Shown: positions 1-64,000 of the stretch, one piece after another
Numbering within the stretch: the stretch's first letter is position 1
How the letters are laid out: the number at the start of each line of letters is the position of its first letter
Assembly (NCBI GenBank): GCA_963735035.1
Contig: CAVTJJ010000004.1
Location: 352,001-416,000 of the forward strand
Direction of reading: 5' to 3'
Source of the DNA: an uncultured candidate division Zixibacteria bacterium
GTDB taxonomy: Bacteria > Zixibacteria > MSB-5A5 > GN15 > FEB-12
Length of the DNA stretch: 64,000 nt
Notes under the pieces: generated by a model
What the model saw: the letters and a program-made list of their open reading frames with translations, nothing else
Told to the model about the DNA's origin: nothing
The model's database searches: none
Made by a program: the position numbers and the translations under genes

Positions 1-1709
1 AAGAGCTTGACCAGCAGGCGGTCGGTCGATTCTCCGATCATGTTGACGGCAAACCCAAATTGTGCTTCCGGTTTGTATACCTTGCCGGGCGAAGGTTTGG
101 TTTCGCCGGACGACTCCGTAGTGACATTGAATGCAGTCGTCGTCCAGTACGACTCAATATTATAGGCCAACGGTACTGACCAGGTGGAGAGGTCATAAAT
201 CTTGGAGCGGCCGAATTTTTCTACCTCACGACGCTCCTCCTTGATAATCTCGTATTTGAAGCGAGGGTCGAACTCGAGCACGGCTTTAGCCAGCGCCCCC
301 TGCGGCTGATCGGTAGAGACGATCATCGTGCCGGAAGGAAGCGCGACCGTCGCCTGCTTGCGGCCGTAGCTGTCGGTGACGCCACTGACCGTGAATTCTT
401 TGGTAGCCTGCTTAACTACGATCCCTTGATCTGTAAGGGACTGCACGAAGCGCTGCATTTTCAGTGCGTCACGATCAGGCTTGAACAGGTAAGTCAACCG
501 GTTGCGACGGCCTTCTTCGGTGATCTGTCGGCGCGCCTGAGCATAGTCGCGCAGGATGGCGGTACGATTTTTCGACAGTGTGGTCAGGTTGCTTAGTGAC
601 GATGTAAACTGCTTATTGACCGCTTCGTGATAGGTCAGCAGATAGTCATCTTGTTGTTTCACGAACTGACCGTCCACACCGGCCATTTCGTACAGGATGC
701 CGATCGAGCCGAAAAAGGTCGACCAGGCCGACCCGTACCCCGGGTACCATTGTTCGGCCCATTCCTTGACATAGTACGGCCAGGCACGGGAATCGAAAGC
801 AGCCGCCTGGTCATCACCGAATACTTGCGCCCACTTCATGAAAATCGACGGGGTGTTGTAGTTGATCGGATCCCCGGGCGGTCCGAACAGGAAACTCGAG
901 TTCGAGCCCATTTCGTGGGCGTCGACCGTCAACTGCGGATGCCACTTAAGAATTGTCGCCAGTTTCCCGCGCGTCTCCTGATTTCGCACCATGATCCAGT
1001 CGCGATTGAGATCGAACAGATAATGATTGCCGCGCCCATACGGCCATACACCCCCGTGCTGCATGGCGAAGCGATTGTAGTTAGGGACATCGCTCCGGTA
1101 TGTTTCGAGCATGGAGAGATAGCGCTCACGTCCGTCGGGGTTCTGAGTCGGGTCGATAACAATCACCACATTCTTCAGCAGATTGACCGTGGCTGAATCG
1201 GTGCCCCCGGTCAATTGATAGATCAACTGTACTGCGGCATCGACGCCGGAAAGCTCATCACCATGTATCGAATATCCCATCCAGGCGAACGCCGGAAGGG
1301 TGTGCGCCAGAGAATCAACTTCGGACGACGAGGCGTTCTCCGACGGTTCCGCCAGCCGGTTCATAGCCAGACGTAGCTTCTCCAGGTTGGCAATGTTTTC
1401 CTCGGATGAGACAAACACGTTGAACAGCCTTCGCCCCTCGTACGAATTTCCGTGCGATTCTACCTTTACCCGACGAGATTCATTGGCCAGGGCGGTCAGG
1501 TAGTTGACCATTTCACCGTACCGCAACGGCCATTGACCGACCGGGTATTTCAAGTACAAGTTAGGTCTGGGCACCGTCATGTCGTACTGGCCGTTGGCAT
1601 AGAACGGCACGGTGTCGATCACAACTTTGCTGGAGTACGCGGGGTCCATCCCGGCCAGTGCAGTTGTCACACAGATTGTCAGAAAGACGAGAAGATAAAC
1701 ATAACGCAT
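1..1709 (-). CDS. M14-family zinc carboxypeptidase, secreted; runs off the left edge of the window
   Basis: Translated by hand from ATG 1709: signal peptide MRYVYLLVFLTICVTTALA, then YSIHGDELSG (HxxE), QNPDGRER and GRGNHYLFDLNRDW. Absent from the ORF track because there is no stop in the window. Confidence 0.85.
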   Translation of the reverse strand, partial: MRYVYLLVFLTICVTTALAGMDPAYSSKVVIDTVPFYANGQYDMTVPRPNLYLKYPVGQWPLRYGEMVNYLTALANESRRVKVESHGNSYEGRRLFNVFVSSEENIANLEKLRLAMNRLAEPSENASSSEVDSLAHTLPAFAWMGYSIHGDELSGVDAAVQLIYQLTGGTDSATVNLLKNVVIVIDPTQNPDGRERYLSMLETYRSDVPNYNRFAMQHGGVWPYGRGNHYLFDLNRDWIMVRNQETRGKLATILKWHPQLTVDAHEMGSNSSFLFGPPGDPINYNTPSIFMKWAQVFGDDQAAAFDSRAWPYYVKEWAEQWYPGYGSAWSTFFGSIGILYEMAGVDGQFVKQQDDYLLTYHEAVNKQFTSSLSNLTTLSKNRTAILRDYAQARRQITEEGRRNRLTYLFKPDRDALKMQRFVQSLTDQGIVVKQATKEFTVSGVTDSYGRKQATVALPSGTMIVSTDQPQGALAKAVLEFDPRFKYEIIKEERREVEKFGRSKIYDLSTWSVPLAYNIESYWTTTAFNVTTESSGETKPSPGKVYKPEAQFGFAVNMIGESTDRLLVKL

Positions 1710-1784
1710 ATTCAGAGACCTCGAGGTTTGAATTGGCGAGTCAGAGTAATCGGGGATCGAAATATCATTCTATTCTGCGGCAAA

Positions 1785-2967
1785 TCATGGCTCAACTGGA
1801 GTTGTTTGGTGGTCTTCCGAATGAAGGCGCATCTCAAAGATATTTATCAGGATCACGAACGCCGCCGCGACCATCGGGCCGACCACCAATCCGACCAGAC
1901 CCCACATCGTAATTCCACCGAGGATCGCAAAAAACAACAGCAGCGGGTTCATGCTGGTCTTGCCGGAAATCAGATAGGGCCTCACCACATTGTCCGCCTG
2001 GCTGATCACCGCCACGCCGACAGCAATTACAATTATCCCCTTTATGGTCGAACCAGCCAGAATGAGTGCGATTCCCGCCGGGACATAGACGATAAACGCT
2101 CCGATAAACGGCAGGAGCGAAAGAAACGCCATTACCGCGCCCCAGAAGACCGCCGAGTCGATACCGACCGAGGCAAACAGAATGCCGCCGAGCAATCCCT
2201 GAAGCAACGCCACGGCTATCCCGCCGTACATGGTGGCCTGGACCACTTCGCGAAGTTGCACGAACGCAACATCGACCTGACTCTTTTCGATAGGCAGCAG
2301 TTTCTTGATCCTAGCGACCAGGCCGTCGCCGTCGCGGAAGAGATAGAACATCGTGAATACCATCAGGCCGAAACTGAAGACCGTTTTGGTGGCGTTGGTT
2401 ATCAGCCAGGTGGTCTGATCGAGCACCACACTGCTGATTTTGTTTACGGAGTTACTGACCAGCTGGTCAAGATCGACCTGGGTCATATCGTAATACGGCG
2501 AGAGCAGCTTCTTGATCGACTGCCAGAACGGCCAGTCGACATCGAGCAACTGGTCGAAGCTGCCCGCTACTGTTGAGTTTGTCGATTGCGGCTACAGCTC
2601 CCGCCGCCTGATACACTACCGCCACGAACAGGTAGGCGATCGGACCTATTATCAACACTATGACCATGAGGCTCATCACCAGAGCCGCGAGACTCCGGTT
2701 CTTCAACACGCGGAGAAGTCGATCTTGCAGCGGGTAGAAGATGATCGCGAACACCGCCGCCCAGCAGATCGGGATCAGAAACGGCAGCATGATCCGCGCA
2801 AAGAGGTAGAAGATGACGGCGGCGACGAGCAGAAACAGGGTCATGTGAAGTTGCTCACGTTGCACGGCGGAATCTCTCCTGACGGGTTGGCTGTATGTAT
2901 GCGACCCGCCCGGCGCAGAAGCAACAACTATCGATTGTGTGCTGCTATCCAGGTACATCGAAGCCAT
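1785..2967 (-). CDS. AI-2E (PerM/YdiK) family transporter, frameshifted near 2556
   Basis: ORFs 2467..2967 (PFLIPICWAAVFAIIFYPL) and 1785..2549 (DNVVRPYLI...NPLLLFFAILGG) are the N- and C-terminal halves of one AI-2E protein. Start uncertain. Confidence 0.8.
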
Positions 2968-3426
2968 TTCAAGTCACCTTGAACTTGTCGGAGGGTGATG
3001 AGTTGATGTTGCGTCAGGTCCTGCCCCCAACCCGGTTGGGGGTGTGACCTGACGCCTTTCTGACGAGTCTTTGAAGAAACGTAGCGCAGAACCCCCGCCC
3101 GTCGGGCGGGTGGTTCTGCCGTCGGGAGCAAGCGTCACGACCGTAACGTTATGTGTCACAACGAGGTACCGATATCGTCGAATTACGAGAGATAACGCCT
3201 ACCAGTGCAGTCCACGTTCACAAAACGAGGGTGTGATCGGGTGTGGCGGGGCGTTCCCATAGGGCAAATTGGGTGCGAAAAAATCTTATCATAGACCTAA
3301 AATCTCAAAGCCTTGGGGTTAAGTATTTTAGCGCGATACCGAAAGATATCTACAGATAGTTAATAGCCGGAGGGTGCACAGCCATTATCCCACCGGCAAC
3401 TTCAATACTCAAACAAGGAGTAACCA

Positions 3427-3837
3427 ATGGCTGCAAGAAAACCGAGAAGCAGAAAGACCCGCGTCGCCAGCCGTCGTCCGGCTCAGAATCGCACGCGTCG
3501 TGCCGGCAATGGTGGCAACGTATGGAGCCGCGAGGAAGTCGCGTTCCTGCGCAAGTATTACAAGCAGTACCCGACCTCCTGGGTTGCTCGTCAGCTTGGC
3601 CGCACCGCTTATGCGGTTCGTTACAAAGCTTCTGACCTGAGCATCAAGAAGGCCCGTCCGTCGGTCTGGAGAGCCAACACCGGTTCCAACCAGCCGAAAA
3701 CCAACTGGCGCACGAAGTCCGCTCGTCCGAGCTTCTCCCGTCAGTCCAAGTGGTCACGTCGTCCGGCTCGTCGGGCCAACGCTCGTCGTCGGACCTTCCG
3801 CACCACCAAGAGCCGTCGGAACTATCGCCGGCACTAA
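3427..3837 (+). CDS. Arg/Lys-rich basic protein with a Myb/HTH-like core
   Basis: 136 aa. AAGGAG RBS at 3415-3420. Core WSREEVAFLRKYY...VARQLGRTAYAVRYKA. Followed by its own terminator. Confidence 0.8.
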   Translation: MAARKPRSRKTRVASRRPAQNRTRRAGNGGNVWSREEVAFLRKYYKQYPTSWVARQLGRTAYAVRYKASDLSIKKARPSVWRANTGSNQPKTNWRTKSARPSFSRQSKWSRRPARRANARRRTFRTTKSRRNYRRH

Positions 3838-3883
3838 TTGCTTTGGAAGCTACAGCTCGATGGCAACATCGGGCGATGCAGAT

Positions 3884-3917
3884 AAAACCCGCTGTCTCAT
3901 TTGAGGCGCGGGTTTTC
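3884..3917 (+). terminator. Intrinsic terminator, probably bidirectional
   Basis: AAAACCCGC..CTCATTTGAG..GCGGGTTTT hairpin between convergent genes. Confidence 0.7.
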
Positions 3918-3953
3918 TGTTTGTGGGGGGAGATAGAAGGCACCGGATTAGAA

Positions 3954-5201
3954 CTAGTAGTTCAGGTAGAAATCACTCAAGTAGAAGTACTTCTCGTTCT
4001 CGGACGTATATTGGGCGTGCCATGGAGTAGACGGATACCTCTTCACCCCATCGGGTTCGTTGCGTGGAACGAGCTTGAAGTCAAGACCGGGGCTGAACAG
4101 TTGCGGTTTGTCAGGACTCGAGTTACGGTCATATATACTGGGACGTCGGGCCAGTATCGCGCCGAGAAGAGACGCGAAAATGATGTTGCGCTGGACGATT
4201 CTCTCTCTTCTTAATGAATCAATGTAGGGAGTCGCTTGGTCGTTGGGTGAGGGAATATACTTGGCCGCTTCAAAACAAATGGTCACAAGCCATTCTGGCT
4301 GATGGCCGTCACTTACTTGCCGCCGATATGCAATGTCTGCACCCCGTAGCATAGTCTTAAGCAATCGGACTGTCATAGGTTCATAATCGAGCAGACGCTC
4401 ACAGAAGCTTGATACTTGGCCCTTCCTGAGTGCATCCTTTCCCAGAAAGAGATTATCTTTGAAAATCTCTCCGACGAATCGGTCAAATCCACTAATCTGA
4501 GGGCAAAAGAAATCCACATAATCGAAGCATTTATGGTACTCCTCATGGTGACCTTTGTAGCTAAAGTCAGATATGGGTACAATCGTGATTACCCGCTTAT
4601 CGTAGTTCAACTTCCTGATAAACTCCTTCAGGGTCTCAAGAAAGTATATCCCGGCGTCTCCAGAACGGTCGATGTCTTCTACCACGATGCATATATCCTT
4701 CTTGTGCCTGTGAATGATCTCGGATAGAATTTCTTGGATTTCGAAGACTCTAGTTGCGGGCGAGTTCTTGAATAGTTCTAAGAGGCCACCTATGTTGCCT
4801 ATGCCTGCAGTAGCCTGCGTTACACCACTGACTATCTTACCGAGTATTTCAACAGACCTGGACTTTGGATCCCGACCAGCAATCCTATTCCTAGCCATCT
4901 TCTTACTACCAACCTGATCAGCGAAGTCAAGCACAAAGCCTTCCCATAGACCTCTACGCTCTGGGTACTTCCATGCGTCAAAAAGTATCCAAGTCTCCTT
5001 GTCCTTTCTTCCCTTCTCTATCTGATATAGCATCGTGCTCTTACCTGAGCCGAATTTTCCGATCAGGCCTACCAGGGATGGTCTATCGATCGACTCCAAC
5101 CGCTTCGAAAAGTCGCTCACAGACTTAGAGAAATCCAATAAATCGTCTACGCGAGACGTCTCTTGAATAAGGTTGTAATTCTTGATGAAGCCGTCTGCCA
5201 T
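3954..5201 (-). CDS. KAP-family P-loop NTPase
   Basis: Walker A GKFGSGKST, FDAWKY motif and Walker B IVVEDIDR. More AT-rich than its neighbours. Confidence 0.8.
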   Translation of the reverse strand: MADGFIKNYNLIQETSRVDDLLDFSKSVSDFSKRLESIDRPSLVGLIGKFGSGKSTMLYQIEKGRKDKETWILFDAWKYPERRGLWEGFVLDFADQVGSKKMARNRIAGRDPKSRSVEILGKIVSGVTQATAGIGNIGGLLELFKNSPATRVFEIQEILSEIIHRHKKDICIVVEDIDRSGDAGIYFLETLKEFIRKLNYDKRVITIVPISDFSYKGHHEEYHKCFDYVDFFCPQISGFDRFVGEIFKDNLFLGKDALRKGQVSSFCERLLDYEPMTVRLLKTMLRGADIAYRRQVSDGHQPEWLVTICFEAAKYIPSPNDQATPYIDSLRRERIVQRNIIFASLLGAILARRPSIYDRNSSPDKPQLFSPGLDFKLVPRNEPDGVKRYPSTPWHAQYTSENEKYFYLSDFYLNY

Positions 5202-5436
5202 TGAATCATGCCTCCGCTATGCAGGTGAACACAGTTCGTACCCCGTGTCCTTGATTGCTATTTCAATCCAATATAGCGGGAATAGCGCCACCGCGTCAAG
5301 CCGGCAGATGTGGACATCTGCCGGGCACGGTTCAGGAGGGGCATTCAAAGATGGGGCAGACGAGGACGTCTGCCTCACACAATCAGACGAGGACCCCCGA
5401 TCAGGTCGGGGGCAGGCTCTGCCGCCCACCACTAAA

Positions 5437-6529
5437 CTACTTTCCCTCAAACAGCGTCAGATTCGTGCCTCCGGGGGAGACTATCTGACGCTCGTGGTCC
5501 AGCAACCACTTCTTTCGCCACACCCCCCCTCCATAACCGCACAGGTCGCCGTCGGCGCGAATCACCCGATGACACGGAATCGCAATCGCTATGCTGTTTC
5601 GTCCGTTGGCCCGACCCACCGCGCGCACTGCCCCCGGACTGCCGACTTTCTTCGCCAGGTCGCTGTACGACCGCGTTTCCCCCGGCGGAATCGTCTGAAG
5701 TTGCTCCCACACCGCCCGCTCGAACGGCGTCCCCGACGTAATCATCGGCACGGTGAACGTCAGCGATGTCCCCTCGAAATACGCTTTCACCTCGGCGCAG
5801 AACTTCTCGAGATGATGATTGCTGCCGGGGACTACCGCGCATTTGACATGTTTGCGAAGGCGGGCGATTTCGTTCTCCAGCCCGCGACGATCGATGAATT
5901 CAAACACGTGGATGCCGTCGTCGTTGCCCAGCGCCACCATCGCGCCGAGCGGTGTCTCGATCCACTGCGCCAGCAGACATCCGGCCCGTTCGGCCTCGCT
6001 TGGCGGCGTGCCGAACACTTGTTTGAACGCCTCCCAGAAACCGCTGGCGGATTCGAAACCGGTGTCAATCTGTGCTCCGATCACGCTTTCTCCTTTCCGA
6101 ATTTCATGCAGCGCCAGCCCCATGCGCCGCGCCCGATGATACGCCTGAAACGTCATGCCGTAGTACGCGCGGAACCGGCGACGGGCGGTCGACGGGATCT
6201 ATGCGCAATTCGCGAAGGTCGCCGTCGGTGATTTTGCCCGTGGGGGATTCGTCGACCATCTGACGCAACCGTGTGACCAGTTCGGGCGCTTTCTTGTCGC
6301 GGTCGAGCGGTTGACAGCGCAGGCAGGGGCGGTACCCGGCGTAAAGGGCTTCTTTGGGCGACGGGAAGAACTCGACATTCTCCGGCTTCGGTTTTTTCGA
6401 CGGGCAAGTCGGACGGCAGAAGATGCCGGTGGTCCGGACGCCGACGAAGAAGACGCCTTCGAATTCGGAATTGCGGTCGACCAGCGCCTGGTACATGGTG
6501 GTGGTGGACGGGAGTGTTGTCATAGCCAT
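5437..6529 (-). CDS. ada: Bifunctional Ada regulator / O6-methylguanine-DNA methyltransferase, frameshifted at about 6195
   Basis: N-terminal Zn site GIFCRPTCP..GYRPCLRCQP, AraC-type HTH and C-terminal IPCHRV active site. One extra base in GGG 6194-6196 splits the ORF. Confidence 0.9.
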
Positions 6530-6881
6530 ATATCCGATCAAAACGTTTATTGCCAACGTCATGTAGGTCGGGACCATTGTGCCTGCTCGCCGTGGCGAGG
6601 TCCCGACACTCACCTGGCAGAACCACAAGGGGTTCTGCCCTACGTTGCCACCAATTTAGCGGTCTGAACGCCGAACGCATCCGCTTTTTGAGCATCTAAT
6701 TCGAGAATGTGATGTGGCCTACTGGTTGCGTCAGAGCCTACCCACGACAAGTCGGGGCCGTAGGACCTGCCGCAACCGGGTCTAAGGGGGGGGCCGCCGC
6801 GTCGCAATACCGTGGGCGGCACACGTCCTCGTGTGCCCCTTCTTTGGGGCAGACCAGGAGGTCTGCCGCCCACGAATACAT

Positions 6882-7710
6882 CTACGACCAGGCGTCGCCG
6901 AATTCGCCTATATCCGCTATCGCCTCGGCAGTGATCTCACGCGGGATGCCGATATGTTGTTCCACTGCGGCCGCCAGAGCGTCTCGGTCAGCTAGTTGGC
7001 GGGTAGTCCAGTGCGTGCCTTCCGATTCGAGAACTGTCAAATTGTGAATCGCGAGTGATCGACCGGGAAAGAATCGCACCAGCAGCACCGCATTCATAAA
7101 CGTAGCCGCCTCGCGGTAAGAATGGGCGACGACGCCGGAGAAATACTCGATCGAGCGCGGCTGCGGTTTGATCGTGTAGCCGTGTCTCAATTGCCCGTCC
7201 CGAATAAGCTGCATGATCGACCGGCCATCGCCGTCCTGCGGCTTGAGCACGTACCGATCCCGGCCGAGCCCAGTCTCGTAGTCCTCGAGCAAGTCACGCG
7301 GAATAGGCTCCAGAAACGGCGCGGCGTAGCCGGTGTCTACGACATATTCGTGTCCGTCCACAGTGACCAGGTTGACGATATGAACGTCGGGGTTGTTCAT
7401 GTCGCACCCGCACAGCTTTGTCTGATACCCCAGGTGTTCGAGCAACAGGTGCAGGTAGACGTTATTCGTGTAGCAAGTTCCGCCAAAATGATACCGTTCG
7501 ATCCCGTCGAGATAACGTTCGAGACCGGGCAGCTCGCGAAGGTTGTGGCGTTTCAGGTAGAAGAGCTTGGAGACATTCTCGAATGGGATACGGGTCAGGT
7601 GAGCCGTGGTCAACTCGGTCAGTGCTTTGAGGCTGGGTTTCTTCCGGGCTGACTCCCAAGATGTGGAGGTATCGGTCGAAGAGGGTGGAGGGTGGTGGGG
7701 TGATTGACAT
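6882..7710 (-). CDS. Arylamine N-acetyltransferase, frameshifted at about 7647
   Basis: HLTRIPFEN, GGTCY, HIVNLV and VDTGY (Cys-His-Asp triad). The N-terminus (FDRYLHILGV) lies in another frame. Confidence 0.85.
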
Positions 7711-7883
7711 ATGGCTCACAAAACCGGCAGGGGTGGAACCCTGCCGATCACTATCTGCCGGGCACGTAAGAAACTATGTCGGGTTTCTCCCCCGGATCAA
7801 AGTCCGGGGTCGGAACCCGACCTACTATTACTTATTCATCACAGAACCGGCAGGGGTGGAACCCTGCCGATCAAATAAAGTGT

Positions 7884-8853
7884 CTACACCAACTTCGATT
7901 TCAAGATGTCATGCAGATGGATCACGCCCGCCAGGCGGCCGGACTCATCAACCGTCGGCAATTGCGTGATCTCTTTCTTCTCCATAAGCGCCAACGCAGC
8001 GTCGAGCAAAGCATCCTGCGGAATCGTCTTCGGGTTCTTCACCATGACATCCGACGCCTTCAAGCTCGAAATCGCCTTGTCTCCCACTCGTTCCAGCAGT
8101 CGCCGCAAGTCACCGTCGCAGAAATATACCCGTTACGCGTCCATCACTGTCGGCCGTGACCACACAGCCGAGCCGCTTGCGGCTCATTTCCACCATCAGC
8201 TCCGAAAAAGTCGCATCGGATGACACCATCGGGATATTATCGCCCGAATGGTGATACTCCGCCACCCGCTTGAGCAGCCGCCGTCCGAGAAATCCACCCG
8301 GATGAAGCTCCGCGAAATCTTCTTTGGTGAAATTCCGTGCTCTTAACAACGCTACCGCGAGAGCGTCGCCCATCACGAGCGCCGCGGTCGATGACGATGT
8401 CGGCACCAGGTTGTTGGGGCAGGCTTCGGATTCGACTGAGCAATCAAGCGCGATATCGGCCTTCTCCCACAGATCGGACTTCGTGTTGCCGCCAAGCAGG
8501 ATGATTCTGACACCAAGCCGACGAGTAGCGGCGATAATCGTCTCGAGTTCTTCCTGCCTTCCCGATTTGGAAATAATCATCAGCAGGTCTTCGGCGCGGA
8601 TGAGTCCGAGGTCGCCGTGTAGGGCATCAGCCGGGTGCAGGAAAAACGAGGAAATCCCGGTCGAGTTGAACGTGGCGACAATCTTGCGGCCGATCAGGCC
8701 CGATTTGCCGAGCCCGGCAACGATAACGCGTCCCTTGCATTCGAGGATGGCATCGACCGCCTGCTGAAAACTCTCACCCAGCCGATCGGCCATGGCCGCG
8801 ACCGCGCCGGCCTCGTTGCGAATAACTTCCTGTGCATATTTGATCAGGTCCAT
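7884..8853 (-). CDS. kdsD: Arabinose-5-phosphate isomerase (KpsF/GutQ, SIS + CBS domains), frameshifted at about 8123
   Basis: GLGKSGLIG, HGDLG, EACPNNLVPTSS and HPGGFLG. Removing one base restores GIFCDGDLRR and the second CBS domain (ORF 7884..8108). Confidence 0.92.
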
Positions 8854-9383
8854 CAGGCCACCATATCTTTGGGATTCAGTCCGACCGCCTCGAACCAGGC
8901 CGCGAGGACTTCGTGCACGGCGGCATGGCCGCCCTTGCGCTCGGTGACATACACCACTTCGCTCAGCAGGTCGGGGGCTGCATCGGCGACTGCAATCGGC
9001 AGGCCGATCTCGCGCGCCAGCTTGATATCGAGCAGTTCGTTGCCGACAAACGCCACCTGTTCGAAACCGATCTTCAACTCGGCCAGCACGGGGCGGATCA
9101 TCTCGACTTTGTCTTGTTTCGCCTGAAGCACATGCTTTACGCCGAGATCTTTCATACGGCTTTCAGTGGCGGCAGAATAGCGGCCGGAGACAATCGCAAT
9201 TTCAAGTCCGGATCGCATTGCCAACACCATGTAGAAGCCGTCAGAGATGTTAAATTTCTTGAGCTCGAAACCGTCCGGGCCGAAATAGATCGAATCGTCG
9301 GTGAGCACACCATCGACATCAAGCGCCAGCAGTTTGATCGTCTTAAGACGCTCGACAAATTCCGGGCGTGAAAGTCGTTTCAT
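8853..9383 (-). CDS. kdsC: KDO 8-phosphate phosphatase (HAD family)
   Basis: LDVDGVLTD, AIVSGR and KGGHAAVHEV. Own ATG at 9383. Confidence 0.9.
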   Translation of the reverse strand: MKRLSRPEFVERLKTIKLLALDVDGVLTDDSIYFGPDGFELKKFNISDGFYMVLAMRSGLEIAIVSGRYSAATESRMKDLGVKHVLQAKQDKVEMIRPVLAELKIGFEQVAFVGNELLDIKLAREIGLPIAVADAAPDLLSEVVYVTERKGGHAAVHEVLAAWFEAVGLNPKDMVA

Positions 9384-9391
9384 CGGGGAGT

Positions 9392-10187
9392 CTACCTCAA
9401 CGCCTTGTTGATACGGATGACCGCGTCCAGCAGTTCCGGCATCCGGTCGAGCGGAAGCATAACCCCGGCGTCGCAGAGCGCCTCGGCCGGATTGGGATGC
9501 GTTTCGACAAAAAGTCCGTCGATCCCGACTGCTGCCGCCGCACGCGCCATCGGTACGATAAACTCCGGCTGGCCGGTAGAGACATCCCCGCCGCCGCTCG
9601 GAAGTTGCAGCGAGTGGGTGGCATCGAATACGATCTCTATGGCCGGTTTGCTTCATGATCAGCAGCGACCGGAAATCGACTACTAGGTTATGATATCCGA
9701 ACGATGCCCCCCGCTCGGTCAGCATGATCCGGGTGGTTTTGGCCTTGGCGGCGATTTTGGCCATGTCGTCCGGCGCGAGAAACTGACCCTTCTTGATGTT
9801 GATCCATTTACCGGTCGATGCCGCTTTGACGACCAGGTCGGTCTGGCGACAAAGGAAAGCGGGGATTTGCAGGATGTCGGCCACTTCGGCGACCCGGTCG
9901 ACCTCGGACGTCTCGTGGACATCGGTCAGGATCGGCAGGTCGAATTCAGTCTTGATCTTCTGAAGCACTTTCAGGCCGCTTTCGAGTCCCGGTCCGGCGT
10001 AGGAACCGGCCGAGGTTCGGTTGGCCTTCTTGTACGACGCCTTGAAGATGTATGGCACGTCGTATTTAGCGGCCAGCTCGGAGACTACGCGAGCGACCTG
10101 ACGGCAGAGTTGTTCCGATTCGATTACACACGGTCCGGCGATCAGGAAGAACTCGCCCCGTTCGATTCGTTGAAGCGTTTTGTTCAT
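9392..10187 (-). CDS. kdsA: KDO 8-phosphate synthase, frameshifted at about 9636
   Basis: IAGPCVIES, KANRTS, QIPAFLCRQTDL and KKGQF. After the shift it reads VFDATHSLQLP...GLFVETHPNP and stops at TAG 9392-9394. Confidence 0.93.
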
Positions 10188-10432
10188 GGCGACCGGAAAT
10201 ATATGTCTGTGGGCTGCAAAAGCCAGTGGGAATTAGGGGACTGTTCGCTGCGTGATTCCGGTGGGCGACGAGACGTTTCGTCGGTTCAGTGCGGCCGTCA
10301 TACTTGATCGGCAGGGTTCCAACCCTGCCGTATAGTCGACACCCCGATGCCGGCAGGCCCAGAGGCCTGCCGATCACTTTGGTGGGCATCTGCCGGGCAC
10401 GATTCGGGGCCTGCGGGCGCCCATTTGCGCAC

Positions 10433-10470
10433 AAAAAAAGCGGCCCGGCGGTTGTTCACCACCGGGCCGT
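10433..10470 (-). terminator. Intrinsic terminator of the small basic-peptide gene
   Basis: Minus strand ACGGCCCGGTGGTGAACAACCGCCGGGCCGC followed by T7. Confidence 0.75.
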
Positions 10471-10514
10471 AAGTGCAGTCTTGTTTCGAGGCCGCACTTC
10501 AATCTACGAAGAAA

Positions 10515-10586
10515 CTAGCAGCCCTTCTTCTTGTCTTTTTTGGGCTTCTTGGTCTCTTTTTTCGGTTTGTCTTTGCCTTTGGCCAT
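10515..10586 (-). CDS. 23-aa Lys-rich peptide MAKGKDKPKKETKKPKKDKKKGC
   Basis: GAGGAGG RBS 5 nt upstream of the ATG and a terminator downstream. Confidence 0.65.
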   Translation of the reverse strand: MAKGKDKPKKETKKPKKDKKKGC

Positions 10587-10656
10587 TACGACCTCCTCTA
10601 AGTTGCGGCTGAAATATGACAACCTTGATTCATTCATGCAATATTTAAGTTTGAAC

Positions 10657-11046
10657 TTATCGTCCCATCCGTCGGAAATGCCAGACCACCCGATCCCCGT
10701 TGGATGTGACACATTTGTCACAGGCAGTCTGGGGGAACGAGTCATTGACCGAATACATCCAGAAATATTCGGCACTGGCTTCGGCCCGATCCACCCGGGT
10801 CACGAACGCCCCAACCACGGTGCCACGATAGTCCACCTCATGTTTCGCCTTAAGCAGGTCAAGAACCGAGGTCTGGTCCACACCAACCAGTTCAATTGCC
10901 AGACTATCCTGACCCTTTGCAACCGACGTTGAGGCGGAATCGGTCTGTTTAGGGGTTGGTTTGGAATCCGATCCACAGCCCGTGAAAAACGTCGCCAGAG
11001 CCAGGGCCGCGGCCGTCAGCAATAGCTGTTTGAGGGGGTGGATCAT
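10657..11046 (-). CDS. DUF4430 (transcobalamin-like beta-grasp) lipoprotein
   Basis: Lipobox FFTGC; FVTRVD...YFWMYSVND...GDRVVWHF. Confidence 0.7.
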   Translation of the reverse strand: MIHPLKQLLLTAAALALATFFTGCGSDSKPTPKQTDSASTSVAKGQDSLAIELVGVDQTSVLDLLKAKHEVDYRGTVVGAFVTRVDRAEASAEYFWMYSVNDSFPQTACDKCVTSNGDRVVWHFRRMGR

Positions 11047-11207
11047 CTGTTTATTTCTCGGGATTGAATAGTTTTCCACCCCGGTTGGTAATACGGTAAA
11101 CATGGTATCGCAAGCAGAAACAGTGTGTGAGGTTATCCGACAAGACTGTTGCGATGTCGGTTTGTGGGTGTATATTTCGGCGATGCAGCCTAACCCGGAG
11201 GTGAGAG

Positions 11208-12098
11208 ATGGGCATTGAGTTCGGCAGTCTGATCCAGCGCTCTTTTGATATTGCCTGGAAGTACAAGACCCTGTGGATTTTCGGTCTGTTTACCGGCGGT
11301 ACATCGGCCTTCAATTTCGACTGGACCAAGAAAGTCGAGTACCAGGCCACGGACTTGAACTTTGCCAGCGAGTGGTTTGACAAGCTTGGCCTGCCGTCGA
11401 CCATGGTGCAGCCAAGCTTCGCGATTCTGGGCGCAATCCTGCTCTGGCTGATAGCACTCGCCCTGCTCTTCTTCATTTGTTACCTAATCTCTCAGCCGGC
11501 GATTATCGATGCCGTCAACAAGATTACTCGAGGGGGGCAATACAACTGGGGAACGTCGTTCTCCAGGGGGACTGATTTCTTCTGGCGTTTTCTGGGTATG
11601 GTCATGGTCGAATTCTTCGTTGTCATTGCCATTCTAGCTGGAGTAGTGATGCCCGCCGTTCTTCTCACGCCGTTCACTCTTCTTCTAACTATACCGGTGG
11701 CGCTGATCTTGTACTTCTTTGTCTTTCACACCTTTCGATTGGGCGGGGTGGCTATGGTGGCGCGAGACAGTCACATCGCCGATGCCATCATTGAGGGTTG
11801 GAACCTGCTGATGCAGAACAAGACCAACTGTTTCCTAATAACCCTGATCGGGCTAGGGCTGGCGATAGCCTTCGCGATCGTGATCGGAATCTTCACGTTC
11901 CTGCTGTATTGGCCGATCAACGCGCTCATACTCAGCTTGACCGGGAATTTGGTGGCGATCTTGATGATGGCGCTGACTATCGGATTGCCGGTGGCGCTGG
12001 TTCTGGGCGGGTACTCCGGGACTTTTTTCAACGCCCTGTACGTGCAGTTCTATTTCCGGATGGTGGAACCACCGCGCCCGGTGGCAGTGGTGGCGTAG
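11208..12098 (+). CDS. Integral membrane protein of unknown function
   Basis: 296 aa, multiple TM helices, GGAGG RBS, AWKYKTLWIFGLF N-terminus. Confidence 0.75.
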   Translation: MGIEFGSLIQRSFDIAWKYKTLWIFGLFTGGTSAFNFDWTKKVEYQATDLNFASEWFDKLGLPSTMVQPSFAILGAILLWLIALALLFFICYLISQPAIIDAVNKITRGGQYNWGTSFSRGTDFFWRFLGMVMVEFFVVIAILAGVVMPAVLLTPFTLLLTIPVALILYFFVFHTFRLGGVAMVARDSHIADAIIEGWNLLMQNKTNCFLITLIGLGLAIAFAIVIGIFTFLLYWPINALILSLTGNLVAILMMALTIGLPVALVLGGYSGTFFNALYVQFYFRMVEPPRPVAVVA

Positions 12099-12189
12099 CG
12101 TAGAATAGTGGGCGGCAGACCTCCCGGTCTGCCCCAATCATCTGCTTTAGTCTTGCCAAGGTTAAGGGTGCGTCGTTAATTCTTCCGGC

Positions 12190-13410
12190 ATGAATAAGAC
12201 AGTATTTGGAATTCTTCTGCTTTTCGCGTGCGCTTCTTCGAGCGCGCAGGTTGATTCCGCCGATTCGGTCGCTCCGGCCACTCCGGCGCCAAGACCGATT
12301 CGCTACGATCTGCCCGTGCCGGAAGTTCGCTTCAATGACCGCGCCGCCATGTTTCAGGCGGAACTGTATCCGGAGTTCTACCTGACCCATTCCGTGGCCC
12401 AGGACCTTCGCTGGGTGCGTGAAAACGACTCGGCGCTGGCCTACTTTTGGCAGACTCAGGGCGACAGCACACTGTGGCTGCTCACTCAGTACTCTGGACT
12501 TGACTGGGTCGAGGACCGTTTCGATCTGTACGTATTGCGCTGGTATCCGTCGTTCGGCGGGTCCGACCCGCTCGTAATTCCAATCGGCGGGATGCGTCGT
12601 GGCGGCACCGCTATTGCCGCGCCCCCTGGAGCGGTTCAGAAATTCAACCTGATCTACCAGTTGGCCCATCGGATGTTGTCCCAGTCGGAGCGGGCCGACG
12701 ATCCGCTGTATCGCTCGATGGCCGGGCATCCGCTTATGCAGCCCAGCCCGTACCGTCGTGATAATCTGGCCGTACTTCTCGCCACCGTGACGGCGCAGAA
12801 GATCCTCGGCCTCGATTCGACGTTCGAAGCTTACCAGTCGGATTTCTTCAAGAGACTTCACCCTGGGCGGGAAGTCTTTGAAAAGTTCCTGCTCACTCAT
12901 TGGGCGCTAACCCCGGAACGTCCGTTGCTGCAGTGGGTGCTCGACGAATCGCCGATGTCGGCGCTGGTCGAGGCTACCCGCGCCCCGGCGCGGTCCGAGG
13001 ATTCGCTTGCCCTGGCTCCGGAATATGTCGAAGGGCTCCCGCTGAAAGGACAGCTCGGATTCTCGATCAAAACGGGCGACAACAACCGTCTCACTATCGA
13101 CAAGATTGACACGTTGCGTCTGGCCTATGCCTGCGGCCTGCGGGTGGGTGACGTGGTCCGTTCGGTGGACGGGAAACGGCCGCGGACACATCGCCAGCTA
13201 ATCGAATTCGTGCTGGTTGGGCTCGACAAGGGTGGCTCGACCGTCTCGGTGTTGCGCAATGAGGCCGAAATCACGATGGTTCTCCGACCCGGGGCTTTCG
13301 CCGGCAGCAAGGACAAGCGGACCAGCCCGTTCGACGACTCCGCGGACACTCTGATTTTCGAGTCTCGTCCCCCGGACAGCTCCAAATCCCGTTCGGTCGG
13401 GCCGCACTAG
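12190..13410 (+). CDS. Secreted protein with C-terminal PDZ domain
   Basis: Signal peptide; LGFSI...AYACGLRVGDVVRSVDGK. Confidence 0.7.
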   Translation: MNKTVFGILLLFACASSSAQVDSADSVAPATPAPRPIRYDLPVPEVRFNDRAAMFQAELYPEFYLTHSVAQDLRWVRENDSALAYFWQTQGDSTLWLLTQYSGLDWVEDRFDLYVLRWYPSFGGSDPLVIPIGGMRRGGTAIAAPPGAVQKFNLIYQLAHRMLSQSERADDPLYRSMAGHPLMQPSPYRRDNLAVLLATVTAQKILGLDSTFEAYQSDFFKRLHPGREVFEKFLLTHWALTPERPLLQWVLDESPMSALVEATRAPARSEDSLALAPEYVEGLPLKGQLGFSIKTGDNNRLTIDKIDTLRLAYACGLRVGDVVRSVDGKRPRTHRQLIEFVLVGLDKGGSTVSVLRNEAEITMVLRPGAFAGSKDKRTSPFDDSADTLIFESRPPDSSKSRSVGPH

Positions 13411-13549
13411 GCTTTCTTTCGTCTTCCAGCCGATTGACGACTGCACTGCCGTAACGTATTCTTCAGCCTAGCCTGTTCATTCGCTGCGTCAGAGTATTAT
13501 CAGGATTTGAAAAGACGGGCGGCGGCACAGGTACGGGAAAGCGGTCCGT

Positions 13550-14458
13550 GTGAGGCTATTCAAGAGTACCAAGCGATATACGGTCTATCTGCTGATCAGA
13601 GGTCTGGCCGCGATATTCAATTTGGTACCGAGGCGAGTCGCCATCTCTATGGGTGGGTGGCTTGGACTGGCCGCCTGGACCATGGCCACGCGCGAACAGC
13701 ACCGGGCGCTCCGTCATCTGACACTGGTTTACGGACGGCATATGTCTCACCGCGAGAGGGTGCGCCTCGCGCGCGATTTCTTTATCAACAGCGGGAAGAA
13801 CGTCGCCGATTTCCTTCGCTTCAAGAAGCATTTCCACAGCGAAATCCTGCCTTTGATTGATATCGAAGGGCTGGAGCATTTCGATGCGGCGTACCGTCGT
13901 GGCAAGGGTCTTATCGGCGTGACCGGGCATATCGGTAATTTTGAGTTGTTAGCGGCCTGTATTCAGAGCCGGGGATACGAAGTCGCCGCAATCGGTCGCG
14001 AACTCAGTAACCCGTACCTTGATCGCATGCTTCTGGCCAATCGTGAGGCGGTCGGGCTGGTCACCATTGCCACCACCGATTCGCCCAAGCGCATGCTTGG
14101 TTGGCTCAAAGACGGCAAGGCGCTCGGGGTATTGATCGACACCGACTCCCACCGCGTACGCGGGGAGTTCATTCCGGCTTTCGGACGTTGGTCTTACACG
14201 CCGGTTGGCCAGACCATCCTCGGACTCCGGATGGGTTCGGCTTTTGTGCCAATGGCGTGCGTGCGGACGGCCGACGACCACTATAAAATAATCGTTTGCC
14301 CCGAAGTGAAAAGCGATCCGGGGGCCGATCCCGACGCTGAAATCTACAATATCACTCTGAAATGTACCCAGGCCCTTGAGGGTATTATCCGCAATTACCC
14401 TGACCAGTGGCCCTGGCAGCACAACCGTTGGCGGACCCGCAAGCCCCGACCTGCTTGA
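13550..14458 (+). CDS. Lipid A late acyltransferase (LpxL/HtrB family)
   Basis: IEGLEH, VTGHIGNFE and YPDQWPWQHNRWR. Confidence 0.85.
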   Translation: MRLFKSTKRYTVYLLIRGLAAIFNLVPRRVAISMGGWLGLAAWTMATREQHRALRHLTLVYGRHMSHRERVRLARDFFINSGKNVADFLRFKKHFHSEILPLIDIEGLEHFDAAYRRGKGLIGVTGHIGNFELLAACIQSRGYEVAAIGRELSNPYLDRMLLANREAVGLVTIATTDSPKRMLGWLKDGKALGVLIDTDSHRVRGEFIPAFGRWSYTPVGQTILGLRMGSAFVPMACVRTADDHYKIIVCPEVKSDPGADPDAEIYNITLKCTQALEGIIRNYPDQWPWQHNRWRTRKPRPA

Positions 14459-14514
14459 CTTTGGGCTGTTTTCTTCGATCTTACTGGTCGAAATACGTAT
14501 AAGAGAGTCGAGCT

Positions 14515-15081
14515 ATGAATATGTTAAGAGTCGGAGTCCTGATATCATTGGCAATGCTGGTTCTTCTGGCGGCGTGCACCCGGAAGAATGTGGCCCCGGG
14601 GGATAAGGGTCCGACCGATTCTGCCCTGAAGCCCGACTCGGAAGTCTCTGGTGCCACCATCTTTCTCTACGATCGCGAAGTAGTTCAGGCCGAAATCCAT
14701 TCCAAACTGATGCGCCGGTTCGAAGCTATCGATTCAACTGTGGCGTACACTCTCGACGTCGATTTTCACGATTCGCTCGGCGCGGTCACGTCCAATCTCA
14801 TTGCCGATTCGGGCGTGATTCGCGAAAAGGACGACCGCATGGAGGTGTTCGGCAAGGTGGTTGTCTTGACTCAGGACTCTACCCGGTTAGACACCGACTT
14901 TCTTCGATGGAACCCCAAGCGGCACAAGATCGAATCGGAATCGTTCGTCAAGTTCACCCGCCGGACTGATATAATGACCGGGTGGGGGATGGAAGCGGAT
15001 CCTGACCTGGGACGTCTCAAGATTCTAAGTCAGGTCTCCGGCTCGGTCTCTGAGACCGAAATCAAGTCCGACTCTTTGTGA
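14515..15081 (+). CDS. lptC: LPS export periplasmic protein LptC (lipoprotein form)
   Basis: Lipobox LAAC; LIADSG, LDTDFLRWN and GWGMEAD, typical of FCB-type LptC. Confidence 0.75.
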   Translation: MNMLRVGVLISLAMLVLLAACTRKNVAPGDKGPTDSALKPDSEVSGATIFLYDREVVQAEIHSKLMRRFEAIDSTVAYTLDVDFHDSLGAVTSNLIADSGVIREKDDRMEVFGKVVVLTQDSTRLDTDFLRWNPKRHKIESESFVKFTRRTDIMTGWGMEADPDLGRLKILSQVSGSVSETEIKSDSL

Positions 15082-15160
15082 CCCGCAAAATCGTCTCGGC
15101 ATCCCTTGTTTTCGGGCGGCGCGCTAGTATATTGTGCTCTCCAAAGGGGTTGATGGGCTG

Positions 15161-15541
15161 ATGGGTAAGCTGGCCGATTTCTTTCAATTTTCAAACGCAC
15201 AATTGCGGTTCCTGATAGTGTTGACCGTGACCGCAGTCGCTATGTCAATATTTCTGCTTCTTCACACCCTCGCGGCTCCGACTTCGGCGGCGCTTACGTT
15301 TCCGGTGATCCTGGGTGACGAGAATTCTCAGTACACCGGTGTGTTCTTGCTTGATCCCAATACCGCCCCGGCTGATTCGCTGGAGCTGCTTCCAGGCATA
15401 GGTCGTGTCCTGGCAGATCGCATCGTCGAATATCGGCAGACCCATCGTTTCGAGCGACCGGTCGACCTCACCGAAGTCAAAGGGATCAGACCAAAACTCT
15501 TTGAGCGGCTCCGTCCGTACATTCGTATTAACCAACCATGA
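15161..15541 (+). CDS. comEA: ComEA-family helix-hairpin-helix DNA-binding protein
   Basis: N-terminal TM; NTAPADSLELLPGIGRVLADRIVEYR...LTEVKGI. Confidence 0.8.
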   Translation: MGKLADFFQFSNAQLRFLIVLTVTAVAMSIFLLLHTLAAPTSAALTFPVILGDENSQYTGVFLLDPNTAPADSLELLPGIGRVLADRIVEYRQTHRFERPVDLTEVKGIRPKLFERLRPYIRINQP

Positions 15542-16395
15542 GCGAACGTTGCACCGGCCTTGATCTGCGCGGGGAAAAACTCCTGGCGGCATCCACTCGT
15601 CTGGAATCAGGTCGCCTGATTGTGGAGCGGCTGGAGACGTCTTCTGCGATCGAATCCCCGCACCTATCACTGGTCGGGGGAGATCGCATCCGACTGGCAG
15701 TGTCAGATCATCACACCATGGTTAAGACCATCCGGTTGAGCGAGACGGGCTCAACAAATCTGAATGATCGCCTTCAGTTTGAACTTATCCAGTCGTTGCT
15801 GGAACCCGCCGAAATGTTTCAGTTCGATCAAGCGTCCAGCGGCATTCCGGAGCGATATCTTGGATTCATCTGGCGGAAGGAATACCTGTACGAGCTTACT
15901 ACGAAACTCGGTCTGAACGAGGAGTCCACCGCGGAACCGGTGTCGTATAGGGCCCGGTCGATAGCTCTCGGGCGGGGGTTTCTGGCGGTTTGTGACGGCC
16001 GTGACGACAACCTGGTCGTTCTGGTAGATCTGGCCGGAGATGGTGCCTCGCTCTGTTATCTCTACAACCGGCATGTGGTCGATGTCGCCGTCATGTCTCT
16101 TGGGGGCTACGATCTGAACGGCGATACAGGACGCCGGAGCTTTGGGGTCGATCTTAGAACACTTATGAATTACAAACTGTCGACCCTGCTCGATTCCGGG
16201 ATCTCGGTGCCTCTGGCCGGTCTGTACCTTACGGGTGAGCAGGTGGACGACGCCGTCATAGCCGCGGTTCAGGAGTCTTTCCCGGTAGCGGTGTCGATTC
16301 CGAAGCCACGCGAGGGATTCTTTGGCGCCTTCGACGATGCCACTCATCGAGCTTTACCCCTCTACCTGATCGCGATCGGTCTGACTGTCAATTAG
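15538..16395 (+). CDS. Hypothetical protein, possibly a divergent PilM-like actin fold
   Basis: TGLDL at the N-terminus, VLVDLAG, LYLTGE, and a C-terminal AIGL; start overlaps the comEA stop. Confidence 0.5.
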   Translation: MSERCTGLDLRGEKLLAASTRLESGRLIVERLETSSAIESPHLSLVGGDRIRLAVSDHHTMVKTIRLSETGSTNLNDRLQFELIQSLLEPAEMFQFDQASSGIPERYLGFIWRKEYLYELTTKLGLNEESTAEPVSYRARSIALGRGFLAVCDGRDDNLVVLVDLAGDGASLCYLYNRHVVDVAVMSLGGYDLNGDTGRRSFGVDLRTLMNYKLSTLLDSGISVPLAGLYLTGEQVDDAVIAAVQESFPVAVSIPKPREGFFGAFDDATHRALPLYLIAIGLTVN

Positions 16396-16470
16396 CTTGC
16401 CATCAGACGTCCGGGATTCTATGTTTGAAATCCGGCGGCTTGGTTGGCCGCCGGATATTCGAGCGTGATT

Positions 16471-16980
16471 ATGACAAGTGAAACTGACATTCGCCTGGGC
16501 CTGTATCCGGGGACTTTCGATCCGGTAACCAACGGCCATATTTCCCTGATTGAGCGCGCCTGCCACATCTTTGATGAAGTGATCGTCGCCGTCGCGGCCA
16601 ATGTCGGCAAGGCCCCGCTTTTCTCTCACGACGAGAGAGTCGCCCTGATGAAGGCCTCGGTGAACCAGCTCGAATCGAACGGGCACATCCGGGTGGTCAA
16701 GTTTGACGGACTCCTGGCGGATTTGGTCCGGGATCTCAAGATTACGGCCATCATTCGCGGGCTGCGCGCGGTCTCCGATTTCGAGAGCGAATTTCAGATG
16801 GCGCTCATGAATCGGAAGTTGGCGCGTGATGTTGAGACGGTTTTCATGATGCCCGCTCTCTCCTGGGTGTACCTCTCATCGTCGATAGTGCGTGATGTGG
16901 CTGCCAACCGGGGCGATGTCAGCGGCCTGGTGCCCGATCCGGTGCTCGAAGCCCTCAAGAAGAAATTTCCGCCTCGATAG
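16471..16980 (+). CDS. coaD: Pantetheine-phosphate adenylyltransferase
   Basis: YPGTFDPVTNGH, RGLRAVSDFE and LSSSIVR. Confidence 0.96.
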   Translation: MTSETDIRLGLYPGTFDPVTNGHISLIERACHIFDEVIVAVAANVGKAPLFSHDERVALMKASVNQLESNGHIRVVKFDGLLADLVRDLKITAIIRGLRAVSDFESEFQMALMNRKLARDVETVFMMPALSWVYLSSSIVRDVAANRGDVSGLVPDPVLEALKKKFPPR

Positions 16981-17038
16981 AATCACCCGGGTGTCGGGGG
17001 CCCTGGCCCGATCACACCCTATGAATTGGACGAATACC

Positions 17039-18607
17039 ATGAGCGAAGAACACGCCCCAACCCCTCCGACCGACGATATCCAGATTCCGCTTACCGATCT
17101 GGTCCGGATCAGACGCGCCAAAGCCCGCGATCTTGCAGCTGCCGGCGTCAATCCGTATCCATACCGGTTCGAGTCGGTCCGACATATCAAAGGAATCCTT
17201 GACGATTTCGACCGTATGGTCGCCGAAGCCACGGTGATACGCATCGCCGGACGCATCATGTCCAATCGCAAGATGGGGAAGGTCTTCTTTGCCGATCTGC
17301 GCGACAGCACCGAGCGGTTACAGATTTATGTCAAGCGCGACATAGTCGGCGAGGATGGGTTCAAGATTTTCGACCAGGTCGATTTGGGAGACATCATTGG
17401 CTGCGAGGGCACCCTGTTCGTAACCAAGACCGGCGAGCGCACTCTTAAGGTCCAATCTTTCGAGTTGCTCACCAAGTCTTTGCACCCGCTGCCCGACAAG
17501 CATTCGGGCCTGACCGACAAGGAAACGCGCTACCGTCGCCGCTACGCTGATTTGATCGTCAACCCGGAAGTTCGCGATACGTTTCGCAAACGTACGAAGA
17601 TCATTCAGATCGTCCGAGATTTTCTGAACGGCGAAGATTTTCTCGAAGTCGAAACGCCGATTTTGCAGCCGCAATACGGCGGCGCCAGCGCCCGGCCGTT
17701 CAAGACGCATCATTTCCGGCTGGACATACCGATGTACCTTCGCATCGCCGACGAACTCTACCTCAAGCGCCTGATAGTTGGAGGTTACGACAAGGTCTGG
17801 GAGTTCTGTAAGGATTTCCGCAACGAAGGTCTCGACCGTTTACACAACCCGGAATTCTCGATGATCGAGCTCTACTGGGCCTACGCCGATTATCGCGACG
17901 TGGCGGCGTTGTTCGAGAATCTCTTACGCCACACCGCGAAGCAACTCACCGGCTCGTACAAAGTGCCCTACGGCGAGCACGTGATCGATTTCGAACCGCC
18001 GTTTCGCTGGGTGACGATGATCGGGTCCATAAGGGAACACACCGGGGTTGATTTTACCGATTTCGATTTTGCCGAATCAAAAGCCGCTGCCAAGAAGCTG
18101 GGCGTGGAAGGCAGCGAGTTGATCAATCGCGGCAAAGTCATCGCCGCGGTGTATGAGGCGAAAGTCGAGCCGACTCTCATTCAGCCGACTTTCGTGGCCG
18201 ATTTCCCGGTGGAAATTTCGCCTCTAGCCAAGAAGCATCGCGCCGATGATCGTCTGACCGAGCGGTTCGAGCTGTTCATCGCCGCGCAGGAAATGGGCAA
18301 TGCCTTTTCTGAGCTGAACGACCCGATGGATCAATTGCAGCGCTTTCTGCAACAGGGGAAGGCGCTGGCGGCGGGTGATGAAGAAGCGCAGCCGCTCGAC
18401 GATGATTTCATTACGGCGCTTGCCTACGGCATGCCGCCGACCGCGGGGCTCGGGTTCGGTATCGACCGCCTGGTGATGCTCCTGACCGATTCGCACTCGA
18501 TCCGCGACGTGGTATTCTTCCCGCAAATGAAGGATCTGCGCGAAGGATCGGTGCCGGTATCGCACATTCTGGCGCAACTTCTGGAAGAGGAACAGTCCTC
18601 GAGTTGA
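17039..18607 (+). CDS. lysS: Lysine--tRNA ligase (class II)
   Basis: RYRRRYADL, FRNEG..HNPEF, ERFELF and GMPPTAGLGFGIDRL. Confidence 0.97.
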   Translation: MSEEHAPTPPTDDIQIPLTDLVRIRRAKARDLAAAGVNPYPYRFESVRHIKGILDDFDRMVAEATVIRIAGRIMSNRKMGKVFFADLRDSTERLQIYVKRDIVGEDGFKIFDQVDLGDIIGCEGTLFVTKTGERTLKVQSFELLTKSLHPLPDKHSGLTDKETRYRRRYADLIVNPEVRDTFRKRTKIIQIVRDFLNGEDFLEVETPILQPQYGGASARPFKTHHFRLDIPMYLRIADELYLKRLIVGGYDKVWEFCKDFRNEGLDRLHNPEFSMIELYWAYADYRDVAALFENLLRHTAKQLTGSYKVPYGEHVIDFEPPFRWVTMIGSIREHTGVDFTDFDFAESKAAAKKLGVEGSELINRGKVIAAVYEAKVEPTLIQPTFVADFPVEISPLAKKHRADDRLTERFELFIAAQEMGNAFSELNDPMDQLQRFLQQGKALAAGDEEAQPLDDDFITALAYGMPPTAGLGFGIDRLVMLLTDSHSIRDVVFFPQMKDLREGSVPVSHILAQLLEEEQSSS

Positions 18608-18620
18608 CGTATAAGGCTAT

Positions 18621-19226
18621 ATGAGACGGCAAAGCACTCACATGGTTGTCGCCGCCGTAATGGCGGCTCTCCTGGTCGGGCTCGCATCCTGCAGCACATT
18701 TCGATCCAGCTATTTCTTACCATCGAACGAGAACCCGGTCTTCTTTGATCACTACCGGTTGACGCCTCGCATTTTCGCTTATAGAGAATCCCGCCTCAAT
18801 GCACCAAGAGTGGTAAGGGGCACATACTCGGTCACCATTAGAGTCCAAGATTCAGTTGCTGACCTTGAAGGTTACGAATGGCAAATGACCGACGAGCAAC
18901 TGAAAAGCCTGTCCGACGGATTCCTGAAACGGATCACTGATGATTTCCTGGTCGATTCGCTCGTGATGTATGAAACTCCCGGCGAGTCGCAGCCGATGGT
19001 GTTGCTGCCGGACCGAACGAACTATGCCCCGCGACGTGAGGATTTCCTGACCTTCAAATTCGGCGAGATTACGTTCCCTCGCGAGACGATACGGCTCCGC
19101 GCCGTACTGCACGTGACCCGTCTAGGATCACCGCCGTCGGCCGATTCGGTCGTGTTTCAATTGAACCGAATTGAACTCGAAGATCGCGGGCTATTGATGA
19201 TGAGCAATCAAACCCAGGGCTATTGA
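18621..19226 (+). CDS. Hypothetical lipoprotein
   Basis: Lipobox LASC; 201 aa. Confidence 0.65.
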   Translation: MRRQSTHMVVAAVMAALLVGLASCSTFRSSYFLPSNENPVFFDHYRLTPRIFAYRESRLNAPRVVRGTYSVTIRVQDSVADLEGYEWQMTDEQLKSLSDGFLKRITDDFLVDSLVMYETPGESQPMVLLPDRTNYAPRREDFLTFKFGEITFPRETIRLRAVLHVTRLGSPPSADSVVFQLNRIELEDRGLLMMSNQTQGY

Positions 19227-19256
19227 GCCACGCGAGTGGCGAAGGAGGCTATAGTC

Positions 19257-19712
19257 ATGGCAAATATAATGACTCCCCCGACGTCAGAGTTTTTCGACAA
19301 CGTCCGGTCCATTGCAGTGATTGGTGTGTCCGAGAACAAAATGAAATTCGGCGCGGCTGCCTATCGTGAGTTGAAAGAGCGAGGCTACGAGGTCTTTCCG
19401 CTACATCCGTCACTTAGGACCTTCGACGGCGCTGCATGCTACGCCGCCTTGTCCGACCTTCCGGTGACACCCGACTGCGTCCTGATAACGGTCAAGCCCT
19501 CACAGGCTGTGGCCGTTGTAAGGCAGACCGCAGAACGGGGTACCAAAAGAATCTGGTTTCAGCAGGGGAAGAATTTCTCTGACGCCGTCAAGCAGGCCGA
19601 TCAGCTCGGTCTTAAGAGCGTTCACGGTCGTTGTATCTTGATGTACGCTGGCCCGGTCAAGGGGATGCACAAGGTGCATCGCTTCTTGAGCAAGTTTTTC
19701 GGAAGATATTGA
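19257..19712 (+). CDS. CoA-binding protein (YccU-like)
   Basis: IAVIGVS, IWFQQG and GRCILMY. Confidence 0.85.
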   Translation: MANIMTPPTSEFFDNVRSIAVIGVSENKMKFGAAAYRELKERGYEVFPLHPSLRTFDGAACYAALSDLPVTPDCVLITVKPSQAVAVVRQTAERGTKRIWFQQGKNFSDAVKQADQLGLKSVHGRCILMYAGPVKGMHKVHRFLSKFFGRY

Positions 19713-19779
19713 ACTTTTCGTTCTGCTTTTCGTCAATCATCTTGAGCTACGAACGCCAACCTAACCGATGAGGTCGATT

Positions 19780-21036
19780 ATGTCTGAGATCAGAATAGTT
19801 CAGGAAAGTGAATTCGAAGAAGTCATCCGCATCGCCGCTGAGGCGTATCCATCGATGGGCGTGACCGGCCGCGAAGCGATTCGTAGCTGGGAGAAACGAC
19901 TGATTACTACCATGCGGGACAAAGACTGGACCCCGTATGGCGTATTTCGCAACGGCAAGATGGTGGGCATCTATCGCAACTTCGATTTCGTCCTCAACGT
20001 TCGTGGCAATCTCATGCCCGCCGGAGGTCTCGGTATGGTGGCGGTCGACCTCACCCACAAAAAGGAACATATTGCCAAGGAGATCGTGGAGTCGTTCCTG
20101 GGGCACTACTATCGCAAAGGCGAGCCCATGACCACGCTCTGGCCGTTCCGTATCGATTTCTATCATCAGATGGGTTTCGGCCTCGGCGGACGTCGTTACC
20201 AGTATCGCATTCGTCCGGAAAGTCTCCCGCGCGGTACCGGCAAAGTGCACATCCGGTATCTGAGCGAGAAAGACATCCCGGCCCTTACCGAATGCTACAA
20301 TCGGCTGGTCGACAAACGCAACGGGATGATCCGCCACAGCGAAGCACGCTGGGAGAACCGATTCGAATTCCTGGAGAAACTCAAGTACATCGGTTGCGAA
20401 TTCGACGGTCGTCTCGACGGGTACCTGGTGTACAATTTCAAGACCCCGGCGAATCCCGGAAGTTTCATGGACAGCGAAATGATCGTGACCGAGCTGTTCT
20501 ATCACACACCACAGGCGCTTTCCGAGTTGCTCGCCTTTCTACATTCACAAGCGGATCAGGTGTCTTGCCTGACGCTGGAAACATCGGATGACGAACTGTA
20601 CTTCATCATGTCTAATCCTGCGATGGCATCCGGAACCAAGATGGCGCCGACCTATCATGACAGCCACATGGCCGGGCTGGGGGTCATGTACCGCGTGATG
20701 GATCTCGGCCGATTGTTTGCCGCGCTGGAGAAACCATCGTTCGGCGATGACCGCCTGACCGTGAAGATCAATCTGCTCGATACTTTCCTCCCCCAGAATC
20801 AGGGGGCGCGAGTAGTCCATTTCGAAGGGGGCCGGGGGAGAGTCGTGGATGACGAACCGGCCGAGGTTGCGATCAGTCTCGATGTGGCCGAGTTCACGTC
20901 GATGCTCATGGCGGCGGTCGGATTCCGCAAACTGCATACTTATGGGCTGGCGACAATATCCGATCATGAGTATATCGATCGCATCGACCGGTTGTTTGCT
21001 TATCCTCAGAAGCCGGTCTGTGTGACGCCGTTCTGA
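19780..21036 (+). CDS. Eis-like GNAT acetyltransferase with C-terminal SCP2-like domain
   Basis: GGLGMVAVDLTHKK, LWPFRIDFYHQMGFG and MYRVMD; about 418 aa. Confidence 0.85.
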   Translation: MSEIRIVQESEFEEVIRIAAEAYPSMGVTGREAIRSWEKRLITTMRDKDWTPYGVFRNGKMVGIYRNFDFVLNVRGNLMPAGGLGMVAVDLTHKKEHIAKEIVESFLGHYYRKGEPMTTLWPFRIDFYHQMGFGLGGRRYQYRIRPESLPRGTGKVHIRYLSEKDIPALTECYNRLVDKRNGMIRHSEARWENRFEFLEKLKYIGCEFDGRLDGYLVYNFKTPANPGSFMDSEMIVTELFYHTPQALSELLAFLHSQADQVSCLTLETSDDELYFIMSNPAMASGTKMAPTYHDSHMAGLGVMYRVMDLGRLFAALEKPSFGDDRLTVKINLLDTFLPQNQGARVVHFEGGRGRVVDDEPAEVAISLDVAEFTSMLMAAVGFRKLHTYGLATISDHEYIDRIDRLFAYPQKPVCVTPF

Positions 21037-21421
21037 CGGGTACCCCACAGCTTGCTGTGGGATCGACCGCTAATGCTGTCTTACCCCGCTTTAGGCGGGG
21101 CACCCAAGGGTTGTTTGTTATGTGCCCGGCAGATGCCCACATCTGCCGGCTCGTACCTCTAACGGTCTATGTCTGTCTTGCCCCGCTTCAGGCGGGGCAC
21201 CCATGAATGCGAGCGACAAGTCCGCACGTTTTCCCCTTGCGTCACACAGCGGCGTAAGTTATTCTACCTAACAGGAGACAGCATCCCCTGTATCTTGAGG
21301 GTTCCGGCACGACACCACGTTAATTGTATTCGGCAGGGTTCCATTCCTGCCGGACGGTCGAAAGGGGTAGCCCACAGCTTGCTGTGGGTTGGTGGAAACT
21401 GAAGCAGTGAGGGAGTAGTAG

Positions 21422-22074
21422 ATGATGCAAATCAAGAGTAAAGTAGTATGGGTTATGGGGGGGTGACGCTGGTAGCGCTCGCCTATCTCATTGGCACACA
21501 GTCGGCTGAGTGGATGAATGAGTGGAATTTCAGCCGCCACGCCGATGAGTACCGCACCCAGGTCGCTGACCAGACGGCGGCAATTCTGAGGAAGATGGGG
21601 ACAATCAAAGTGGGTGACACACTGGGGAACTTCCCGCTGGAAGACATCGATGGGAAGTTGCATCTGTTATCGGAACTGGTGACAGATAGGACATTAATTA
21701 CTTACATGAAGCCGGACTGCGATGCATGTCTGGAAGAACTCGAGCGATTGCGAAGCGTCGCCAAAGGCCCGGATGATTACGAGCATGTGATATTGATCAC
21801 CTCGGCCAATCCGTTGCACATGCAGCGCATACGAGAAGATTACGGTCTGGGGTGTGAGATTTTGTACGATAATGAACGACAGTTTGGTGCGGCGTTGAAG
21901 ATACAGTTGTTTCCTTTCAACCTGGTAGTTGATCGCAACAGTGTGGTACAAGAAATTCATGCGAACACGCTTCTACCGGATGACTATGAACAGTTGTTTG
22001 AAGCGGCTCGTTCCGTCACACCCGCGCAGGCGGGTGCCGAGATTATTCGTCATGCTGTGCCTGTCGAAGGGTGA
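21422..22074 (+). CDS. Membrane-anchored thioredoxin-fold redoxin (CxxC); possible frameshift in the G7 tract at 21457-21463
   Basis: KVGDTLGNFPLEDIDGK, PDCDACLEE and FPFNLVVD. The GAGGGAG RBS precedes ATG 21422, which is out of frame by one G. Confidence 0.75.
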
Positions 22075-22199
22075 ATAGGTAACAAATGCAATGCTGCCTG
22101 ACTGTCCGTTCATGATATGAACACAAATCGCATCACATATGAGTCGAGCCGAGAAGAGGTGTTCTCCGCAAATTATGACTCGAGAGGAGGTGATGACAA

Positions 22200-22436
22200 A
22201 TGACTACTAAGAAAACCGTGATCGTCTATACATATTTGTTCCTCGCGGCATTTGCATTTGCCGTAGGATTCAATATGAATGCCAACGCGGTTCCTGGAGG
22301 GTGCTGTGTGCAAATGTGCGACCATCCATATGAGGATTACCCTTCCTATGAAGGCTGTCCTGATCCTATTTATGGCTGTCGTTCTACGACGTGTCGGGAT
22401 TGCATGAATCCTCACACGTGGTTGTGTCCGGACTAG
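22200..22436 (+). CDS. Secreted cysteine-rich peptide (8 Cys)
   Basis: GAGGAGGTGA RBS, 30-aa signal ending ANA, 48-aa mature region with 8 Cys. Confidence 0.8.
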   Translation: MTTKKTVIVYTYLFLAAFAFAVGFNMNANAVPGGCCVQMCDHPYEDYPSYEGCPDPIYGCRSTTCRDCMNPHTWLCPD

Positions 22437-22542
22437 TGTGAGTGAGTATTAAACGGTGCGGCAGTCAGGTGGCGCATATTCTGATTCATGGTCTTGTTCG
22501 TTTGGTAAGTCAGACCTGGGGCGAAGGTACATAGGTGGAGTC

Positions 22543-24945
22543 ATGCGTTTGGTGAAATGGCCAACGATTCTGTTCGTCTGTATGCTGTACGCTTCAATGC
22601 CGATGGCTGGGGATTATCCATTCAACCTGAGAGCCCACAGCCAAGGTAATTTACAGTTAACAGTCAACCCGAATGGGGGCTGGGGGCAGTTGACTGGGGC
22701 AGAGGGACAATGGATTCCGTTTCCCGATCCGTACACCGGCGACTCGATCTATGGCTGTGTCTATCCTCGGGGCAGCCGCAATATGTTCATTGCTGGTCAA
22801 ATGTGTTTTGGCGCAATCGTCGCACGAGACACTTTGGTTTCAATGTACTGGGACCTGATGGGACTCAGTTCTCCTTGGCGGTCGAGCACCACCTCACCGG
22901 ATAAATCCATTTTTAGCCCTGAAGCCCGGTCAGCCCTCGATCTGGAGATACAGTTTCATGATTCCACTGACGTGTATTTGTATTGGGAGCGGTGGGAGCG
23001 GGAGCGTCATCATCCGCTTGGAGTCACTGTCACACAGCGATCCATGGCCTGGAGTGGCGCTACGATTGATGACTTCGTGCTGTTCGATTATGAAATCGTT
23101 AATCGTGGTATCAATGACTTACATGATTTCTATGTTACATTCTTAGTCAGCGACTACGGGTATGACATGAACGACGGACATCTGATGGGTTACCTTGACA
23201 AGTACAAGGTGCCGGATGCTTGCGATAATTGGGACATCGTGAATTTGGCATATATGATGGACAATGACGGTAACCCTGTCGGTGGCCACTTCACCCCACA
23301 GTCAAAGCGCGGAGCGGTGGGGGTAATGCTCATCGGAGCTTCATCGGATTCTGTAAGAGTCAACTACAACTGGGTGACTTTCGATGCCGCTGAGACAGAG
23401 GATTGGGGTCCGCGCAAACCCGGATCGCTTGACGATCCATTTCGGAGCTTCAATCCGTATTTTGCCTGGCCGGGGCGAAACAACAATTTGTACTATTTGA
23501 TGAGTCATCCTGAACAGGATTACGATCAGATGTTTGCCGCGGTAAATCACTATGGCTGGCTACCGCCGTGGCAGTTCGGCGAACAAATTGCGGCTGGATT
23601 GCCGGGCGCGTTTTTCTATTCTTTCGGTCCTTTTGATATCCCAGTGCGAGAGAAGATCAACTACACTATCGCTGTTGTCGGTGGCGATAACGTCCACTCA
23701 AATCCGAACGCAGTCTTCTATCCCGATAACCCACAGGCGTATTACGATCAACTCGACTTCTCCGAACTTGCCACCAATGCGCAATGGGCGAAATGGGTGT
23801 ACGATAATCCGGGCGTAGACACCGACAGCGACGGGTACTTCGGCGAGTATCGTATCTGTGAAGGCGAAACGACCTGGTACAAAGGCGACGGCGTCCCCGA
23901 CTTTCGTGGCAACACCCCGCCGCCGATCCCGTTCACGCGATATGAAACTGAAGCCGGGAAGATCATTGTCCGCTGGAACGGCTTTCTCTCCGAAACAACG
24001 AAAGACATATTCTCGAATCTGATCGACTTCGAAGGGTATCGAGTATACTGCGGTTTGGACAATCGTCGTACCAGCCTATCACTTCTGACAAGCTATGACA
24101 AACAAGACTGGCTACGCTGGAAGTTCAACTCGTTGGGATCAGGCGAAAGTCGCTGGTTCAACGACGATCCACCGTTCAGTCTTGATTCGCTCCGCACACT
24201 ACATAACAATCCCGATTTCAACCCCAACGACTATCCTCGCCAGAGGCCGTTATTTCAGGGCGACAGCGCCTTCTATTTCTCGGCCGTTGACGAGAACGTG
24301 TACAGTCTGACTACTCCCAACGGCATCCACAAAGCGTATCCGGATGCTATCAACCCCGGCACCGATTCGACCCTCTGGACCGAAGCTGACATAACAACCG
24401 AACATGACGGCCGCAAGTTGCCCAAGTATTACGAATACGAGTACATCATCGACAACCTGTTGCCGACCGTGCCATATTTTGTTGCCGTAACCGTCTTTGA
24501 CTTTGGTTACGCCGGAGGACGCGGCAATATGCCTCCCGACGAAACCAACCCGCTCAATAACGTCACCGAATGTTACGCGCAGACTTCGTCGGAGATAGTC
24601 GAACAAGAGAATCTCGACGCCTATGTCTATCCCAATCCCTACAGAGTTGACGCCAAATATGAGGACGGCGGTTACGAGAACCGCAAGGGGAACATCATCC
24701 CAGACCGGGCGCGACTAATACATTTCGGCAATCTGCCTCGGGTGTGCAAGATCAAAGTGTATTCACTCGACGGCGATCATATTGGCACGATCGATCACAA
24801 TTTCCCCGAGGGCGGCCCTGAGTCGATGCACGACTGGTGGAACCTTGTGAGCCGCTCCGGTCTCGCGGTAGAGTCGGGGCTTTACTACTGGGTCGTTGAA
24901 TCGGCGACCCGCACGCAAATCGGTAAGCTGGTGATATTGAAGTGA
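22543..24945 (+). CDS. Large secreted protein with Fn3-like region and YPNP-type C-terminal sorting-like domain
   Basis: Signal peptide; DFEGYRVY, YFVAVTVFD and VYPNPYR...SGLYYWVVES...IGKLVILK. Confidence 0.8.
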   Translation: MRLVKWPTILFVCMLYASMPMAGDYPFNLRAHSQGNLQLTVNPNGGWGQLTGAEGQWIPFPDPYTGDSIYGCVYPRGSRNMFIAGQMCFGAIVARDTLVSMYWDLMGLSSPWRSSTTSPDKSIFSPEARSALDLEIQFHDSTDVYLYWERWERERHHPLGVTVTQRSMAWSGATIDDFVLFDYEIVNRGINDLHDFYVTFLVSDYGYDMNDGHLMGYLDKYKVPDACDNWDIVNLAYMMDNDGNPVGGHFTPQSKRGAVGVMLIGASSDSVRVNYNWVTFDAAETEDWGPRKPGSLDDPFRSFNPYFAWPGRNNNLYYLMSHPEQDYDQMFAAVNHYGWLPPWQFGEQIAAGLPGAFFYSFGPFDIPVREKINYTIAVVGGDNVHSNPNAVFYPDNPQAYYDQLDFSELATNAQWAKWVYDNPGVDTDSDGYFGEYRICEGETTWYKGDGVPDFRGNTPPPIPFTRYETEAGKIIVRWNGFLSETTKDIFSNLIDFEGYRVYCGLDNRRTSLSLLTSYDKQDWLRWKFNSLGSGESRWFNDDPPFSLDSLRTLHNNPDFNPNDYPRQRPLFQGDSAFYFSAVDENVYSLTTPNGIHKAYPDAINPGTDSTLWTEADITTEHDGRKLPKYYEYEYIIDNLLPTVPYFVAVTVFDFGYAGGRGNMPPDETNPLNNVTECYAQTSSEIVEQENLDAYVYPNPYRVDAKYEDGGYENRKGNIIPDRARLIHFGNLPRVCKIKVYSLDGDHIGTIDHNFPEGGPESMHDWWNLVSRSGLAVESGLYYWVVESATRTQIGKLVILK

Positions 24946-25512
24946 CAATCCACTTGGTGGACGAGGACGTCCATCACGCACGACGGGTGGGATTCTTATG
25001 CCAACGGCCGAAAGGCCGTCACCCCCGAGGCGTCGGGGGCCCAGTCAAGTTCGCTGTGAAGAGATAGTAGACATCAGGAAAGATGCTCGAAACAATTCTC
25101 TTATTGAAAACTCGCTCTTGTGAACATCCATCTTGACTGGGTTCCTGCCTTCGCAGGAATGACAGGACTCGCGTCCTGTTTCAGAGTCGATCAACCCACA
25201 GCAAGCTGTGGGATACCAGGTACGAGTCGGCAGATGTGGGCTCGCCGCGGCGGACCGGGCACTTTGCACATCAAGCGGCGGGCCGGGCACTCTTCATGAG
25301 CGGGCCACACAACTGTCTTGCCCCGCTTCAGGCGGGGCACCCACTGGCCTTCAACCCCCAGTCAGGCAGAGACGCCTGACCGCACGCGCCTGACCGTACC
25401 TACTGACCACCCCACCCAAGCCGCCCTTTCGCCTCTCCGAAAGTAATTGCGGGGCATTGTCTAAGGTCGTAAGTTCTCTTAAAGAAAATGACCTCTTGCG
25501 CCCGGATACTGC

Positions 25513-26739
25513 ATGTCCTTTGAAACTTACATTGCCCGTCGCTATTTCGGATCCGGGCGCTTCTTCGTCTCTGTTTCCACCTGGATTACAATTCTGGGTG
25601 TCACGGTTGGTGTCGCCGCCGTCTGTTTTGTAACCTCGATGCACAACGGCTTCGAGGCGGAAATCCGCTCCCGTCTGTTGGGTACTTCGTCGCACATCTC
25701 GATCTTCCCCTTTCAAGGCGGTTTCATCACCGATTATCGTGACCTGGTCAACCAACTCGAAAAAGTCGAACACGTCAAAGCGGCGTCGCCATTCATCTTC
25801 TATAAGGCGGCGATTTCGTCAGCGTCGGCCGGCGACGGTATCGTTGTTCGCGGTATCGACCTGGAAAGAGAATCCCGGACGTCGAACATCGAACGCGATA
25901 TCACCGCCGGGGTCTGCAATTTCGAAAAGAGTGTGCTTGGAGAAGACACTTTGCCGGGGATTATTCTCGGCAACGGTCTCGCCGATCAGCTCGGGGTCTA
26001 TCTCGGCGATCCGGTGGTTCTCTACTCGCTCCGAGGAGATGAACTTCGCAAAGGCACCCGCCCACGCGTCGCGAGGTTTCTTGTCACGGGTATCTTCGAG
26101 ACCGGGATGTACGAGTTCGACGGTTCCATGGCCTATATCTCGCTGCCTGATGCCCAGGACCTTTTCAAAACCGGTGACGTCGCTACGGCCGTCCATCTGA
26201 AACTTGACGACATCAACCTGGCGGAACAGATCACCCCCAAAATTGATTCGCTGCTCGGGTTCAAATATGATGTCGTGCCGTGGACCATCATGCACAAGAA
26301 CCTATTTTCCTGGATCGCTATTGAGAAGTTGGCTCTGACAATCGGTTTTTCACTGATTGTCCTGGTGGCCGCCTTTTCGATCATCTCGACCCTGGTAATG
26401 CTGACAATGGAGAAACGGGGTGAGATAGGGATATTGAAAACCATGGGAGCAGTGCCGGCCTCGATACGTAAGATATTCGTATACAAGGGGTTGGCTATTG
26501 CCACGATTGGGGTGCTCGCAGGCTGGACGATCTCCCTGACGGCGGGGTTCATCCAAAACACGTGGAAAGTGGTCTCGCTTCCGCCGGACATATATTTCAT
26601 TACTTTTGTGCCTATCGAATCCCACTGGATGGATTATCTGATTTCCGGCGGCGTGACCTATTTGATCTGTTTTATTGCCGCCCTGATTCCTTCGCAGCAG
26701 GCGGCTAGAATGTCGGTAGTAGACGTACTTCGCCGGTAG
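25513..26739 (+). CDS. lolE: Lipoprotein-releasing ABC transporter permease (LolC/E)
   Basis: SMHNGFE, GIFETGMYEFD and EKRGEIGILKTMGA. Confidence 0.9.
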   Translation: MSFETYIARRYFGSGRFFVSVSTWITILGVTVGVAAVCFVTSMHNGFEAEIRSRLLGTSSHISIFPFQGGFITDYRDLVNQLEKVEHVKAASPFIFYKAAISSASAGDGIVVRGIDLERESRTSNIERDITAGVCNFEKSVLGEDTLPGIILGNGLADQLGVYLGDPVVLYSLRGDELRKGTRPRVARFLVTGIFETGMYEFDGSMAYISLPDAQDLFKTGDVATAVHLKLDDINLAEQITPKIDSLLGFKYDVVPWTIMHKNLFSWIAIEKLALTIGFSLIVLVAAFSIISTLVMLTMEKRGEIGILKTMGAVPASIRKIFVYKGLAIATIGVLAGWTISLTAGFIQNTWKVVSLPPDIYFITFVPIESHWMDYLISGGVTYLICFIAALIPSQQAARMSVVDVLRR

Positions 26740-26832
26740 TTCAAACGTATAAGAGCGCCGGGCTAATGGTTTTGGCAGAAGTGGCGAAAATATAAACAGG
26801 GCTTGAAAAATCGGACTTTTACCGGACGAGGC

Positions 26833-27528
26833 ATGGAGAGCAATAATACCATACTTGCAGCAACTGATATAACCCGGGAGTTCCGGACGGTCGAAGGGAC
26901 TCTTCCGGTGCTAAAGGGTATCTCGCTGGAAGTGAATCGGGGACAGATGGTTGCCGTCACAGGCGCGTCCGGGGTTGGCAAGTCCACCCTGCTGCACGTC
27001 CTGGGTGGTTTGGATCGCCCGACCTACGGACAGGTGGTGGTTTCCGGTACTTCTTTCGTGGGCCTTTCGGAAGCTGATTTGGCGCGGTTCCGCAACCGTA
27101 AAGTAGGGTTTGTGTTCCAATTTCACTACCTTCTTGACGATTTCAACGCCCTGGAAAACGTCATGATTCCCATGATCTTAGGTGGACGATCGCACCCTGA
27201 GGCCGCGCAGCGCGGGGAACAGCTTCTCGCACAAGTTGGTTTAGAAGATAGGATGACGCATCGACCTAAAGAACTCTCCGGCGGTGAACAACAGCGCGTG
27301 GCGGTGGCTCGCGCGCTCGCTAATGAGCCGGATGTGGTTCTGGCCGATGAACCTTCCGGTAATCTCGATACCGCCACCGGCCGAAAACTACATGAGTTGA
27401 TGTTTCGCTTGAACGAGGCCAACGGCACCACTTTTGTAGTGGCCACGCACAACCGCGAACTGGCGGATCGATGTAACCTCGAGTTTCAATTGGTCGAAGG
27501 TCGTCTGGCTCAGACCGTAAGCAGGTGA
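26833..27528 (+). CDS. lolD: Lipoprotein-releasing ABC transporter ATPase
   Basis: GASGVGKST, GFVFQFHYLL, LSGGEQQRV and DEPSGNLD. Confidence 0.92.
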   Translation: MESNNTILAATDITREFRTVEGTLPVLKGISLEVNRGQMVAVTGASGVGKSTLLHVLGGLDRPTYGQVVVSGTSFVGLSEADLARFRNRKVGFVFQFHYLLDDFNALENVMIPMILGGRSHPEAAQRGEQLLAQVGLEDRMTHRPKELSGGEQQRVAVARALANEPDVVLADEPSGNLDTATGRKLHELMFRLNEANGTTFVVATHNRELADRCNLEFQLVEGRLAQTVSR

Positions 27529-27533
27529 TGTAT

Positions 27534-28070
27534 ATGTTGTGTCAGGATTGCAAGAAGCGCGAAGCGCAGGTTCATCTGACTCAGATCATTAATAACGAAA
27601 AGCTTTCGCTTTCGCTCTGCAAGGAATGTGCGGCCGCTCGTGGCTTCCATTCGCCGTTGGACAACGTCCCGTTTCCGCTGGCCGAGATTCTTTCCGGTCT
27701 GGCCAATCCGGGTGGCGAGCTCAGCAAGAACGATCCCCAGGATAATCTGGCCTGCTCGATGTGCGGTCTGACTTTCAACGAGTTCACCCGCCAGGGTCGA
27801 TTTGGATGCGGCGAATGCTACACCGCTTTCAGGAATCGGCTGGAACCGATCATGCGCAAGATTCACGGCGCGTCACTCCATCGCGGACGTAATCCGCACT
27901 ATGTACATGTGGATGATGCCGCCGCTTTGCCGATAAAGGAAGAAGAACGTTTAGAGACTGAACTCACCAAGGCAATCGCGGCCGAGGATTTCGAGCGCGC
28001 CGCCGAGTTGAGAGATAAGTTGAAAACGGTTCGTGAGAAGATCGGCGTTGAAGAAGCATCGAAAGGCTGA
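27534..28070 (+). CDS. mcsA: McsA, activator of the protein arginine kinase
   Basis: Four CxxC motifs, GRFGCGECY and a UVR domain (EDFERAAELRD). Confidence 0.92.
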   Translation: MLCQDCKKREAQVHLTQIINNEKLSLSLCKECAAARGFHSPLDNVPFPLAEILSGLANPGGELSKNDPQDNLACSMCGLTFNEFTRQGRFGCGECYTAFRNRLEPIMRKIHGASLHRGRNPHYVHVDDAAALPIKEEERLETELTKAIAAEDFERAAELRDKLKTVREKIGVEEASKG

Positions 28071-28082
28071 GTGTTGACTACG

Positions 28083-29141
28083 ATGTTCGAAGAAATGGCA
28101 AAGTCCCCGGCCGCCTGGCTCTCAGGGCAGGGCGAAGAGGCCCTGGTGATTTTGTCTACCCGCATACGGCTGGCCCGCAATGTCGCCGGCTGCCGCTATC
28201 CTACCACGGCCGACACCGAAACGCGCAAACGGGTGATCGGCTACTTCGATTCGGTTGTTACGCGCACCGAGCAACTGGGCCGGGGACAGTACTATAAGGC
28301 AACCGATCTGGCCGAACTCGATCGCGACTTTCTGATCGAACGCCATCTGATTTCGCCGGCGTTTCTCGACGGCGATATGTCGAAAGCGGTGCTGCTCGGT
28401 TCTCAGGAGCGGATCTCCATTATGGTCAATGAAGAGGATCACCTGCGAATTCAGGCGCTGTCGCCTGGACTCGATCCGCAGGGAGCCTTCGATCTGGCCA
28501 TGAAGTACGAAGTCGAAATCGGCCGCTACATCGAATTCGACTACGACAAGGATTTCGGATACCTGACCGCCTGTCCCACCAATGCCGGAACCGGGATGCG
28601 GGCCTCGGTGTTAATTCATCTGCCGGGCCTCGTGCTGACGCGTGATATCGACCGTGTGATTACACGCATCACCCGGGGCGGCCTGGCGGTGCGCGGCTTC
28701 TACGGCGAAGGCTCCGAGGTACTGGGTAACCTGTTCCAGGTGTCGAACCAGAACACTCTCGGCCTAACCGAAAGCGACATTATCAGCCAGATCGACCGCG
28801 TGGCGCGGGAGATCATCGACGAAGAAGCCAAGGCGCGGGCGCGACTGACCGAGGAAGCGGCCGACATGATCGAAGATAAGATCTGGCGTGCCTTTGGCAT
28901 TCTGAAACACGCCCGCGTGTTGACCAGCGAAGAGGTGATGAACCTCCTCTCGGCCGTCCGGTTGGGCCACGCTATGAAAGTCATTGATTTCCTGAACGTG
29001 GCGCTGATAAACGAAATATTGCTGCTGTCGCAGCCGGCCCATCTCCAGAAGTATTATGGTACGGAGATGGATCATAACAAACGGGATTTTGTTCGCGCTC
29101 AGATGGTTCGCGAAAAACTGCGGCATACGAAAGCGCAGTGA
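28083..29141 (+). CDS. mcsB: Protein arginine kinase McsB
   Basis: STRIRLARN, NEEDHLR, GYLTACPTN and RGFYGEG. Confidence 0.93.
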   Translation: MFEEMAKSPAAWLSGQGEEALVILSTRIRLARNVAGCRYPTTADTETRKRVIGYFDSVVTRTEQLGRGQYYKATDLAELDRDFLIERHLISPAFLDGDMSKAVLLGSQERISIMVNEEDHLRIQALSPGLDPQGAFDLAMKYEVEIGRYIEFDYDKDFGYLTACPTNAGTGMRASVLIHLPGLVLTRDIDRVITRITRGGLAVRGFYGEGSEVLGNLFQVSNQNTLGLTESDIISQIDRVAREIIDEEAKARARLTEEAADMIEDKIWRAFGILKHARVLTSEEVMNLLSAVRLGHAMKVIDFLNVALINEILLLSQPAHLQKYYGTEMDHNKRDFVRAQMVREKLRHTKAQ

Positions 29142-29208
29142 CCAGGCAGGATTGAATGGTGTCACAGGATGACGCTCTGTTGAAAGCAACCTGGAAGGAT
29201 GATATATC

Positions 29209-31680
29209 ATGAATGAAATGTTCACCGAGGCCGCACGTAAGGCAATCGAATACGCCCGCGACGAAGCCTCACGATTGAAACATGACTATATCGGTACCGA
29301 ACACCTTCTGCTCGGGCTAATTCGGCTCGGCGAAGGTCTGGCGGTCGAGATCATCGGAAACCTCGGTCTTGAAATCGAAGACCTGAAGGCGTCCATCGAA
29401 GAGGTGGTCCAACCGTCTGGCGGTACCATGACTATGGGCCAATTGCCGCTGACCGCCCGCGCCAAGAAGACGCTCGAGGTCTCCGGTCAGGAAGCCCGCG
29501 CGCTCAAGTCGAAAGATATCGACACCGAGCATATCCTGCTCGCCCTGCTCAAGGACGAAGAGGGTGTTGCGGCGCAGGTGCTTTCGACGTACGAGATCGA
29601 TTACAAGGAAGCCTACGAGGAACTGAAGAATATCCACGCCGGCAAACCGTCCTCGTTCAAGAAGAAACGCAAAAAATCAAAAACTCCGGCGCTCGATCAT
29701 TTCGGACGCGATCTGACCGAAATGGCCCGCCGGGGCAAGCTCGACCCGATTATCGGACGTGAAGATGAAATCGAACGCGTCTGCCAGGTGCTGTCGCGCC
29801 GCAAGAAGAACAACCCGGTGCTCATCGGCGAACCCGGTGTTGGCAAGACGGCGATTGTCGAAGGACTCGCCCAGCGCGTGGTCGAGGGGAATGTCCCGCA
29901 GACGCTCGAAAACAAGAGAGTCGTTACGCTGGATATGGCGTCGCTCGTGGCTGGTACCAAATATCGCGGCCAGTTCGAAGAACGTCTCAAGGCAGTGATG
30001 AACGAAATCGTAAACGCTGACGACGTGATTATCTTTATCGACGAATTGCATACAATCGTAGGCGCCGGCGGAGCCGAGGGCTCTCTGGACGCTTCGAATA
30101 TCTTCAAGCCGGCCCTGTCTCGCGGCGAACTGCGCTGTATCGGCGCCACGACGCTGAATGAATATCGCAAGTTCATCGAGAAGGACGGAGCTCTGGAACG
30201 GCGTTTCCAGACCGTGATGGTCGATCCGCCGAGCGAGTCCGATACCATCCGGATTCTCAAAGGCCTTCGCGAGCAGTACGAGAAGCACCATCAATTGCGC
30301 ATCTCGGACGAGGCGATTGAAGCGGCCGTTCATCTTTCTAATCGTTACATCTCCGGCAAATTCCAGCCGGATAAAGCCATCGATCTGGTCGACGAGGCTG
30401 GCTCAAGAGCCCATCTGTCGACTTACACGCGTCCCGAGGTATTCAACTCCACCGAGTCACGACTGAACGAGCTGCAGACTCGAAAAGAGGACGCTGTCAA
30501 GAACCAGGCCTTTGAAACCGCGGCTAAACTGCGTGACGAGATCAAAGCCGAAAAAGAGAAACTCTCCAAGCTGCAATCCGACTGGGAGCACCAGCGGCAG
30601 CAGGAGAAGATTGTTCTGACCGCCGACGATGTCGCCTGCGTCCTTTCAAAAATCACCGGCATTCCGCTCTTCCGACTGGAAGAAAAGGAATCCCGGCGGC
30701 TGCTACGGATGGAAGAAGACCTGCAGAAGGTGATCATCGGACAGGACGACGCGATTACGATTATTGCCAAGGCGATTCGTCGCGCCCGCGCCGGGCTGGG
30801 AGATCCAAGTCGCCCGATTGGTACCTTCATCTTCCTCGGTCCGACCGGTGTCGGCAAGACCGAATTAGCCCGTCAACTGGCCAAGTTCCTGTTTGATGAC
30901 GTCGATTCGCTCATCCGTATCGACATGTCGGAGTACATGGAAAAGCACGCCGTCTCGCGTATGATCGGCGCCCCGCCCGGATATGTCGGTTATGAAGAAG
31001 GCGGTCAGTTAACCGAGAAAGTCCGCCGCAAACCGTACTCGGTGGTGTTGCTCGACGAAATCGAGAAGGCGCATCCGGACGTTTTCAATATCTTGTTGCA
31101 GTTGTTCGATGACGGTCAGTTGACCGATTCGTTCGGACGGAAGGTCGATTTCAAGAACACCGTCATCATTATGACCTCGAACATCGGAACGAAACGCATT
31201 CGTGACGACAAGACGGTCGGTTTTGACTCCGCAGCGGTCGATGACTCGTTTGACGGCATGAAGAAGATCATCATCGACGAGGTCAAGAAGCTGTTCAATC
31301 CGGAACTGTTTAACCGTATCGATGAGACGATCGTGTTCCACAAGTTGACTCGCGAACACATCTCGCTGATCATCGATGTTCTGGTGAACGACTTCGCGAA
31401 GCAACTCGCCGAGAAAGGCATCAGCTTCCATCTGACACCGGAGGCGAAGGAATTTCTGACCAACAAGGGATTCGATCCGACCTACGGCGCCCGGCCGCTC
31501 AAGCGCGCCTTACAGCGGTTTCTCGAAGATCCTCTGGCGGAGGAAATTCTCCGGGGCCAGTACGCCGGCGACTGCGATCTGGTGGTCGGCTGCGGCGATG
31601 ATCGCCTGACGTTTCTGTTCAATCGGCCGGATCATAGTTCGGAACGACCGGAACAGAAAGAACCGGAAAAGGTCGGCTGA
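29209..31680 (+). CDS. clpC: ATP-dependent Clp protease ATPase subunit ClpC
   Basis: Clp-N repeats, two AAA+ modules ([16 protein letters not shown]), UVR middle domain and VGF loop. Confidence 0.95.
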
Positions 31681-31740
31681 TAATCATGTGACCAAGTCGG
31701 GTGCGGCACCCGGCGGCGTCCACAAACGTTGAACGTCATG

Positions 31741-31772
31741 AAAGGCAGAGCCAAACTTGGCTCTGCCTTTCT
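31741..31772. terminator. Bidirectional intrinsic terminator
   Basis: AAAGGCAGAGCCAA-AC-TTGGCTCTGCCTTT perfect inverted repeat between convergent genes. Confidence 0.85.
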
Positions 31773-33026
31773 TTATTGTGTAGTGGCGTGAGGGTCGAGT
31801 GATGTCGAGAATACGCCATCATGGTGGCGGAGACGCCTCAACAGGGCAAGGAAACAGAAATACAGTCCCAGCAGACAGATCAAGCGAATCGGCGTGTTCT
31901 TCAGGCCGTGTCCCAGATGATGGCCCGCCACTAGAAGCATGAAGGCGAGTGACAGCCGATCCTTCAGAAGCGAATTTCCCCCGATGTAAAGCTCTCTCCA
32001 GAATCCCAGGATTGCCAGATAAGGGATCGTCTGAAGCAGCAGGTGATGCGCCTCCGACATAGGAAAGGTCAGCGGAATAATCGTTATGATCGCTGCCAGA
32101 ACGACAAAGCGGTGATAGAAGCTCGGACGTGATGACCAGACCGGAGCGTACTTGAGAATCGGTAAGCAGAGAAGGCAAGTCACGATCCCGGCCACCGCCA
32201 GCTTTACCGGAGGATACCATGAGATACTGAACGCGTAGCTGAAAGTTGACAGCAATGAATACGATTTGAACCCGTATTTGGCATCAGCACCGGCCAGATT
32301 CGGTACGACCTGATCAAGAAAGTAGCCGTAGTAATCCAGGCTATGGGGGTTTATCAGATATGGCACAGCCAAATTCAGCGTGACAAGGAAGAGCAGGAAA
32401 TACGGCACTACCCGATATTGCCTCGAGACGAATACGTACAAAAGACAGAGCCCCGGAGCTATCTTAATCGAGGTGGCCATAGCCAGAAACAGTGCCGCCA
32501 GTACTTGATAGTCCTTCTCAAGTAGGAAGAAGAACGCAGCGATGGCACCCAGTACATACAGGTTGACCTGCCCGTTGAGGAACTCGTCCTGAAGGAACGG
32601 ATGCAGCATCAAAACCAGCAGGGCCGCGCCAACGACATTGTTCTTTAGTGCCGACCAGAGCGACGGCAGCCCCAGACTGTGTTTCCAGGTCGCCGCCAGC
32701 GTCAGGAAGAAAGATATCATCGATCCCAGCGACCAGAGACCAATTGACATACCCTTCCAGAATGACCCTGTCTGTAGAAGCGTGAACGGGTAGACGATCA
32801 AGAGCAGGAATTGAGGGTACAAATAGCGTCGGGTTACTTCCTGATAAGGGTTTTCCCCGTTGAAAAACCAGGCCGAAGCGCGAACGTAGGATGTGAAATC
32901 GATCTCGGCGAACTTGAAGAAATTCCTGATCGACTGATAGAAAAAGATTCCCAGTGATACGGCTGCCACAATAGATACCAGCGCCGTGAGCACTTTTGTG
33001 AGCCTGGCGCCCGCGCTCTGAGTCAT
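31773..33026 (-). CDS. GT87 / DUF2029 polyprenol-dependent glycosyltransferase
   Basis: DFTSY, YLYPQF, NGQVN and ATSIKIAPG; many TM helices. Confidence 0.8.
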   Translation of the reverse strand: MTQSAGARLTKVLTALVSIVAAVSLGIFFYQSIRNFFKFAEIDFTSYVRASAWFFNGENPYQEVTRRYLYPQFLLLIVYPFTLLQTGSFWKGMSIGLWSLGSMISFFLTLAATWKHSLGLPSLWSALKNNVVGAALLVLMLHPFLQDEFLNGQVNLYVLGAIAAFFFLLEKDYQVLAALFLAMATSIKIAPGLCLLYVFVSRQYRVVPYFLLFLVTLNLAVPYLINPHSLDYYGYFLDQVVPNLAGADAKYGFKSYSLLSTFSYAFSISWYPPVKLAVAGIVTCLLCLPILKYAPVWSSRPSFYHRFVVLAAIITIIPLTFPMSEAHHLLLQTIPYLAILGFWRELYIGGNSLLKDRLSLAFMLLVAGHHLGHGLKNTPIRLICLLGLYFCFLALLRRLRHHDGVFSTSLDPHATTQ

Positions 33027-33237
33027 TTATTAAGGTAGAATAGGGCGGATGGAGTGTCAAGCCACGGATGGCTCGTCGAACGTCGATCAGGGACTAAAGT
33101 GCTCGCTCATACATCCGATAAGCATACTATAGGGAGTATTTTAGCCTATGACGTGAAGTGGTGGGTTCTCCGGTAAGAACTGCCAGATCGTTTTTCCGGG
33201 CGAACTCCAACTGGTGATTGGGTGAAGGGAAACCCGG

Positions 33238-34113
33238 TTGGAAACAAAAGATTTACACAGGACCAAAGCGCTTGCGCAGTTGGGAGTCAGAAGCACCAGG
33301 GCCAACCCGGTTCGACTACCTTCCAAGAGCATCGTCAAGAAGGAAGATTACATTGCCAGCGTTTTGTGCGTGGACGATGAACCTTCGGCACGGGAGTTTG
33401 AGTCTGAGATACTCCGCTCCAACGGGTATCTGGTCCGGACCGCCGGATCGGTAGACGAAGCTATCGCGGTGATGGAATCCTCCGGTTCCATCGACATTGC
33501 CCTGCTTGATCTCCGCATGCCCGGTCGTGACGGATTCGATCTCCTTGATTTCATCGATAAGAATCTCAGATTCAAGCACATTGCCGCTATCGTGGTATCC
33601 AGTTGTGGGCAGGTTGGATTTGTCAGAAAAGCCGTAGAGCATGGCGCTTGCGGATTCCTGATCAAGCCGATCACGAAAGATCTGCTCCTCCAACGAGTGA
33701 CCGAAGTGCTTGATACCAGAAGATCGGCGGTATTGATCATTTCCTCGGACGAAGTAGCCAGCAGGATTCTGGAGCAGGTTCTGGCTCGTGACAAGTGCAC
33801 GGTATTTCAGGCGCCGACCGCCCGGGACGCCCTGCAAATGCTGGCCAAGAAACGGGTGGATGTCATTATTTGCGATCTGGGATTGGCTGACAGCACCGGC
33901 CCGGAATGTCTGCTCGGCATCAGAGAAATCGACTGTTTTGCCCCCGTGTTCTTCCTGGACGATCCTGAATCGAGAGTCGCCGAACAGGATGTAGTTGCGG
34001 TGGGCGCCCAGGGTCTCATAAGACGCCCCTTCAGCGGGCCGGATATCACCAATCAGGTACGAGGAGCTCTTCAAACGCATCGCTCGAAACGGGCCGATCT
34101 TCCGTCCACATAA
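33238..34113 (+). CDS. Tandem two-receiver-domain response regulator with no output domain
   Basis: REC1 VDDE...LDLRMP...KP; REC2 CDLGL...RRPF. Start uncertain. Confidence 0.8.
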   Translation: METKDLHRTKALAQLGVRSTRANPVRLPSKSIVKKEDYIASVLCVDDEPSAREFESEILRSNGYLVRTAGSVDEAIAVMESSGSIDIALLDLRMPGRDGFDLLDFIDKNLRFKHIAAIVVSSCGQVGFVRKAVEHGACGFLIKPITKDLLLQRVTEVLDTRRSAVLIISSDEVASRILEQVLARDKCTVFQAPTARDALQMLAKKRVDVIICDLGLADSTGPECLLGIREIDCFAPVFFLDDPESRVAEQDVVAVGAQGLIRRPFSGPDITNQVRGALQTHRSKRADLPST

Positions 34114-34260
34114 GCGATTCCGGTCTACAGCATCCCCTTGCAGAATAAGTCAGGGCACTTGGGGGAATCGCGGTTTCGGCCGTGGGACCGAGAGGAACTT
34201 CGGCCGGGCAGAGTCAATTTGCGGGGCAACTTATTGTCCGACAATATCCTAAGAAATTTC

Positions 34261-34288
34261 TTGCGCTCCGGATCGATTTTGGTATATT
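34261..34288 (+). promoter_or_regulatory. Sigma70-like promoter of rpmA
   Basis: TTGCGC-N16-TATATT with TG directly upstream of the -10 element (extended -10). Confidence 0.5.
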
Positions 34289-34373
34289 AGTCGGCCCTGC
34301 CGGAAAATCTGGCTGGTGCGGCGTACGCGCCGTTTGATTACGAAAGATGTTACAGAAACGATAGAGGCTTATC

Positions 34374-34628
34374 ATGGCTCACAAAAAAGGTGTCGGTTCA
34401 TCGCGCAACGGTCGTGACTCCAACGGTCAACGACGCGGCACCAAACTGTACGGCGGCCAGACCGTCAGCGCCGGATCGATTATCGTCCGCCAGTGTGGCA
34501 CTCCCATTCGTGCGGGACAAAACGTCGGCATGGGCAGCGACTGCACCCTGTTCGCCAAGATCGACGGCGTCATCAAGTTCGAACGCGTCGGCAAGAAGGG
34601 CAAGCAGGTCTCGGTCTATACCGCTTAG
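34374..34628 (+). CDS. rpmA: 50S ribosomal protein L27
   Basis: [16 protein letters not shown]...GSIIVRQ. Confidence 0.97.
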
Positions 34629-34649
34629 CCGCCGAATGCGTCCCAAATC

Positions 34650-34687
34650 AAAAGGCACTGCTGACTCGTTCAGCAGTGCCTTTCTTC
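34650..34687. terminator. Bidirectional intrinsic terminator
   Basis: AAAGGCACTGCTGA-CTCGT-TCAGCAGTGCCTTT. Confidence 0.85.
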
Positions 34688-34706
34688 ATATTCCAGGACA
34701 CAAGTC

Positions 34707-35093
34707 TTAATCCGGCGCTTTGGCCTCGGCGAAAGCGAGCACATGACCATCCGGATCAAGGCTGTAGGCGACCACATCTCCCCACGATCTCTTTGACAGA
34801 CTGCTTAGCTCAGTAGCCCCGGCTCTAAGCGCCCGCCGATGATACGCCTCGGCGTCAGGCACCATGAGATATACTTCAGAACGAGGAATGCCTGCCGCCT
34901 TCTCCGGATCAGGCAAGCCGGGCAGAAGTCGTTTGATCCCCTGCACCGGCATCAATCCCAGGAAAGAACCATCTGATAGACCGAACTCAGTCATGCCGGG
35001 GACATGCAGCACCGGTTCTTGGCCGAGCACGGTCGTGTAGAAACGGGTGCTCGCCTCCTGATCATTTACATAGAGAATGAAAAATGCTCTCAT
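34707..35093 (-). CDS. VOC / glyoxalase family protein
   Basis: ILYVND..STRFY and WGDVVAYSLDPDGHVLAF. Confidence 0.85.
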   Translation of the reverse strand: MRAFFILYVNDQEASTRFYTTVLGQEPVLHVPGMTEFGLSDGSFLGLMPVQGIKRLLPGLPDPEKAAGIPRSEVYLMVPDAEAYHRRALRAGATELSSLSKRSWGDVVAYSLDPDGHVLAFAEAKAPD

Positions 35094-35153
35094 GCAGAAG
35101 CTGCACCTTTCATCATTGAAGGCCGCTATTCGCCGAACGCTGCGTTAGTCGGC

Positions 35154-37091
35154 TCAGGGACGGTAGTGAAGAATGTGATTGTAGTCACCCACGACAAAGA
35201 AGTTGGCCGCGCTGAATCCATAGACTCCGCGCAGATTGATACCGATACTGCTATCCAGCGCTGTAACTACTCCGGTGTGCAGACTATATTGATAGGTCGA
35301 TCCCTTTTCGCCGCAGATGGTCAATGTGCCGGCGTCGTCGGTCCAGATCGACGTCAGTGGCGTCCCGCCAAAATCAGTTGAAACCGTACTCCACACGCCG
35401 CCGCTCAGGCGCAGAAGCCGTCCACCGCCCGTGACTGCCCAAAAATCGCCCGAACTGGTTCCGGTAACGCTGGTTATGTCCTCGGTTGTGCCCCTCGCTG
35501 GACTATGCCAGGTGCCGTCGTACCAATACGCTTCGCCCGCATTGCCGACCACACATGCGAGCGTGTCAGCAGAGGTCTTCAATACATAGACATCGTTCAG
35601 AGTCTCACTCGTCAGGCTGGCTTCGGTACTCCAGGCACTGCCGTCCCACTTGAGCATCGTCCCCGCCGCACCGACCGCCCAGGCGACATTGCGCGACAAG
35701 ACCGACACCGCCTTCAGATCGGCCGACACGCCGGATGATACATCGATCCAATTGGCAAGGTTGGCGTCGTCACGTATAACCATCGCGCCGCCATCGCCGA
35801 CCATAAATAGTGCCGTATCAAGAAAACCGCCGACGCCGCGGAAATTCGTCGTAGTGGTCGCGCCGTTGACCGTCATCGATGCCAGGACATCGCCGCCGTT
35901 CGACCGCATGATCCGACCGCCCGAGCCTACTAGGATTGCTTCTTTGTATGAGGATTCGGTTCCGGCCCAAACATCGACGAAATCAGGTTCGTTTCTTACC
36001 CGTACGGGTGTCCATTCGTTACCGTCGTAGTGAACTACTATGTCGCCGGCGGCGTAAATGTCTGTGGGTGATGTTCCCCAGACACTCAGGAAACCGAAAT
36101 TCGTGAGATGTGGTTCGAGTTTCCAGACGGTACTGTCGTAATGAAGAATCTTTCCACCCCAACCTACCGCGTAGATGTTGTTTTCCGCCGTTCCCCAGAT
36201 GCTATAGAGAGCGTTGGATATCCCGGTTTCCATCCTGGTCATGGCTGAATCAGCAGGTTTGTTGGGATTGTATCGTATGATCGTGCCGTTGGTTCCGACC
36301 ATGTATACGGTGTCATTCGAAAGTCCCCAGATATCCCAAAGATCGTATTGGGTTTGGGATCGGACTACTTTCCACCAGGCCGTGTCAGGACTAACAGGAC
36401 GTCTATAGTGCAAGAACGCTCCGACCGAGCCGCACACGAAGATATTGCTGTCCGAGCTGCCCCAGACTCCGTTCAAATGAGCGGGCGTGTTGCCACCAAT
36501 AAGTAAATGCGTCCAGTCCATACCATCGTAATGAACGACCGTACCGTCAAACCCCACCGCATAGATGTTGCTATCGGCGCTGCCCCAGATGTCGTAGAGA
36601 CCCCAATCGATAGTCCCGATATTGGCATCGACGAAATTGATGCCGTTATACTGTTTGATGAACGGCTTGTCGGGCGCCTGTACCGTCACATTGGAATCGA
36701 CCAGGGAGTCAAAGTAGGTAGTGTCCCGGTCGATTATCTGACCTACGAAATAGAGGTTGTCGCCCCGTTCGCCCCAAACTGAATGAATCACCCGGTCAAA
36801 GGCCGGTCCGGAATTGAGCGAATCCCAGGTGGCCCCGTTCTTTCTGTAAACCAGACCTTCTTCACCCATAAGAAAGATTTCACCGGTCGGTGCGCCCCAG
36901 ACCTTTTCCCATGTGGTGGTCGTAGACAGGGCCCCGAGCTGGTGGAACTCCGAGGCGGCGGTAGGAGTGGAATTGGTCGGGGTGTCACTCCCGCAGGATA
37001 TTATCAGGAAGGACGCCAAAATGGCTACGATTGACAGGCTGACAACGGTGCGAAGGACAAATCTTGGCGACTTCACTTGGCTCTTTTCCAT
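35154..37091 (-). CDS. Beta-propeller repeat lipoprotein
   Basis: Lipobox IISC; about 14 repeats of LxxVWG..xxxAVGxxGxIxxYDGxxW. Confidence 0.8.
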   Translation of the reverse strand: MEKSQVKSPRFVLRTVVSLSIVAILASFLIISCGSDTPTNSTPTAASEFHQLGALSTTTTWEKVWGAPTGEIFLMGEEGLVYRKNGATWDSLNSGPAFDRVIHSVWGERGDNLYFVGQIIDRDTTYFDSLVDSNVTVQAPDKPFIKQYNGINFVDANIGTIDWGLYDIWGSADSNIYAVGFDGTVVHYDGMDWTHLLIGGNTPAHLNGVWGSSDSNIFVCGSVGAFLHYRRPVSPDTAWWKVVRSQTQYDLWDIWGLSNDTVYMVGTNGTIIRYNPNKPADSAMTRMETGISNALYSIWGTAENNIYAVGWGGKILHYDSTVWKLEPHLTNFGFLSVWGTSPTDIYAAGDIVVHYDGNEWTPVRVRNEPDFVDVWAGTESSYKEAILVGSGGRIMRSNGGDVLASMTVNGATTTTNFRGVGGFLDTALFMVGDGGAMVIRDDANLANWIDVSSGVSADLKAVSVLSRNVAWAVGAAGTMLKWDGSAWSTEASLTSETLNDVYVLKTSADTLACVVGNAGEAYWYDGTWHSPARGTTEDITSVTGTSSGDFWAVTGGGRLLRLSGGVWSTVSTDFGGTPLTSIWTDDAGTLTICGEKGSTYQYSLHTGVVTALDSSIGINLRGVYGFSAANFFVVGDYNHILHYRP

Positions 37092-37299
37092 TTGCGGGTG
37101 ACTGGCTCCAACTTCTGTTATACGTCCGGGCTTAACCCCGGTCCCATATTGGGCTGAATTATAGGCCGCCCAACCCGGCGGAACAAGGGAAAATCTGCCC
37201 CGGCCCGGTTCACCCTGGGGCGATACATTCCCTTGTTGACCTCAGTGCTACGAACGACTAGTTTGCCCGTGGTGGCTAACCTCTCACCAGGAGACAAAT

Positions 37300-38598
37300 G
37301 TGAAGGCTGCAGGCGTAATCGCGATCCTCTTGATACTGGGACTCGTTGCTGAATCGTGGGCTCAGACTCCCGATACAACCCCTCCGGCCCCGATCAGCAA
37401 TATCGCTCCGAAAGCAGCCGACACGGCTTCATCGGGCGCGGTTTCTACCGCAGGAAGTACCGAAGAACCGGTTTATCCTCTCTCTCCGGAGCGTTATGAG
37501 CGGTTGGTGTCGTATTCCAAGTTCGTCAATGTCTGGCGGTTCGCTGAATTCTTCATCGGCCTGGCCATTCTCGCGGTGATCCTGTTTACCGGCCTGTCGG
37601 CCCGATTCCGCGACTGGACCGCGAAGATCCCCTCGAAATTCTTCGCCCTCTGGGCCTTCCTCTGCATCTTTCTTCTGGCCGACTATATCATGAACCTGCC
37701 GTTTTCGATCTATCGCAACTTCATTGTCGAAGACCACTACGGTTTCATGAACCAGACCTTCATGCAATGGTGGGGGGATGACCTGAAGGGGCTGCTTGTC
37801 GGCGCGGTGTTGATGATTATTCCGATCTGGCCTTTGTACTGGCTGTTGAACCGGCTCAAGAATTGGTGGCTCTGGTTCTCGCTCGGTGCGATTCCGTTTG
37901 CCGTACTCGCCGTGGTAATCGTGCCGGTGTTGATTTCGCCGCTCTTCAACGAGTTCGGACCGCTGAAAGACAAGAAACTCGAGTCCGAAATCATGACCAT
38001 GGCGCAGAAGGCCGGGATCGAAGGGGCCAACATCTTCGAAGTCAACGGCTCGAAACAGTCTGACAAAGTAAATGCCTACGTGACGGGTCTGTTCGGCACC
38101 AAGCGCATAGTGTTATACGACACGTTGATCAAGAACTTCACTATCCCCGAAATCAAATTCGTGATGGCCCACGAGATGGGGCATTACCTGAAACATCATA
38201 TCTGGTGGGGGTTGAGTGTGGCCATTGCGTTTATCATGGTGGCGCTCTGGCTGGCCAGCCGACTCCTGCCGATTACGATCACCCGTCTGAAAGACAGTCT
38301 TCGGTTCGAGCGCCTGGGTGATTATGCGTCGCTGCCGCTGATTGCCGCGTACCTTTCGATATTCAGCTTTCTGTTCCAGCCGATCACGAACGCTTCAAGC
38401 CGTCTGATGGAACGCCAGGCGGATGAATACGGCATGATTGCGAGCGGGGTGGACAGCGAGACGGCGGCGACCGCGTTTGACAAACTGTCAGCGTTGAATT
38501 TGTCTGATCCCGACCCGAGCGGGATTGTGGAATTTTGGTTCTACACGCATCCTTCGCTGAAGAAGCGGATCGAGTTCGCCCGGAGCTGGAAGCCGTAG
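37300..38598 (+). CDS. M48 (Ste24-like) membrane metallopeptidase
   Basis: NAYVTG, RIVLYDTL, HEMGH, ERQAD and THP. Confidence 0.9.
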   Translation: MKAAGVIAILLILGLVAESWAQTPDTTPPAPISNIAPKAADTASSGAVSTAGSTEEPVYPLSPERYERLVSYSKFVNVWRFAEFFIGLAILAVILFTGLSARFRDWTAKIPSKFFALWAFLCIFLLADYIMNLPFSIYRNFIVEDHYGFMNQTFMQWWGDDLKGLLVGAVLMIIPIWPLYWLLNRLKNWWLWFSLGAIPFAVLAVVIVPVLISPLFNEFGPLKDKKLESEIMTMAQKAGIEGANIFEVNGSKQSDKVNAYVTGLFGTKRIVLYDTLIKNFTIPEIKFVMAHEMGHYLKHHIWWGLSVAIAFIMVALWLASRLLPITITRLKDSLRFERLGDYASLPLIAAYLSIFSFLFQPITNASSRLMERQADEYGMIASGVDSETAATAFDKLSALNLSDPDPSGIVEFWFYTHPSLKKRIEFARSWKP

Positions 38599-38838
38599 GT
38601 CAGGCCGACTCGGGGCCTGACATCTTCTACCAGACGATAATGTAACGCGTCGAGTCCGCGTGACCTACAAAGACGTGATCTTGTCTTGCCCCGCTTCAGG
38701 CGGGGCGCCCATATAATTGATCGGCAGGGTTCCAACCCTGCCGAATCGCAGGTTGAAACTAGGCTGCTTCGGAAGCGGATTGTTCTTGACCGAACGTCAG
38801 TTTCGGAATAACTTAGGGCAATATCAAAGGAGGGCCAT

Positions 38839-38967
38839 ATGGCCAAGACGGGAACACACAAGGTAACGCGCGACTCGAGAACGGGTCGGTTTGTGAAACC
38901 TGGTGAGGCGAAGAAGCGACCAGCTACAACTGTGACTGAGACAATGCCTAATCCTAAGAAGAAGTAG
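38839..38967 (+). CDS. 42-aa basic protein with RDSRTGRFV motif
   Basis: AGGAGG RBS; MAKTGTHKVTRDSRTGRFVKPGEAKKRPATTVTETMPNPKKK; below the ORF-track cutoff. Confidence 0.75.
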   Translation: MAKTGTHKVTRDSRTGRFVKPGEAKKRPATTVTETMPNPKKK

Positions 38968-39079
38968 TGAGATCGCTGTGCTGACGACAGATAGGGACAA
39001 CGGATTTCGCGAGGGGTTGCTCTGTTAATGGCGTGCGGACGACTGTGACCTGCACGGACTAGGCGGTGTTGTGGCCAAG

Positions 39080-39433
39080 ATGAATCGATCTGAAGGCGTT
39101 CCAAGAGTTCTTTGGATTTCTCAGATCATTGTAATCTTGATGCTGTTCTGGGCAATCAGGCCAGACAATTCGTACCAATACTACACCTTGCTTCGATGGG
39201 TATGCTTCGCTGTGCTTGGATATACGGCAATGCTGGCATACAGCCGCGGGATGAATGGCTTAGCATGGATACTTGTTATCACCGCACTTGTGTATAATCC
39301 CTTTGCCCCCGTGCATCTTACACGAATCATTTGGACTATCTTGAACATCGCAACTATTGCTGTGGCCATAGTGAGTACATGCTTGCTTCACCGGCCACGA
39401 AGCACAAAATCAGACGGAGGTATTGAGGCGTGA
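39080..39433 (+). CDS. Small membrane protein (DUF6804-like)
   Basis: YQYYTLLRWVCF...LVYNPFAPVHLTR..W. Confidence 0.7.
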   Translation: MNRSEGVPRVLWISQIIVILMLFWAIRPDNSYQYYTLLRWVCFAVLGYTAMLAYSRGMNGLAWILVITALVYNPFAPVHLTRIIWTILNIATIAVAIVSTCLLHRPRSTKSDGGIEA

Positions 39434-40098
39434 GAGCAATTGGTGCTGTCCTCGAAGCAATTTCCATTCCATTGATGTTTCTGAATTTGCTCGGGGGTGT
39501 TGTATCAGGTGTCTGGCTTGCCATAATTGGAGAATGGGGTACGATTGGGTTGGGTATTGTCTTCTTCATAGGGTCCACTATGTTACTCGGAATTGCTTTG
39601 ATGCCATCGGTACTGCTAATGTTCCCTGCTGCACGATTTGCGGAAAAAGGCCAGATGGCCGGACTTATGTTCTTTGGTGCTCTCAGTAGTATCTATGTAT
39701 TGACACTGATTACGATCTGGTGTTGCGGAGTTCTGTATTTGTTCGTCAATAATGCGGATGCAGGGGATTTGATTCCGAAGCTGATCTGGTCGTATGGTAT
39801 AGCTACAGGCCCATGGGTCTACATGGCGTCTAAAGAGGAATGTTCGTCCGACGACGGTTTTGCCTCGTTCTTGCCTACGTTTCTCGCGGAGCTTGCCTAC
39901 CTTGTGATCATGTTGCTCATCATCTTTTCGTCCATGACCCTGCTCAGAGCCGTTCAGATCTTCGGGGCATTTATGCTCGTGTGTCTCCTGGTTCAGATGA
40001 CGATGTCGGTCATAATGCAGAGAGAGAGTGAGCAGATCAGAAACCCAGAGTACAGTATTGACGATATAGATCCGGAGCCGCCTCAGGAACCGGAGTAG
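39430..40098 (+). CDS. Hypothetical membrane protein
   Basis: 222 aa, about 6 TM helices, acidic tail; start overlaps the upstream stop. Confidence 0.7.
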   Translation: MRAIGAVLEAISIPLMFLNLLGGVVSGVWLAIIGEWGTIGLGIVFFIGSTMLLGIALMPSVLLMFPAARFAEKGQMAGLMFFGALSSIYVLTLITIWCCGVLYLFVNNADAGDLIPKLIWSYGIATGPWVYMASKEECSSDDGFASFLPTFLAELAYLVIMLLIIFSSMTLLRAVQIFGAFMLVCLLVQMTMSVIMQRESEQIRNPEYSIDDIDPEPPQEPE

Positions 40099-40137
40099 GC
40101 TGTCTGCAGCTCCGGGGAAGTGGCATCAATCCTCTCT

Positions 40138-40575
40138 CTAACGCTGTGGCTTCAAAATGCGCCCACGAAGAAGGTCGCCGATACTGTTGTTTAGCGTGTA
40201 CAAGAATGCCTCTGTAGAGATCGCGTTGTGTATATGCTTGTTGACTGTGACAAATCCAATCTCGCGGCCGCCAATGATCAGCTTCGGAGGGGTTATTGTG
40301 TAGACATTGTTGATGCTGTGTTGGCCGTATTTGCTACCATAGGGCGAATACGGATTGAAAATACTGGTCTGGCTATATCTACTTCCAAACGGGCCATACC
40401 GGTTGAGAATAGAATGGTTATCGTACCGGTTCGTAGTAATCTTCCCAAGATATTGACCGTCTTGTGCAATTAGGTACGATTCATCGGATTTGAGCCTCGC
40501 TGGACCACCCTGTTGCCTATACAGCCTGGCCAGTATCTCTTGCAGCAATATCTTAGTCTGGTCTCCGTGCGGCAT
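40138..40575 (-). CDS. Hypothetical protein with S-I-x-N-x-Y-G-x-Y-G-S repeats
   Basis: YLGKITTNRYDNHSILNRYGPFGSRYSQTSIFNPYSPYGSKYG. Confidence 0.7.
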   Translation of the reverse strand: MPHGDQTKILLQEILARLYRQQGGPARLKSDESYLIAQDGQYLGKITTNRYDNHSILNRYGPFGSRYSQTSIFNPYSPYGSKYGQHSINNVYTITPPKLIIGGREIGFVTVNKHIHNAISTEAFLYTLNNSIGDLLRGRILKPQR

Positions 40576-40907
40576 CACTCATCGCTCCCATATAGGGTGG
40601 AGATCAGTTTCTGTATCTCTTCAGCCGCTTTCTTGCTTGGAAGCCTTTCGATCAGGGCAGGAACTGCGGCAAGAGCGATATTCTTCTGTCTAATCTTGAG
40701 AATTTCCTTTAGAGGCCAAATCAGCAGACCGGTGGTCCCAGCTGGCGGCAAAGTCCAGAAGTAATTCCGTTCTGTCAGGGCCACTATGATGCTGACAATA
40801 CCGCATAGGAACAGAATAATTGCCAATGCGACAAAACACCATTCGGTTCGCTTGTTATTCTTCAGGATCTGGTCGATCCTGTCGTGTACAGAGTCCCATT
40901 CACTCAT
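40575..40907 (-). CDS. Small two-TM hypothetical protein
   Basis: 110 aa; stop overlaps the ATG of the next gene. Confidence 0.6.
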   Translation of the reverse strand: MSEWDSVHDRIDQILKNNKRTEWCFVALAIILFLCGIVSIIVALTERNYFWTLPPAGTTGLLIWPLKEILKIRQKNIALAAVPALIERLPSKKAAEEIQKLISTLYGSDE

Positions 40908-41102
40908 AAATGCGTTTTCCTTATGCGGCAAGGCCGATAGGCGGCACAAATATTGCCGATCCATATGATAGAGTCAATAGTCAAATTCCCCCCCCACTTG
41001 CCCTCGGGCCCAAATTACCTATATTGCCCTCAATTGAGAAAGCGATGTGAGTCCGGCAGACGAGTTCTTCTGCCCGGCACAAAAGAAAGTGCAGGAGCAT
41101 AT

Positions 41103-42506
41103 ATGAAATACCGCGTTGAATCAGATTCCATGGGCAAAATCGACGTCCCGGTCGACCGCTACTACGGCGCCCAAACCGCCCGCTCAATAATGAACTTCAA
41201 AATCGGCGGCGAAACCATGCCGATACCCCTCATCCGGGCGTTCGGCGTCCTCAAGAAATGCGCCGCTCAGGTCAACCAGGACCTCGGCCTGCTCCCCAAA
41301 GACAAAGCCAAATTGATCATCGCCGCGTCTCAGGAAGTTATCGAGGGCAAGCTCGACGGCCACTTTCCGCTCGTCGTATGGCAGACCGGGTCCGGCACCC
41401 AGACCAACATGAACGCCAACGAAGTCATCTCCAACCGGGCCATCGAAATGGCCGGCGGCGAGATGGGCAGCAAGAAGCCGATTCACCCCAACGACGACGT
41501 CAACAAAGCACAGTCGTCGAACGACACGTTCCCGGCCGCCATGCACATTGCGGCGGTGGTGCAGATTCACGAAGAGTTGATTCCGAAAGTCACGCTCCTG
41601 CGCGACACGCTGAACAAGAAGTCGAAAGAGTTTAACAAGATCATCAAGATCGGCCGCACGCATCTTATGGACGCCACCCCGCTGACTCTCGGCCAGGAGT
41701 TTTCCGGCTACTCCCAGCAATTGACCAACGGCGTGGCGCGGCTCAAGGACTGCTTGAAGCGGCTCTACCCGCTGGCGCTCGGCGGCACGGCGGTCGGAAC
41801 CGGACTGAACACGCATCCGGAATTCGCCAAGCGTGCGGCGGCAGCGATTGCGAAAGAAACCGGCTATCCGTTTATCACCGCGCCGAACAAGTTCGAAGCT
41901 CTGGCCGCGCACGACGCGATTGTCGAAGCGTCCGGCGTGATGAAAACTATCGCCTGTTCCTGCATGAAGATCGCCAACGATGTCCGCCTGCTGGGGTCCG
42001 GCCCGCGCTGTGGTATCGGTGAGCTGCTGCTTCCGGAAAACGAACCGGGTTCGTCGATCATGCCCGGCAAGGTCAACCCGACCCAGTGCGAGGCTATGAC
42101 CATGGTGGCGGCGCAGGTAATGGGTAACGATGTCGCGATCAATATCGGCGGGGCGACCGGCCATTTCGAGCTGAACGTCTTCAAGCCGGTCATGATCTAC
42201 AACCTGCTGCAGTCGATCAAGCTTCTCGCCGACGCCTGTCAGTCGTTTAACGACAACTGCGCGATCGGGATCGAGGCCAACAAGACCAACATCAATAAGA
42301 ATCTGTACGGTTCGCTGATGCTGGTTACGGCGCTCAATCCGCATATCGGTTATGATAATGCGGCGAAAGTGGCCAAGAAGGCGTATCATGATGGGACGAC
42401 CTTGAAAGAGGCGGCGGTGGCGTTGGGCCTTCTGACCGAGAAGGAGTTCGATCAGAAAGTTCGTCCGGAGAAGATGATCGCCCCGAACATGGGCGTGAAG
42501 AAGTAG
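41103..42506 (+). CDS. fumC: Fumarate hydratase class II
   Basis: [22 protein letters not shown] and [15 protein letters not shown]. Confidence 0.97.
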
Positions 42507-42512
42507 CTGCGA

Positions 42513-42806
42513 GCGTCAGGTCACACCTCAACCGACTTCGTCGGCCTCGGCAGGACCCGACGCAACAACACGGTAGATTGGAGCGGTTTAGAAACTGTCT
42601 TGCCCCGCTTCAGGCGGGGCATCCACATAACTGATCGGCAGGGTTCCAACCCTGCCGGATCACGCACGGCAGGCACAACATGCGTCAGGTCACACCTCAA
42701 CCGACTTCGTCGATCTCGGCAGGACCCGACGCAACGAACAAACTTAATCGGCAGGGTTCCAACCCTGCCGGATCGCACGCGGCAGGCACAGAGTCCTGCC
42801 GATTGA
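42513..42806. repeat. BIME-like mosaic of REP-like palindromes
   Basis: Two 54-nt near-identical direct repeats (42513, 42682), GATCGGCAGGGTTCCAACCCTGCCG-type units at 42632 and 42747, and GTCTTGCCCCGCTTCAGGCGGGGC at 42597. Confidence 0.85.
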
Positions 42807-42825
42807 TGTCATCGGTAATTGTCTT

Positions 42826-43578
42826 ATGAAAACAACACTCTTCGTTCTGCTCATCGTCGCGGCGACTGCGGTCGGCGTTTCCGCCTTCCAGTACGCTCCG
42901 CAGCAGGCCATTCCTGAGACGAAGCCGCTGGAATTCAGCAATCCGGCCGTACTCGATTCGCTCATCATGCCGTATGTCGCCATGGCTCGCCGCACCTATC
43001 CGGACGCCAAGGCCCGATTCCTCAAAGGGCTGTCGTCGAGCGAGAAGTTCCTTATCACTACCCGCGTCTTCGACAAGCAGGGCAACTTCCAGCAGATCTT
43101 TGTCGAAGTGACCAGTTTCAGCAAGAACGAGGTCAATGGCCGCGTCGCATCATCGAACGGGCAGACCCCCGGCCTCGCGGTCGGCGATCCGTTTACCTGT
43201 CCCGAATCCGACGTGCTGGACTGGAGCATTGTCAAGGCGGACGGTTCCCAGGAAGGGAATGTGGTCGGCAAATTTCTCGCAGCCGTACAGGAACGGTTTC
43301 TCGGCCTGATGATGGAAGTAGTCATTGCGCGCGACGGCTCGGTGAAATCGGCGAAGTGTCTTCGGGCGCTGACCCGCTCGCAGCAGGATGTGACTTTCTG
43401 TGTGCCCGATACGGTTATGCGTTCGGCCGAAGTGATGGCTCATGAAATCAAGTACGCGCCGTCCGATTCGGTATTGACCAAGTACACCTATTTGGTTTAT
43501 GACTTTATTGGCCGTCGCCTGTTCGAGCCGAACAAAGACCAGACGAAGAAACCAGACTCAACCGGTACTTCACGGTGA
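42826..43578 (+). CDS. Secreted DUF2314-like protein
   Basis: Signal peptide; ARRTYPDAKARF and VLDWSIVKADGSQEGNVVGKF. Confidence 0.6.
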   Translation: MKTTLFVLLIVAATAVGVSAFQYAPQQAIPETKPLEFSNPAVLDSLIMPYVAMARRTYPDAKARFLKGLSSSEKFLITTRVFDKQGNFQQIFVEVTSFSKNEVNGRVASSNGQTPGLAVGDPFTCPESDVLDWSIVKADGSQEGNVVGKFLAAVQERFLGLMMEVVIARDGSVKSAKCLRALTRSQQDVTFCVPDTVMRSAEVMAHEIKYAPSDSVLTKYTYLVYDFIGRRLFEPNKDQTKKPDSTGTSR

Positions 43579-43680
43579 TGTTTTGAGCGGACAGCCCACA
43601 GCAAATGCGATCGGCAGGGTTCCAGCCCTGCCGCATCCCTGACGCAGGCACAGAGGCAAGCGTATCACAGGAAAATCAAA

Positions 43681-44139
43681 GTGCGCCTTCCAATCCAGGT
43701 AAGCATCTTCATCATTCGGCCGACCCCAGGAAGCGGTCATGAATACTTGATGCTCCACCGCGTGCTCAAGCGACTTTCGTTCTGGCAGCCGGTGACGGGT
43801 GGAGTAGAGTCGGGCGAAACTATCGAACAGGCCGCCCAACGCGAATTGACCGAAGAGACCGGTTTCGCTTCAGACAATTTGATACCTATCGGTTTCAGCT
43901 ATGCTTTCCCGCCCGACGAGTTCTTCAAAGCGATCTATGCCGAACCACCCGATGAAATCGTTGTGCACGTATTTGTCACCCGCATGGCGGTGGGAGCCGA
44001 ACCGAAGATCGATCCAATCGAGCACGATGCTTACCGCTGGTGTTCGTTGGATGAAGCTCTCGAATTGCTCTACTGGTGGGATGATAAAGAGGCGATCAAG
44101 CGGGTAGAGGCGGAGTTGGTATTGGAAAAACGCGGGTAA
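43681..44139 (+). CDS. NUDIX hydrolase (NudB-like)
   Basis: FWQPVTGGVESGETIEQAAQRELTEETG and EHDAYRW. Confidence 0.85.
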   Translation: MRLPIQVSIFIIRPTPGSGHEYLMLHRVLKRLSFWQPVTGGVESGETIEQAAQRELTEETGFASDNLIPIGFSYAFPPDEFFKAIYAEPPDEIVVHVFVTRMAVGAEPKIDPIEHDAYRWCSLDEALELLYWWDDKEAIKRVEAELVLEKRG

Positions 44140-44300
44140 AAAAAGGCAGGGCGGGACTTCCTGTCCCGCCCCGGACATCCCTGCTGAGAGGTTTGCACGC
44201 GCTCTTCCGTAAGGACGTCAAATTCTCCAGCAGCGGAACTGCTGCATTGTTGCCAGCTCCATTGTCATCCCTGATTCTGTAGTATCCTGACCGCTGCTGT
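44138..44300 (-). ncRNA. Candidate CsrA/RsmA-sequestering sRNA (multi-GGA)
   Basis: TGnTATCAT extended -10 at 44311-44303; 8 GGA motifs, several in hairpin loops; GC-rich terminator followed by U7; no ORF. Confidence 0.6.
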
Positions 44301-44361
44301 CTATGATATCAACAACTTTTCTGACAAATTGATCCACGAAGGCAATGTTTTTTTCGGGGGC

Positions 44362-44447
44362 AAAAAAAGAACGGGGCCAGAGTGGTCCCGTTCTCGCGAT
44401 GTGGTTGGGCTGAAATGTTCCAGCAAGCCTTAGTCTCTTCGGCTTTC
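44362..44447 (-). ncRNA. Candidate ~85-nt three-hairpin sRNA
   Basis: TGnTATATT extended -10 at 44460-44452; two hairpins, an unpaired C/A-rich linker, then a terminator followed by U7. Confidence 0.5.
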
Positions 44448-44544
44448 AAATAATATAACACCCAAATGCCGAAAGGGGTTCCAAAAAGTGAGTAATTTGA
44501 TCGGCATTCTCCGATCCACTTGCGCCGGCATAACTGTCTGTCGT

Positions 44545-44754
44545 TCAGTCTTTTACTGGCAGAACATGGATCGCCTTGACAATCAGCCGAACCTCATCGC
44601 CGGCCTTTAGATGCATCTCGGAGACCGACTCTGAAGTAAGAACCGAAGCCATCTCGACCGGCCCGGTCACGTCGAACTTCACGAGCGACATGATATCGCC
44701 GGTCTTGACCGACTTCACCTTCGCCTTAATCTGGTTTCTTGCGCCGTATTTCAT
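44545..44754 (-). CDS. TOBE / Mop molybdate-binding protein
   Basis: MKYGARNQIKAKV...SVLTSESV..MHLKAGD...KAIHV; AGGAG RBS. Confidence 0.88.
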   Translation of the reverse strand: MKYGARNQIKAKVKSVKTGDIMSLVKFDVTGPVEMASVLTSESVSEMHLKAGDEVRLIVKAIHVLPVKD

Positions 44755-45092
44755 ATTGAACTCTCCTGTATTGGAACATAGTCCGTTGATCTACTGACTC
44801 AAATAACATACCCCCAAAAATAGTCTTCGCCATAAAAAAAGTTCGTAGGGCAGAACCCTCGACGCTTCGGCGAGTGGTTCTGCCAATTGGCCTATCCAGC
44901 AAACATGGCAGAACCGATAAACGGTCGATGGTTCTGCCCTACGTTAACTATGGGTGCCCCGGTTAAGTCGGGGTAAAGACAGAGGGAGTGAAGCGGGGCA
45001 AGACAGAAGGTCGCTGTCATGCTGCGCGACGTCGGGACAAGTACCTTCTTACAATATCTTGTCGAGCACCAGTGCACGGTCTATATTCGCAC

Positions 45093-46774
45093 ATGCAGAC
45101 CGCCCTACACATCGCCGCCCTCGTGAATCAGCTCAAACACGAAATCGTGGGTGGGCGTTTGATCGCCACCCAGTTCTACAAGAAATCGCGTACGGCGCTG
45201 TTCATCGTCCAGAAGGGACACGAGCGGCTGGCGTTGGCGCTCATCTATCATCCCGCCGGGTCGGGTTGCTTCTGCGTACCGGCTTCAAAGATCAGGCTCG
45301 ATACGACCGAGAAACCATGGCCGATCTTCAATCTTGAAGAGGCAGACATCGAGGATGTCACCCAGCCGGAACTGGATCGGATCTTCGAAGTGATCCTGAC
45401 ACGTGATTCCGAAAAGATGCGCCTGGTGTTCGAAGTACTCGGACCCAATGGAAATATTTGGTTGATCGGAGAGGACGGCACCCGGAAGGGAACACTTCGC
45501 AATCGCAAGTATGACAAGGGTGACAAATACAACGCGCCCGTGACCGTTGACCGGATCGATCCATTCGCAATTACTTCGGAATTGCTGGTCGCCCGCATGT
45601 CCGAGCAGGCCGGGCGGTCGCCTCTGGCGGCGCTGAAGGCGGTCCTGGTCGGATTCAATGACACCATGACCCGCGAGGTGCTGACCCGCGCCGACTGCGC
45701 CGTGGTTCACCCCGAAACACTGACCGCTGGTCAGGCCGATGCTCTCGTTCGAGCGGTCGCGAGATTGCCGAACGATTCCGCGCGCCTCAGGCCGGCTATC
45801 TGTACGAACTTCGCGGCGCAGTTGAAGTATATCCGTTTCAGTTGAAAGCGGTGGACAAGCAATCGGAAAAATTCCCGTCATTGTCTCTGGCGGTTATGGA
45901 GATGACATCGCGTCAGCAGACAACTATCACCGACACCGATGATGAGCAACGTCTGCTTAAGGCGGTGGCCTCGGCCATTAAGCGGCAGGAACGACTGGTG
46001 GTCAATATCGAAGCCGATGTAGCCAAGGCCGCCGATTTCGAACGATACAAGCGGCTTGGCGAACTTCTGCAGCTCAATCGGGAACGTCTGAAAAAGGGGA
46101 TGAAGTCGATTGAAGTTGAAGACGTCCTGAGTGAGTCACCCTCTACGATCCGTATCGAACTCAATCCGGCCGTTTCACCCAGCGATAATATCGACGAGTA
46201 TTTCCGTCGCCACCGCAAAGGCCGCGAAGGAGTGGAACTGCTTCGTCGTCGGTTCGAGATCGTCACCGGTGAACTGGAATCACTTCGCGGAATGCAAGCT
46301 GAGCTCGAAAGCAACTTTGAGAATGCGAGCCAGAAATATCAAGCAGAGCTGGCGCCGCTTCTGCCACGTGAACAGGGTAGGCGAGATGTTCAACCGCGAC
46401 TCCCTTATCGAGAGGCGCGGCTATCGAGTGGCCTGACCGTCTACATCGGACGCGATGGCGCTGACAACGATCGGACTACATTCGAGTTCGCCCGTCCGTA
46501 TGAGCTCTGGTTTCATGCCCAGCAATGTGCCGGTTCGCACGTAGTTATGAAGTACCCCAACAAGTCGTTTGAACCGTCCAAACGGGAAATTGAAGAGACG
46601 GCCTCAATAGCCGCCTGGCACAGTAAGGCCCGCAACGACAGCCTGGTTCCGGTAGCCTACGCCGAGCGCCGATACGTACGAAAACCTCGTAACGCCAAGC
46701 CGGGGCTCGTAACAGTGGAGCGGGAAAAATCGGTGATGGTGGTTCCAAAAAAGGAGCTAAGTGCTGATAAGTGA
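45093..46774 (+). CDS. rqcH: NFACT-family ribosome quality control protein (RqcH/FbpA), frameshifted at about 45758
   Basis: NFACT-N (LDRIFE, FEVLGPNGN), coiled coil and NFACT-R (IGRDGADND, LWFHAQQCAGSHV, VRKPRNAKPG). Confidence 0.85.
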
Positions 46775-46859
46775 CTGTTATATAACAGCTTGACAAGAAG
46801 AACCGAGTTGGGTAAACAGGACTCAGTTTATCATAATTATTGACATTTTGACTCCATTC

Positions 46860-46877
46860 TGTTAGTTATGGCTAACA
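46860..46877. promoter_or_regulatory. Putative TetR autoregulatory operator
   Basis: TGTTAG-N6-CTAACA inverted repeat just downstream of TTGACA (46840) and upstream of the tetR RBS. Confidence 0.55.
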
Positions 46878-46891
46878 ACATAGAGGTATGT

Positions 46892-47488
46892 ATGAAAGCT
46901 GTAGTTAACCGCAAACAACAGATCCTAGATTTCGCCACTGAATCGTTTAGCCGCGACGGTTACGACCGCGTGACTGTCAAACAACTAGCTGATCGGTGTG
47001 GCATAACCGAACCGGCGGTCTACCGCCATTATCCGTCCAAGGATGCAATCTATATCGCCGTGCTGGAATCTTTGCGCGACCGGATCGACTACCAGGAACT
47101 CTTCGCACGTCTCGAGAACGAGAATGATCTTCAGGTGATGCTCAGCACCATCGCCGGTCACATCATTGCGTTCTATACTGAAAATGCCGATATGTATCGC
47201 CTGCTTCTATACGCCGCTCTGCGGGGTCACGACCGCGCCAAGCGCATATTTGAACTGATCCGCGGTACCTATGTCAAGTTCCTGACCGCCCAGTTCGAGC
47301 GAATGCAGCGTGATGGACTCATCATCGAGAAGCAGCATGAATTGACGGCCCGCTGCTTTGTGGCCATGGTTTTTGACTGCGCCCTCAGCTACACCCTGTG
47401 GAAGGGGTTCGTGGGCAAGTCATACGAACCTCAGACCGTGGTGGCCAACAACGTTCCTATCTACGTGCGTGGGTTGAAAGCTTCCTGA
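46892..47488 (+). CDS. TetR/AcrR family transcriptional regulator
   Basis: HTH region ILDFA...GYDRVTVKQLADRCGITEPAVYRHYPSK. Confidence 0.92.
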   Translation: MKAVVNRKQQILDFATESFSRDGYDRVTVKQLADRCGITEPAVYRHYPSKDAIYIAVLESLRDRIDYQELFARLENENDLQVMLSTIAGHIIAFYTENADMYRLLLYAALRGHDRAKRIFELIRGTYVKFLTAQFERMQRDGLIIEKQHELTARCFVAMVFDCALSYTLWKGFVGKSYEPQTVVANNVPIYVRGLKAS

Positions 47489-47643
47489 TATCGGGTAAGT
47501 TTTAACCAGCCCGCTTTGGGCGGTTTAGACTTTATAGTTTAGTACATCTCCTATAATGCTCGGGGACCACTCACGACGTTATCGGCCGATTCATGCCAAA
47601 TTCCAACGTTGCGCACCGCAAAGGGTGTTCTTAATATTGGCCC

Positions 47644-49383
47644 ATGAACCTGGCGAGGCTACTGGAGAAACTCAAGCTGTCCGGGCCGCATGCTCTGGTC
47701 ATAATTGCGGTAGGGGTGGGACTCGCAACCGCCGGGGGAGCCCTTGGATTCCGTGCCCTCATAGGCTACTTCAACCATTTGTTCTTTGGATTAACTGACC
47801 AACGTCTATCGCAGGCGCTCGGAGGTGGCTTCAAGTACTGGTTGCCTATTATTCCGATGATTGGTGGCCTCCTGGTAGGACCGATCGTTTATCGATTCGC
47901 TAAGGAAGCCCGGGGACACGGGGTTCCCGAAGTTATGAATGCTATCGCTCGCCTTGGTGGGATCATTCGACCGAGGGTCGCGGCCGCCAAAGCCGTTGCC
48001 TCGGCGATATGCATCGGGTCAGGAGGATCGGCTGGCCGTGAGGGACCGATTGTTCAGATAGGCTCCGCACTGGGATCAACCATCGGCCAGTACCTTCGGC
48101 TTTCAGAGGACAGGATAAAGGTGTTGGTCGGTTGCGGAGCGGCCGCCGGAATATCCTCCGTGTTCAACGCCCCCATCGCCGGGGTCATGTTTTCAGTGGA
48201 GATCATTCTCGGTGACTTCACTATTGCTACATTTTCTCCGGTCCTGGTTTCGTCGGTAGTCGCGTCGGTCTTGACGCGAACCGCGCTCGGCAACCACCCA
48301 GCGTTTGAATTACCCGGTTACAGTCTCGTGTCGGCCTGGGAAATTCCGCTATACATGGTAATGGGAGTGATTCTCGGAGTTGTTGCAGTCTTGTTCACAC
48401 GAAGTCTGGATGTTGTCGAGGATTTCTTTGAGCGGCTGAAGATGCCCGATATCCTAAAACCGGCCTTGGGTGGTCTCCTGCTGGGCTCGGTAGCAATTTT
48501 CTTCCCTCAGATTCTAGCCGACGGGTACGACACTATTCGACTGTCCCTTAACGGGCAGATTGTCGTCTGGCTTCTCGTTGTTCTGATCGTCCTGAAGATA
48601 TTGGCCACCTCGTTGACCCTCGGCTCCGGAAACTCAGGTGGCATTTTCGCTCCCTCGCTGTTCATGGGGGCGATGACCGGCGGAGCATTTGGAGCCTTAG
48701 CCAACAAGATCTTCCCAAGCGCGACGGCAAATTCCGGGGCGTACGCGCTGGTTGGGATGGCTGGCCTGGTGGCAGGAACCACCCATGCCCCCATGACTGC
48801 GCTACTGATTATCTTTGAAATGACCAACGACTATCGCATCGTTCTTCCTCTGATGGTCACCGTGGCCGTGGCGTCGATGGTGGCCAGACTGCTCTTCTCC
48901 AATTCAATCTACACGATAAAGTTAGCCAAAAGAGGCATAGACATTCGGTCGGGCAGAGATATTAACGTTCTGAAAGCTCATAGAGCGGCTGAAGTTCTTG
49001 TCGCCGAATATGGTTCGATCGCCATGTCTTCTACAATTCCTGCGATACTGACGAAAATGGAGGAATCGAGAGAGTCGGATCTCATTGTAGCCGACGGAGA
49101 AGGTCATCTTCAGGGCCTGGTATCGTTTCAGGACCTGCGTGGCCTCATCACCAAGCGCGAACTTGATACTCTGGCTGTGGCGTATGATTTCGTCCATCGT
49201 GAGATCGAGGCCGTGACGGCGGAAACTGATCTTGAACTTGTTATGAACGCCTTCAACGTCAGGGGCACCAGATTGCTTCCGGTAGTCGACAACAAGACTT
49301 CCAACAAAGTCATTGGCATTATCCGTAAAGATGATCTAATCGAATTCTACAATCAGAAGCTCGTTGAGCACTTGAAACGCTGA
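47644..49383 (+). CDS. ClC chloride/proton transporter with CBS domains
   Basis: GHGVPE, GSAGREGP and GGIFAPSLF; C-terminal CBS pair. Confidence 0.92.
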   Translation: MNLARLLEKLKLSGPHALVIIAVGVGLATAGGALGFRALIGYFNHLFFGLTDQRLSQALGGGFKYWLPIIPMIGGLLVGPIVYRFAKEARGHGVPEVMNAIARLGGIIRPRVAAAKAVASAICIGSGGSAGREGPIVQIGSALGSTIGQYLRLSEDRIKVLVGCGAAAGISSVFNAPIAGVMFSVEIILGDFTIATFSPVLVSSVVASVLTRTALGNHPAFELPGYSLVSAWEIPLYMVMGVILGVVAVLFTRSLDVVEDFFERLKMPDILKPALGGLLLGSVAIFFPQILADGYDTIRLSLNGQIVVWLLVVLIVLKILATSLTLGSGNSGGIFAPSLFMGAMTGGAFGALANKIFPSATANSGAYALVGMAGLVAGTTHAPMTALLIIFEMTNDYRIVLPLMVTVAVASMVARLLFSNSIYTIKLAKRGIDIRSGRDINVLKAHRAAEVLVAEYGSIAMSSTIPAILTKMEESRESDLIVADGEGHLQGLVSFQDLRGLITKRELDTLAVAYDFVHREIEAVTAETDLELVMNAFNVRGTRLLPVVDNKTSNKVIGIIRKDDLIEFYNQKLVEHLKR

Positions 49384-49645
49384 ACGCTCGTGTGTTGGAA
49401 TGTGGCGCTGGTAGACCCCGTGGATACCGCCCGCGACCGGCGGTTTCGACATCTTCGCTGACGCAACAGATTACCGTGCCGTCAGGCGTCTCGGCCTGAC
49501 GGCGCTTCTGTGTTTGGCTCCAAAAACCTCTATTGACGCGCCATATCTAACAATCGTAGGTTTAGGCAGCCGAAGGTAGCTGTCGTTCATAACCGGCCAC
49601 TCATACCGGTTCGAAACAAAGTTATCATAGACAGGCGGTGATTCC

Positions 49646-51466
49646 ATGAAAATGTTCAAGCGATTCCCGTCGTACGATCAGATCGTCCGTGGCGCCGTAT
49701 CGACGGCAGCGCGATTTCCGTTTACCCTCATCAGCGCCCTTGTCGGAGTTGTGGCGGCGGCCACACTGGCTGGGTTGGGCCAGGCCGCCGAGCGTCATTC
49801 ATTGGATCAACTATTGGTTACCGCGGCTCTGGGCCTGCCGTTGTTTACCGCCCTGGTGATGCTTGCCGAAAAGCGGGGCTGGTCCAGCGTGGGTCGTCTG
49901 CTCTTTCAGGCGGTCGGCTTGGTGTTGTTGATTGTGTACTATCTCACGTTGCCCGCCAAGCTCGACGAACCGATGAATAATCTCGTGCGCTTTGCACTTC
50001 TGAATATCGGCCTGCACTTCCTGGTGGCCTGGCTCCCGTGGACGGGAAAAGACCAGGTAGTCGGTTTCTGGGAATACAATAAGACACTATTTCTGCGCAT
50101 ACTCTTCTCGGCCTTATACTCAGCAGTTCTCTTCGTGGGATTGGCGCTCGCTCTTCTGGCGGCCGACCAGTTGTTTGGTGTGGAAGTGAAAAACGAGCGG
50201 TACTTCCAGCTCTGGATATGGATCACCGGGCTGTTCAACACCTGGGTTTTCCTGGCCGGTGTGCCGAAAAATCTTGAAGTCCTAAACCGGGGCGGTGAAT
50301 ATCCCAACGGACTCAAAGTGTTCACACAGTTCATCCTATTGCCGCTGGTTGTTCTCTACTTTGTTATCCTGTTTGCTTACGAAGCAAAGATCATCATCAC
50401 CTGGGACTGGCCGAAAGGTTGGGTTTCGGAACTGGTGCTTTGGTACTCGGTGGTGGGAATACTCTCGCTGCTGCTCTTGCACCCGCTTCGGGATCGGCTC
50501 GAAAACCGATGGATTCAGGCGATTTCGAAATGGTTCTACCGCGGCCTGATACCGCTCGTGGCAATGCTCTTCCTGGCCATTATGAGGCGAATATCCGAGT
50601 ATGGCATTACGGAGAATCGTTACTTCGTCTTTGCTATGGCGGTGGGTCTGACGATCGTGATGATTTATATGGTGGTCAGCAAGCGTAAGGACGTGCGCCT
50701 GATTCCGATAGTCGTCTGTCTCATCGCGTTCATCTCAGCCTATGGTCCCTGGAGTGCCTTAGCGATTTCTCGTTCCAGTCAGCAGAGCCGTTTGGACGCT
50801 TTAATGACAAAATGTGGACTTCTCGCTGGCGGTAGCCTGCAGAAACCGACGGTGGAGCCGTCGCTGGAAGATCGGCAGGAAATGAGCAGCGAGGTGGTCT
50901 ATCTCAACAAAATGCACGGAACCGACGCCTTCTCGGGCTGGCTGGCCGATAACGTCCTTCGGGGACTGGACAGCGTGTCTCAAGGCAGTCGGGCTGAACA
51001 GATCACCGGGAAGCTTGGCTTTGTATATGCGAACACGAGCTGGAGACCCAAAACCAGTGAGTATTTTCATCTGGCTGCGGATGATATACGACCGATCGAT
51101 ATCTCCGGGTATGACCTGATCCTGCCGTTCTGGGCCTTGACAGGATCGGATACGACCAGAAAATTCTCGATAGATCAAGATAGCTGCTGGCTGGTATTCG
51201 ACTCGGCCGCATGTAATCTAACGTTCCGAGTTGGGACGGGATCATCCAATATAATGACCACCACGGTCATCCCGCTGAAAGAGCCTCTTATAGCGCTCAT
51301 GGACAGTTCGACGACTGAGAAGCTCACGTCGCAGGATCTGACCTTCCGTGCGGTAGGAGCCGACACAACCACTCGAGTATGGTTGGAGATAGTCAACGGC
51401 CGACGGACAGAAGCCGGTCTGGAGATCAATTGGCTGAATGGGTTACTGATGATACGCAGGCCCTAA
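49646..51466 (+). CDS. DUF4153-like membrane protein
   Basis: RFPFT, FWEYNK, WDWPKG, RRISEYGITENRY and GPWSA. Confidence 0.75.
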   Translation: MKMFKRFPSYDQIVRGAVSTAARFPFTLISALVGVVAAATLAGLGQAAERHSLDQLLVTAALGLPLFTALVMLAEKRGWSSVGRLLFQAVGLVLLIVYYLTLPAKLDEPMNNLVRFALLNIGLHFLVAWLPWTGKDQVVGFWEYNKTLFLRILFSALYSAVLFVGLALALLAADQLFGVEVKNERYFQLWIWITGLFNTWVFLAGVPKNLEVLNRGGEYPNGLKVFTQFILLPLVVLYFVILFAYEAKIIITWDWPKGWVSELVLWYSVVGILSLLLLHPLRDRLENRWIQAISKWFYRGLIPLVAMLFLAIMRRISEYGITENRYFVFAMAVGLTIVMIYMVVSKRKDVRLIPIVVCLIAFISAYGPWSALAISRSSQQSRLDALMTKCGLLAGGSLQKPTVEPSLEDRQEMSSEVVYLNKMHGTDAFSGWLADNVLRGLDSVSQGSRAEQITGKLGFVYANTSWRPKTSEYFHLAADDIRPIDISGYDLILPFWALTGSDTTRKFSIDQDSCWLVFDSAACNLTFRVGTGSSNIMTTTVIPLKEPLIALMDSSTTEKLTSQDLTFRAVGADTTTRVWLEIVNGRRTEAGLEINWLNGLLMIRRP

Positions 51467-51491
51467 TGAAAGAGGCCCCACCTCGGGGCCT

Positions 51492-52589
51492 TTACGGTAA
51501 CGTTCGCCGGACTTTTTCGCCGGTCATCGCCTCGATCTCGTCGAGCAGCATCGTCTCAAGTTCCGATTCCGGGGCGGTCTTGATGATCTCGCCCTTCTTC
51601 ATCAGGATCGCTTTCCCCTTGCCGCCGGTTATGCCGACATCGGCCGCCGCCGCCTCTCCGGGGCCGTTTACGGGACATCCCATGACTGCAACCTTGAGAG
51701 ACGATTTCATGTGTTTGGTCTTCTGCTCGATCGATTCGGCCAGCGAGATTAGATCGATCTCACACCGTCCGCAAGTAGGGCAGGAGATGATTTCTACCCC
51801 TTCCTTGCGTAGCGCACAAGATTTGAGAATCTGCTTCGCGACCCTGATTTCGTGAATCGGATCGGCTGAGAGCGAGACCCGGATCGTGTCACCTATTCCG
51901 GTCAGTAGGATCGCACCGATCCCGACCGAGGATTTGATCGTCCCGGTCTCCAGCGTACCCGCCTCGGTAATTCCGACGTGTAGCGGATAGTCGCATCTCT
52001 GTGCGAGCAGATGATACGCCCAGAAGGCGGTCGTGGTGTTGGTCGATTTGACTGAGATTATGATATCGTGAAAGTCGAGTTCTTCGAGAATAGCCGCTTC
52101 GCGCAGAGCGGCTTCGACAAACGCCCGATGGTCGTCGTGGCCGTACTGCTCCAGCAGATCCTTCGGGAGCGAACCCGAATTAACGCCGATACGGATCGGA
52201 ATGCCCTTGTCCTTGGCTGCTTTGGTGACTTCGCGCACTTTCCAGGCCTCGCCGATATTTCCCGGATTGATCCTGATTTTGTCGAATCCGGCTTCAATTG
52301 CGGTCAGCGCCAGTTTGTACTGGAAATGAATGTCGGCCACCAAAGGGCGTTTGACTTGCAGTTTGATCGCTGCCAGTCTTTCGCCGGCGTCGGCGTTGAG
52401 CACCGAAAGTCGGACGATGTCCGCTCCGGCGTCGAATAGCTGGTTGGCCTGTTGTACGGTCGCATCGACATTGCGGGTGTCGGTGTTGGTCATCGACTGG
52501 ATGGCGATCGGGAATCCGCCCCCGATTATAACTTCGCCTACTTTGACGGCGCGGCTGCGACGGCGTTCTATCGGATAATTTAGTTCCAT
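51492..52589 (-). CDS. ispG: HMBPP synthase
   Basis: IQSMTNT, VADIHF, RINPGN, CPTCGR and MGCPVNGPGEA. Confidence 0.96.
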   Translation of the reverse strand: MELNYPIERRRSRAVKVGEVIIGGGFPIAIQSMTNTDTRNVDATVQQANQLFDAGADIVRLSVLNADAGERLAAIKLQVKRPLVADIHFQYKLALTAIEAGFDKIRINPGNIGEAWKVREVTKAAKDKGIPIRIGVNSGSLPKDLLEQYGHDDHRAFVEAALREAAILEELDFHDIIISVKSTNTTTAFWAYHLLAQRCDYPLHVGITEAGTLETGTIKSSVGIGAILLTGIGDTIRVSLSADPIHEIRVAKQILKSCALRKEGVEIISCPTCGRCEIDLISLAESIEQKTKHMKSSLKVAVMGCPVNGPGEAAAADVGITGGKGKAILMKKGEIIKTAPESELETMLLDEIEAMTGEKVRRTLP

Positions 52590-52666
52590 AAGCTTTGTTG
52601 ACCCATTCCAACTGAAGGCATAATTTACCCGTTGTACGGAACAGTGCAAACGAAAGTTGGTTTCCG

Positions 52667-53077
52667 GTGATCTGGCTGAAACGGCTCCTGCCCCTGTTTA
52701 TTATCGCGCTCGGCTACGGCGGGTACTCCATATGGGACAAATGGTATACCGAGAGGGAGATTCGCGACGAAAGCGAAATAGCGCTGGTTACCGCCCAGGT
52801 CTGGATTGCCACCGCTAAGTACCGCAACGACCCGGCCAGGTATATGCAGTTCCGCGATTCACTCCTTAAGGCCACGGGAGTGCCCCGCGACCGGGTGATG
52901 AAATTCCTGGAACGACGGGAGAGTGAACCGGAAGATCTCCTACCGTTTGCTCAGATGGTACAGAAAGAAGTCGACTCGCTCTACAAGATTGAGGATTCGA
53001 TAGCTCTGGCAGCGGTGAAAGCCAAATCGGTCGAAGATTCGGCGAAAGTTGTCGGTGCGAAGCCTCGAATTCCGTAA
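52667..53077 (+). CDS. Hypothetical membrane-anchored protein
   Basis: N-terminal TM; 136 aa. Confidence 0.6.
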   Translation: MIWLKRLLPLFIIALGYGGYSIWDKWYTEREIRDESEIALVTAQVWIATAKYRNDPARYMQFRDSLLKATGVPRDRVMKFLERRESEPEDLLPFAQMVQKEVDSLYKIEDSIALAAVKAKSVEDSAKVVGAKPRIP

Positions 53078-53146
53078 ACTTGGAAGGGGCACCCGGTCTG
53101 GTCCGACGATGTTATGGGTACCAACAGATTGTCAGGGAGATATGAT

Positions 53147-54163
53147 ATGAAATTATCCCAAACTCTATTCGGCGCTCTTATGCTGCTGGTCATTGTCGCC
53201 TTTAGCGCGCAGGCTGCAGAATTGTCAGCACCGGTCGGTGATCGCTTTGACCGACCCATCGCGACCTTTTCAATTGTCGCTCGTGATTCGGTCACCGGCG
53301 AACTTGGTGTGGCGGTGGCTTCGAGATTCTTTACGGTGGGCAATGTTGTTCCATGGGCGAAGGCCGATGTCGGTGCCGTGGCTACACAGGCCTACTGCAA
53401 CACAACATTTGGCCCAAGAGGTTTGGAGCTTTTGGAGAAGGGCCTGACACCGCAGGAGATTCGCGACGTCTTGTTGCGCACCGACAGCGACCCCGGCCGT
53501 CGCCAGTTTGGTATCGTTGGCGCCGACGGCAAATCAGTCACATACACCGGTGGCGGTTGTTCCGCCTGGGCGGGGGGACGGTCTGGCCCCAACTATGCCG
53601 TGCAGGGAAATATTCTGGCTGGGGAGAAGGTCGTGATTGCGATGGAGAAAGCGTTCCTCGAGACCAAATCGAATCTGGCCGATCGCATGTACGCCGCCCT
53701 TCTGGCCGGTGAGGCCCAAGGTGGGGATTCGCGCGGCAAACAGTCGGCAGCGTTGCTTGTGGTCAAAGATAAGGCCGGGTACGGCGGCTTCAGCGACCGG
53801 GCGATTGATATTCGCGTGGATGACCATCCAGAGCCGTTTCTGGAACTTGGCCGCATTCTCAAGATCGCCCAGATGAATTACGCCTGGAACATCGCCTGGA
53901 CCGCGTTTACTGAGAAGCGGTTCGCCGACGCTCTCCCGTCGATGGAACGATGCGCCCAACTCGCGCCTGACAATGGCGAAGTATTTTACGATCTCGCCGT
54001 TATCCGTCTGTCCAACGGCGACCATGCCGGGTCGCTTGAAGCGCTTCGGAACGCTATAAAGTTCAATCCGAAACTGGTCGAGCAGGCCAGAGTGGATTCG
54101 GACTTGTCGGCCTTGAAAGATGATCCCGCGTTTCAATTGATCGTGGCAGAACCGAAGAAGTAG
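53147..54163 (+). CDS. Secreted DUF1028 (Ntn-hydrolase-like) protein with TPR C-terminus
   Basis: TFSIVARD..TGELGVAVAS, GGDSRGKQSAAL and RVDDHPEP. Confidence 0.85.
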   Translation: MKLSQTLFGALMLLVIVAFSAQAAELSAPVGDRFDRPIATFSIVARDSVTGELGVAVASRFFTVGNVVPWAKADVGAVATQAYCNTTFGPRGLELLEKGLTPQEIRDVLLRTDSDPGRRQFGIVGADGKSVTYTGGGCSAWAGGRSGPNYAVQGNILAGEKVVIAMEKAFLETKSNLADRMYAALLAGEAQGGDSRGKQSAALLVVKDKAGYGGFSDRAIDIRVDDHPEPFLELGRILKIAQMNYAWNIAWTAFTEKRFADALPSMERCAQLAPDNGEVFYDLAVIRLSNGDHAGSLEALRNAIKFNPKLVEQARVDSDLSALKDDPAFQLIVAEPKK

Positions 54164-54168
54164 AGAAC

Positions 54169-54549
54169 CTAGGCGGCTTCGAAGGCGTCGGGATAGTGCT
54201 CCAGCTTGCCGTTCTGGAAAGTGACGACATCGAATCTCAAGTCGACACCGGCTAGATTGACGGCGGCCAGGTACTCACGGGCGCACTGGGTGAGATTCTC
54301 GATCTTCTTCTTGTCCACCCGCTCGACAGGATGGCCGAATTTTGTCGAAGATGACGACTTTACTTCGACAAACGCAACCAGATCACCCTTGCGAACGATC
54401 AAATCGATTTCCTTGTGTCCCTTGCGCCAGTTGCGTTCGAGAATTTCGAAGCCCTGCTCGGTGTAGAACCGGGCGGCGAGCTGCTCGAATCTCTTCCCCC
54501 GCTCGATTTTGCGGCGATCTTTGGGCGGTTGGCTCTTAGAAGAGGGCAT
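54169..54549 (-). CDS. yraN: YraN-family PD-(D/E)xK nuclease
   Basis: ILERNWR..HKEIDLI..FVEVK...RFDVV. Confidence 0.9.
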   Translation of the reverse strand: MPSSKSQPPKDRRKIERGKRFEQLAARFYTEQGFEILERNWRKGHKEIDLIVRKGDLVAFVEVKSSSSTKFGHPVERVDKKKIENLTQCAREYLAAVNLAGVDLRFDVVTFQNGKLEHYPDAFEAA

Positions 54550-55198
54550 ACTGGTTGATTATATCGGCCACGGGGCGGAAAGTGCGCCGATGAATATCAG
54601 TGGGGCCGAGGCGTCGAAGTTCTTCCATGTGTTCGGCGGTCGGATATCCTTTGTGGGTGGCAAACGAAAAGCCGGGGTACAATTCCTGATATTTGACCAT
54701 GATGCGGTCGCGGGTGACCTTGGCCACCACACTGGCGGCGGAAATGGCGCGGCACCGACGATCCCCGCCCACGATGGCAAACTGCGGTTGTGTCAGGTTG
54801 GGAACCGACATATTGCCGTCCACCAAAACAACATCCGGGGCTGGGTTCAGTTCGTGAACTGCCTTACGCATGGCGTAGAGCGACGCCCGAAGGATATTGA
54901 CCGTATCGATAGTCTTGTGATCGACAATGCCGACCGCACACGGTAAGCCGAGTTTGACAATTTGCTCGAAAACATCATCGCGCCGGGCCGGGGAGAGCTT
55001 CTTGGAATCGTCCAGCCCCTCGATTTCGACCTCGATCGGCAGGATCACCGCCGCCGCCACGACCGGTCCCGCGAGCGGCCCGCGTCCGGCCTCGTCCACC
55101 CCGCAGATGCTTCTGAAACCGCGCTCGTATAGAGTCGTCTCCAGATTTTCCAGAAACTGTTCGAGCTCTTGCGGGTCTATGGCGGTCTTTGACGGCAA
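54536..55198 (-). CDS. rnhB: Ribonuclease HII
   Basis: GVDEAGRGPLAGPV, DSKKL and HKGYPT; TTG start with GGAG RBS. Confidence 0.95.
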   Translation of the reverse strand: MPSKTAIDPQELEQFLENLETTLYERGFRSICGVDEAGRGPLAGPVVAAAVILPIEVEIEGLDDSKKLSPARRDDVFEQIVKLGLPCAVGIVDHKTIDTVNILRASLYAMRKAVHELNPAPDVVLVDGNMSVPNLTQPQFAIVGGDRRCRAISAASVVAKVTRDRIMVKYQELYPGFSFATHKGYPTAEHMEELRRLGPTDIHRRTFRPVADIINQYALF

Positions 55199-55635
55199 TC
55201 TATTCTCCGAGCATGTGGCTGCAAATTGTCGCTGCCGAAGCTGTGTCGTCGGTTGTGTCAGGTCTTGTCCCCGCCTTTGGCGGGGATGTGACCTGACACT
55301 TGAAAACTGTGTTCCCGGCAACGCCACAACAGTTGACGGTAATTACCACTAATCTCAATGTCGAGCAACCAAAACTCTTTAATTAGGCGGGAGGGGCTGT
55401 TATCTTTGAGTCGAAGTTGTCGAAACCGCAGGGGTTTCGACCTACAAAAAGACGAGAAGCGTAGGTCGGGTTACGCGCATGGATTACTTGAGCGCGCAAC
55501 CCGACAATACGGTCGTATCCCCGCCGTGGCGGAGGATATCCAAGGGTGCGATGCGATGTCGGGTTTCCTTCGTCCCGCTTCTTGCGGGTCTCGAAAACCC
55601 GACCTACTTTAGGATCAGAGTCTGATTCGATAGCT

Positions 55636-56208
55636 ATGGCCAAAGACAAACAGTTCGATTTCAGAGTCATCGCCGGTGAATTGAAAGGGAAGAAGATCGT
55701 CTCGCCGGACCTGGGGATTACCCGCCCGCCGCTCACGCGCGTGCGGAAGTCCATATTCGACTATCTGACGCCCTATCTCGACGGCGCGTCTTATCTTGAT
55801 CTTTTCAGCGGAACCGGCTCATACCTGTTTGAAGCAGTCTCGCGCGGCGCCAGAGTTGGGACCGGCGTGGAGCTTGAACCGCGTCTGGCCGAGGCCATCA
55901 ACTCGCAAGCGAAACAGTTCGGGGTCGCGGATCGTCTGAGCTGTATTAGGGGTGATGTATTCAAGGTTATTCCCACCCTGAAACGCACCGGGGAGAATTT
56001 CGGCATCATCATGATGGCGCCGCCGCAATACAAAGGCATCATCGACAAGACTCTTACCATGTTGGGCGAACATCAACTGCTGGCGCCGAATGGGCAGATC
56101 ATCTGCCAGCATGATACATCTGAGACCGACAAGACCGAATGGGGTTCGTGGCGAATCGTCCAACAGCGCAAGTACGGAAACACGACGTTTACGATTCTAA
56201 ACATTTGA
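55636..56208 (+). CDS. rsmD: 16S rRNA m2G966 methyltransferase (RsmD family)
   Basis: RVIAGELKGK, TRPPLTRVRKSIF, LDLFSGTG and RKYGNT; catalytic DPPY appears as APPQY. Confidence 0.8.
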   Translation: MAKDKQFDFRVIAGELKGKKIVSPDLGITRPPLTRVRKSIFDYLTPYLDGASYLDLFSGTGSYLFEAVSRGARVGTGVELEPRLAEAINSQAKQFGVADRLSCIRGDVFKVIPTLKRTGENFGIIMMAPPQYKGIIDKTLTMLGEHQLLAPNGQIICQHDTSETDKTEWGSWRIVQQRKYGNTTFTILNI

Positions 56209-56320
56209 TCGGCAGGGTTCCATCCCTGCCGGAAGTCAGGCGGCAGGTACGGAGGCCTGCCGATCAGACTATGATGATTCTCGAATAACAAGTTGCGCGG
56301 AAATGAGGGGACAGGCGCTC

Positions 56321-56833
56321 TTACAGCCAGAGCGTCATGTCTTCGAGATCGACATAACGGCCATCGGGGAGTCGGTATCCGTGCAGGATCAAGCCGTTGG
56401 TGAAGAACCCGAGCGAAGTGTACAGCACACGTGCGCCGGTTTGAGTCATGGCGACATTCAACGTGAGCAACTCAAGACCGTCCCACGCGCGGGCTTCGTC
56501 GATCAATCGCTGCATTATCTGACGACTGATCCCTCTGCCACGCGCTTCCGGACGCACATACACCGCCCAGACCCAGGCACGATGTCGTTCTTTCAGGTTG
56601 TCGTCGCGTCGCAGCCCCGCTGAACCGATCAGGCGATCCCCCTCGAAGGCGCCCAGGATGAAGTTCTGTGGGAAAACCTCGCGAGGCGTCATCCACTCGA
56701 GGAATTTCTCCAGACTCATCTCAGTGGCTTCCTCGGGCGTCTGGCTGAACGCCTCCGGATGGTCGCGGCACATTTCCACGCGAAGTTCGCGGAAGGCGGT
56801 GGCATCGTCGAGTGTCAGTTTGCGGATAAGCAT
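56321..56833 (-). CDS. GNAT N-acetyltransferase
   Basis: VYVRPEARGRG and LYTSLGF. Confidence 0.88.
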   Translation of the reverse strand: MLIRKLTLDDATAFRELRVEMCRDHPEAFSQTPEEATEMSLEKFLEWMTPREVFPQNFILGAFEGDRLIGSAGLRRDDNLKERHRAWVWAVYVRPEARGRGISRQIMQRLIDEARAWDGLELLTLNVAMTQTGARVLYTSLGFFTNGLILHGYRLPDGRYVDLEDMTLWL

Positions 56834-57101
56834 GGAAGAATGGTAAGGAATAACTTGAGTCGATGCAAGGAACCGACGAGAGTAGTGTAACAGCGGCGTA
56901 GCTGAATCCGGAATCAGATAATATGGCAGACATAGAAGTCTGCAGTTTACGTCACAAGAGAAGTCGGTGCAGAATCGTTACCCACCGCAAGCGGTGGGGC
57001 ACCCGGCATATAGAGAAATCGGCAGGCATAGAAGCCTGCCGATCACTCACACTGGCAGCAGGTGCACAATCTTTACCCACCGCAAGCGGTGGGGCACCCG
57101 G

Positions 57102-57476
57102 CTACTTCTTCTCGGTGCTGCTGTCGCTACCGGAAGAGAGTATTTCCTTAATGCGGGCCGATTTGCCGGTCAGGTCACGCATATAGTACAGCTTGCTGCG
57201 CCGCACCGATCCCTGGCGGATCCGCTCGATCTTGGCGACGTTCGGTGAGTGCAATGGGAAGACACGTTCCACGCCGATACCGTCGGAGATCTTCCGCACG
57301 GTGAACGTTTCACCGGTGCCACCGCCGCGACGGCTGATGACATCACCCTGGAAAACCTGAATACGCTCTTTGTCACCTTCTTTGATCAACACGTGTACCT
57401 TGACCGTGTCGCCCGAGCGGAACTCTGGGGTATGTTCACGCAGGTACTTCTTTTCGATTTGCGCGATTCGTTTCAT
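57102..57476 (-). CDS. rplS: 50S ribosomal protein L19
   Basis: GDTVKVH...RIQVFQG...GVERVFP. Confidence 0.97.
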
Positions 57477-57518
57477 GATTCAGTCCTTTCTATACTAACA
57501 TCTCTCTATATGTCAAAA

Positions 57519-58244
57519 CTAGCTTTCGTCCTTCTCGTTCGCCTTCATGCGGGCCACCAGATCGGGACGAGTGCGGCGGCACTTTTCATAAGCCGCCTCA
57601 AAACGATATTTCTTGATCCGGGCATGATCGCCGGATACCAATACTTCGGGCACTTTCAGTCCGTCATACTCAACCGGTCTGGTGTAGCAGGGCGCGCCGG
57701 TGATATCATCCATGTGCGAATCACCCAGCGCCGATTCGAAGTTGCCGAGCACACCGGGGATCAACCGCGCGACTGCATCAATCATTACCGCTGCCGCCGG
57801 TTCACCGCCGGAAAGTACATAGTCGCCGATCGAGACTTCTTCCAAATCGTACAACTCCAACAGTCGTTCATCGACACCCAGATAATGGCCGCAAATGAGG
57901 GTGAGTCGTTCGCATAGCGAATACTCAACCGCCAGCGTTTGCACCAGAGGGTGTCCGGCCGCCGAGGTCAGAATGAGACGTTCTTTCGACGACTTCTCAT
58001 TCTGGTCCCGGTGGCGCCAGCCGAGCGACTGCAAGCAGCGATCCAGCGGCTCGAGCATCATTACCATGCCGCCGCCGCCGCCGTACGGGGTGTCGTCGAC
58101 CGTGTGATGCTTGTCGACGGCGAAATCCCGAAGCTGGATTATATCGATGTCAAAGAGCTTCTTGTCACAGGCCTTTCCGATCAACGACTGTCGTAACGAC
58201 AGGGTGAAATAATCCGGAAACAGCGTGACAATTTCAAATTTCAT
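57519..58244 (-). CDS. trmD: tRNA (guanine-N1)-methyltransferase
   Basis: DDTPYGGGGGM, CGHYLGVDER and SIGDYVLSGGE. Confidence 0.96.
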   Translation of the reverse strand: MKFEIVTLFPDYFTLSLRQSLIGKACDKKLFDIDIIQLRDFAVDKHHTVDDTPYGGGGGMVMMLEPLDRCLQSLGWRHRDQNEKSSKERLILTSAAGHPLVQTLAVEYSLCERLTLICGHYLGVDERLLELYDLEEVSIGDYVLSGGEPAAAVMIDAVARLIPGVLGNFESALGDSHMDDITGAPCYTRPVEYDGLKVPEVLVSGDHARIKKYRFEAAYEKCRRTRPDLVARMKANEKDES

Positions 58245-58783
58245 GGCCCGGTCTTTTCGTCGGCGTCGTCGAACATGCCGCCGTGTAATACCTTCACTAT
58301 TCGTGCTGCGACATCAATCTGTCGCACGAAACTGTTCACCGCCGGGAAAAGCACGTCTTTGCCTGAGGCGGTTCGGACTACATACACGTCGTTGGCCGGG
58401 TACCGGATAACGTCCACGATTTCGCCCAGCCGTCGGTCACTCTCTTCGTCGCGGACTTCGCAGCCAACCAGATCGAACACGTAGTGGGTGTCCGGCGGTA
58501 GTTGAACCAACTGCTCTCTCGTGACTGCCAGTATCCGGTTGGTCAATCGACCGGCATCTTCGCGGCGGTTGATCCCGACAAACTTTATCGCCGGTCGTCC
58601 GCCGATCACCTTCGCGCCCTCAATCATGAGTTCGCGCCAGGTGTCCGATTCGCTTACCATGATCCGATCCAAATTGACGAATCGCTCCGGGAAGTCGGTA
58701 TCGGGCGTAATCCAGAGCCAGCCGAAGATGCCACGGGCGCGTCCCAGCCGACCGACCTGTATGAAATCTCCTTCTTGCGCCAA
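58241..58783 (-). CDS. rimM: Ribosome maturation factor RimM
   Basis: GRARGIFG, YVFDLVGCEV and ANDVYVV; synteny. Confidence 0.92.
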   Translation of the reverse strand: MAQEGDFIQVGRLGRARGIFGWLWITPDTDFPERFVNLDRIMVSESDTWRELMIEGAKVIGGRPAIKFVGINRREDAGRLTNRILAVTREQLVQLPPDTHYVFDLVGCEVRDEESDRRLGEIVDVIRYPANDVYVVRTASGKDVLFPAVNSFVRQIDVAARIVKVLHGGMFDDADEKTGP

Positions 58784-58906
58784 CTACTCCAGTATCTCCA
58801 GGACCGCACGCTTGCCGTGACAAGCTGCGGTCGTGAGTCTCAGAACGGTACCACACACACCGTCAGCGATTGATACACAACCGCCTCGGTCTATGTCACC
58901 GGTCAT
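58784..58906 (-). pseudogene. khpA: Degenerate khpA (KH-domain protein) remnant
   Basis: 40-aa frame ending GKRAVLEILE* at the canonical khpA position between rpsP and rimM; GxxG loop absent. Confidence 0.6.
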
Positions 58907-58960
58907 GCCGGTTCCAGGCTAACTGGGCAGAACGGCCTTTACGACCGTCCGTCCCAGGTA

Positions 58961-59386
58961 TCAGCCTTCAGTTTTTTCGCCGGCGGCCGCTTCGGCAGCC
59001 TTAACCGCCGCTTCAGCTTCAGCAGCCTGCGCTCTGGCCGCAATCGCCTTCTTGGCCTTGCGCGTCTTCTTCTTCCGCTCGGTGATAGTTGCCTTCACCG
59101 CTATTTCGGTCACGTCCACACCGGCCTGGGCCTTGTGGTACTTTTCCGTGAAGCCGATCTGGGTCAGAAGCGTGCCGACCGTATCGCTGGTTTCGGCGCC
59201 GTTGTTCAGCCAGTATGACAAGCGCTCTTCTTTGACGCTGATCACGGCCGGCTTTTCAATCGGGTTGTAGGTGCCGAGAATTTCCAGAAAACGACCATCG
59301 CGGGCGCGACGTGAATCGGCCGCTACGATGCGGTAGAACGGGCGCTTTTTCTTGCCCATCCGACGAAGTCTAATGTGTACTGCCAA
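58961..59386 (-). CDS. rpsP: 30S ribosomal protein S16
   Basis: IRLRRMGKKKRPFYRIV..RDGRFLEILGTYNP; TTG start. Confidence 0.97.
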   Translation of the reverse strand: MAVHIRLRRMGKKKRPFYRIVAADSRRARDGRFLEILGTYNPIEKPAVISVKEERLSYWLNNGAETSDTVGTLLTQIGFTEKYHKAQAGVDVTEIAVKATITERKKKTRKAKKAIAARAQAAEAEAAVKAAEAAAGEKTEG

Positions 59387-59408
59387 CTAGGAATTCCTCC
59401 TTAAGTGT

Positions 59409-60737
59409 TTATCTCTGAAATGGCATTAAGTTCTTGGGTAAGCCTTTGAAGTCTTTCTTGCCGATCGATGCAAACATCTTCTGCATGGCAAAGAACTGCT
59501 TCAGTAGCTGGTTGACGGTCTGGACGCTTGTCCCGGAGCCGGTCGCGATTCGCTTCTTACGGGAACCGTCGATCTTGTGCGGGTGACGGCGTTCGTCCAG
59601 AGTCATCGATTTGATTATGGCCGCCGTTCGCTCCATCTCGCGTTCATCGATTTGAACGCCCTTGAGCGCCTTGCCGAGCCCCGGCACCATGCCGAGCACC
59701 GATTCCAGCGGACCCATCTTCTTGAGCTGGGCCATCTGCTCGAGAAAGTCCTCGAGATCGAATTTCGCTTTGAGAAGTTTCTCCTGGAGTTTCTCGGCCT
59801 GCGCCATGTCGACGGTCGCCTGGGCTTTTTCTACCAGCGTAACAATATCACCCATGCCGAGGATACGTGACGCCAATCTGTCAGGATGGAACGGTTCGAG
59901 ATCGGCCAGCTTTTCGCCGACCGACGCTAGCTTGATCGGGCAGCCGGTGACTTTGCGGATAGAGAGCGCCGCGCCGCCGCGAGCGTCGCCGTCGAGTTTT
60001 GACAGGACGACCCCGGTGATATCCAGACGCTTGTGGAATGCATCGGCGACATTAACCGCATCCTGGCCGGTCATGCTGTCGGCAACCAGAAGTATCTCGT
60101 GCGGTTTGACTGCTTTTTTGATCTCTTCGAGTTCGGTCATTAAGTCATCGTCGACATGCAACCGTCCGGCCGTGTCGAGAATGACCAGATCGACAAAGCT
60201 CTTCTCGGCATACTTGACCGCCTGGCGGCATATCTCTACCGGGTCTTGACCATCGAGCGAGAAATGCTCGACCTGAATCGAATCGGCGAGCACCTGGAGT
60301 TGTTTGACCGCGGCGGGACGATAGATATCGGCGGCGACCACGAGCGGCTTCTGATTCTTCCGCTTGTACATGAGCGCCAGCTTGCCGACCAGAGTCGTCT
60401 TGCCGGAACCCTGCAGGCCGCACACCATGAAGATCGTGGGGGATTTGTCGACAGGAACGAGGGGGACCGCTTTGCCGCCCAGAAGCTCGACCAGCTCGTC
60501 ATGAACGATTTTGACAATATGCTGGCCGGGATCGATAGACTTGAGTACCTCAGTGCCGATAGCTTTTTGCTCAACTGACTTGACGAAATCACGGGCGACC
60601 TTGAAGTTGACGTCAGCTTCAAGCAGCGCCTGCCGGACCTCGCGCATAGAGTCCTTGATATTCGTCTCCGAGATCTTGCCTAGGCCGCGCAGCTTTTTGA
60701 AGGCAAGCTCGAGCTTGTCGGTCAGATTTGAGAACAT
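59409..60737 (-). CDS. ffh: Signal recognition particle protein
   Basis: GLQGSGKTT, DTAGR, KLDGDARGG and M domain. Confidence 0.97.
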   Translation of the reverse strand: MFSNLTDKLELAFKKLRGLGKISETNIKDSMREVRQALLEADVNFKVARDFVKSVEQKAIGTEVLKSIDPGQHIVKIVHDELVELLGGKAVPLVPVDKSPTIFMVCGLQGSGKTTLVGKLALMYKRKNQKPLVVAADIYRPAAVKQLQVLADSIQVEHFSLDGQDPVEICRQAVKYAEKSFVDLVILDTAGRLHVDDDLMTELEEIKKAVKPHEILLVADSMTGQDAVNVADAFHKRLDITGVVLSKLDGDARGGAALSIRKVTGCPIKLASVGEKLADLEPFHPDRLASRILGMGDIVTLVEKAQATVDMAQAEKLQEKLLKAKFDLEDFLEQMAQLKKMGPLESVLGMVPGLGKALKGVQIDEREMERTAAIIKSMTLDERRHPHKIDGSRKKRIATGSGTSVQTVNQLLKQFFAMQKMFASIGKKDFKGLPKNLMPFQR

Positions 60738-60877
60738 GGCACTGAGTTTGTGGCTTCACCTCAAAAGTAAACGTTCGTCTATCTTGCTTTGGCCCAAGGC
60801 CAAAGAGCCCGGTAATATAGGAATTTGGAAAGAAAGGGCAAGGGGAGAAATGAACGGACTGGTCCGGTTCGGGCCCG

Positions 60878-61846
60878 TCAGCCCTGCAGTCCTGTGATCG
60901 TCATGACCGCTTGTTTGATCCGTTCGGCGACATTTTCATCGCGGCCGATAGAGAAATCCGGCTGGGTGTCTTCCATGCCGTCGCCCTTGAACGCCAACGT
61001 CTTACAGCCGCAGGCCTGAGCCTCTTTGAGCACCAGTCCGAACCCCTCGCCGTAGGAAAGCATTATCAGCAGAACAGCCTTATTGAACCGGTCGACCAAA
61101 TGCTCTCGGGTCACCTGACCTTGAAGTGAAATCCGATCAGTCACCCCTAACTGGCGAATCAGCCCCCGGAGCTTCTCTTTCTCCGGGCCTTCGCCGAATA
61201 TTTCCAGCTTCAGGCCGGGGACTCTGGCAACCTCGCGGATCGCCAGGTCGAACTGCTTGCGCGGAATCAGCGAACCGACTGAGACAACTAACTTGGGATC
61301 GCGTGGCTCCGCACGATCGACAAAGAATGATCCTACCGGCATAGGTCGGACCTTGATCCGAGCTTCATCGAGAAACGGGTATATCTCCAGTAGGATGCGC
61401 TTCAGATCGGATGACACACACTGCCAGCTTCGGACTTTCAGGGCGCGATCGGCGTAGTAGCGGGCTACGAACGGGAATTTCTGAAGTTGATACAGGTCGG
61501 TGCCGTGGCAGATGACATCGACATTGTCGAAATGCTTCGTCGCAAAGGTCCCGTTCGGAAACCACCAGTGGGCGAGAATGTCCGGCCGCTGGCCGTTGTT
61601 CTCGGCGGTAAGGCGGTCGATGTCACGCTTTAGTTGCCGCGACGTATTCCAGAAGTAGCCGATGAACTTGGGCCATTTCCACGGTTTGCGGATCGACCGG
61701 GTCATCGGATATTCGCCAAACGGGTAGTAGAGGACTTCGACCTCGTGGCCGGTGTCGCGCTTCAGGATTTCGTTGTGGTCCTTGATGAACAGTCCGGCGA
61801 CCGGGTTGTCAGGGGTGGGGAAGTTGTGGGTTATGACGGCGATCAT
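60878..61846 (-). CDS. Glycosyltransferase family 4
   Basis: AHWWFP, HGTD, VGSLIPRK and EGFGLVLKEAQACG. Confidence 0.85.
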   Translation of the reverse strand: MIAVITHNFPTPDNPVAGLFIKDHNEILKRDTGHEVEVLYYPFGEYPMTRSIRKPWKWPKFIGYFWNTSRQLKRDIDRLTAENNGQRPDILAHWWFPNGTFATKHFDNVDVICHGTDLYQLQKFPFVARYYADRALKVRSWQCVSSDLKRILLEIYPFLDEARIKVRPMPVGSFFVDRAEPRDPKLVVSVGSLIPRKQFDLAIREVARVPGLKLEIFGEGPEKEKLRGLIRQLGVTDRISLQGQVTREHLVDRFNKAVLLIMLSYGEGFGLVLKEAQACGCKTLAFKGDGMEDTQPDFSIGRDENVAERIKQAVMTITGLQG

Positions 61847-62079
61847 AGTTCTTTTGTCGGCAGATGTGGACATCTGCCGGGCACGGTTAGAGCAGATGTG
61901 GGTCCGCCGCGGCGGACCGGGCACTGTTAGCCTTCCGTCACCCTGAGCCTGTCGAAGGGTGACGACTTGTTGGCAAGTCATGCTTCGACAGGCTCAGCAT
62001 GACTTATCGGATGCTTTGAATGCCTAAGTCCAAGCTGCCCATAGCGGCGGGCACGGTGCTCACATCTCCGCTCTATATA

Positions 62080-62775
62080 CTACACCCCAAGCTCGCGCAC
62101 AAGGGAGGCGAGGTCCGGGAATGTCATGTCAGGAGCGGCAATCGCGTCCGGCGTGGCGCCACCACCCGGTCGGCCCTGGCGACGGTCAATCCAGACTGTT
62201 TTCAGCCCCAACTTCTTCGCCGGGACATGGTCGTGATACAACGACTGCGCTGCATGCAGCCATTTATCTTTCGGGCATCCCAATACTTTGTGGGCTTGCT
62301 CGAAAACCTGCATCGATGGCTTATATGCTCCCACTTGGGCGGCAGTCACGATGAAGTCAAACTCCACGCCCAGCAGTCGATTTGTTCCTGCGAAGAGATC
62401 GTCATCGGTGTTTGAGATAATTGCCAGCCTGTATTTTGACTTGAGCGCCTTGAGCGAAGCGACTGTGTCGTGAAATGGTGGCCAGCTCGGAAGCGATGCG
62501 ACTATAGCGTCGTATTCGGTACTTTGCAGTGTCACGCCGCATTCTTCACTCAGTTGTTTCATTGCCTCGCGAAGCACCTCGCGGTAGGGCCGATACGGTC
62601 CGGCCTCGATTTCAGCTTCGATTTGTCCGTATGCCTCGAGGATGACATCGTCGGGCAGGCGAACGTCGTACTTCTTCAGGATCGGTTTGACCGCCCCCAG
62701 AATGCCGGTCTCCCAGTCGATCAGAGTGCCGTAACAGTCGAATGAGATAACTTCGATCGTGTCGAATTGACTCAT
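62080..62775 (-). CDS. Haloacid dehalogenase type II
   Basis: FDCYGTLIDWE, ISNTDD, YKP and HAAQSLYHD. Confidence 0.9.
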   Translation of the reverse strand: MSQFDTIEVISFDCYGTLIDWETGILGAVKPILKKYDVRLPDDVILEAYGQIEAEIEAGPYRPYREVLREAMKQLSEECGVTLQSTEYDAIVASLPSWPPFHDTVASLKALKSKYRLAIISNTDDDLFAGTNRLLGVEFDFIVTAAQVGAYKPSMQVFEQAHKVLGCPKDKWLHAAQSLYHDHVPAKKLGLKTVWIDRRQGRPGGGATPDAIAAPDMTFPDLASLVRELGV

Positions 62776-62820
62776 GCTCCGCCTCGTGACTATGTGGAAG
62801 CCGTGCCACGCACGGCCGGG

Positions 62821-63630
62821 CTATTTGATTTCCGAAACCACCAGGTCGATTTCGGTGCCGATGTTCAGCTCACTACCTTCCTGTTCGGACTGTTCGAGAA
62901 CCGTCTGCGGAAGATAGTTCTCGTTGTTCCTACGGGAGACCACCCCCAATTTCAGGCCCTTGGATTCGATCTCTTTCTTGGCCTCATCGAGCGTCTTCCC
63001 GACCAGGTTGGGCATATAGGTAAACGTCGATGCCCGCCCCCGGTTGACCATCAGGTTGACCGTGGATCCCAGAGGAACCTCGAACCCGGCCGACGGATAC
63101 GAGAAGACCACGACACGTTCGGGGAGCGTGTCCGAGAGCGCCCACTGGATTTCACCCATCACGAGGCCGTCGGTCTCAAGATCGAGCATCGCCTGACGGA
63201 CCGATTTGCCGGCGAGGTCCGGAATCGGTATCATCTTCTGGCCGAGCGAAACCACCAGCTTGATATTCCGCCCCGGTTTGACTTTGACCCCGGCGCGGGG
63301 GAACTGCCGCAACACCACGCCCGCCACGACGCCTACCGAGTACTCCTCGGACGCTTTCTCGCCGGTCAGTTCAAGGTCTTCGAGGGCGAGCTGAGCTTCC
63401 TGTAGCGTCTTGCCGGTGTAGTCAGGGAGGGTGAATTCGGACCCCTGACGGGTGACAATCGGCATCACGATTTTATCCAGGATCAGCCCGAGCAGTATGA
63501 CTGTTATCAGCGGGAAGGCCAGCCAGACAATAAGGCGTCGCTGTAGGGAGCCGACCGGGAGCTTGCGGCTCAGCCAGCTGTCGGAATCCGACGCGGATTT
63601 GGTAAGGCGGGTGGCGCGGGGTCTGTCCAT
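62821..63630 (-). CDS. Membrane-anchored protein with three PASTA domains
   Basis: TM helix, then LPDYTGKT, IPDLAGKS and MPNLVGKT repeats. Confidence 0.88.
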   Translation of the reverse strand: MDRPRATRLTKSASDSDSWLSRKLPVGSLQRRLIVWLAFPLITVILLGLILDKIVMPIVTRQGSEFTLPDYTGKTLQEAQLALEDLELTGEKASEEYSVGVVAGVVLRQFPRAGVKVKPGRNIKLVVSLGQKMIPIPDLAGKSVRQAMLDLETDGLVMGEIQWALSDTLPERVVVFSYPSAGFEVPLGSTVNLMVNRGRASTFTYMPNLVGKTLDEAKKEIESKGLKLGVVSRRNNENYLPQTVLEQSEQEGSELNIGTEIDLVVSEIK

Positions 63631-63758
63631 AGTCTCTGATTATACAATTGACCGGTTAATGTACGCAACTCCGGCGGCAGGCAGGGTCCGGCTTTTTAGG
63701 GGTGAGAGCAATCTTAAAATTGTAGGGGAGTGGCCGCCATTCTCTGTCTTGCCCCGGT

Positions 63759-64000
63759 TTAACCGGGGCTGGATTCACATTTGAAGTGCAACAGTTCGAG
63801 CCAAAAGAACTCTGCTGGAGTGAGGAAGTCCAGGCATTTTCGAGGCGTGTTATTGTAGATTTGAAAGAAGTCTGCGAACCGTCTCGGCGAGAGTTTGGTC
63901 AAGTCGGTTGACCGAGGGAGTCGGCGTCGGAGGCGACCGATTCCATTTTCGACGCCGCCTTTCTGCCAGGGTGAGTAGGTGTTACAGAAGTAGGTCTCGA
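63759..64000 (-). mobile_element. 3' end of an IS30-family transposase and its right terminal repeat (partial)
   Basis: Hand translation: YFCNTYSPWQKGGVEN...NNTPRKCLDFLTPAE...LLHFKCES. End sequence TGTTGCACTTCAAATGTGAATCC at 63793-63771. Confidence 0.85.

Follow-up and report, generated by a model that had tools for sequence, protein, structure and literature searches.

CsrA and its antagonists

Antagonism of CsrA is divided between RNA and protein. In the excerpted text of PMC7652899, RNA antagonists are documented in Gammaproteobacteria, bacteria bearing fliW use the protein FliW, and fliW is anticorrelated with BarA-UvrY. The FliW-CsrA-flagellin partner switch is known from hag of Bacillus subtilis and from flaA of Campylobacter jejuni, the mRNA of the latter itself titrating CsrA. 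The same excerpts give RUACARGGAUGU as the CsrA SELEX consensus and 10-63 nt, with an optimum above 18, as the range over which CsrA bridges; they also record that the base-pairing sRNAs McaS and GadY, with at least 2 GGA motifs, bind CsrA, and that CsrA helps SR1 to pair with ahrC in B. subtilis (PMC7652899).

The window, the whole stretch of 64,000 nt that was analysed, belongs to a Candidatus Zixiibacteriota MAG (G000, the genome under study, 96.9% complete), and a sequence-only reading had proposed that a gap between its genes encodes a CsrB/RsmZ-like multi-GGA sponge RNA. As a whole that interpretation is partly supported. Three findings that would have counted as refuting it did not arise: csrA is present, no different Rfam family matches, and some GGA motifs are conserved in CsrA-type contexts. 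The element, RNA-B, appears to be a real small RNA gene, conserved in this uncultured Zixibacteria lineage; judged by sequence it would not be a CsrB-sized sponge, and it may bind CsrA. The preferred reading, with a rough probability of 0.4, is that of a low-valency CsrA-binding sRNA with a second, core-based function.

The predicted RNA-B gene

44138 to 44300, minus strand: RNA-B, a predicted small RNA of about 160 nt, defined by fold, terminator and conservation, whose 5′ end we infer
44147 to 44173, minus strand: terminator hairpin of 11 pairs, 9 of them G-C, with loop AGGAA (44162-44158), termed site E
44138 to 44144, minus strand: U7 tail, read directly in the sequence

The minus strand of 44300-44138 folds to -65.2 kcal/mol, whereas 200 dinucleotide shuffles average -51.6 +/- 3.8 (z -3.55) and none of them is as good; this bears out the proposed 160 nt or so of structured sequence. 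The Rho-independent terminator is likewise as described (stem 44173-44147, loop AGGAA, U7 at 44144-44138), with compensatory changes in 6 of its 11 pairs. RNA-B is intergenic, the convergent NUDIX gene ending at 44139, and the order NFACT, TOBE, RNA-A, RNA-B, convergent NUDIX-fumC is kept across five genera. Fold, covarying terminator stem and synteny together argue for a gene-like unit, and because the kept order has NUDIX-fumC convergent with it, RNA-B is not a 5′ leader. A riboswitch or attenuating leader was ruled out in the same way, the next genes (NUDIX, fumarase or tsaD-like) being convergent at all seven genome loci. The conserved part starts with ACAGC(A/G)GCG in eight genus-level sequences.

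Within the family 7 of 108 genomes have an orthologue, and none of 96 genomes of other families in the phylum does; with eight further distinct metagenome sequences the orthologues number 15, which are related, so that counts across them are not independent. Covariance-model matches to the 3′ hairpin score 53-104 bits in the seven genomes, and weak matches in G001:C46, G013, G190:C517 and G005 (E 0.006-0.01), which cover the terminator half only, were left out of the count. One metagenome contig carries a partial second copy 1.1 kb from the full one (L047/L048). The neighbouring RNA-A is found by BLAST in the genus only (3/108 genomes), and copies in G014 and G115 were seen by eye. RNA-B corresponds to no other known family in Rfam 15: the whole window gave 0 matches at gathering score, 43900-44800 gave four chance-level matches at E up to 10, none of them Csr/Rsm, and four paralogue loci gave nothing relevant at E up to 1.

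Upstream, two stretches concern the promoter through which RNA-B would be transcribed.

44309 to 44320, minus strand: conserved motif AAAAGTTGTTGA (consensus AAAAARTTGTTGMA), 8-9 nt ahead of the conserved RNA start
44303 to 44311, minus strand: TGATATCAT, proposed as an extended -10, present in G000

The sequence-only reading had relied on TGATATCAT (44311-44303), which is indeed there but is not conserved in G001, G002 or the metagenome orthologues. The AAAAARTTGTTGMA-type motif is found in G000, G001 and G002 as well as in five distinct sequences from metagenomes (L040, L041, L042, L045 and L048). tRNA promoters of G000 are canonical (TTGACA-N17-TATAAT), and AAAAGTTGTTGA is therefore not a standard promoter, though a non-canonical promoter element is possible. 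Inspection by eye and scanning upstream of RNA-B found no conserved sigma-54, sigma-28 or canonical sigma-70 promoter, nor was a GacA/UvrY-type upstream activating site recognised, the conserved upstream sequence being AAAAARTTGTTGMA; the GacA box is palindromic and AAAAARTTGTTGMA is unlike it.

Conserved sites and the case for CsrA

44228 to 44299, minus strand: variable 5′ domain, closed by helix CAGCAGCGG (44299-44291) / CCGCUGCUG (44236-44228)
44265 to 44274, minus strand: site A, UCAGGGAUGA, whose GGA lies in the large loop at the apex of the 5′ domain
44174 to 44219, minus strand: conserved 3′ hairpin, helix 1 GACGUCC (44219-44213) / GGAUGUC (44180-44174) around the core
44187 to 44206, minus strand: invariant core AAGAGCGCGUGCAAACCUCU, in which AGAG/CUCU can pair, leaving loop CGCGUGCAAAC
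44175 to 44183, minus strand: site D, CAGGGAUGU, which agrees with the CsrA SELEX consensus over its nine 3′-most bases

The 9-bp helix CAGCAGCGG/CCGCUGCUG is in the minimum free energy fold, and alifold of nine genus-level rows gives it 10 pairs, some of them swapped from G-C to A-U; AUGGA had been placed in a multiloop closed by this helix, but AUGGAG is paired (unpaired probability 0.05-0.08). The interior of the domain differs even between G000 and the same-genus G002 and G001. Four GGAs had been assigned to hairpin apices. Of these only the terminator loop is clearly unpaired (probability 1.0); UCAGGGAUGA lies in a large loop (0.73-0.89), ACGGAAG is in an internal loop and not at a tip, and GCAGGGAUGU forms the 3′ side of a helix of 7-9 bp (0.0-0.49). 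Site A, in the form UCAGGGA(A/U)G, is kept in 6 of 8 distinct genus-level sequences and lost in G001 and G002, and its retention counts towards the CsrA-ligand reading.

At site E an A(N)GGA-type terminator loop is present in 13 of the 15 orthologues against a GGA loop in 8 of 155 terminators genome-wide, the GGA is unpaired with a probability of about 1.0, and retention extends across eight loop sequences (AGGAA, AAGGAU, AGGGAU, AUGGAU, CAGGAAG, GGGAU, AGGGAGUC and AGGGACU), which argues for a ligand of CsrA; the loop GGA is absent in two orthologues, G014 and G115. Site D shows GGAUGUC in 15/15 and CAGGGAUGU in 11/15 orthologues, and its identity with the CARGGAUGU part of the SELEX consensus is a further argument, as is its spacing from site E of 19-24 nt (12 orthologues), within the 10-63 nt bridging range (consensus and range after the excerpted PMC7652899). 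The three substitutions seen in helix 1, all on the strand opposite GGAUGUC, point the same way. Site D is, however, predicted to be mostly paired (unpaired probability at most 0.26 in 14/15), and so its conservation may reflect only helix 1, which is 100% paired with 5 invariant pairs, 3 one-sided changes and no compensatory change. Covariation is seen in the terminator and in the swaps of the 5′ helix and not in helix 1; and family-wide the conserved GGA sites are only two, D and E, with D predicted paired, the other GGAs not being conserved save site A at genus level.

The genome search found both csrA (PF02599, 82.8 bits, at G000:C4:1519983) and fliW; the csrA ORF, at G000:C4:1519980-1520297, has a product of 105 aa. 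They stand in a late flagellar cluster, flgN-flgK-csrA-flgL-fliW-(TPR/GT)-flagellin, so that by gene content G000 carries a complete FliW-CsrA-flagellin module. In 6/6 genomes the flagellin leader has a GGA in the Shine-Dalgarno sequence (SD) and a hairpin whose stem covaries and whose loop reads A(A/C)GGAA; by motif these are textbook CsrA sites, and finding such a hairpin in the same clade provides an internal calibration in favour of the CsrA-ligand reading. Hfq and ProQ were not found in the 96.9% complete genome, which leaves CsrA as the known global RNA binder.

On the preferred reading RNA-B would be an independently terminated regulatory sRNA of a family restricted to a single clade within one Zixibacteria family, with two modules, a fast-evolving 5′ stem domain and an invariant 3′ hairpin plus terminator. 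Across those 19-24 nt a single CsrA dimer would bridge CA(G)GGAUGU (site D) to the terminator loop with its A(N)GGA (site E), and in this genus one or two more dimers could settle on the site A GGA and on GGAs of the linker or an internal loop. The effect would be either to draw CsrA off the flagellin leader and its other targets or to enlist it in a second function of RNA-B. That function would reside in the invariant core (loop CGCGUGCAAAC beside CCUCU), inherited from CU-rich paralogues, and would probably be base pairing.

Several results weigh against a CsrA ligand: G014 and G115 are without the loop GGA, and no genome orthologue other than G000 shows GGA enrichment; first place in the AGGA/ANGGA scan described below is shared by eight region-strands; the highest conservation is that of a non-GGA core common to paralogues with 0-2 GGA; csrA is near-universal in the family (103/108) and RNA-B rare (7/108); and there is no recognisable canonical promoter, the proposed -10 not being conserved. 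To our knowledge FliW-type systems have no RNA antagonists, and this too was counted against it.

The core, its paralogues and possible base pairing

By alignment, the most conserved element of RNA-B is the non-GGA core AGAGCGCGUGCAAACCUCU, and its pattern AGAGCGCGUG(C/U)A(1-4)CCUCU is found in 15/15 orthologues. The core also recurs in RNA-C, a CU-rich paralogue family with 0-2 GGA that is present in 7/7 genomes with RNA-B. GCGCGUGC and CCUCU are invariant in 11 of 12 RNA-C loci and, with GGAUGUCC in this genus, stand in the same order upstream of the terminator as in RNA-B. RNA-C alone has GAGAGCCA, the anti-SD-like GUCCUCCUUUCC, invariant in 12/12 loci, and UGCCCA-type terminator loops; it also has an invariant single-stranded tail CCUCCUUUCC and, unlike RNA-B, always adjoins a signal-peptide gene. 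Pairing of RNA-C with the mRNA of that neighbour gained no support (z -1.9 to +0.5 over 11 loci).

The main rival of the CsrA-ligand reading, tentative yet a serious contender, arises here: RNA-B may be an ordinary trans-acting base-pairing sRNA whose core loop CGCGUGCAAAC and CCUCU pair with mRNAs, probably at ribosome-binding sites, with the GGAs structural (the site D helix strand) or incidental and CsrA uninvolved. Base pairing is the usual mode of action of terminator-ended sRNAs of this length, no part is conserved as well as the core, which RNA-C has too, the anti-SD-like GUCCUCCUUUCC of RNA-C does not vary, site D is predicted paired, and in none of the six other genome orthologues does shuffling show GGA to be enriched. 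Genome-wide core complementarity, on the other hand, yielded no convincing target. An 8-mer seed search with RNAduplex over the genome, a search of 6,986 SD-bearing start regions and an 18-mer search with up to 4 mismatches each returned only paralogue loci and chance-level matches. In the course of these searches GGAGGUUUGCAUG was seen at two start codons. Nor would pairing explain why GGA is retained in eight terminator loops at a base rate of 5%; Hfq and ProQ were not found; and the consensus fold pairs CCUCU of the core with AGAG.

GGA content against background

The sequence-only reading had counted eight GGA trinucleotides, and eight there are on the minus strand, starting at 44287, 44270, 44260, 44228, 44208, 44180, 44166 and 44161. 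The density is 4.8 per 100 nt (8 in about 165 nt) against a background of 1.5 per 100 nt. Genome-wide 174-nt windows have a mean of 2.69 GGA and at least 8 in 0.6% of cases, of 33,258 intergenic windows of 170 nt, crudely delimited, 197 also reach 8 and represent about 44 loci or strands, and dinucleotide shuffles of RNA-B itself average 4.1-4.7 (P = 0.036 and 0.014 in two runs). Counting of AGGA/ANGGA followed Kulkarni et al. 2006, criterion ii of which, in the excerpted text of that paper, is a density clearly apart from the intergenic background. The RNA-B region has six such motifs and is joint first with seven others among 2,302 region-strands at a window of 150, and tied at ranks 5-13 at a window of 180; its motif density is in the tail of the distribution, not clearly separated from background. 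A second AGGA-rich region of the window, 22055-22475 (minus), was rejected as an sRNA because its opposite strand encodes a 78-aa gene preceded by a good SD.

Among the 14 other orthologues the GGA count ranges over 2-7. The number is 2 in G014, G016 and G115, which belong to other genera, 3-6 in genus-level sequences and 8 in G000; in G002 and G001, although of the same genus, it is no higher than 4 and 3, four of the 5′-domain GGAs of G000 being replaced there. Shuffling gives enrichment in G000 only (P 0.014), with none in the six other genome orthologues (P 0.34-0.78). The high count is a peculiarity of G000's species. Conservation of GGA as a whole is partial: the E loop (13/15), GGAUGUC (15/15) and UCAGGGA(A/U)G (6/8 at genus level) are kept and the others are not.

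A dedicated CsrB/RsmZ-type high-capacity sponge, with most of the eight GGA as working CsrA sites and sequestration as the main role, is improbable on these figures. The density, the joint top place for six AGGA/ANGGA motifs and a series of 2, then 3-6, then 8 that could be stepwise gain all agree with it. The count of 8 is, however, species-specific, falling to 4 and 3 within the genus, only two sites are family-wide and one of those is predicted paired, and clearly unpaired GGAs are only 3 of 8. A sponge would also give no role to the invariant non-GGA core, the top-conserved element and one common to GGA-poor paralogues; FliW is present, no Rfam CsrB/CsrC/RsmX/Y/Z model matches, and csrA is in 103/108 genomes against 7/108 for the RNA. 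The sponge claim is not upheld.

The GGA motifs might instead pair with the CU-rich anti-SD-like tails of RNA-C, or with another CU-rich RNA, making RNA-B an RNA-RNA decoy. All seven RNA-B genomes have RNA-C, with its invariant single-stranded CCUCCUUUCC, and RNA-B keeps the RNA-C core while the CU tail is swapped for GGA motifs; but inspection revealed no extended complementarity, only generic purine-pyrimidine matches of 4-6 nt, and such a decoy, which we infer throughout, is very improbable. It is scarcely credible that RNA-B is no functional independent RNA. It would then be a conserved terminator with its spacer, left behind when RNA-C was duplicated, or would encode a tiny peptide in a 16-codon ORF of the 5′ domain that runs from AUGACA to UGA. 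No promoter was identified, the ORF is of the same length in G000 and G002, and on one metagenome contig a partial copy sits 1.1 kb away from a full one; against this, both module and position persist across five genera, two helices covary, the terminator is directed away from the sole neighbouring genes able to use it, and the ORF, ruled out in its own right, is without a spaced SD and not retained in G001.

Comparison with known systems

A bolder reading, and an unlikely one, is that in a fliW-bearing, non-proteobacterial lineage an RNA that antagonises CsrA arose de novo. A CU-rich base-pairing sRNA of RNA-C type (0-2 GGA, UGCCCA loop) would have been duplicated, its anti-SD tail lost and GGA hairpins gained stepwise, with the series running from 2 (G014, G016, G115) through a GGA terminator loop in 13/15 and 3-6 at genus level to 8 in G000. 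Were it so, RNA and protein antagonism of CsrA would coexist, and the birth of a sponge RNA would be traceable in living intermediates. Any Zixibacteria RNA ligand of CsrA would break the division between RNA in Gammaproteobacteria and protein in fliW-bearing bacteria that the excerpts of PMC7652899 describe, and would provide an evolutionary series from pairing sRNA to protein decoy; in the excerpted literature on CsrA (PMC7652899 and others) no description was found of RNA-based CsrA input in fliW-bearing bacteria. Even on an ordinary reading RNA-A, RNA-B and RNA-C may be the first conserved sRNA families of this uncultured phylum, a literature search joining Zixibacteria and sRNA having found no report; with their clear motifs they are open to metatranscriptomics tests.

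With RsmX/Y/Z and CsrB/CsrC, RNA-B has in common an intergenic location, a terminator at its end, GGA in A(N)GGA loops and csrA in the genome, and its roughly 160 nt and 8 GGA in G000 fall within the range of Rsm RNAs. It differs in that the Rfam models match it in neither sequence nor structure, in a conservation dominated by the non-GGA core with only two family-wide GGA sites, and in a host that is of a fliW-bearing, non-proteobacterial phylum with no GacA/UvrY-type site recognised.

McaS and GadY of E. coli depend on Hfq, not found here, and SR1 of B. subtilis also encodes a peptide. None of the three has homology to RNA-B, for which CsrA binding is predicted and a helper role of CsrA would be by analogy with SR1. 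The likeness to McaS and GadY is one of architecture, few GGA (at least 2) joined to another functional region, the dual-function arrangement proposed for RNA-B, and that to SR1 is of a base-pairing sRNA helped by CsrA in a FliW-type organism (excerpted PMC7652899). The FliW-CsrA-flagellin partner switch is alike in genomic setting, for G000 has flgK-csrA-flgL-fliW...flagellin together with the leader GGA hairpin and the GGA in the SD; no sRNA is needed there, and RNA-B would be an additional, RNA-based input to it.

RNA-B and its genomic setting

RNA-B (window 44300-44138, minus strand) is tentatively read, at a probability of about 0.4, as a dual-function small RNA with a few candidate CsrA-type sites and a separate, older core that is probably used for pairing. 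It folds to -65.2 kcal/mol; 200 dinucleotide shuffles give -51.6 +/- 3.8, and none does as well (z -3.55). The structured RNA, the extended -10 and the terminator with its AGGAA loop and U7 that a sequence-only reading had described are all present.

44311-44303, minus strand: TGATATCAT, a sequence match, read earlier as an extended -10
44173-44147, minus strand: RNA-B terminator, 11 pairs (9 G-C), loop AGGAA, then U7
44545-44754, minus strand: TOBE-domain gene, one neighbour of RNA-B
~44450-44362, minus strand: RNA-A, terminator-ended, immediately upstream of RNA-B
43681-44139, plus strand: NUDIX gene, the other neighbour, convergent

The order NFACT (divergent), TOBE, RNA-A, RNA-B and a convergent NUDIX or fumarase gene recurs in other genera, so RNA-B does not serve as a leader for a gene downstream of it. 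The tRNA promoters of the source genome (G000) are canonical TTGACA-N17-TATAAT; no promoter of this type was found upstream of RNA-B. AAAAARTTGTTGMA is instead conserved 8-9 nt ahead of the conserved start. RNA-B is presumably transcribed.

RNA-A (window 44362-44482, minus strand), also a conserved small RNA, is ~90 nt long and ends in its own terminator (~44393-44369) and U run. It is preceded in four of five genomes read by GGAAC-N18-GTT, which we take to be similar to ECF-sigma promoters. A single-stranded ACC(A/G)CAUCGC(G/A)A is conserved in RNA-A, and its terminator loop has GGA in G014 and G115 (other genera), in locus L046 and possibly in genome G190, and none in the source genus. The NFACT/RqcH homologue (44988-46774, plus strand) is in two ORFs (285 and 310 aa) with a 4-nt overlap; as the first ORF is ~290 aa in G115 too, the split may be genuine and not due to misassembly. 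Upstream of the RNA-B copy in G016, of another genus, a ~200-nt direct repeat (TCTTCCCCCTCTCCC...GAAGTCGAAGTGCGA; L018 ~1030-1330) occupies the position of TOBE and RNA-A in other genomes, perhaps as a REP-like or small mobile element.

Distribution

By BLAST, five of 41 relatives, source genome included, have the locus. A covariance model built on the 3' module (the 3' hairpin plus terminator) matched four of 151 genomes sampled across the phylum, all of the same family, and none of 96 from other families; in the full family set strong matches occurred in 7/108 genomes from five genera. Four weaker matches covered just the terminator and were left out of the count. Scanning metagenome contigs for the pattern yielded 11 loci; as L043 is identical to L040, L050 almost identical to L045 and L049 the G190 genome copy, these comprise eight new distinct sequences, and 15 distinct orthologues were analysed in all, the counts among which, as the orthologues are related to one another, are not to be read as probabilities. 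One metagenome contig carries a full RNA-B and, 1.1 kb away, a 5'-truncated copy abutting a NUDIX-like coding sequence (L047, L048); here the 3' module has been duplicated locally.

Conserved sites

Sites D (the GGAUGUC strand of helix 1, which encloses the core) and E (the terminator-loop GGA) would together take one CsrA dimer, and in the source genus site A (a GGA in a 5'-domain loop) and other sites would add further CsrA-type sites. Site E is kept in 13 of 15 orthologues, within eight different loop sequences, the exceptions being G014 and G115 with ...CCCA loops resembling those of RNA-C terminators; only 8/155 terminator-like hairpins of the G000 genome have a loop GGA. At site D, GGAUGUC is present in 15/15 orthologues, and CAGGGAUGU, found in 11, is the CARGGAUGU part of the CsrA SELEX consensus RUACARGGAUGU given in PMC7652899. 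According to the same source one CsrA dimer bridges sites 10-63 nt apart, optimally more than 18, a range that includes the D-E spacing of 19-24 nt in the 12 orthologues measured. Site A, as UCAGGGA(A/U)G, and CUGGAGA each occur in six of eight genus-level sequences, and (N)GGAAGAG in 7/15 orthologues.

GGA conservation on covarying stems had been proposed earlier as a check. The terminator helix, whose loop holds site E, has compensatory changes at 6/11 pairs. Site D is predicted to be paired in 14/15 orthologues; all cells (100%) of helix 1 (GACGUCC/GGAUGUC) are paired, with three one-sided and no compensatory changes, and L044 has a further 5'-strand variant, GAUGUCC. A plain pairing RNA, in which D does no more than form one side of a helix and loop E serves some other role, is a serious possibility, favoured by the predicted pairing of D and opposed by the persistence of E. 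The inner AGAG/CUCU pairs are invariant; the helix that closes the 5' domain has G-C to A-U swaps among genus-level sequences, and the interior of the domain changes fast, differing even among G000, G002 and G001 of one genus. Complementarity searches of the genome with the core, and of RNA-C against the neighbouring gene's mRNA, gave no convincing pairing target.

GGA content

RNA-B of G000 does contain the eight GGA counted earlier. Across the genome, 174-nt windows average 2.69 GGA and 0.6% of them hold at least eight, and 197 of 33,258 crude intergenic windows reach eight; shuffles of RNA-B itself average 4.1-4.7 (P 0.036 and P 0.014 in two runs). By an AGGA/ANGGA count after Kulkarni et al. 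2006, the region ties for first with seven others among 2,302 region-strands (window 150) and for ranks 5-13 (window 180). Of four GGA hairpin apices claimed from sequence, UCAGGGAUGA and the terminator loop are free in the predicted ensemble, but ACGGAAG lies in an internal loop and GCAGGGAUGU is mostly paired; the first three are the only clearly unpaired GGA, AUGGAG and GCGGGAC being paired. Counts in the 15 orthologues (RNAs of 152-267 nt) are 8, 4, 3, 6, 4, 6, 5, 6, 6, 2, 4, 7, 2, 2 and 2, and because shuffling shows enrichment in G000 only (P 0.34-0.78 for six other genome orthologues), the multi-GGA character is not a family property. A true high-capacity sponge, which the G000 count would suit and those of the orthologues would not, is unlikely.

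A core shared with RNA-C

The invariant core recurs in G000 at C4:~136360, with a degenerate copy at ~166850, in the CU-rich paralogues termed RNA-C.

C4:~136200-136520 (L023/L024), minus strand: RNA-C, core copy
C4:~166790-166940 (L035): RNA-C, second locus, degenerate core

RNA-C occurs in 11/108 family genomes, among them all seven with RNA-B, and has no Rfam match. Its loci have their own terminators on the strand of the core, invariant GAGAGCCA, CCUCU and anti-SD-like GUCCUCCUUUCC, GCGCGUGC in 11/12 loci and 0-2 GGA only; they always adjoin a gene whose product has a signal peptide (MRKLSFF..., weak cadherin-like Pfam match), and point away from that gene. Because the core occurs in these RNAs, the most conserved part of RNA-B is inherited from a GGA-poor, CU-rich family, and the GGA terminator loop looks like a later acquisition. 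An RNA-RNA decoy for RNA-C would suit their joint occurrence and common core; it is decidedly improbable. A non-functional remnant or a peptide gene is, beside the compensatory changes of the terminator, very improbable indeed.

The Csr system of the organism

A search for csrA and fliW, also proposed earlier, located both in the late flagellar cluster of G000 (flgA-H-I-J, flgN, flgK, csrA, flgL, fliW, a TPR/glycosyltransferase gene, flagellin), the predicted CsrA having a C-terminal extension past the 53-residue domain. With csrA in 103/108 family genomes (73/73 of good quality), it is far more widespread than RNA-B (7/108). Searches of G000 (96.9% complete) turned up neither Hfq nor ProQ. 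ARAGORN finds 49 tRNAs there, including tRNA-SeC (C6:279330) and a predicted tRNA-Pyl (C2:21792).

L036 11470-11610 (G000:C4:~1525470-1525610): flagellin 5' leader

In 6/6 genomes this leader has an A(A/C)GGAA-loop hairpin with covarying stem, a GGA in the SD and a conserved long-range helix, GGAAGUG...CACUUC. It follows the textbook two-site CsrA design, here in a candidate phylum, and illustrates how a probable CsrA site looks in the clade; the RNA-B terminator loops are of the same type.

Comparison with known systems

RNA-B matches no Rfam family, CsrB/Rsm-type models included. The CsrB/RsmZ-like multi-GGA sponge first proposed survives in motif type, in which RNA-B is like the Rsm/Csr RNAs, but not in model-based membership or motif number, and GGA enrichment is confined to G000. 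No paper on a small RNA in Zixibacteria was found, and a wider search had nothing on the phylum among the matches listed. RNA-B is a new small RNA family of a general kind already known; if it does bind CsrA, it would gain in interest as an example of RNA acting on a FliW-type Csr system. McaS and GadY are pairing RNAs that bind CsrA, and the pairing of SR1 is aided by CsrA (PMC7652899); a dual-function RNA-B would be nearer in logic to these three than to the Rsm/Csr RNAs.
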